Virus record (IMG/VR): IMGVR_UViG_2675903578_000012
Source of the DNA: a virus
Taxonomy: Duplodnaviria > Heunggongvirae > Uroviricota > Caudoviricetes
Reading direction: 5' to 3' (one strand)
Length of the DNA stretch: 5,688 bases
The translations under genes and the position numbers were made by a program. Below the pieces are notes generated by a model. It worked only from the letters and a program-made list of their open reading frames with translations. It was not told the origin of the DNA and ran no database searches. Every line of letters starts with the position of its first letter. Within the stretch, counting starts at the first letter, position 1. This document shows, piece after piece, positions 1-5,688 of this stretch.

Positions 1-35
1 GAACAGGAGGGACAGCTGATAGAAACAGAAGCCAC
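1..35 (-). CDS. insA: IS1 InsA, N-terminal 11 codons only (partial, runs off the window)
   Basis: Minus-strand GTG at 35..33 is followed by GCT TCT GTT TCT ATC AGC TGT CCC TCC TGT, giving (M)ASVSISCPSC, the known InsA N-terminus. The rest of the gene lies outside the window. Confidence 0.7.
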   Translation of the reverse strand, partial: MASVSISCPSC

Positions 36-90
36 TGGAGCACCTCAAAAACACCATCATACACTAAATCAGTAAGTTGGCAGCATCACC
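1..90 (-). mobile_element. IS1 insertion sequence, left end only (terminal inverted repeat plus insA 5' region); element continues beyond the window start
   Basis: The reverse complement of 1..90 reads GGTGATGCTGCCAACTTACTGATTTAGTGTATGATGGTGTTTTTGAGGTGCTCCAGTGGCTTCTGTTTCTATCAGCTGTCCCTCCTGTTC. I recognise this as the canonical first ~90 bp of IS1, with the terminal inverted repeat GGTGATGCTGCCAACTTACTGAT at window 68..90. Identity stops at position 91/92. Recognition is from memory of the IS1 sequence, not a database search. Confidence 0.85.
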
Positions 91-91
91 C

Positions 92-202
92 CGCCACAGA
101 ACAATTATTGCTTTTGCCGTTGATGACAATAAAGTTTTTATCGCAGGCGTATACCACGGTGGGCAAATCTATGAAACCGATTTTTTATCCAGTGCACCGT
201 AA
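92..202 (+). pseudogene. 3' remnant of a RelE/ParE-superfamily-like toxin gene, apparently truncated by the IS1 insertion (36 codons plus TAA)
   Basis: The frame starting at 92 translates to RHRTIIAFAVDDNKVFIAGVYHGGQIYETDFLSSAP, with TAA at 200..202. The pattern (basic, hydrophobic run, V-D-D-x-K-V-F-I-x-x-V-x-H) resembles the C-terminal strand/His region of RelE/StbE/YoeB-type toxins. There is no start codon: the frame runs into the IS1 end at 90 and meets a stop inside IS1 at 65..67. The family call is by eye and tentative. Confidence 0.3.
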
Positions 203-242
203 AACCCCCATCCTTCAGGGCGTGGCGGATATCAAACTTTGG

Positions 243-1325
243 TCATTTTCTCTGGCTGATCTTTACCGGATAACCATCCCGAAGATCAATTAAGTGCTCC
301 GGTTCAGAAGCAAACCATGCATAAGATCCCCACGCCAATTCTGGTATTGCCTTTTTAAAAGGCAGAGCACTTCTGTCCATAAATGCCGTAAGGAATGCAA
401 GATTTTTCTCGCTGAACCCAGCGTCAATAGCCAAATGAGTGAGAGTAACTTTTCGTTCCCTGTTTATAGGCCCATCTGTCGCAACTACTTCAGTGAAAAC
501 TACAAGCATGTCCGAACCCGTTCGGTCCTCTCCCAAATCAATCAAAATAATATCTGGAAGTGCTTTTGAGGCATCAATATTCAGCCCCAATGCTTTTGCC
601 AATACATCATCCTGAGCAACAACTTTATTCCCGGATTCAGACAACCAGAGCACAGTTGGATTCTTAAGAAAATTAGGAGCAAAAACTTCGATGACGGCCT
701 TAGCTATTGTACTTGACGGGCCCGGAGCTAAAGTTCTCTTCTCTCCATTTGGGAAAGTGACGACTACGGCATCAGCAGCAATCACTGCCCCTGATTTCAA
801 TAAACGCAACCTAGCAAGAGCGGCTTTGTTCAAATGATTTTCTTGCCAGGAACTTATTGCACTCAGCAGCGAATCTCCTTCAAGCCCGGCATCAAAGAGT
901 GCTGCAAAAGAGCGATTCAAACTGTAACGAGGACGAGAGGATGTGGTGGGTATACCTTTACGCTCAACAATTGCATTGCAAGGTATTAGGCCATTTTTTA
1001 TAGTTTCATCACGTATTGGCTCACGCGTATTTTCCGCATACCATGCATCAGCAGGCCTTATCTTTTGTTTAGAGAAAGTCATCTTTACCCAGCTTTCTCT
1101 GGACGCATCATCAGTAAGAGCAGCCTGCGAATCTCCCATACTTACAACCTGGCTGGGCCTTATCCATCGCCCCAGCCCCTCAACCGCACCAGCATAAAAC
1201 ATGACAAAAATTGTTTTTGCAGCTATTTCCCGAATTAAATATCCACGATTCTCAGTCCCTTCAGGGAAAATTAATTGTAATCTTTCCCGGATAACATTCA
1301 ATGGGGGAACAACAGGCAGATTCAT
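243..1325 (-). CDS. Putative Type II restriction endonuclease (360 aa), possibly BsuBI/PstI-like; R subunit of an M-R operon
   Basis: A 1083-nt minus-strand ORF with ATG at 1325..1323 and TGA at 245..243. Its ATG overlaps the methyltransferase stop as ATGA, and a GGAG Shine-Dalgarno lies about 9 nt upstream inside the methyltransferase 3' end. The role is inferred mainly from this coupling to an N6-adenine methyltransferase; I could not pin down a clean PD-(D/E)xK motif by eye. The BsuBI/PstI family suggestion rests on recollection that this family is commonly paired with Eco57I/PstI-type methyltransferases, and is unverified. Confidence 0.6.
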   Translation of the reverse strand: MNLPVVPPLNVIRERLQLIFPEGTENRGYLIREIAAKTIFVMFYAGAVEGLGRWIRPSQVVSMGDSQAALTDDASRESWVKMTFSKQKIRPADAWYAENTREPIRDETIKNGLIPCNAIVERKGIPTTSSRPRYSLNRSFAALFDAGLEGDSLLSAISSWQENHLNKAALARLRLLKSGAVIAADAVVVTFPNGEKRTLAPGPSSTIAKAVIEVFAPNFLKNPTVLWLSESGNKVVAQDDVLAKALGLNIDASKALPDIILIDLGEDRTGSDMLVVFTEVVATDGPINRERKVTLTHLAIDAGFSEKNLAFLTAFMDRSALPFKKAIPELAWGSYAWFASEPEHLIDLRDGYPVKISQRK

Positions 1326-3217
1326 GCAATCATCACTCCATAGAAACCAGCGATAGTTCTCTCAATAATCCGTCTGTGGACGCCAGCATCAATTAACGAT
1401 TGAATCTCCATCACCTGCTCCAGAGAAGGCAACGGGATTGAATTCAATTCATAGGCCGAAACAGCAACACTTCCGCTTATACACCTGAACGCCCGATCGA
1501 CAACATGCGAATTAAGTAGCATATCAATAACATCAGGGCGAACCGCAGAGANNNNNNNNNNNNNNNNNNNNNNNNNNNNNNNNNNNNNNNNNNNNNNNNN
1601 NNNNNNNNNNNNNNNNNNNNNNNNNNNNNNNNNNNNNNNNNNNNNNNNNNNNNNNNNNNNNNNNNNNNNNNNNNNNNNNNNNNNNNNNNNNNNNNNNNNN
1701 NNNNNNNNNNNNNNNNNNNNNNNNNNNNNNNNNNNNNNNNNNNNNNNNNNNNNNNNNNNNNNNNNNNNNNNNNNNNNNNNNNNNNNNNNNNNNNNNNNNN
1801 NNNNNNNATGATTTTTTCTGTCTGCACTAAAACGAAAACCAGCTGAAGTTATTGATTCCGCCCAGACTAATGGGTAGCTATTTTTTCCTTTCGTCGTACG
1901 CAACTGCGACTTAAATCGATTCCAGACTAACTGACCTGTAGAGACTGAGTATCCCAGATCAGCTAAACGCGTAGACATCTGTTTTAATACATTAAGAAAA
2001 CAGGCATCATCTTTAACGCGTGGCAAAAGCCACGTTGCTCCACCTTTTTCTATATCAACATTACCTATTTTCTCAATTTTTGCTTTGTTCAACCCCTTAG
2101 GGACAAGTGAGGATACCTGGGCCCGAACTTTATGTTCTCCCGCCTTGAATGCTGTCAACATTGTTTCCTGGAGAACATCGTCAAAGACCCCATCCCTGTC
2201 AGTGACGAAATCAAGGGCATACGGAGTAGTTTTTTCGGTCAAAAGGGTTCGCAGCGCGGTGAAATACTGCCCACCAAGAAAAGAAGTTGGCGTAAGAAAT
2301 GCAATAACTCCTGTTTTCTCTTTAACCATGCGAACAGCTAAGTCGGTGAACAATCCATATAGATTTGCATGACCAAATAACGAACGAGAATATTTTTCTC
2401 TCGTTTTAATATCGAGAGTGACACGTCCGTAAGGCGGATTCCCTACCACAAGATCATAACCAGAAAATTTATCTTGCTGAAGCGCATCAGCAACAATAAT
2501 TGTATCTTCAGGCAATCTACGTTTTACCTTTACACATAGTGGCATTAGTACAGATTCGAGCAATACCAAACTCATCCAAGCCGCAAATGGATCGATCTCT
2601 ATCCCCTTTAAACGACGACTGATTCTCCTCAACATCCATTCAGGGGAAGACCCCTTGTCTTTTTTTAACATTCGAATGGCTACTGGTGCCAAAAATGCAC
2701 CGCCACCACACGCAGGATCAATAACCGATGCATGAGAAAAATCAACACCAGACTTTTCAGCCAGGTCCAAGAGACGCGCTACCAAAGGTGGGGGGGTATA
2801 GTAAGCCCCCAATTCCGAACGGTAAGCGGATGGCAGCATTACCGTATAAATTGACCCAATCAGATATCCAGCGTCCTCCGCCGGAAATTGAGCAATAAGC
2901 TCACCTGTTCGTTCAGCGAGCTCGCGTGCATCACATGGAATGTCTTCTATGTAAACAGTGTGCGGTACTGCCCTCATTTTAATGCTGCTTTTTTGCTTTT
3001 TTGCAAGGGTATCCCAATATGCAGCTACGATGCTGAAGCAGTATGAGCGGGCATGCATCAACCTTGACTGCCCGGTTTTGTAATTGCCCGCATAACCTTT
3101 GGCCATGGCTTTACAAGTTTGATATCTTTCCAGATTAGAAAACTCATTATCTGTAAAAAAATCAAAATGTTGCACATTCATAATGTAAAATCCTAATGTA
3201 TCAAACATGCGGGCCAT
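1322..3217 (-). CDS. N6-adenine DNA methyltransferase, gamma class (Eco57I/PstI/TaqI-like); M subunit; CDS spans an assembly gap, so true length is unknown
   Basis: The translated ORF contains GAYYTPPPLV (motif X-like), IDPACGGGAFL (motif I, SAM binding) and VVGNPPYGR (motif IV, the NPPY catalytic motif of amino-methyltransferases). The order X, I, IV followed by a C-terminal target-recognition region defines the gamma class. The start is ambiguous: ATG at 3217 is the longest with a weak RBS, ATG at 3208 is an alternative, and ATG at 3187 has an AGGA about 9 nt upstream. The stop TGA at 1324..1322 overlaps the R start. The frame across the N run cannot be verified. Confidence 0.8.
   Translation of the reverse strand: MARMFDTLGFYIMNVQHFDFFTDNEFSNLERYQTCKAMAKGYAGNYKTGQSRLMHARSYCFSIVAAYWDTLAKKQKSSIKMRAVPHTVYIEDIPCDARELAERTGELIAQFPAEDAGYLIGSIYTVMLPSAYRSELGAYYTPPPLVARLLDLAEKSGVDFSHASVIDPACGGGAFLAPVAIRMLKKDKGSSPEWMLRRISRRLKGIEIDPFAAWMSLVLLESVLMPLCVKVKRRLPEDTIIVADALQQDKFSGYDLVVGNPPYGRVTLDIKTREKYSRSLFGHANLYGLFTDLAVRMVKEKTGVIAFLTPTSFLGGQYFTALRTLLTEKTTPYALDFVTDRDGVFDDVLQETMLTAFKAGEHKVRAQVSSLVPKGLNKAKIEKIGNVDIEKGGATWLLPRVKDDACFLNVLKQMSTRLADLGYSVSTGQLVWNRFKSQLRTTKGKNSYPLVWAESITSAGFRFSADRKNHXXXXXXXXXXXXXXXXXXXXXXXXXXXXXXXXXXXXXXXXXXXXXXXXXXXXXXXXXXXXXXXXXXXXXXXXXXXXXXXXXXXXXXSAVRPDVIDMLLNSHVVDRAFRCISGSVAVSAYELNSIPLPSLEQVMEIQSLIDAGVHRRIIERTIAGFYGVMIA
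1552..1807. other. Assembly gap (256 N) inside the methyltransferase C-terminal / target-recognition region
   Basis: An uninterrupted run of n from 1552 to 1807. The X runs in the ORF track, and the minus-strand ORF 1477..1827, are artefacts of translating through it. Confidence 0.99.
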
Positions 3218-3431
3218 AACATCTCATGGTGGCGCATAGCAAACTGGCCCGAAGAATATCACGCACCAAGTCGATCTCATAACCCGTTATGACAATAAAT
3301 CTTTGTAGCTGAACTCACTTGGTGATTTGTCAATCATTCCTGGCCTCCAGTTCGTCCTGAATCTCTTTATCGAGTTCACCGTATTTGTTAGTCCTCATCA
3401 CTCACGACTTGACTTCCAGAAATAACCTTGA
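3218..3431 (-). promoter_or_regulatory. About 214-bp intergenic region upstream of the R-M operon; presumed location of the methyltransferase promoter or operator
   Basis: This is the only sizeable non-coding stretch between tightly packed minus-strand genes. It contains a 7-2-7 inverted repeat, TCATAAC-CC-GTTATGA, at 3277..3292. No convincing sigma70 -35/-10 pair could be fixed by eye: a consensus TTGACA on the minus strand at 3333..3328 lacks a matching -10 at 16-19 bp spacing. Confidence 0.3.
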
Positions 3432-3788
3432 TTATTCGGGGCTATATTTTGTCACCCTGCGTATCCGCGCTTTCGCATTACGCTCAATCTGGATTAGCTT
3501 TTCTATATTTTTTCGCCTTTCCCGCTCCTCCTGGCGCAAGAGCCTTACATCATCTGCCAGTCTGGTTTCTCTTTTCGCCACAGAGAGCATCCAGTCAAAT
3601 GGCTCCACAACTGCACCGCAAATTTTACAGCGGACCTGACGCTCTTTTTCGTCAACCCGGACAGAAGCGTGATGGCAATATGGTCTTTCCGATGGCTCAT
3701 AAAGAAAATTAACCTGATTACGAGGGTTATCCTCTTTTACCGGAAATAAAACAATATTGCTTAACTCATCTTCTGGTTTTATTTCCAT
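3432..3788 (-). CDS. Hypothetical phage protein (118 aa) with a zinc-ribbon-like C-x-HH ... C-x2-C motif and a basic, coiled C-terminus
   Basis: ATG at 3788..3786 is preceded by AAGGAG with a 6-nt spacer. The protein begins MEIKPEDEL and contains PYCHHASVRVDEKERQVRCKICGAV, then an Arg/Glu-rich tail. The ORF track's longer version starts at GTG 3845, directly after the upstream stop; this is possible but the ATG has the better RBS. Stop TAA at 3434..3432. Confidence 0.6.
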   Translation of the reverse strand: MEIKPEDELSNIVLFPVKEDNPRNQVNFLYEPSERPYCHHASVRVDEKERQVRCKICGAVVEPFDWMLSVAKRETRLADDVRLLRQEERERRKNIEKLIQIERNAKARIRRVTKYSPE

Positions 3789-3845
3789 GCTCCTCTCCTT
3801 TGATGCGAATGCCAGCGGTAATTGAAGCCTGATAGCTAATTTCAC

Positions 3846-4268
3846 TCACAGTACCGCCTCCTGAAAATCACCCTGATAGAAAGCCGGTACACGCTGCATA
3901 ACTTCACTCTTCCGGCACTCGCGACAGATTATGTTCTGATGTCTGTCGTAGCGGCGTATTTCTCCGTCCGGTAATGACCAGATAAGGTCCGGATCAACCA
4001 CAGATGGTTTCTTCAGCTTTGCCCTCGAGAGTTTTTTGCGGGCGTTTTGCCAGTCCTTACGAGCCTGTTCAGACGGGAATAACCCGTAGCCAGAGTTGTA
4101 TACATCCCCACTGGCAACCAGCTCTCTGGCGAGAACGCTTATTAAATATCTTGTCGCCCCGGTTTTAGCTTCCAGTTGTCGTAACGTCTCGCGCCCACTC
4201 TGGCGTACGAGTTCAACAACCTGCCCCTTAATTTTTTCCCGCTCTTCCTGTGTAAATACTTTTGCCAT
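3846..4268 (-). CDS. Hypothetical phage protein (140 aa) with one CxxC pair near the C-terminus
   Basis: ATG at 4268..4266 (MAKVFTQEEREKIKG...) lies 15 nt downstream of the upstream gene's stop, preceded by a weak G-rich RBS (GGGGG). The TTG at 4283 used by the track is probably an over-extension. The protein contains ICRECRKS. Stop TGA at 3848..3846. Confidence 0.6.
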   Translation of the reverse strand: MAKVFTQEEREKIKGQVVELVRQSGRETLRQLEAKTGATRYLISVLARELVASGDVYNSGYGLFPSEQARKDWQNARKKLSRAKLKKPSVVDPDLIWSLPDGEIRRYDRHQNIICRECRKSEVMQRVPAFYQGDFQEAVL

Positions 4269-4283
4269 AAGCGCCCCCGGCAA

Positions 4284-5009
4284 TCACTTTTCCGACACAA
4301 TACGACCGGAGGAATCGACAATCTGTCGAACAATATCCCGGTGCTTGTTCAGCTCCCGCAACGCGGCGCAGACACGCTCCCACTTCTGGACATGACTTTT
4401 CGCCCGACGCAGTTCGCGGTTTGCCATATGCAGCGATGGTAAAACCAGGTCATCCGCTTGCGTTTCGGTGAACGATGGCAACGACTGCACAATGTCCGCC
4501 ACAGTTTCTGTTTTAATTTCTTCCTGTGTTGCAGCTTCCTGTACCGGTAACGCAACACCTGCTGGCTGAGGAAAGACTTTACCATCCGTTTCCGCTATGG
4601 ATGCGGCTTTCGGCTCTGCCGGTAAATCAGCGCCCGGTATGCAGTACCGAAATTTACCGCCCTGATTCACGCGAATCAGACGCCCTTTGCTGATTGCCAT
4701 GGCCAGCGATGAATTCGCCCGGCGGGAGGTAATCCCGAACATCAGTGCCAGCTCATCCGCCGTTTGTGGGCCATGTTGTTCAATCGCCTCAGTCAGCATT
4801 TGCGCTGTCACTTTCGGTACCGGTGACACTGGTTCACTTTCACCAGCCTGAATCAGCCACCACATCGAACCCTTGTTATCCGCTTCACCACGGCGCTTCA
4901 GTTTCCACAGTTCGTTGACCGCATCTTCACGGCTGATTCCAAGGCGGGACGCCACCACATGTGAAGAGGCTCTTTTCAGTGCTTTCAGTGCGTCAAATAC
5001 AGTTTCCAT
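4284..5009 (-). CDS. Phage hypothetical protein (241 aa), apparently two winged-helix-like modules followed by an acidic linker and a basic C-terminal helix; of the kind found just downstream of dnaC-like genes in enterobacterial lambdoid prophages
   Basis: ATG at 5009..5007 ([13 protein letters not shown]...) is preceded by GGAGG with an 8-nt spacer. The TTG at 5027 in the ORF track is an over-extension. Segments such as [20 protein letters not shown] and [23 protein letters not shown] look like HTH/wing elements; the fold call is by eye. Stop TGA at 4286..4284. Confidence 0.7.
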
Positions 5010-5030
5010 TAAAACATCCTCCAACAAAAA

Positions 5031-5688
5031 TTACTTCACAACTCCCGGAAAGCTGACATTTGAACGCCAGCTATCCCAGTTAAACGTCACCCACCGACAA
5101 CCGTTCATGGTCATGCGGTCCATAATCCTCTCACCAAGAAGCGTGCTCATTGCGGCATGATTCAGGTTTGTTAACATCCCGACACTGCACAGTGATGCTG
5201 TCCGGCGATCAATTATCTGGTGCAATACCACCTGCTCGTTTTTCGTCTCCCGCTGAATGCCTATTTCATCCAGGACCAGCAAATCAACCCCGCAAAGCTC
5301 CTGTAAAAATTTTTCACCGGATTTGCCGTTGTCGTAGCTGTCATGCAACACGCTCATGACATCAGACTCGGTGACGATAATCACGCTGCGCCCCTTCGCC
5401 ATCAGCCGGTTACCCATCGCCGCTGCAAGGTGATTTTTCCCGGTGCCGGTTTTACCGCTGAACACAAAATTCGTGCACCCGGTCATCAGTTCGTCAGCTA
5501 TGGATTTGGCCTGGCTCAGCGCGTATTTTTGCCCGTCGTTCTGCACCTGATAATTCGCAAACGAGCATTTGCTGTGCAGAGGCTGGATGCCCGAACGATT
5601 CAGGATTTTTTCCACCCGCAACTGGCGATTCTGGCGGTTAATCTCCTCGCTGCGTTTTCGTCCTTCAGCAAGTTGCCATTCCCGCCAC
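5031..5688 (-). CDS. DnaC-like replicative helicase loader (phage replication protein, AAA+ ATPase), 5'-partial; the N-terminus lies beyond the window end
   Basis: The protein shows Walker A FSGKTGTGKNHLAAAMG and Walker B LLVLDEIG. LNRSGIQPLHSKCSFANY closely parallels the E. coli DnaC segment FNRSGIRPLHQNCSFENY, and the C-terminus FNWDSWRS matches DnaC FNWDSYRS. The frame stays open from 5621 to 5688 (reading ...WREWQLAEGRKRSEEINRQNRQL-RVEKIL...), so the track's TTG start at 5621 is internal. Stop TAA at 5033..5031. Confidence 0.9.
   Translation of the reverse strand, partial: WREWQLAEGRKRSEEINRQNRQLRVEKILNRSGIQPLHSKCSFANYQVQNDGQKYALSQAKSIADELMTGCTNFVFSGKTGTGKNHLAAAMGNRLMAKGRSVIIVTESDVMSVLHDSYDNGKSGEKFLQELCGVDLLVLDEIGIQRETKNEQVVLHQIIDRRTASLCSVGMLTNLNHAAMSTLLGERIMDRMTMNGCRWVTFNWDSWRSNVSFPGVVK

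Follow-up and report, generated by a model that had tools for sequence, protein, structure and literature searches.

We find that the IS1 end at the left edge of the window, the 5,688-nucleotide stretch of phage DNA analyzed here, very probably marks the boundary of an IS1-associated deletion in a lambdoid prophage, which truncated a parE toxin gene and left the neighboring restriction-modification (R-M) pair at full length. The first-pass annotation had described an IS1 end, directly followed by the C-terminal part of a toxin-like gene that converges with a restriction gene 40 bp away. This description of the feature is accurate in all particulars. The explanation given for it, i.e., that IS1 had decapitated the toxin gene by simple insertion, did not hold, as the far end of IS1 abuts the chromosomal ydfI-ydfJ spacer in all eight chromosomes in which it could be read. 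The features that the argument needs are the following:

1..90, minus strand: the terminal 90 bp of IS1, IRL (insA-proximal) end, by identity to K-12 IS1A
77..105, plus strand: promoter-like match across the junction, with 9/12 consensus matches
91..202, plus strand: 3' remnant of the parE toxin gene (third base of codon 67, codons 68-103 and stop), by protein identity to L001 5801-6112
203..242, no strand: convergent spacer of 40 bp between the parE remnant and the restriction gene, read from the sequence
243..1325, minus strand: BsuBI/PstI-family type II restriction endonuclease gene, 360 aa, full length, by Pfam domains
1322..3217, minus strand: cognate N6-adenine DNA methyltransferase gene, by the gene call at L003 8172-10004 with PF02384 N6_Mtase and PF07669 Eco57I

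The identification of the left edge as the IS1 left end is confirmed by comparison with E. coli K-12, as positions 1-90 (GAACAGGAGG...GTTGGCAGCATCACC) match the insA-proximal last 90 bp of the annotated IS1A at 90/90 bases. Positions 79-90 (GGCAGCATCACC) are the IS1 terminus in reverse complement; the terminal inverted repeat stops at base 90, and the body of the element continues to the left beyond the window edge. Base 90 is C in the window, whereas the uninterrupted toxin gene has T at the corresponding position (L001 6000), and the boundary between IS1 and parE is therefore exact. IS1 is a 768-bp element encoding InsA and InsB (InsAB' via frameshift), and IS1-like matches to the window end are present in 4,963 of 5,426 complete E. 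coli genomes.

The sequence that follows is the end of a gene found uninterrupted in other genomes. Window 91-202 corresponds to nt 201-312 of a 312-nt CDS annotated as 'type II toxin-antitoxin system RelE/ParE family toxin' in E. coli FDAARGOS_943 (L001) and in VL7S7 (L002). Base 91 is the third base of parE codon 67, bases 92-199 translate to RHRTIIAFAVDDNKVFIAGVYHGGQIYETDFLSSAP, which is exactly residues 68-103 of the 103-aa toxin, and the stop codon lies at 200-202. Thus, codons 1-66 and the first two bases of codon 67 have been lost. The alignment of window 91-1551 to the uninterrupted loci is ungapped, at 99.86% identity to FDAARGOS_943 and 99.3% to VL7S7. Within window 91-242 there is a single nucleotide difference from FDAARGOS_943, at position 103, and it is synonymous (ACA vs ACG, Thr).

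The toxin family was assigned from this full-length parent and not from the 36-aa fragment. The parent toxin (L001 5801-6112) matches Pfam PF05016 ParE_toxin over residues 5-94 with 38.4 bits (cut-off 23), and is preceded by a 258-nt CDS for an 85-aa ParD antitoxin, which ends 5 bp before the toxin start and matches PF03693 with 32.1 bits and NCBIfam TIGR02606 with 53.8 bits (cut-off 46.2). The 36-aa fragment alone has no Pfam or NCBIfam match because it is too short. Of the profile comparison proposed for this peptide, the part concerning the fragment itself was thus negative, while the ParE/RelE identity stood through the full-length parent, and the fragment is, as had been proposed, a RelE/ParE C-terminus with no start codon. 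There is no ATG ahead of the remnant frame, and the sole in-frame start, a TTG at position 77, lies within IS1. No ParD gene was found in the window or among the called genes of the 21-kb loci bearing the IS1 junction. As the remnant at 91-202 lacks a start codon, an antitoxin gene and its own promoter, it is a pseudogene.

Since the window ends inside IS1, we turned to other assemblies, with 99.95-100% identity to the window, for the far side of the element. These were found through the identical restriction protein and include eight complete or near-complete chromosomes of 4.78-5.03 Mb (L003-L006 and L008-L011), all of which carry the exact 70-nt IS1/parE junction. The IS1 copy in L003 is full length (768 bp, 11236-12003) with 99.6% identity to IS1A; at the junction of all eight chromosomes the element is 768 bp long and 99.3-100% identical to the L003 copy. 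The called genes of these junction copies carry the Zn_ribbon_InsA, HTH_Tnp_IS1 and DDE_Tnp_IS1 domains of InsA/InsB. Beyond the IRR end, 8/8 chromosomes have ydfI, ydfZ, rspR (ydfH), ydfG and dcp, which is the K-12 gene order adjoining the cryptic prophage Qin. The IRR end lies within the native spacer between ydfI and ydfJ, with ydfI following 48 bp downstream and the would-be ydfJ stop 40 bp away.

A simple IS1 insertion leaves a flanking target-site duplication of 8-9 bp. The 9-bp flanks of the junction IS1 are TGTTATATG and CCGCCACAG in all eight chromosomes, i.e., there is no duplication. Other IS1 copies served as controls. The neighboring IS1 in L006, L009 and L010 has the 9-bp repeat AAACGGTTG on both sides, and simple IS1 insertions in the same ydfI-ydfJ spacer are found 7 bp away in E. 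coli G3/10 (duplication TGAATAAAA) and 6 bp away in E. coli 720632 (duplication TGTTTTGT). The duplications of the control copies are 9, 9 and 8 bp long, and a duplication at the junction IS1 would therefore have been visible. In G3/10 and 720632 the element has the same orientation as the junction IS1 and ydfJ is retained on its opposite side. The missing duplication is explained by a deletion or recombination; it argues against a simple insertion, not against the identity of the element as IS1. One native flank, with the other end joined to distant DNA and no duplication, is the textbook footprint of IS-mediated deletion or IS-IS recombination.

These flanks also decide what became of the original explanation. 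The first-pass annotation had proposed that window 91-99 (CCGCCACAG) would recur as a target-site duplication, and that the 5' part of the toxin gene and its antitoxin would lie beyond the other IS1 end. It had named unrelated far-side sequence with no duplication as grounds against this reading, and unrelated chromosomal DNA is what was found there, with TGTTATATG as the other flank in 8/8 chromosomes.

The deletion model starts from an ancestral prophage in a Shigella-type chromosome, where it would have occupied the ydfJ (Qin) site and carried parD-parE convergent with the BsuBI/PstI R-M pair, between the replication genes and DUF968/RusA/Q. Most likely, IS1 would then have landed in the AT-rich ydfI-ydfJ spacer, a recurrent IS1 target, after which its IRL end would have been joined to parE codon 67 by intramolecular transposition (adjacent deletion). 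The DNA lost in this way would comprise the ydfJ remnant, the tail, head and lysis genes, Q, RusA, DUF968, parD and parE codons 1-66. An alternative route to the same product would be homologous recombination between two direct IS1 copies. We infer both the order of these events and the choice of one step over recombination. Given how type II toxin-antitoxin systems work, the deletion was presumably not self-poisoning, because antitoxin and toxin would have been inactivated in one step. Intermediates, either an IS1 in parE with a duplication or a spacer IS1 with the prophage intact, were not found, although the collections scanned for junctions lack this lineage altogether.

The genes that survive are, in order, those for the repressor, Cro, YdaT, an O-like protein, a DnaC/IstB-like protein, DUF1627, DUF977, a hypothetical protein, the methyltransferase and the endonuclease, followed by the parE stump. 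The layout of Qin, which has its late genes by ydfJ and its toxin-antitoxin slot by DUF968/Q, fits a deletion from the spacer into parE. In FDAARGOS_943, the distance between the parE breakpoint and the end of the prophage is ~33 kb, including three IS elements; as this intact relative sits at a different attachment site, potB, the size of the loss is an estimate.

The 768-bp element and its flanks also bear on how else the junction could have arisen. A simple insertion splitting parE, with the 5' half and parD right beyond the other IS1 end, would account for the clean breakpoint and for the colinearity with the intact gene from base 91 onward. It conflicts, however, with the ydfI-ydfJ spacer found on the far side and the missing duplication in 8/8 chromosomes, and the called genes of the 21-kb loci include none matching ParD, while their sole ParE_toxin call belongs to a separate PaaA2-ParE pair. 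We consider this reading extremely improbable and rejected it on the far flank and the absent duplication. Even less credible is an assembly artefact in the form of a chimeric contig across the repeated IS1. The window does start inside a repeat of the kind that often breaks or misjoins short-read assemblies, and locus L012 breaks off at window position 95, beyond the IS1 end and four bases into what remains of parE. However, only 90 bp of IS1 are joined to unique sequence in the window, and the same junction recurs in eight complete or near-complete chromosomes that are independent and come from different submitters. We therefore rejected the artefact as next to impossible.

A two-step history deserves more weight and is a tentative possibility. 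Here, a simple insertion of IS1 in parE, with duplication of CCGCCACAG and survival of parD, would have been followed by recombination with a direct IS1 copy in the spacer, which would excise the interval. Such a history is consistent with the IS1 density of these genomes, which have three direct copies in 21 kb, and with the left flank of the neighboring IS1, whose variation among the chromosomes shows that IS1-IS1 recombination is active in the lineage. Inactivating the toxin first would also have been harmless. Against it stands, as a weak argument, that the parE target CCGCCACAG is GC-rich whereas three independent simple insertions are in AT-rich DNA. The reciprocal junction expected between the parE 5' half and the IS1 IRR, with any duplication length allowed, had no match in metagenome_contigs; a positive-control junction was also missing from the collections scanned, so this says little. 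A further reading, in which the remnant was kept for a function, concerns the promoter-like match at 77-105. A hybrid IS1/parE promoter could drive antisense transcription into the 3' end of the restriction gene, or a 41-aa peptide could be made from the TTG at position 77. The match spans the junction, the junction is identical in eight chromosomes, and the restriction gene is 40 bp distant with no terminator in between. However, 9/12 matches come from a scan that yields 0.7 chance sites per 400 bp, identity among genomes is what a clonal lineage predicts and not a sign of selection, and transcripts from the 77-105 site would begin downstream of the TTG. Additionally, it is unlikely that the last 36 aa of a 103-aa fold can fold or act by themselves. 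A retained function is thus very improbable, and we continue with the IS1-associated deletion as the preferred explanation of the junction.

In the promoter-like match itself, the -35 element TTGGCA lies within the IS1 end and, after a 17-nt spacer, the -10 element AACAAT lies in the parE remnant. The scan gave two sites in 400 bp vs 0.7 +/- 0.8 in shuffles. An outward hybrid promoter at 77-105 is possible as a prediction from these motifs; the evidence is weak, and a match does not show function. The scan found no terminator-like site in the 40-bp spacer at 203-242, and this spacer does not fold better than shuffles (z = 0.87). One could further speculate that the endpoint of the deletion is not arbitrary, that the parE stump is a boundary set by two addiction modules, and that the IS1-derived -35 might drive antisense transcription into the restriction gene. 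If so, only some of the IS1-promoted deletions entering the prophage from the ydfJ side would be viable, namely those that remove the toxin along with its antitoxin but spare the R-M pair, the loss of which would cause post-segregational killing. We regard this as improbable.

Searches for the junction were negative outside the matching assemblies. It is missing from the 5,426 complete E. coli RefSeq genomes, and the exact junction had no match in genome_contigs or metagenome_contigs, where the lineage is not represented. Its absence from E. coli, the synteny with K-12 and the three IS1 copies in 21 kb point to Shigella, probably S. sonnei, for the eight chromosomes. The region of the parE remnant and the restriction gene had no match in the phage or plasmid collections. 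In each of seven further E. coli genomes, there is a site that matches at least 80% of the length of the far-junction query. The ydfI-ydfJ spacer is 88 bp long and AT-rich, and in three lineages (L003, L017 and L018) IS1 occupies three different positions in it, all within a stretch of 13 bp and always with the IRR towards ydfI. The spacer thus looks like a local hot spot for IS1, and the locus is an example of recurrent IS1 hits in one intergenic region.

The junction IS1 is one of two copies that bracket the R-M pair and the early prophage genes in 8/8 chromosomes. In L003 these lie at ~958-1726 and 11236-12003, in the same orientation and 9.5 kb apart. This structure makes a recombinational loss of the R-M pair between the direct copies possible, and it is the support that we have for the idea that IS1 could mobilise or delete the pair. 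Transposition of the IS1-bracketed unit as a whole was also considered. The outer 9 bp in L003 are CACGGGTCG at the left copy (IRL side) and CATATAACA at the right copy (IRR side); the outer flanks share no common duplication and the left one varies between chromosomes. We therefore rejected such a transposition for lack of a common duplication. At the left copy (~958-1727 in L003-L011) three different left flanks occur, i.e., a molybdopterin-enzyme gene, the dicB region, and a simple insertion with AAACGGTTG. This variation indicates IS1-mediated inversions or rearrangements within the lineage.

A second, unrelated toxin-antitoxin pair lies outside the window beside the prophage repressor (L003 2668-3152). 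It consists of a PaaA2 antitoxin and a 96-aa ParE_toxin protein, which accounts for the only ParE_toxin call in the 21-kb loci, and it appears intact in 8/8 chromosomes.

The restriction gene adjoining the remnant is well supported by its domains, PF06616 BsuBI_PstI_RE (152 bits, 9.3e-45) and PF17728 BsuBI_PstI_RE_N (107 bits, 1.2e-30). The complement of its stop codon is at 243-245, and the gap to the parE remnant spans 203-242, which bears out the claim of a convergent arrangement at a distance of 40 bp. The methyltransferase gene overlaps the restriction gene by 4 bp and is annotated as HsdM-family in FDAARGOS_943 and VL7S7. The closest solved structure to the restriction enzyme is SdaI (2ixs, E = 1.8e-16). 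Its closest relatives among species-representative genomes are 63-70% identical and belong to Paraburkholderia, Burkholderia (Burkholderiaceae), Erwinia dacicola and others, a distribution which suggests that the phage may have acquired the enzyme horizontally. The exact restriction protein is recorded in 4,192 assembly-index blocks, mostly contigs of 2-10 kb. Such a distribution is suggestive of a clonal and IS-rich organism that has been sequenced intensively, with short-read contigs ending at its IS copies.

The window copy of the methyltransferase gene holds a run of N at 1552-1807. This run is 256 nt long, while its counterpart in otherwise 100% identical chromosomes is 193 nt (L003 9582-9774), and window coordinates to the right of the run are consequently shifted by 63. 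The run also inflates the methyltransferase ORF to 631 aa, compared to 610 aa in unmasked copies. In L005 (8209-10004, GCA_040189005.1) the methyltransferase is called in two pieces of 133 aa and 428 aa next to an intact restriction gene, which could reflect either an error in the sequence or an R-M system that is inactive in that strain.

Two other parts of the window are easily misread. The right edge (5031-5688) cuts a DnaC/IstB-like replication gene, which is 248 aa long at L003 5612-6358, and because of this truncation the 196-aa ORF listed there, which starts with TTG, is artefactual. The window looks like a short-read contig with repeats bounding both sides. The 137-aa ORF at 3432-3845 on the minus strand is a conserved hypothetical protein gene between DUF977 and the methyltransferase, called as 118 aa or 137 aa depending on the assembly. 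It has a weak zinc-ribbon match to PF08271, which at E = 2e-4 is below the cut-off.

The toxin-antitoxin and R-M pairs had also been read as a former defense or stability island. In the intact loci of FDAARGOS_943, VL7S7 and L007 the two pairs do adjoin, in a lambdoid prophage accessory slot, and the side-by-side arrangement therefore stands. The island reading is too strong, as the modules are unlinked elsewhere and the slot is one for prophage accessory genes. A parD-parE pair convergent with the R-M pair was found in 2 of the 5,426 complete E. coli genomes, plus L007. A parDE with 96% identity is present in 365 of these genomes, always on the chromosome, and among the 365 carriers only 2 have the R-M pair. 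In one example of a prophage with parDE only, the same slot has small phage genes as neighbors instead of the R-M pair. In other species, none of 80 loci had ParD or ParE within 4 kb of the restriction-enzyme homologues (best tblastn E = 0.4).

The two ParE variants also differ at their ends. The R-M-linked ParE has 103 aa and ends in ...GGQIYETDFLSSAP (L001 5801-6112), while the common prophage ParE has 99 aa and ends in ...GGQSYETDFL (L016 5264-5563). Nucleotide homology between the two parDE variants stops 14 nt ahead of the toxin stop, which places the cargo junction within the last codons of the toxin. A conserved unit of toxin-antitoxin and R-M genes was rejected, as the modules do not co-occur across lineages (365 parDE vs 2 R-M; 0/80). 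With the modules unlinked elsewhere, the adjacency is that of two independent cargoes in one prophage accessory slot, and the neighboring R-M pair is not to be taken for a component of a conserved toxin-antitoxin/R-M island.

The importance of the locus is mostly one of annotation. The 36-codon frame should be annotated as a parE pseudogene remnant at an IS1 deletion boundary and not as a toxin gene. The IS1 boundary also explains why short-read contigs end here. Beyond this, the locus adds to the documented cases in which IS1 drives the decay of prophages and genomes, here in a Shigella-type chromosome.

Compared to known systems, the prophage resembles Qin of E. coli K-12 in its site (the ydfJ side, beside ydfI), its orientation and the order of its modules, i.e., immunity, replication, toxin-antitoxin slot, DUF968, Q and late genes. 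The cargo of the slot differs, being relBE/hokD in K-12 Qin and parDE with the R-M pair in this phage, and here the late half, into the toxin gene, has been replaced by IS1. The parent of the remnant is like other ParD-ParE type II systems in its ParE_toxin domain and its antitoxin-first operon order. DNA gyrase, the target of other ParE toxins, may also have been that of the parent. Just the last 36 codons remain here, and toxin, antitoxin and regulation are gone. The parent toxin is distant by sequence from the solved ParE structures; in a PDB sequence search the best ParE-like match was 6x0a at a marginal E = 0.29, and matches to CheC were due to chance. The R-M pair is like other BsuBI/PstI-family systems, as both family domains are present in the restriction protein and its gene is overlapped by that of a cognate N6-adenine methyltransferase; here it is the neighbor of a deletion scar and not part of it. 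IS-mediated deletions are widespread in Shigella genome reduction, and compared to other IS1-mediated adjacent deletions there is nothing unusual in this one. All that is specific to the lineage is which two sites were joined, i.e., the ydfI-ydfJ spacer and codon 67 of parE, and the event is of a well-known kind, the ordinary IS-driven decay of prophages in IS-rich enteric genomes.

Follow-up and report, generated by a model that had tools for sequence, protein, structure and literature searches.

The M.EcoGIII/R.EcoGIII pair of an Stx2a prophage is an experimentally characterised restriction-modification (R-M) system with the recognition site CTGCAG, known from E. coli O104:H4 and also from O145:H28 RM13514 (PMC3893438). 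Like the operon described here, it is a prophage-borne, two-gene Type II system of Escherichia/Shigella in which the methyltransferase gene (M) precedes the endonuclease gene (R). Its R carries the same two Pfam domains, and its M, a BsuBI-type methylase, is homologous to ours from the NPPY motif through the C-terminal region (26% identity, E = 7e-27). R aligned with R.EcoGIII at about 27% identity (E = 1e-14), both proteins being 26-28% identical overall, and the versions here are longer, M by ~110-120 aa at its N terminus and R by ~45 aa. Additionally, the Stx-phage system directly follows cI, within the immunity region, whereas the cassette here occupies the nin-region slot behind the replication genes. 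The sole solved structure matched by R is that of SdaI (2IXS, CCTGCAGG), with which it shares a layout of winged helix-turn-helix (wHTH) plus PD-(D/E)XK domains and a PD...E...GP...R motif; SdaI differs in its 8-bp site, in being about 20% identical to R, and in having K251 where R has Ala282. PstI (Providencia stuartii) and BsuBI (Bacillus subtilis), the name-givers of R's Pfam families, were compared by description only. They likewise pair a gamma-class N6-adenine methylase with an endonuclease of R's fold; their R (about 316-326 aa) and M (about 500 aa) are both shorter, and PstI has its two genes divergently transcribed, unlike the co-directional and overlapping M and R here. Finally, toxin-antitoxin genes offer a parallel as cargo: we take hokD and relBE of E. 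coli K-12 Qin to occupy the equivalent slot. Such cargo (hok in two prophages treated below; parDE) sits in the same position, from the replication genes to DUF968-rusA-Q, is exchangeable between homologous prophages, and follows the same selfish 'addiction' logic as R-M through other biochemistry (toxin/antitoxin rather than methylase/nuclease).

In the window, by which we mean the whole 5,688-nt stretch of DNA that was analyzed, we recognize a two-gene Type II (IIP-like) M-then-R operon of the BsuBI/PstI family, cargo of a Rac/Qin-type lambdoid prophage that is now an IS1-bounded remnant in Shigella sonnei (Table 1), a reading to which we give a probability of about 0.85. An earlier note, made from the sequence alone, had seen an M-R cassette beside prophage replication genes, and the ORF listing, Pfam and GC content all bore this out: the pair lies on the same strand as, and directly downstream of, the DnaC-like, DUF1627, DUF977 and zinc-ribbon genes. 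The same note called the cassette complete. Because 256 N lie inside M, its completeness is not readable from the masked window itself; four genomes that match both flanks at 100% identity have 193 bp in place of the N-run and an M that reads as an unbroken 610-aa ORF, and to that extent the description stands.

Table 1. Features annotated in the window, by position
Feature	Coordinates	Strand	Basis
IS1 left end (inverted repeat + insA start)	1-90	-	homology to L001/L002 ends at 91
parE toxin gene 3' remnant (last 36 codons + stop)	91-202	+	alignment to L001/L002; convergent with R
R endonuclease ORF	243-1325	-	360 aa, ORF listing
M methyltransferase ORF	1322-3217	-	ORF listing; 1552-1807 masked with N
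Leader/intergenic region travelling with the cassette	3218-3431	-	DNA homology limits
Small Cys-rich zinc-ribbon-like backbone gene	3432-3845	-	ORF listing, PHROG 1621
Prophage replication-proximal module (DUF977/LygF, DUF1627/YdaW-like, DnaC-like loader)	3846-5688	-	Pfam, PHROG
DUF977 gene	3846-4283	-	ORF listing, Pfam
DUF1627 gene	4284-5027	-	ORF listing, Pfam
DnaC-like loader gene	5031-5621	-	5' end outside window, Pfam IstB/DnaC-like

R contained BsuBI_PstI_RE_N (PF17728; residues 10-172, E = 1e-30, 106.6 bits vs a cutoff of 27) at its N terminus and BsuBI_PstI_RE (PF06616; residues 188-349, E = 9e-45, 152.2 bits vs a cutoff of 27) at its C terminus, and was a full-length match to the PADLOC model REase_II PDLC03589 (E = 3e-128). 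By its domain content it is a predicted Type II endonuclease of the BsuBI/PstI family, in which a wHTH recognition domain at the N terminus is followed by a C-terminal PD-(D/E)XK nuclease domain. P257-D258 and E279 were invariant across 34 aligned subfamily members, were at least 98% conserved in 120 homologues, and lined up with P232-D233 and E248 of SdaI as well as with PD...E in the Stx-phage enzyme. All subfamily-invariant residues were present in R, including the alanine that replaces the SdaI lysine; since the Stx-phage enzyme, which is biochemically active, carries Thr at the equivalent residue, a lysine there is not diagnostic of the family. Downstream of it, R291-K292 was conserved. 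The sequence of R matched SdaI over residues 96-349 (E = 2e-16), and a Foldseek search of the PDB with a model of R returned 2ixs_A as the sole significant match (E = 7e-12, probability 1.00, 353 aligned columns). The modelled fold is SdaI-like, at a TM of only 0.35-0.40 with poor global superposition and a model of moderate confidence (pLDDT 69).

M scored above the Pfam gathering thresholds for the Eco57I methylase (E = 1e-13) and N6_Mtase (E = 1e-9) families and matched PADLOC MTase_II PDLC03338 over its full length (E = 2e-300). In the 610-aa protein, motif I (DPACGGGAF) occupied residues 167-175 and motif IV (NPPYG) residues 260-264. Because these are followed, in that order, by the C-terminal target-recognition region, M is predicted to be a gamma-class N6-adenine DNA methyltransferase. 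The second ATG, at 3181, is probably its conserved start and would give 598 aa; the homology of a Serratia cassette begins exactly there. Thus, the locus has the separate, adjacent, same-strand M and R genes of a Type II R-M system, and the R-M homologues expected by the earlier note proved strong in Pfam, in PADLOC and in the SdaI crystal structure.

We propose that M, through its SAM-binding DPACGGGAF and catalytic NPPYG motifs, would methylate adenine N6 in a short site in host DNA, probably palindromic and possibly CTGCAG-like. The winged helix of R would bind the same site, and its C-terminal domain would cut there when the site is unmethylated. The M-first order and the 4-nt overlap between the M stop and the R start (ATGA at 1322-1325) suggest coupled translation, which would favour protection with or before cutting. 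By analogy with other members of the family, the expected roles would be defence, as restriction of incoming unmethylated phage or plasmid DNA, and addiction, as post-segregational killing upon loss of the locus.

It is a serious possibility, short of even odds, that the system is active but recognizes a site other than CTGCAG, its ~360-aa subfamily forming a separate specificity group as SdaI (CCTGCAGG) does. The site may differ because M and R are just 26-28% identical to the CTGCAG enzymes and the recognition domain of R aligns poorly with PstI-type enzymes, with both the EcoGIII-like enzyme and SdaI; R's N-terminal extension of ~45 residues points the same way. The PADLOC models of this subfamily (PDLC03589/PDLC03338) are also separate from those of the PstI-size group of ~317/494 aa (PDLC03420/PDLC03227), and, with SdaI among its members, the BsuBI/PstI family already comprises at least two specificities. 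Against this, M aligned with the BsuBI-type methylase over the whole C-terminal, target-recognition region and not just the catalytic core, and to our knowledge all characterised members of the family share a CTGCAG core. The surrounding 21 kb held eight CTGCAG sites where about five were expected, and thus no avoidance. Our search of the literature found no methylome, restriction or biochemical results on S. sonnei. A P2-like phage grown on K-12, with DNA that PstI cuts, has a higher plating efficiency on two strains of S. sonnei than on K-12 itself (PMC6823313), showing no obvious restriction, and S. sonnei 866 has been described as highly phage-susceptible (PMC6128377); these reports argue weakly, and with confounding, against strong CTGCAG-specific restriction.

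Upstream of the cassette, the gene products matched Pfam DUF977 (E = 3e-30), DUF1627 (E = 4e-93) and the DnaC-like IstB_IS21 (E = 2e-19). This replication-proximal module corresponded to PHROG 142, 630 and 50, the DUF977/LygF product to the PHROG 'Ren-like exclusion protein', and the module as a whole matched Rac-type phages and prophages. The zinc-ribbon-like product matched PHROG 1621 over residues 20-134 (E = 2e-54); PGAP annotates it with 118 aa, and its true start is probably the ATG at 3788, which gives that length. Because this gene is kept, at 93-95% identity, in prophages without R-M, it belongs to the backbone rather than to the R-M cargo.

In rare E. coli relatives, the cassette apparently lies inside a near-complete lambdoid prophage, in a variable slot between the replication genes and Q. 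Specifically, two near-identical loci (L001 and L002) began with int-xis-exo, dicB, cI, cro, ydaT, O, dnaC and DUF977 and continued with a hypothetical gene, M, R, parE/parD, DUF968, rusA, Q, tRNAs and lysis genes. L001 goes on through terminase, portal, capsid and tail genes; in L002, IS elements disrupt the late region, and its terminase and portal genes are partial. Another locus (L007) keeps Q, lysis, terminase and portal genes, and parDE adjoins R-M in L001, L002 and L007 alike. This gene order identifies the flanking genes as prophage genes, as the earlier note had supposed. The R-M-less prophages L014 and L015 were 82-95% identical in backbone on both sides, and their slot holds hok/DUF7167, plus IS679 in L014. 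In such relatives, the shared backbone ended a few nt beyond the zinc-ribbon-like gene's stop codon and resumed from the gene before DUF968; on the upstream side of the cassette, homology resumed at about 3417-3428. That relatives share the backbone and hold different cargo (hok, DUF7167) upholds the claim of horizontal acquisition, and M-R reads as accessory cargo, a moron, of a lambdoid prophage, which would have entered the 'nin region', a variable slot with the replication genes on one side and the Q antiterminator on the other. Close homologues occupied the same slot in Kluyvera and Citrobacter lambdoid prophages and were also cargo of a P2-like Serratia prophage and of conjugative Burkholderia plasmids. 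With the Kluyvera, Citrobacter and Serratia prophage copies, the cassette shared nothing beyond M, R and no more than ~125 nt of leader.

Base composition agreed in direction. The drop in GC that had been spot-counted on single lines held on sliding-window and codon-position calculation, and the line at 4381-4440, put at about 55% GC, was exactly 0.550. GC was 0.44 in the cassette vs 0.52 in the replication genes (chi-square on base counts, p = 2e-8), and the medians per 60-nt line were 0.43 for R and 0.46 for M vs 0.53 (Mann-Whitney p = 2e-6). By gene, values were 0.443 for R, 0.436 for M and 0.435 for the intergenic region, against 0.511, 0.532 and 0.520 for DUF977, DUF1627 and dnaC. The cassette is thus about 8 points lower in GC than its neighbours, but at 44% the term 'AT-rich' is too strong. 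Rather than a separate acquisition of R-M, this dip could reflect the generally lower, patchy GC of lambdoid accessory regions, which we consider somewhat unlikely and which is compatible with our main explanation. GC was low outside the cargo too, in the zinc-ribbon-like backbone gene (0.449), also carried by R-M-less prophages, in the parE remnant (0.42), and in parE and Q of L001 (0.429 and 0.459; parD 0.523), and because of that backbone gene the compositional boundary lies ~400 nt off the homology boundary. Third-position values speak for a real difference, since GC3 of R (0.355) and M (0.377) fell far below the values for the host flank and for the replication genes (DUF977 0.527, DUF1627 0.528, dnaC 0.635). 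Moreover, the comparative evidence independently shows M-R as an exchangeable module, so the conclusion of acquisition does not depend on GC.

At the other end, in an identical locus (L003), the element at the window's edge continued as InsA/InsB (Pfam Zn_ribbon_InsA, HTH_Tnp_IS1 and DDE_Tnp_IS1). Genomes identical to the window read R, 40 nt, the parE stub, IS1 and ydfI-ydfZ-ydfH-ydfG-dcp, so that chromosomal ydfI forms the far side of this IS1. The remnant of parE aligned to the end of a 103-aa RelE/ParE toxin gene of L001/L002 (19801-20112), where it is preceded by parD (NCBIfam TIGR02606), a gene absent at the window locus. In these identical genomes we found no Q, lysis, terminase or structural genes after R; because IS1 cuts parE and joins its remnant to ydfI, no late genes remain. 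The earlier note had left open whether the prophage is intact; in this lineage it is not, being an IS1-bounded remnant of ~9.5 kb whose deletion endpoint lies 150 bp from the R gene. We propose that the prophage was cut down in the S. sonnei lineage after the cassette had been acquired, keeping immunity, replication and R-M cargo, and since late genes are missing, R-M now behaves as a fixed chromosomal locus. The exact R protein was found in thousands of assemblies (4192 assembly blocks), source-named Shigella sonnei, and M and R were intact in nearly all places read. Among 994 S. sonnei genomes, a survey counted 982 Type II systems, describing the content as 'highly uniform' (PMC13293514); almost all S. 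sonnei genomes probably share the cassette as their single Type II system.

Leader homology began 123 nt (Kluyvera) and 73 nt (Citrobacter) upstream of M's annotated ATG, and this conserved proximal part of ~75-125 nt (about 3218-3340) presumably holds the promoter. Scans of the leader for sigma-70 promoters scored no better than background and gave no convincing site, and as candidates for a C-box we saw just short, unconvincing repeats. No coding-strand ORF of at least 40 aa that could encode a controller (C) protein was present in 3218-3431 or between M and R, and the locus is not a C-protein-controlled R-M system. The lack of a convincing promoter could mean a silent or decayed relic, with genes that look intact but are unexpressed, or with an inactive R, in the repressed prophage remnant, providing neither defence nor addiction and persisting as recent and neutral; the three IS1 copies within 21 kb of a genome in IS-driven decay, the alanine at the K251 position, and the anecdotal phage susceptibility and unrestricted plating cited above would fit. 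We judge this improbable. Weak promoters are usual for R-M operons, that alanine is invariant in the subfamily, no subfamily-invariant residue is missing, and both ORFs are full length and identical over thousands of assemblies of a readily pseudogenising genome. A split M occurred in one place only, at a C7 homopolymer, and several more genes were broken in that assembly.

Arrival of R-M on its own, by an IS1 compound transposon or a plasmid rather than as phage cargo, is very improbable: the remnant is flanked by directly repeated IS1 copies, IS-linked movement of R-M systems is documented (PMC3031569) and related cassettes ride on the Burkholderia plasmids, but lambdoid prophages that lack these IS1 copies (L007 included) have cassette DNA 99.4-99.9% identical at the equivalent place, with the same phage genes on either side, no enterobacterial plasmid carrying it was found, and the R-proximal IS1 interrupts parE with no 9-bp target duplication between its two flanks, as expected of a deletion joint.

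Under the preferred reading of a prophage-delivered operon, the locus neatly illustrates how a selfish module can outlast the phage that brought it in. It is doubtful, taken jointly, that the ~360/~600-aa subfamily has a site different from CTGCAG, that the cassette is the sole near-universal Type II system of S. sonnei, and that post-segregational killing explains why a 9.5-kb fragment survived IS1-driven reduction. Because this is probably the Type II system of nearly every S. sonnei genome, its specificity has modest practical value for transformation efficiency, phage therapy host range and methylation-based typing. Prophage-borne Type II R-M is well documented, PstI-type systems in Escherichia and Shigella phages included, and the locus has little import beyond annotation. 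The system itself is already known, in that public records name the proteins 'BsuBI/PstI family type II restriction endonuclease' and 'N-6 DNA methylase', and defence-system HMM libraries already cover both proteins end to end.

The R-M cassette that the earlier note had described was real and correctly interpreted, and it was already known, with both proteins correctly named in public records and covered by defense-system models. The ORF listing placed every sizeable ORF of the window on the minus strand, and the Pfam families of both proteins confirmed that they constitute an R-M pair, in which the ATG of R overlapped the stop codon of M (ATGA). A search of the whole window for structured RNA returned no Rfam match at E ≤ 0.1.

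Features of the window, listed in order of transcription
Feature	Coordinates	Strand	Remarks
DnaC/IstB-like ATPase	5031-5688, 5′ end cut off	-	first in transcription order
DUF1627 protein	4284-5027	-	second in transcription order
DUF977/LygF gene	3846-4283	-	third in transcription order; PHROG 142 match
Small Cys-rich protein	3432-3845	-	fourth in transcription order
214-nt gap	between small Cys-rich gene and M	-	
M, large ORF	1322-3217	-	Pfam Eco57I and N6_Mtase adenine-methylase families
R, 360-aa ORF	243-1325	-	Pfam BsuBI_PstI_RE_N (E = 1e-30) and BsuBI_PstI_RE (E = 9e-45)

Two of the upstream genes had features of their own. The PHROG family of the DUF977/LygF gene is annotated as 'Ren-like exclusion protein'; going by this annotation, the gene, for which PADLOC has no model, may provide a second exclusion function next to the R-M pair. 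The small Cys-rich gene, which belongs to the backbone common to R-M-less prophages, matched PHROG 1621, of unknown function, and contained a CxxC-type zinc-ribbon-like motif. Listed as a 137-aa ORF with a GTG start, it probably encodes a 118-aa protein from the ATG at 3788, located after a AGGAGAGGAG ribosome-binding site.

The endonuclease R matched the REBASE-derived PADLOC model REase_II PDLC03589 over its full length (E = 3e-128). Among solved structures, only that of the restriction endonuclease SdaI was related to R (PDB 2IXS; sequence match E = 2e-16), and it was also the single significant Foldseek match (E = 7e-12) of the R AlphaFold model, itself of moderate confidence (pLDDT 69). 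The family PF06616 is listed among the Type II clades of the PD-(D/E)XK superfamily (PMC3424549). The PD...E core of R (P257-D258 and E279) was conserved in an alignment with SdaI and an intact Stx2a-phage enzyme, was invariant in a 34-sequence subfamily alignment, and was at least 98% conserved in 120 homologs. At the position equivalent to K251 of SdaI, R has an Ala that is invariant in the subfamily, while the Stx-phage enzyme has Thr. We considered whether the absent catalytic Lys marks an inactive nuclease and rejected this, given the invariance of the Ala and that the Stx-phage enzyme, reported to be biochemically active in its O104:H4 and O145 copies (PMC3893438), also has no Lys.

Because M, over the part that extends from NPPY to its C-terminal end, was 26% identical to the BsuBI-type methylase of the Stx phage ArgO145 (E = 7e-27) and R was ~27% identical to the Stx-phage endonucleases, the pair, judged by sequence, belongs to the PstI/BsuBI R-M family as one of its distant members and forms part of a large, tightly conserved subfamily. 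This subfamily gave more than 3700 matches, the best 120 of which were all at least 63% identical, and its range extended over Enterobacterales, Burkholderia, Pseudomonas, and others. The N termini in the R-M subfamily were longer than those of PstI-size enzymes. Furthermore, M (~129-361) and R (96-349) both matched a single ~840-aa model (PADLOC PDLC03359, 840 aa; PHROG 1639, 838 aa), and thus fused, single-chain M-R relatives exist, an example being the YenI-type enzyme.

M matched the PADLOC model MTase_II PDLC03338 from end to end (E = 2e-300). Its completeness was not readable from the window, because positions 1552-1807 are 256 N inside the gene. Four loci (L003, L009, L010, and L011) were 100% identical to the window on either side of this mask, including the IS1 junction, and in all four the masked stretch was 193 bp (9582-9774 in L003), not 256, and M was a continuous 610-aa ORF with both motif I (DPACGGGAF) and motif IV (NPPYG). 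The description of the cassette as complete therefore stood for the identical genomes, but not for the window itself. The surplus of 63 nt is a multiple of three, hence either the N do not stand one to one for the hidden bases or the source strain carries 21 extra codons, an insertion that, if real, would be in-frame and in the target-recognition region of M. From the identical genomes we infer that M is intact. In a further assembly (L005), M was split into 133 and 428 aa by the loss of one base in the C7 run (G7 in the window, ~2790-2796) that codes for the YYTPPP segment. We rejected this split as a sign of decay, since it stems from a 1-nt loss in a homopolymer and several other genes of the assembly were also broken; it is probably a sequencing or assembly error rather than phase variation. 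Gene callers differed as to the start of M, at 3217 (610 aa) or 3181 (598 aa). DNA homology to a Serratia cassette began exactly at the second ATG (MNVQ..., preceded by AGGA), which makes this the likelier start on comparative grounds; in the Serratia cassette, an in-frame stop is located four codons upstream of the MNVQ ATG, and only the downstream ATG is conserved.

The closest known system was the Stx2a-prophage pair M.EcoGIII/R.EcoGIII, which is PstI-type (CTGCAG) and shares its fold family, gene order, and lifestyle with M-R. The two differ in subfamily and in their place in the phage, and the specificity of the Stx2a-prophage pair has been tested. Specifically, the Stx-phage PstI-type system sits directly after cI (4358-6778 in the phage ArgO145 locus, L013, and likewise in L016), unlike M-R. 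In ArgO145, the R gene was frameshifted and M intact, an orphan-methylase state. By analogy with the family, M would methylate N6 of an adenine within a short target, probably a palindrome, and R, presumably as a dimer, would recognize this target through its winged-helix domain and use its PD-(D/E)XK domain to cleave copies that lack the methyl group. With M placed first and ATGA shared between the two genes, R synthesis would be coupled to M translation; the cassette has no controller protein and carries its own short, conserved leader. The expected outcomes would be restriction of entering DNA that lacks the modification and death of cells from which the locus is lost.

A target other than CTGCAG must be given appreciable weight, although we consider it the lesser prospect. 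Site counts of CTGCAG were uninformative as to specificity, with none in the window (~1.3 expected) and eight in 21 kb (~5 expected). A P2-like phage grown on K-12, the DNA of which is cut by PstI, plated more efficiently on two S. sonnei strains than it did on K-12 (PMC6823313), and S. sonnei strain 866 has been termed highly phage-susceptible (PMC6128377); both reports are confounded, and they count slightly against strong CTGCAG-specific restriction. Our literature search found no S. sonnei methylome or restriction data, a K. pneumoniae methylome preprint did not mention PstI or CTGCAG, and a PD-(D/E)XK review does no more than list the family.

A silent or inactive system seems unlikely, with the conserved core of R and the continuous M on one side and, on the other, a leader in which consensus and weight-matrix scans found no promoter better than background. 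On the leader's coding strand, the sigma-70 consensus scan gave no match, and the best weight-matrix candidate, an extended -10 (TGaTATTCT) that three genera have in common, was not convincing as a promoter (score 7.8 versus a background median of 7.1). No ORF in the leader was suitable for a controller (C) protein, and the repeats there that might serve as operators were short and at chance level only. A 16-codon ORF (MIDKSPSEFSYKDLLS; window 3287-3337, minus strand) was preceded by GGAGG and overlapped a hexamer that is a perfect TTGACA; because the Kluyvera leader does not preserve it as an ORF, it is probably spurious.

The claimed contrast in composition held up: GC was 0.44 in R, M, and the gap versus 0.51-0.53 in three upstream genes, GC3 was 0.36-0.38 (M, R) versus 0.53-0.64 (upstream genes), and the GC difference was significant (p = 2e-8 on base counts, p = 2e-6 on 60-nt lines). 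The figure of 55% at 4381-4440 was exact (55.0%). The cassette is thus lower in GC than its neighbors, as the earlier note had it, but at 44% not really AT-rich. The GC step did not fall at the cargo boundary, because the small backbone gene was also low (0.449). It is a fair objection that GC alone does not prove acquisition; however, comparative evidence rendered this moot. The cassette was present in only two of 5426 complete E. coli genomes (99.4-99.9% identity), in both cases in a lambdoid prophage adjoining potC/potD (L001 and L002). Their gene order was int, xis, exo, dicB, repressor, cro, ydaT, O, dnaC-like, DUF977, small gene, M, and R, followed by parE-parD (opposite strand), a small gene, DUF968, rusA, Q, tRNAs, and lysis genes; L001 went on to terminase, portal, capsid, and tail genes, and the late region of L002 was IS-disrupted. 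These shared neighbors established that the flanks are prophage. Homologous prophages without R-M had the backbone in common up to window ~3417-3428, a few nucleotides beyond the small-gene stop, and again from ~50 nt beyond the gene preceding DUF968, and between these ends they held hok, DUF7167, and small ORFs. The 3.8-kb segment of parDE, R, M, and leader therefore occupies an exchangeable slot, in agreement with the proposal of acquired cargo.

The nearest homologs from other genera were likewise cargo of phages: those from Kluyvera (R 89% identical) and Citrobacter sedlakii (86%) were in the same slot of lambdoid prophages, and that from Serratia marcescens (75%) was in a P2-like prophage, flanked by gpA and the portal gene. 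DNA homology extended 123 (Kluyvera), 73 (Citrobacter), and 0 nt (Serratia) upstream of the annotated M start and ended within a few to ~40 nt of the R stop. Because it covered only M, R, and a short upstream stretch, the portable unit approximates window 238-3340, with parDE an independent neighbor. The cassettes of all three genera had other neighbors (DinI, RecA-like gene), and hence parDE and R-M move independently. In L001 (19538-20112), L002, and L007, all of them more complete prophages, the parD-parE pair was convergent to R, 40 nt away, so that one slot contains two addiction-type modules. Type II R-M systems as temperate-phage cargo beside toxin-antitoxin modules are a textbook arrangement. 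Arrival of the cassette independently of phage is very improbable, and a plasmid origin was rejected, as our plasmid search found no enterobacterial plasmid with the cassette, the copies that it did find being distant (65% DNA identity) and located on conjugative plasmids of Burkholderia glumae; no deposited phage genome contained the cassette at the DNA level.

The source records name R and M as Shigella sonnei proteins, and assemblies with the exact R protein numbered in the thousands (4192 blocks with index entries). An exact-match scan of genome contigs for the junction between IS1 and parE had no result, and the source was instead traced by way of the exact R protein. A survey of 994 S. 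sonnei genomes counted 982 Type II systems and termed R-M content 'highly uniform' (PMC13293514); the paper names no locus, and we infer that M-R is this system. Window positions 1-90 are the left end of an IS1, which continues into InsA/InsB in L003 and abuts the end of parE, the last 36 codons of which remain (91-202, plus strand); the antitoxin gene parD is gone. The IS1 flanks shared no 9-bp duplication, and the far side was chromosomal (ydfI, ydfZ, ydfH, ydfG, and dcp in L003); therefore, the IS1 marks a deletion or recombination joint, at which the stretch from parE up to and including the late genes was lost. On the upstream side, the remnant held YdaT, cro, repressor, a second ParE/PaaA2 pair, and DUF1391, ending at an IS1 in the same orientation. 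The prophage, the intactness of which the earlier note had left open, is thus not intact but a ~9.5-kb IS1-bounded fragment, at what we take to be the Qin locus, going by the K-12 map. Speculatively, addiction could be the reason that the deletion at IS1 came no closer to R than 150 bp. L003 had three directly oriented IS1 copies within 21 kb (958, 11236, and 20226), the first two flanking the remnant with R-M, a layout that is compound-transposon-like, with no evidence of mobility. Since IS1 copies bracket the remnant, short-read contigs with the gene were mostly 2-10 kb long.

Follow-up and report, generated by a model that had tools for sequence, protein, structure and literature searches.

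A regulator-free, prophage-borne restriction–modification operon of Shigella sonnei in which the methyltransferase and endonuclease genes overlap

To judge from its sequence, the Type II restriction–modification (RM) system that is nearly universal in Shigella sonnei is a prophage-borne operon of the BsuBI/PstI family without a dedicated regulator. We analysed it in a stretch of 5,688 nucleotides of viral DNA (IMG/VR record IMGVR_UViG_2675903578_000012), named the window throughout, where the methyltransferase gene (M) runs into the endonuclease gene (R), the stop codon of the former overlapping the start codon of the latter (Table 1). This juxtaposition is a rule of the family: it is a real feature, and an ordinary one. 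The account that we hold to be rather probable is that of a conventional bicistronic Type IIP operon, M then R, carried as prophage cargo, co-transcribed, and coupled by translational reinitiation with no regulator of its own.

Table 1. Position of the features discussed in the text, numbered along the window
Feature	Position	Strand	Basis or remark
IS1 element end, replacing the rest of the prophage	1..90		Thousands of E. coli records match it as IS1
parE (RelE/ParE) toxin gene, 3' remnant	77..202	+	Convergent with R; truncated by IS1
R gene, BsuBI/PstI-family Type II restriction endonuclease (assigned)	243..1325	-	360 aa; ORF, Pfam, PADLOC, SdaI structure
ATGA, R start over M stop, -4 spacing	1322..1325	-	Sequence; PGAP in L001 and L002
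GGAG, Shine-Dalgarno-like motif for R	1336..1339	-	10-nt spacer to ATG
M gene, gamma-class N6-adenine DNA methyltransferase (assigned)	1322..3181	-	598 aa with true sequence in place of the N-run; Pfam, PADLOC, motifs
Run of N inside M (gap or mask)	1551..1797		Exceeds the real sequence by 63 nt
12-codon stretch, in frame with M in the window	3182..3217	-	Relatives: out of frame or interrupted (short upstream ORF)
SD-like TAGGAT of ATG 3181, the conserved M start	3190..3195	-	Invariant in 8/8 aligned relatives, Serratia and K. africana among them
Cassette leader, conserved	3182..3291	-	83-96% identity, six enterobacterial genera; beyond 3291 unrelated among them
Candidate cassette promoter (predicted)	3253..3282	-	Extended -10 TGaTATTCT 3261..3253; weak -35 TTATGA 3282..3277
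Non-conserved spacer, phage gene to leader	3292..3431	-	ORFs of at most 32 aa only
Upstream phage gene, 118 aa	3432..3788	-	Prophage backbone, outside the RM cassette; start 3788 per PGAP and other callers

Both proteins are readily placed. R combines an N-terminal, helix-turn-helix (HTH) domain, BsuBI_PstI_RE_N (1.2e-30, 106.6 bits), with a C-terminal catalytic one, BsuBI_PstI_RE (9.3e-45, 152.2 bits), both above the Pfam cut-off of 27 bits that applies to each, and it matches the PADLOC profile REase_II at 2.8e-128; this is the layout of the BsuBI/PstI-family Type II restriction endonucleases, to which we assign it. PstI and BsuBI themselves, founders of the Pfam family, display the same R domains (PF17728 and PF06616) and have an adenine methyltransferase as partner. 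The PstI genes are divergently transcribed, and hence lack an M–R overlap. The closest solved structure is that of SdaI (PDB 2ixs), aligned over residues 96-349 of R (E = 1.8e-16); SdaI recognises an 8-bp site, and the comparison, which covers R only, is silent on operon control. M matches Eco57I and N6_Mtase in Pfam, MTase_II in PADLOC (1.2e-298, protein residues 1-596 lying on profile positions 8-602 of 604) and the M.TaqI structures (3e-08). Its translation contains AYYTPPP, DPACGGGAF and NPPY (within GNPPYG) one after the other, the X-I-IV order of the gamma class, which identifies it as a gamma-class N6-adenine DNA methyltransferase. Its N-terminus is a helical bundle devoid of HTH, and we discarded autoregulation of the SsoII, Ecl18kI, EcoRII or MspI type, where M bears a promoter-binding N-terminal HTH extension. 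Values of dN/dS of 0.05-0.09, for M and R alike, point to strong purifying selection on both.

The limits of M differ from those first proposed. The annotated start, at 3217, was that of the sequence-only reading; the conserved one is ATG 3181, and the annotation is thus probably 12 codons (36 nt) too far upstream. The intervening stretch is most likely leader rather than M, because relatives have it out of frame or interrupted: Kluyvera and Klebsiella lack 1 nt, which creates a 12-codon upstream ORF (uORF) ending in the TGA of an ATGA at the M start, while in Salmonella and Logan loci the ATG has become ATA and a TAG stands in frame. In S. sonnei and Citrobacter the uORF and M form one continuous frame; in Salmonella only 4 codons of the uORF are left. 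Inside the gene, a locus that is 100% identical on both sides of the N-run (L083) has 193 nt where the window has 256. Because the run is 63 nt too long, and with the start at 3181, M is 598 aa long (610 aa from 3217) instead of the 631 first listed; its homologues have 593-598 aa.

At the M/R junction the minus strand reads ...ttctatGGAGtgatgattgcATGAatctg..., with the R start ATG at 1325..1323 and the M stop TGA at 1324..1322, an overlap of 4 nt. The ATGA overlap (1325..1322) and the GGAG within the end of M (1339..1336), both put forward from the sequence alone, are therefore present as described. Near its C-terminus M has a conserved Tyr-Gly, the codons of which (TAT GGA G) supply the GGAG. 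Upstream of R an in-frame stop comes before ATG 1325, the first start codon, so that the ORF list allows no alternative start on the 5' side. A downstream start, which would have abolished the overlap, is excluded because the next in-frame methionine, M42, sits within the conserved domain; the N-terminus is moreover kept from residue 1-3 onward across 24 homologues, and ATG 1325 stands. An identical overlap of 4 nt is annotated by NCBI PGAP in two cassette-bearing E. coli genomes (L001 and L002), and gene callers give it in 10 more contigs.

A lone NTGA overlap would be unremarkable, because no other spacing is as common between prokaryotic genes of the same orientation (PMC12548453). A single case thus tells no more than chance; it is the persistence over the family that is non-random. 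M lies directly 5' of R in 80/80 related bacterial loci, and stop and start overlap in 56 of these (70%), by NTGA in 31/80 and by 1 nt in 25/80. All but two of the non-overlapping loci have an M–R spacing within about 40 nt, the range among relatives being -41 to +37, with a 1-nt gap in K. africana. NTGA is also found in 26 of 30 related viral contigs. A Shine-Dalgarno (SD)-like motif is present at 40/71 homologous junctions vs 22% at control positions, a 2.6-fold enrichment, and 'tatGGAGt' is invariant among enterobacterial relatives despite saturated synonymous sites.

A distant but characterised system shares this arrangement. EcoGIII (M.EcoGIII/R.EcoGIII, CTGCAG), from the Stx2 prophages of E. 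coli O104:H4, O145 and O103, also associates a BsuBI/PstI-family R with an N6-adenine M on a prophage. There too M precedes R, the ATGA by which they overlap is of 4 nt (GGAG-N10-ATGA), and the annotated genes nearby include no C; its methylation and nuclease activities are on record (PMC3893438). It differs by its sequence (R proteins only about 27% identical), by its lengths (M 489 vs 598 aa, R 317 vs 360 aa in the window) and by its location, adjoining cI in the immunity region, whereas the window cassette is downstream of replication genes. Cfr9I, like the present system a Type II system without C protein, controls R expression at translation, by a hairpin that limits access to the REase start site (Lubys et al. 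1994, Gene 141:85, as cited in PMC12707154); such a hairpin is not predicted at the window junction, and the Cfr9I proteins are unrelated to those studied here. In PvuII too the start codon of R overlaps the stop codon of the preceding gene, which contains the SD for R, but that preceding gene is the controller, C, and not M. As for specificity, we rejected ATGCAT, suggested via a Salmonella prophage-borne methylase: that enzyme is a beta-class, different protein, common to all serovars, and the 4 ATGCAT sites of the window are within chance. A literature search for an S. sonnei methylome found no report.

The gene neighbourhood indicates that M–R is a cargo cassette of about 3.2 kb, carried by a lambdoid prophage (Rac/Qin-like) in its early-right region. 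In S. sonnei IS1 has cut this prophage down to a remnant typical of the species. On the upstream side, homology to RM-free prophages stops at 3417-3428, and the 118-aa gene adjoins LygF/DUF977 in phages and prophages without RM; this gene has a weak Pfam match, Zn_Ribbon_TF, below the cut-off, and no match in PADLOC or NCBIfam. On the other side, three loci (L001, L002 and L086) have an intact parE-parD where the window has its parE remnant, homology ending at window position 91, while in L083 R is followed by IS1 insA/insB, then by ydfI-like chromosomal genes.

The sequence-only reading had also noted the absence of a controller gene upstream of M, and this holds: the longest ORF in 3218..3431, of 32 aa, is on the plus strand, followed by three of 30, 23 and 22 aa on the minus strand, the 30-aa ORF 5' of M has no Pfam match, and close relatives (Kluyvera, Citrobacter, Klebsiella, Salmonella, Serratia) have no small regulator there, their upstream genes being different and a leader of about 110 nt common to them. 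The region concerned is no longer 214 nt but 250 nt long with M starting at 3181; it lacks, as stated, any C-sized HTH ORF. Flanking-ORF clustering over 80 loci brought out a small ribbon-helix-helix gene directly 5' of M in 8/80, all distant relatives, and a Pfam census of upstream ORFs (99, taken from 68 distinct loci, all distant) has no XRE-type HTH among its top families. A hidden C gene (an XRE-type HTH gene of about 70-100 aa by R) appears in neither the ORF listing, the clustering nor the census, and was rejected. Lack of a C protein is the rule across the family, not a peculiarity of this cassette.

What lies upstream of M is a leader 83-96% identical between genera whose neighbouring genes differ at synonymous sites by 0.55-0.62. 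The candidate promoter, within its invariant block, is the best match of a crude, lenient sigma-70 scoring of 3169..3458, its -35 overlapping a GATC at 3276..3273; a stricter scan retained none in the leader, with fewer matches overall than expected from shuffles. This conservation might reflect a regulator other than C or a cis-acting switch, working through the state of Dam methylation, through a factor of phage or host, or as a relay from uORF to M to R. The leader does contain an ATGAGAT repeat and a GATC where the -35 lies, as well as a short uORF next to the start of M, which in Kluyvera and Klebsiella takes the ATGA form already described, and the ribbon-helix-helix gene of distant relatives suggests regulation by a small DNA-binding protein within the family. 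Yet GATC, repeat and uORF are not kept in Serratia or K. africana, the uORF is elsewhere fused or reduced to a few codons, and ordinary promoter and 5'UTR constraint would explain the conservation, all of which makes a switch improbable. Structured leader RNA was dropped, the RNAalifold consensus reaching -3.99 kcal/mol with an unfavourable covariation term. Nor does the leader hold a 6- or 8-bp palindrome, or the window any CTGCAG, that would suggest control by own-site promoter methylation of the CfrBI type. Very improbable, in our opinion, is the stronger proposal that the leader is a new cis device, with a Dam-site extended -10 promoter and a uORF–M–R relay metering the nuclease without any protein, GGAG-N10-NTGA being selected and ancient in BsuBI/PstI-family operons.

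Whether R is translated by ribosomes coming from M is a more delicate matter. A stop/start overlap, here conserved across the family, is expected of a coupled gene pair, and termination–reinitiation coupling of M and R is plausible. The sequence-only reading went further, with an overlap that forces R translation to depend on that of M: the layout is there, but the obligation does not follow, R having its own SD and an unmasked junction. The junction RNA is less structured than its shuffles (-23 vs -27.8 kcal/mol, z = +1.45), the mean unpaired probability of the R initiation region in the window, 0.44, is that of the coding-region background, and across 71 homologous junctions it is 0.454 vs 0.421 in controls (p = 0.055). 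No stable conserved stem hiding the SD or start of R was found in the window or in these 71 junctions, and masking by a hairpin, for which several folding windows gave weak, inconsistent folds, was rejected. A natural case of frameshifted M with intact R (L085) was also set aside, as neighbouring genes of the same assembly are frameshifted too, probably by sequencing error.

With its own SD, an unstructured junction and background-level accessibility, R may thus be initiated de novo, and the overlap may be mere compact packing of an operon in which R, on a shared transcript, is translated from its GGAG independently of M. The start codon already gives three of the four bases of NTGA, the abundance of which has been put down to ease of evolution (PMC12548453); SD-like motifs are enriched at homologous junctions, relatives tolerate other spacings, and the PvuII C and R genes overlap while experiment shows them to be translated independently (PMC2997769). 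We nevertheless find this account rather doubtful: 13 of 14 natural overlapping gene pairs from E. coli and Haloferax were strictly coupled even with SD motifs (PMC6728339), overlap is retained in most of 80 diverged loci, and accessibility in the R initiation region does not exceed the coding-sequence mean. It is also conceivable that the S. sonnei system is no working RM at all, R being silent or inactive and M an orphan methylase in a dead prophage, with a functionless junction. The prophage is an IS1-cut remnant, and database entries include an R allele with a frameshift (P0002) and M called in pieces (L085), but these variants are single contigs or come from assemblies full of other frameshifts, whereas the exact 360-aa R is found on at least 1000 contigs and in 4192 collection blocks, dN/dS is about 0.05, and a 2026 survey of 994 S. 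sonnei genomes arrived at 982 Type II systems (PMC13293514); the chance that the system is dead is very slim indeed.

In the reinitiation-coupled operon that we favour, one mRNA for M and R would start from the cassette-borne candidate promoter, some 70 nt 5' of ATG 3181, with extra read-through into M–R from the phage early promoter during induction. Ribosomes ending M at UGA would reinitiate on the overlapping AUG, assisted by the in-gene GGAG, and R output would in this way be tied to that of M, probably remaining below it. Methylation before restriction in a new host, which the sequence-only reading expected from coupling, does not follow: coupling makes R proportional to M and creates by itself no time delay. 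A naive host might rather be protected by a fixed, M-biased ratio together with the contrast between a monomeric methyltransferase and a dimeric nuclease, no dedicated regulator being needed; it is a general property that methyltransferases act as monomers whereas Type IIP nucleases must dimerise (PMC12707154).

The operon has little significance beyond bookkeeping, the practical gains being an M start corrected to 3181 and defined cassette limits. The family conserves its M–R stop/start juxtaposition, and the characterised EcoGIII has it too. Reviews deal only briefly with RM control at translation; if coupling is true, this operon would be a clean and widespread case of an RM system controlled by translation and assembly, with no regulator.

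The restriction-modification pair of the window belongs to a catalogued Type II family and has an ordinary, family-wide operon layout; what the sequence-only reading observed is confirmed, and its interpretation is partly supported. The endonuclease (R) carries both Pfam domains of the BsuBI/PstI family, matches PADLOC REase_II over its full length and also matches the SdaI structure, while the methyltransferase (M) shows the gamma-class motif order, matches Pfam N6_Mtase and Eco57I and, over its full length, PADLOC MTase_II, with M.TaqI as nearest structure. Purifying selection on both genes is strong: in comparisons with the Kluyvera, Klebsiella and Serratia orthologues, at dS above 1, dN/dS is 0.05-0.09. 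One PADLOC profile, PDLC03359 (840 positions, MTase_II), is matched by both M (28-257) and R (595-831), implying that M and R are fused into one polypeptide in some relatives. Two broken alleles, a frameshifted R (P0002) diverging after residue 325, at an A-run, on one short contig, and an M split into 133 + 428 aa adjoining an intact R (locus L085:6209-8004), are both probably errors, because the L085 assembly is frameshifted in several neighbouring genes.

The genes of interest are all encoded on the minus strand, and the M-R pair is a phage cargo cassette. In phages and prophages that share the flanking genes without the pair, homology stops at window positions 3417-3428 and resumes at 188, the slot being filled by unrelated small genes. 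Orthologous pairs (R 81-89% identical) sit in the same lambdoid prophage slot, downstream of the replication genes and ahead of DinI, RusA, DUF968 and Q, in Kluyvera, Citrobacter, Klebsiella and Salmonella; a Serratia pair lies within a P2-like prophage, that of K. africana within a defence island, and relatives are encoded on 31 IMG/VR viral contigs. The 118-aa gene (3432..3788) is part of the phage backbone. Its mechanical ORF (3432..3845, minus) gives 137 aa from GTG 3845, while it is annotated elsewhere from ATG 3788, preceded by aaGGAGaGGAGc; the product ends in a basic helix.

Features of the window and of the leader of the cassette
Feature	Position	Strand	Remark
DnaC/IstB-like loader	5621..5031	minus	
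DUF1627 gene	5027..4284	minus	
DUF977/LygF gene	4283..3846	minus	
118-aa gene	3788..3432	minus	weak zinc-ribbon match
Untranslated stretch	between 118-aa gene and M	minus	
Weak -35 of candidate promoter	3282..3277	minus	prediction
ATGAGAT repeat, two copies	3280..3274 and 3227..3221	minus	
GATC in putative -35 region	3276..3273	minus	
Best promoter candidate, extended -10 TGaTATTCT	3261..3253	minus	prediction
M, methyltransferase	3' of untranslated stretch, before R	minus	
R, endonuclease	1325..243	minus	
parE toxin gene, 3' remnant	77..202	plus	cut by IS1 end
IS1 element end	about 1..90		

A 4.8-Mb chromosome (L083) is 100% identical to the window and continues through IS1 into ydfI-, ydfZ-, ydfH-, ydfG- and dcp-like chromosomal genes. 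The exact R protein is present on at least 1000 contigs, under an NCBI name referring to Shigella sonnei or Enterobacteriaceae, and, of 5426 complete E. coli genomes, just 2 carry the cassette. In a 2026 survey of 994 S. sonnei genomes, 982 Type II systems were found (PMC13293514), a figure compatible with this pair being the standard Type II system of that species. IS1 (window 1..202; L083:9084-10000) truncates the convergent parE and replaces parD together with the entire prophage late region, the ydfI-like genes coming directly after it; parDE is intact in both E. coli copies of the cassette (L001, L002) and at locus L086.

On the minus strand the junction reads ...ttctatGGAGtgatgattgcATGAatctg..., where the M stop TGA (1324..1322) and the R start ATG (1325..1323) overlap by 4 nt, and GGAG (1339..1336) precedes that ATG with a spacer of 10 nt. 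The same overlap appears in the annotations of PGAP and of other gene callers, which bears out the ATGA arrangement with GGAG inside the end of M that had been read from sequence. The R start, ATG 1325, is the first start codon of its frame and is not in doubt, because the alignments with 24 homologues (354-382 aa) begin at residue 2 or 3; they support it over a downstream ATG clear of M. Promoter-like matches on the plus strand at 976..1004 (antisense to R) and 1341..1369 (antisense to the M 3' end) are probably due to chance, the regional total being below shuffle expectation.

Comparison with 80 loci from species-representative genomes (R 51-68% identical) finds M directly 5' of R, on the same strand, in every case. 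The stop/start overlap is NTGA at 31 loci and a single base (TGATG, TAATG or TAGTG) at 25; R starts 0-4 nt 3' of the M stop at nine, the genes overlap by 8-41 nt at 13, and just two show gaps of 13-34 nt. NTGA is also found in 26 of 30 viral contigs. Enterobacterial relatives retain TAT GGA GT. (Tyr-Gly-Val), followed by three further codons and then NTGA, despite saturated synonymous sites. An SD-like motif stands before 40 of the 71 distinct junctions, compared with 22% of control positions within M. EcoGIII, the characterised phage-borne system recognizing CTGCAG, has an R only about 27% identical to ours and an operon lying directly 3' of cI, on its strand, yet displays GGAG-N10-ATGA too (L093:3280-3330, phage phiON-2011). 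Shared by genome loci, viral contigs and EcoGIII, the overlap is thus the ancestral layout of this RM family, with nothing peculiar to this locus.

Does the overlap force R translation to follow that of M, as had been proposed? NTGA and TGATG pairs are classic substrates of termination-reinitiation. Strict coupling was found in 13 of 14 natural pairs tested (PMC6728339). Against forced dependence stand the Shine-Dalgarno sequence that R possesses in its own right and the precedent of PvuII, whose C and R genes overlap but, by experiment, are translated independently of each other (PMC2997769). A masking hairpin over the R ribosome-binding site, of the kind cited for Cfr9I in PMC12707154, would enforce such dependence, but none is predicted here: the 121-nt junction RNA folds worse than its shuffles (-23 against -27.8 kcal/mol, z = +1.45), its predicted structures shift with the stretch chosen, and accessibility equals background, the mean unpaired probability from SD to AUG being 0.44, as at random positions inside M, with likewise no difference over 71 homologous junctions (0.454 against 0.421). 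Hence the M-then-R architecture and the lack of a C protein stand, while obligatory coupling could not be shown and its temporal logic is unproven. Coupling, if real, would tie R output to M output without in itself delaying R. Safe establishment is usually ascribed to methyltransferases being active as monomers and nucleases only as dimers (PMC12707154), an argument that might also apply to this pair.

The M start had been placed at 3217, and here the earlier reading needs correction: it is probably ATG 3181 (598 aa), the 610 aa of PGAP being 12 codons too long. Homologues at 58-89% identity nearly all measure 593-598 aa and align from MNVQHF; position 8 of the PADLOC profile aligns to residue 1 of the 598-aa form; TAGGAT, 9 nt 5' of ATG 3181, is invariant across eight relatives. 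The 36 nt from 3217 to 3181 bear indels that break the frame in Kluyvera and Klebsiella, and ATG changed to ATA plus an in-frame TAG in Salmonella and Logan loci. In the first two genera these 12 codons stand apart as a uORF, and its TGA shares bases with the M ATG to make another ATGA. The N-run at 1551..1797 overstates the real sequence by 63 nt (193 nt in the identical L083 genome where the window has 256), so that any ORF length counted across it is off by 21 codons.

The absence of a C protein is upheld by the ORF listing of 3218..3431 (22-32 aa only, no C gene), by the flanks of M-R in close relatives, with no conserved small gene, and by a Pfam census covering 68 distinct distant loci (99 upstream ORFs), in which the HTH domains were of resolvases or transposases only. 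Eight of the 80 distant loci (L035, L045, L050, L055, L056, L058, L061, L071) carry, on the M strand, an ORF of about 65 aa directly 5' of M. It lies about 130 nt ahead of the first base aligned to M, has weak, sub-threshold matches to RHH_3 (E = 0.001) and RHH_1, and may act as a non-classical controller within this subclade.

Finally, some 110 nt 5' of ATG 3181 (3182..3291, minus) travel with the cassette. This leader, which includes the variable uORF, is 83-96% identical across six enterobacterial genera, against 55-62% difference at synonymous sites, and the sequence 5' of it is unrelated among them. A strict scan found no promoter in it, no RNA structure was supported, 3182..3291 holds no 6-bp or 8-bp palindrome, and CTGCAG is absent from the whole window. 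An internal promoter would nevertheless be expected, since a repressed or dead prophage that retains an intact R must still express M. In a system otherwise so ordinary, this strongly conserved leader is the one feature that still offers some novelty.

Follow-up and report, generated by a model that had tools for sequence, protein, structure and literature searches.

Does the position of three small genes beside a restriction-modification (R-M) operon tell us anything about what these genes do? The question is raised by a 5,688-nucleotide stretch of a Caudoviricetes record, referred to here as the window, in which the genes that we term g1, g2 and g3 lie between a DnaC-like gene and an R-M operon. 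On the grounds of this position the first-pass annotation, made from the sequence alone, listed them as candidate DNA-binding regulators, anti-restriction or anti-defence factors, or regulators of the adjacent R-M genes, and considered them most likely to be conserved hypothetical genes of lambdoid prophages.

Organization of the locus

The three genes are co-directional on the minus strand, downstream of the DnaC-like gene, and the coordinates given for them in the first-pass annotation were confirmed: g1 occupies positions 4284..5009 (ATG at 5009, stop at 4284; 241 aa), g2 positions 3846..4268 (ATG at 4268, stop at 3846; 140 aa), and g3 positions 3432..3788 (ATG at 3788, stop at 3432; 118 aa). 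The tight packing described earlier, with spacers of 15-57 nt and a ribosome-binding site for each gene, also holds. Read from the sequence, the spacers are 21 nt from the stop of the DnaC-like gene to g1, 15 nt from g1 to g2, and 57 nt from g2 to g3, and a purine-rich ribosome-binding site (GGAGGA, GGGGG and AAGGAGAGGAG) precedes every start codon. RefSeq places the starts of the 140-aa and 118-aa proteins identically in the closest E. coli locus, and the g3 start is also backed by a cross-genus alignment. A scan within g1-g3 found neither a sigma-70-like promoter nor a minus-strand terminator, and a single polycistronic early transcript would therefore fit. Each of the exact g1, g2 and g3 proteins occurs on at least about 1,000 contigs; the three are real, conserved genes and did not arise as ORFs by chance. 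The proteins are all basic, with overall pI values of 8.5, 9.6 and 8.8.

Upstream lies a DnaC-like helicase-loader gene of the YdaV type (5031..5688, minus strand), the 5' end of which is past the right edge of the window. Its match to NCBIfam NF009043 (2.9e-119) covers model positions 53-248 of 248, so that about 52 N-terminal residues are missing; in identical loci the protein has its full length of 248 aa. The gene also matches Pfam IstB_IS21 and PHROG 50, "DnaC-like helicase loader". Downstream of g3, a 214-nt spacer (3218..3431) forms the left border of inserted cargo. A consensus promoter scan of this spacer found none, and the best R-M promoter candidate seen by eye, TTGACA-20 nt-TACAAA, was rejected for its poor spacer. 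The cargo comprises an N6-adenine DNA methyltransferase gene, M (1322..3217, minus strand, with a run of N at 1552-1807), and the gene of a type II restriction endonuclease of the BsuBI/PstI family, R (243..1325, minus strand), the start of which overlaps the M stop codon. M matches Pfam Eco57I and N6_Mtase as well as PADLOC MTase_II (7e-259), and its product has 610 aa in identical loci; R matches PF06616 (9.3e-45), PF17728 (1.2e-30) and PADLOC REase_II (2.8e-128). The remaining plus-strand segment (1..202) consists of an IS1 end (1 to ~91), identical at 100% to IS1 on thousands of plasmids and chromosomes, and the abutting 3' remnant of a ParE toxin gene (~92-202). Where the window has this IS1/ParE remnant, the closest E. 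coli locus (L001) has an intact ParD/ParE pair. An Rfam search of the window returned zero RNA families.

The window derives from a cryptic remnant, cut by IS1, of a prophage at the Qin site of Shigella (sonnei); in the source genomes the host gene ydfI comes immediately after IS1. The Shigella element has lost Q and the lysis and structural genes, and it contains IS1 throughout. As the prophage is defective in this host, g1-g3 may be silent there. The same genes are also carried by inducible and virion-derived phages.

Families of the three proteins

NCBIfam and PADLOC searches gave no match for g1, g2 or g3; it should be noted that PADLOC comprises models of defence systems, not of anti-restriction proteins. 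Sequence searches of the PDB (with a profile in the case of g3) returned only noise, with E values of ~0.06 or worse. The earlier opinion that none of the three could be assigned was nevertheless too pessimistic, given that g1 falls into the DUF1627 YdaW family and g2 into both DUF977 and the PHROG of lambda Ren.

The match of g1 to PF07789 extends over the complete model (positions 1-155 of 155; 5.9e-93; 309.2 bits against a cutoff of 28.1), and phrog_630 is matched at 1.7e-121. In the AF2 model, the confidence of which is low (mean pLDDT 62, from a shallow alignment of sequences at 82-95% identity), a winged helix-turn-helix (wHTH) at residues ~4-39 is followed by another at residues 69-123, a disordered acidic linker (131-189), and a long C-terminal helix (186-240) that may serve in oligomerisation. 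This model agrees with the tandem winged-helix-like character proposed on first pass, and the best hits of a Foldseek search with it are tandem-wHTH and MarR/ArsR proteins, including ScpB and DIP2311. Judged by sequence and gene order, g1 is the orthologue of YdaW (b1361) of the K-12 Rac prophage: the two are 57% identical over residues 1-139, a region that covers both winged helices; both are encoded directly after a DnaC-like ydaV; and the order ydaV-ydaW is common to K-12, phage Rac and the window. The K-12 protein, however, is truncated to 186 aa and lacks the conserved C-terminal helix. The sole phenotype reported for YdaW is that of a blocker hit in an overexpression screen against the RcaT toxin of retron-Sen2 (bioRxiv 10.1101/2020.06.22.160242), which is a screen hit obtained with the truncated K-12 protein, not with a full-length one. 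The second winged helix of g1 gives a weak match to phrog_142 (1.9e-4); since direct BLASTP comparisons of g1 with g2 and with lambda Ren found nothing, this match reflects a generic winged helix only. The gene is present in 31 of 64 related viral contigs and missing from the closest E. coli locus.

DUF977, a family recognised as a winged helix (PMC2686095), accounts for g2 from end to end (PF06163 model positions 1-134 of 134; 2.2e-30; 105.9 bits against a cutoff of 22.1). The protein also matches phrog_142, "Ren-like exclusion protein" (2e-46; profile positions 1-115 of 116), as does lambda Ren (1.6e-41; positions 11-110 of 116). Ren is the Rex-exclusion determinant of lambda. In g2, an N-terminal wHTH and a basic linker are followed by the C-terminal motif NIICRECRKSEVMQRV, which contains the CxxC pair seen on first pass. 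Its members, C115 and C118, are the only two cysteines of the protein, and the first of them is Phe in lambda Ren; a zinc site at this position was ruled out for both reasons. Ren resembles g2 in having an N-terminal winged helix and, at the C-terminus, the motif N-[IL]-[IV]-x-[RK]-E-C-R-[KQ]-S-x-x-M-[QK]-R-V, and g2 exceeds it by 44 residues, with a basic insert between these two parts. Both genes lie downstream of a helicase-loader gene in a pR operon: in lambda, P is followed by ren; in L001, the DUF977 gene comes immediately after the DnaC-like gene; in the window, g1 stands between the loader gene and g2. The relationship of g2 to Ren is based on the common PHROG profile and a 20-residue motif, with pairwise similarity elsewhere being insignificant. 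BLASTP aligned only the C-terminal 20 residues (10 of 20 identical; E = 1e-5 in a single comparison), the winged-helix regions align in MAFFT with a score that is not significant, and lambda Ren is below the reach of the Pfam DUF977 model. Ren, which interacts with Rex proteins, has been described as "likely involved in DNA replication" (bioRxiv 10.1101/2021.04.19.439022). The name "LygF", which phage records give to g2, was found in the literature only for the Salmonella Enteritidis Sdf region, with no function attached.

The third protein matches phrog_1621 (1.1e-54), and a profile search with g3 gathered 1,629 clusters at 50% identity; no relatives were found in Pfam, NCBIfam, PADLOC or the PDB. 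Its acidic, disordered N-terminus (pI 4.4) carries an ELxNVVxFP motif and is followed by the putative zinc ligands C38-x-H40...C54-x2-C57 and by a helix (residues 63-115) that ends in NIEKLIQIERNAKARIRR; the C-terminal 35 residues have a pI of 10.9. The Cys/His motif and basic tail reported on first pass are therefore both present. In an alignment of 58 distant homologues C38, C54 and C57 are invariant, H40 is conserved in 96%, and more than 90% have N104 and R108; across genera and down to 25-30% identity, the cysteines remain invariant and the helix (ERNAKARIR) near-invariant. The AF2 model has a pLDDT of ~92-94 over residues 81-110. Zinc binding by g3 is predicted from the ligand pattern, a beta-hairpin in the AF2 model, and a sub-threshold Zn_Ribbon_TF match; this similarity to the TFIIB zinc ribbon scores 21.6 bits against a cutoff of 29, with a Foldseek E of 0.17. 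Fold searches otherwise returned generic zinc ribbons and generic long helices and no specific structural relative, and neither the Pfam search nor the AF2 model contains an HTH. A separate observation, which we regard as a lead only, is that NIVLF in g3 resembles the clamp-binding QLxLF motif.

Gene neighbourhoods and the R-M cassette

The arrangement seen in the window is one of several. In the closest E. coli locus the order is cro, YdaT, replisome organizer, DnaC-like, DUF977, 118-aa protein, M, R, ParDE, DUF968, RusA and Q. In phage Rac 442/2, ydaV, DUF1627 and DUF977 are followed by other small genes, with neither g3 nor R-M. Among the 64 viral contigs, g2 immediately precedes g3 in 41, and in another 17 it precedes g3 with an insert between the two. 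In other Enterobacterales, homologues of g3 are found between the nin-region nucleases (NinG, YbcO, DUF968, RusA) and the antiterminator Q, and not beside defence genes: NinG/YbcO/DUF968 lie upstream of g3 in 13 other-genus loci, and in 11 of the 13 Q, which belongs to three different Pfam families, is the first or second ORF after g3. More distant relatives stand between MT-A70 or replication genes and RusA-DUF968-Q. Often, translation of g3 is coupled to that of the gene before it. The position of its homologues resembles that of lambda ninH and ninI, which lie between ninG and Q; g3 matched no named family of Pfam or PHROG, and thus none that would link it to a named Nin protein, and a tblastn search of the phage collection returned unnamed proteins only.

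These genes are far more widespread than the cassette next to them. Of 5,426 complete E. coli genomes, 2,396 carry g1, 4,051 carry g2 and 1,680 carry g3; the R-M cassette is present in 2. The view that g1-g3 are conserved genes of lambdoid prophages is upheld; at 31-75% of complete E. coli genomes, they are among the commonest uncharacterised prophage genes of E. coli and Shigella. A junction query had 2,135 E. coli matches, only 2 of which run on into M. Homology to other prophages stops at window position 3428 or 3446, i.e., at the g3 stop codon, and variable cargo lies beyond. In related loci this cargo includes DUF7167 small ORFs, a PP2C phosphatase with a Ser/Thr kinase, QueH, and Mom-like and hok-like genes. 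M and R occur together in 4 of 61 viral contigs, with products 99-100% identical to those of the window, and the same R-M genes are found without g1 in the closest E. coli locus. Thus, g1-g3 and the R-M cassette are inherited independently, and g1-g3 adjoin R-M genes because a rare cassette was inserted directly after g3.

The case for regulators or anti-restriction factors, as far as it was derived from the position upstream of the R-M genes, is not supported by this comparison. The first-pass annotation itself had named, as an outcome that would speak against it, neighbourhoods in which the genes are ubiquitous in prophages and have no association with defence loci, and ubiquitous genes next to a cassette present in two genomes are what was found.

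Preferred reading and its alternatives

In our opinion, g1-g3 are very probably (at a probability of about 0.85) the distal section of an early operon, the rightward (pR-type) one of a lambdoid prophage of the Rac/Qin type; they constitute no functional unit and have no tie to the R-M genes, and M-R together with ParDE is cargo. Under this explanation g1 would be an optional accessory gene of the replication module, g2 the local counterpart of lambda ren, the gene after the helicase-loader gene in lambda, and g3 a nin-region gene that elsewhere stands among NinG, YbcO, DUF968 and RusA, directly before antiterminator Q. M and R, together with a ParDE module, would have entered a variable insertion site, which begins at the stop codon of g3. 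All three proteins would presumably be made early after induction. The winged helices of g1 and g2 would bind DNA or replication proteins, modulating phage replication; or, by analogy with Ren against Rex and with YdaW overexpression against the retron toxin, the two proteins might protect replication from abortive infection. The ligand of the basic helix of g3 would be nucleic acid or a conserved host machine, with the putative zinc ribbon as a scaffold.

Control of the neighbouring R-M genes by all three genes, or just by g3, in the manner of a controller (C) protein that delays the nuclease is, by comparison, scarcely credible. C proteins have an Xre-type HTH, are normally encoded beside the R gene, and are inherited with their cassette. 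Like g1-g3, they are small proteins whose genes lie upstream of, and in the same orientation as, R-M genes, and it is only position, with the end of g3 214 nt upstream of M, that favours this idea, apart from the DNA-binding folds predicted for g1 and g2. Co-occurrence contradicts it, given two genomes with the cassette against 1,680-4,051 with the genes and a homology break exactly at the g3 stop codon, as do the same R-M genes occurring without g1 and the NinG and Q neighbours of g3 homologues in other genera; moreover, g3 lacks an HTH and is separated from R by M. A role of at least one of the three as a classical anti-restriction protein, i.e., a DNA mimic or a Lar/Ral-type alleviator shielding the induced phage, is also quite improbable. 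Early expression beside replication genes is typical of anti-restriction genes, and the acidic N-terminus and predicted zinc ribbon of g3 recall Lar-family proteins; g1 has an acidic linker. Against this, Pfam and PHROG gave no match to ArdA, Ocr, Lar_restr_allev or other anti-restriction families, and PADLOC, with its defence models, nothing relevant; the proteins are basic overall, with no strongly acidic DNA-mimic composition; and across genera g3 adjoins nucleases and Q, not the leading or early-left region. The wider suggestion of an anti-defence function fares better, having some indirect support in the action of Ren against Rex and in the ydaW hit against the retron toxin, although the R-M position as its reason has to be abandoned.

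More consideration is due to the idea that g3 is a factor in transcription or late gene expression, with RNA polymerase or the Q-dependent late switch as its target, and no replication or recombination accessory; we regard this as doubtful but conceivable. The proximity of Q in the 11 other-genus loci, whichever of the three unrelated families it belongs to, agrees with such a factor, and so does the frequent translational coupling of g3 to its upstream gene; its only profile and fold similarity, albeit weak, is to the zinc ribbon of TFIIB, which binds RNA polymerase, and its Arg-rich conserved helix resembles RNA- and DNA-binding basic regions in composition. The TFIIB match, however, is below threshold, cargo, RusA, DUF968 or ANT genes lie between g3 and Q in E. 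coli, Shigella and distant loci, and adjacency within a densely packed nin region is weak evidence. A bolder proposal, which we consider unlikely, would join g1 and g2, as a YdaW/Ren winged-helix pair countering abortive-infection systems (retron, Rex), with g3 as a member of a large undescribed phage protein family, the N-terminal [DE]-x-N-V-[VI]-x-F-P motif, CHCC zinc ribbon and ERNAKARIR helix of which could target a conserved host machine, be it the sliding clamp/replisome or RNA polymerase at the early-to-late switch. It is somewhat less likely still that g1-g3 are decaying, functionless passengers of a dead prophage. The losses and the many IS1 copies of the Shigella element would suit this notion, and neighbouring genes are frameshifted in some copies at related loci; yet the three ORFs are intact and widely shared as exact proteins, purifying selection on the families is clear across genera, g3 having invariant cysteines and a near-invariant helix, and the genes are present in inducible and virion-derived phages.

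The sequences and families of g1-g3 are already known, and nothing in the window is surprising. The reading of g1-g3 as part of an early operon with cargo beside it nevertheless has consequences for genome scanning, in which adjacency to a defence cassette within the nin/ren region of a prophage should not be equated with a functional link. The position that follows g3 is a hotspot for cargo, and across related phages it holds R-M, kinase/phosphatase, QueH, Mom-like, hok and other modules. Two of the three genes have relatives with counter-defence phenotypes, Ren against Rex and YdaW against the retron toxin, and the third belongs to a large family without any domain model. Together, g1-g3 are cheap and sensible targets for functional study.

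Gene array and independence of the trio from the R-M cassette

The window carries a single minus-strand gene array that comprises, from right to left, a DnaC-like helicase-loader gene (from 5031 past 5688, truncated at its 5′ end by the window edge), the three small genes g1 (4284–5009, 241 aa), g2 (3846–4268, 140 aa) and g3 (3432–3788, 118 aa), a spacer of 214 nt, a gene for an N6-adenine methyltransferase (M, 1322–3217) and a BsuBI/PstI-family endonuclease gene (R, 243–1325) that overlaps M. Successive genes from the DnaC-like gene to g3 are separated by 21, 15 and 57 nt, and each ATG of the trio is preceded by a ribosome-binding site: GGAGGA in g1, GGGGG in g2 and AAGGAGAGGAG in g3. These features, read from the sequence, bear out the coordinates and descriptions of the trio in the first-pass annotation; RefSeq places the starts of g2 and g3 identically in the closest E. 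coli locus. A sequence scan found neither a consensus promoter nor a minus-strand terminator inside the trio. The spacer between g3 and M holds a 22-codon minus-strand ORF, MRTNKYGELDKEIQDELEARND (3330–3398), which may be a remnant of a displaced downstream gene. Within M lies a run of 256 Ns (1552–1807). The same site spans 195 nt in loci L024 and L026, where the flanking parts of the M product are 100% identical to those here and the gene measures 1,833 nt, versus 1,896 nt in the window. Because both are shorter, the run exceeds the real sequence by ~63 nt and is therefore a scaffold gap or a mask of arbitrary length, not a real insertion.

The suggestion that the trio regulates the adjacent R-M genes is rejected, since the defining test is co-inheritance and the two are not co-inherited. 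Thus, among 5,426 complete E. coli genomes, the R-M cassette is present in 2, versus 2,396 for g1, 4,051 for g2 and 1,680 for g3. We surveyed 80 viral contigs, 64 of which extended far enough upstream: g2 immediately precedes g3 in 41 of the 64 and is separated from it by a 0.7–1 kb Ea22-like insert in 17, while g1 is present in 31. M and R follow g3 in 4/61 contigs, their products being 99–100% identical to those of the window. The g3 stop codon is where junction-search matches end (window position 3428 or 3446). The closest E. coli locus (96.9% identity), a Rac-like lambdoid prophage without g1, has the order cro, YdaT, replisome organizer, DnaC-like, DUF977, 118-aa protein, M, R, ParDE, DUF968, RusA, Q and lysis genes. 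In phage Rac 442/2, which has neither g3 nor R-M, ydaV, DUF1627 and DUF977 are followed by unrelated small genes and hok. These comparisons show that the trio is independent of the R-M cassette and that its genes belong to the early-right operon.

The content 3′ of g3 is highly variable across loci L023–L102, and for this reason the site behaves as a cargo hotspot, of which R-M is one rare occupant. The commonest case is DUF7167 with another small acidic ORF. Elsewhere the position is taken by Ea22-like or hok-like genes, by a eukaryotic-type Ser/Thr kinase together with a PP2C phosphatase (L038, L060, L066), by QueH (L005, L007, L025), by a Mom-like protein (L080) or by a functionally unassigned 310-aa protein (phrog_15676; L098, L101).

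DUF1627 and DUF977 proteins

The g1 product matches Pfam DUF1627 (5.9e-93) and PHROG 630. Its AlphaFold model (mean pLDDT 62; ~70–85 in folded parts) predicts a three-helix HTH unit (residues 4–39), a canonical winged helix (69–123), a disordered acidic linker (131–189) and a single long helix (186–240); Foldseek ranks MarR/ArsR regulators and tandem-winged-helix proteins (ScpB, DIP2311) as its best matches. g1 is the orthologue of YdaW of the K-12 Rac prophage, which is 57% identical over residues 1–139 and likewise follows ydaV; unlike g1, the K-12 protein is truncated. Since ydaW was a blocker hit against the retron-Sen2 toxin RcaT (bioRxiv 10.1101/2020.06.22.160242), g1 may, by analogy, also counter abortive-infection toxins.

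The g2 product matches PHROG 142, “Ren-like exclusion protein” (2e-46), and Pfam DUF977 (2.2e-30), a family whose N-terminus had already been identified as a winged helix (PMC2686095). Lambda Ren (from J02459) matches PHROG 142 over its full length (1.6e-41), and the two proteins have a C-terminal motif in common (NLVFKECRQSAAMKRVLAVY in g2 versus NIICRECRKSEVMQRVPAFY in Ren; 10/20 identical). The CxxC pair of g2 falls within this motif. A stand-alone zinc site is unlikely, because these are the only two cysteines in g2 and the first is replaced by Phe in lambda Ren. Lambda ren mutants are sensitive to Rex exclusion. g2 would act like Ren, a protein that interacts with Rex proteins and has been described as “likely involved in DNA replication” (bioRxiv 10.1101/2021.04.19.439022).

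The g3 family

PHROG 1621 (unknown function; 1.1e-54) is the only family matched by g3; a Zn_Ribbon_TF match is sub-threshold. Alignments reveal an ELxNVVxFP motif within an acidic N-terminus, invariant C38, C54 and C57, H40 in 96% of 58 distant homologues, and a strikingly conserved helix, LRxEExxRRxNIEKLIQIERNAKARIRR. The predicted structure (mean pLDDT 76; ~92–94 at residues 81–110) begins with a disordered N-terminus, which is followed by a zinc-ribbon hairpin and one helix (63–115). The N-terminal motif, [DE]-x-N-[VI]-[VI]-x-F-P (residues 8–16; window ~3741–3767), sits in the predicted disordered segment and is kept in the alignment of distant homologues. In the window it reads NIVLF, which in sequence loosely resembles the QLxLF sliding-clamp-binding motif. 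No relatives were found in the PDB, and none of 58 sampled family members matched a Pfam family at gathering score. The most likely role of the basic helix, we infer, is binding of g3 to nucleic acid or to a conserved host machine.

Some genomes carry an annotation in which the g3 frame forms the C-terminal region of a longer protein (related proteins P0006, P0010 and P0043, and loci with the 0.7–1 kb g2–g3 insert). This “ead/Ea22-like” protein (~200 aa; PF13935 and Zn_Ribbon_TF) may reflect either a genuine fusion or a start codon called too far upstream. Elsewhere in the databases, g3 is given an upstream start and has 132 aa.

In 13 species-representative loci of other genera (Kluyvera, Erwinia, Photorhabdus, Pantoea, Yersinia, Phytobacter, Enterobacter, Leclercia and others; g3 identity 39–71%), g3 does not adjoin DUF977, DUF1627 or a DnaC-like gene, so the trio is not a conserved unit. 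It is instead placed after NinG, YbcO or DUF968, whose stop codon often overlaps the start codon of g3, and a Q gene, from any of three unrelated Pfam families, is the first or second ORF after it in 11 of the 13. More distant members sit between replication or MT-A70 genes and RusA-DUF968-Q. Because of this placement with NinG/YbcO/DUF968, RusA and Q, g3 is a nin-region gene. In two distant lambdoid prophages (L104, L108), the homologue comes right after an MT-A70-type methyltransferase or small ORFs and overlaps the rusA start; a single 579-aa ORF in L104 has both DUF968 and Q-antiterminator Pfam hits.

Source element and significance

The exact g1, g2 and g3 proteins each occur on at least ~1,000 contigs of Shigella sonnei or Shigella. 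In complete 4.8-Mb Shigella chromosomes (L110–L114), the element lies between the dmsC side and ydfI-ydfZ-ydfH-ydfG-dcp, i.e., at the Qin site, and is a cryptic prophage remnant with the order repressor, cro-like, YdaT, organizer, DnaC-like, g1, g2, g3, M, R, IS1 and host genes. No Q, lysis or structural genes are present in the remnant on these chromosomes, where IS1 joins the R gene region directly to host ydfI. A second toxin-antitoxin pair, ParE/PaaA2, lies beside the repressor. The R-M and toxin-antitoxin cargo may be the cause of the remnant's retention. Window positions 1 to ~91 are the IS1 terminus, which thousands of plasmids and chromosomes match at 100%; this is why the whole-window search hit 82,122 places. 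IS1 truncates the ParE toxin gene, leaving its 3′ end alone (~92–202), whereas ParD/ParE are intact at the corresponding position in the closest E. coli locus.

An anti-restriction role of the classical type, also raised by the first-pass annotation, is unsupported, there being no family match and the proteins being basic. Its other proposal, conserved prophage hypothetical genes, holds: DUF1627, DUF977 and PHROG 1621 are known families of a very common prophage module. What remains mildly interesting, in our opinion, is the large size of the g3 family (1,629 clusters, mostly of 100–185 aa proteins, in a profile search of 1.84 billion representatives at E ≤ 1e-3), for which there is no domain model, and the counter-defence phenotypes of a relative of g1 and of a relative of g2.
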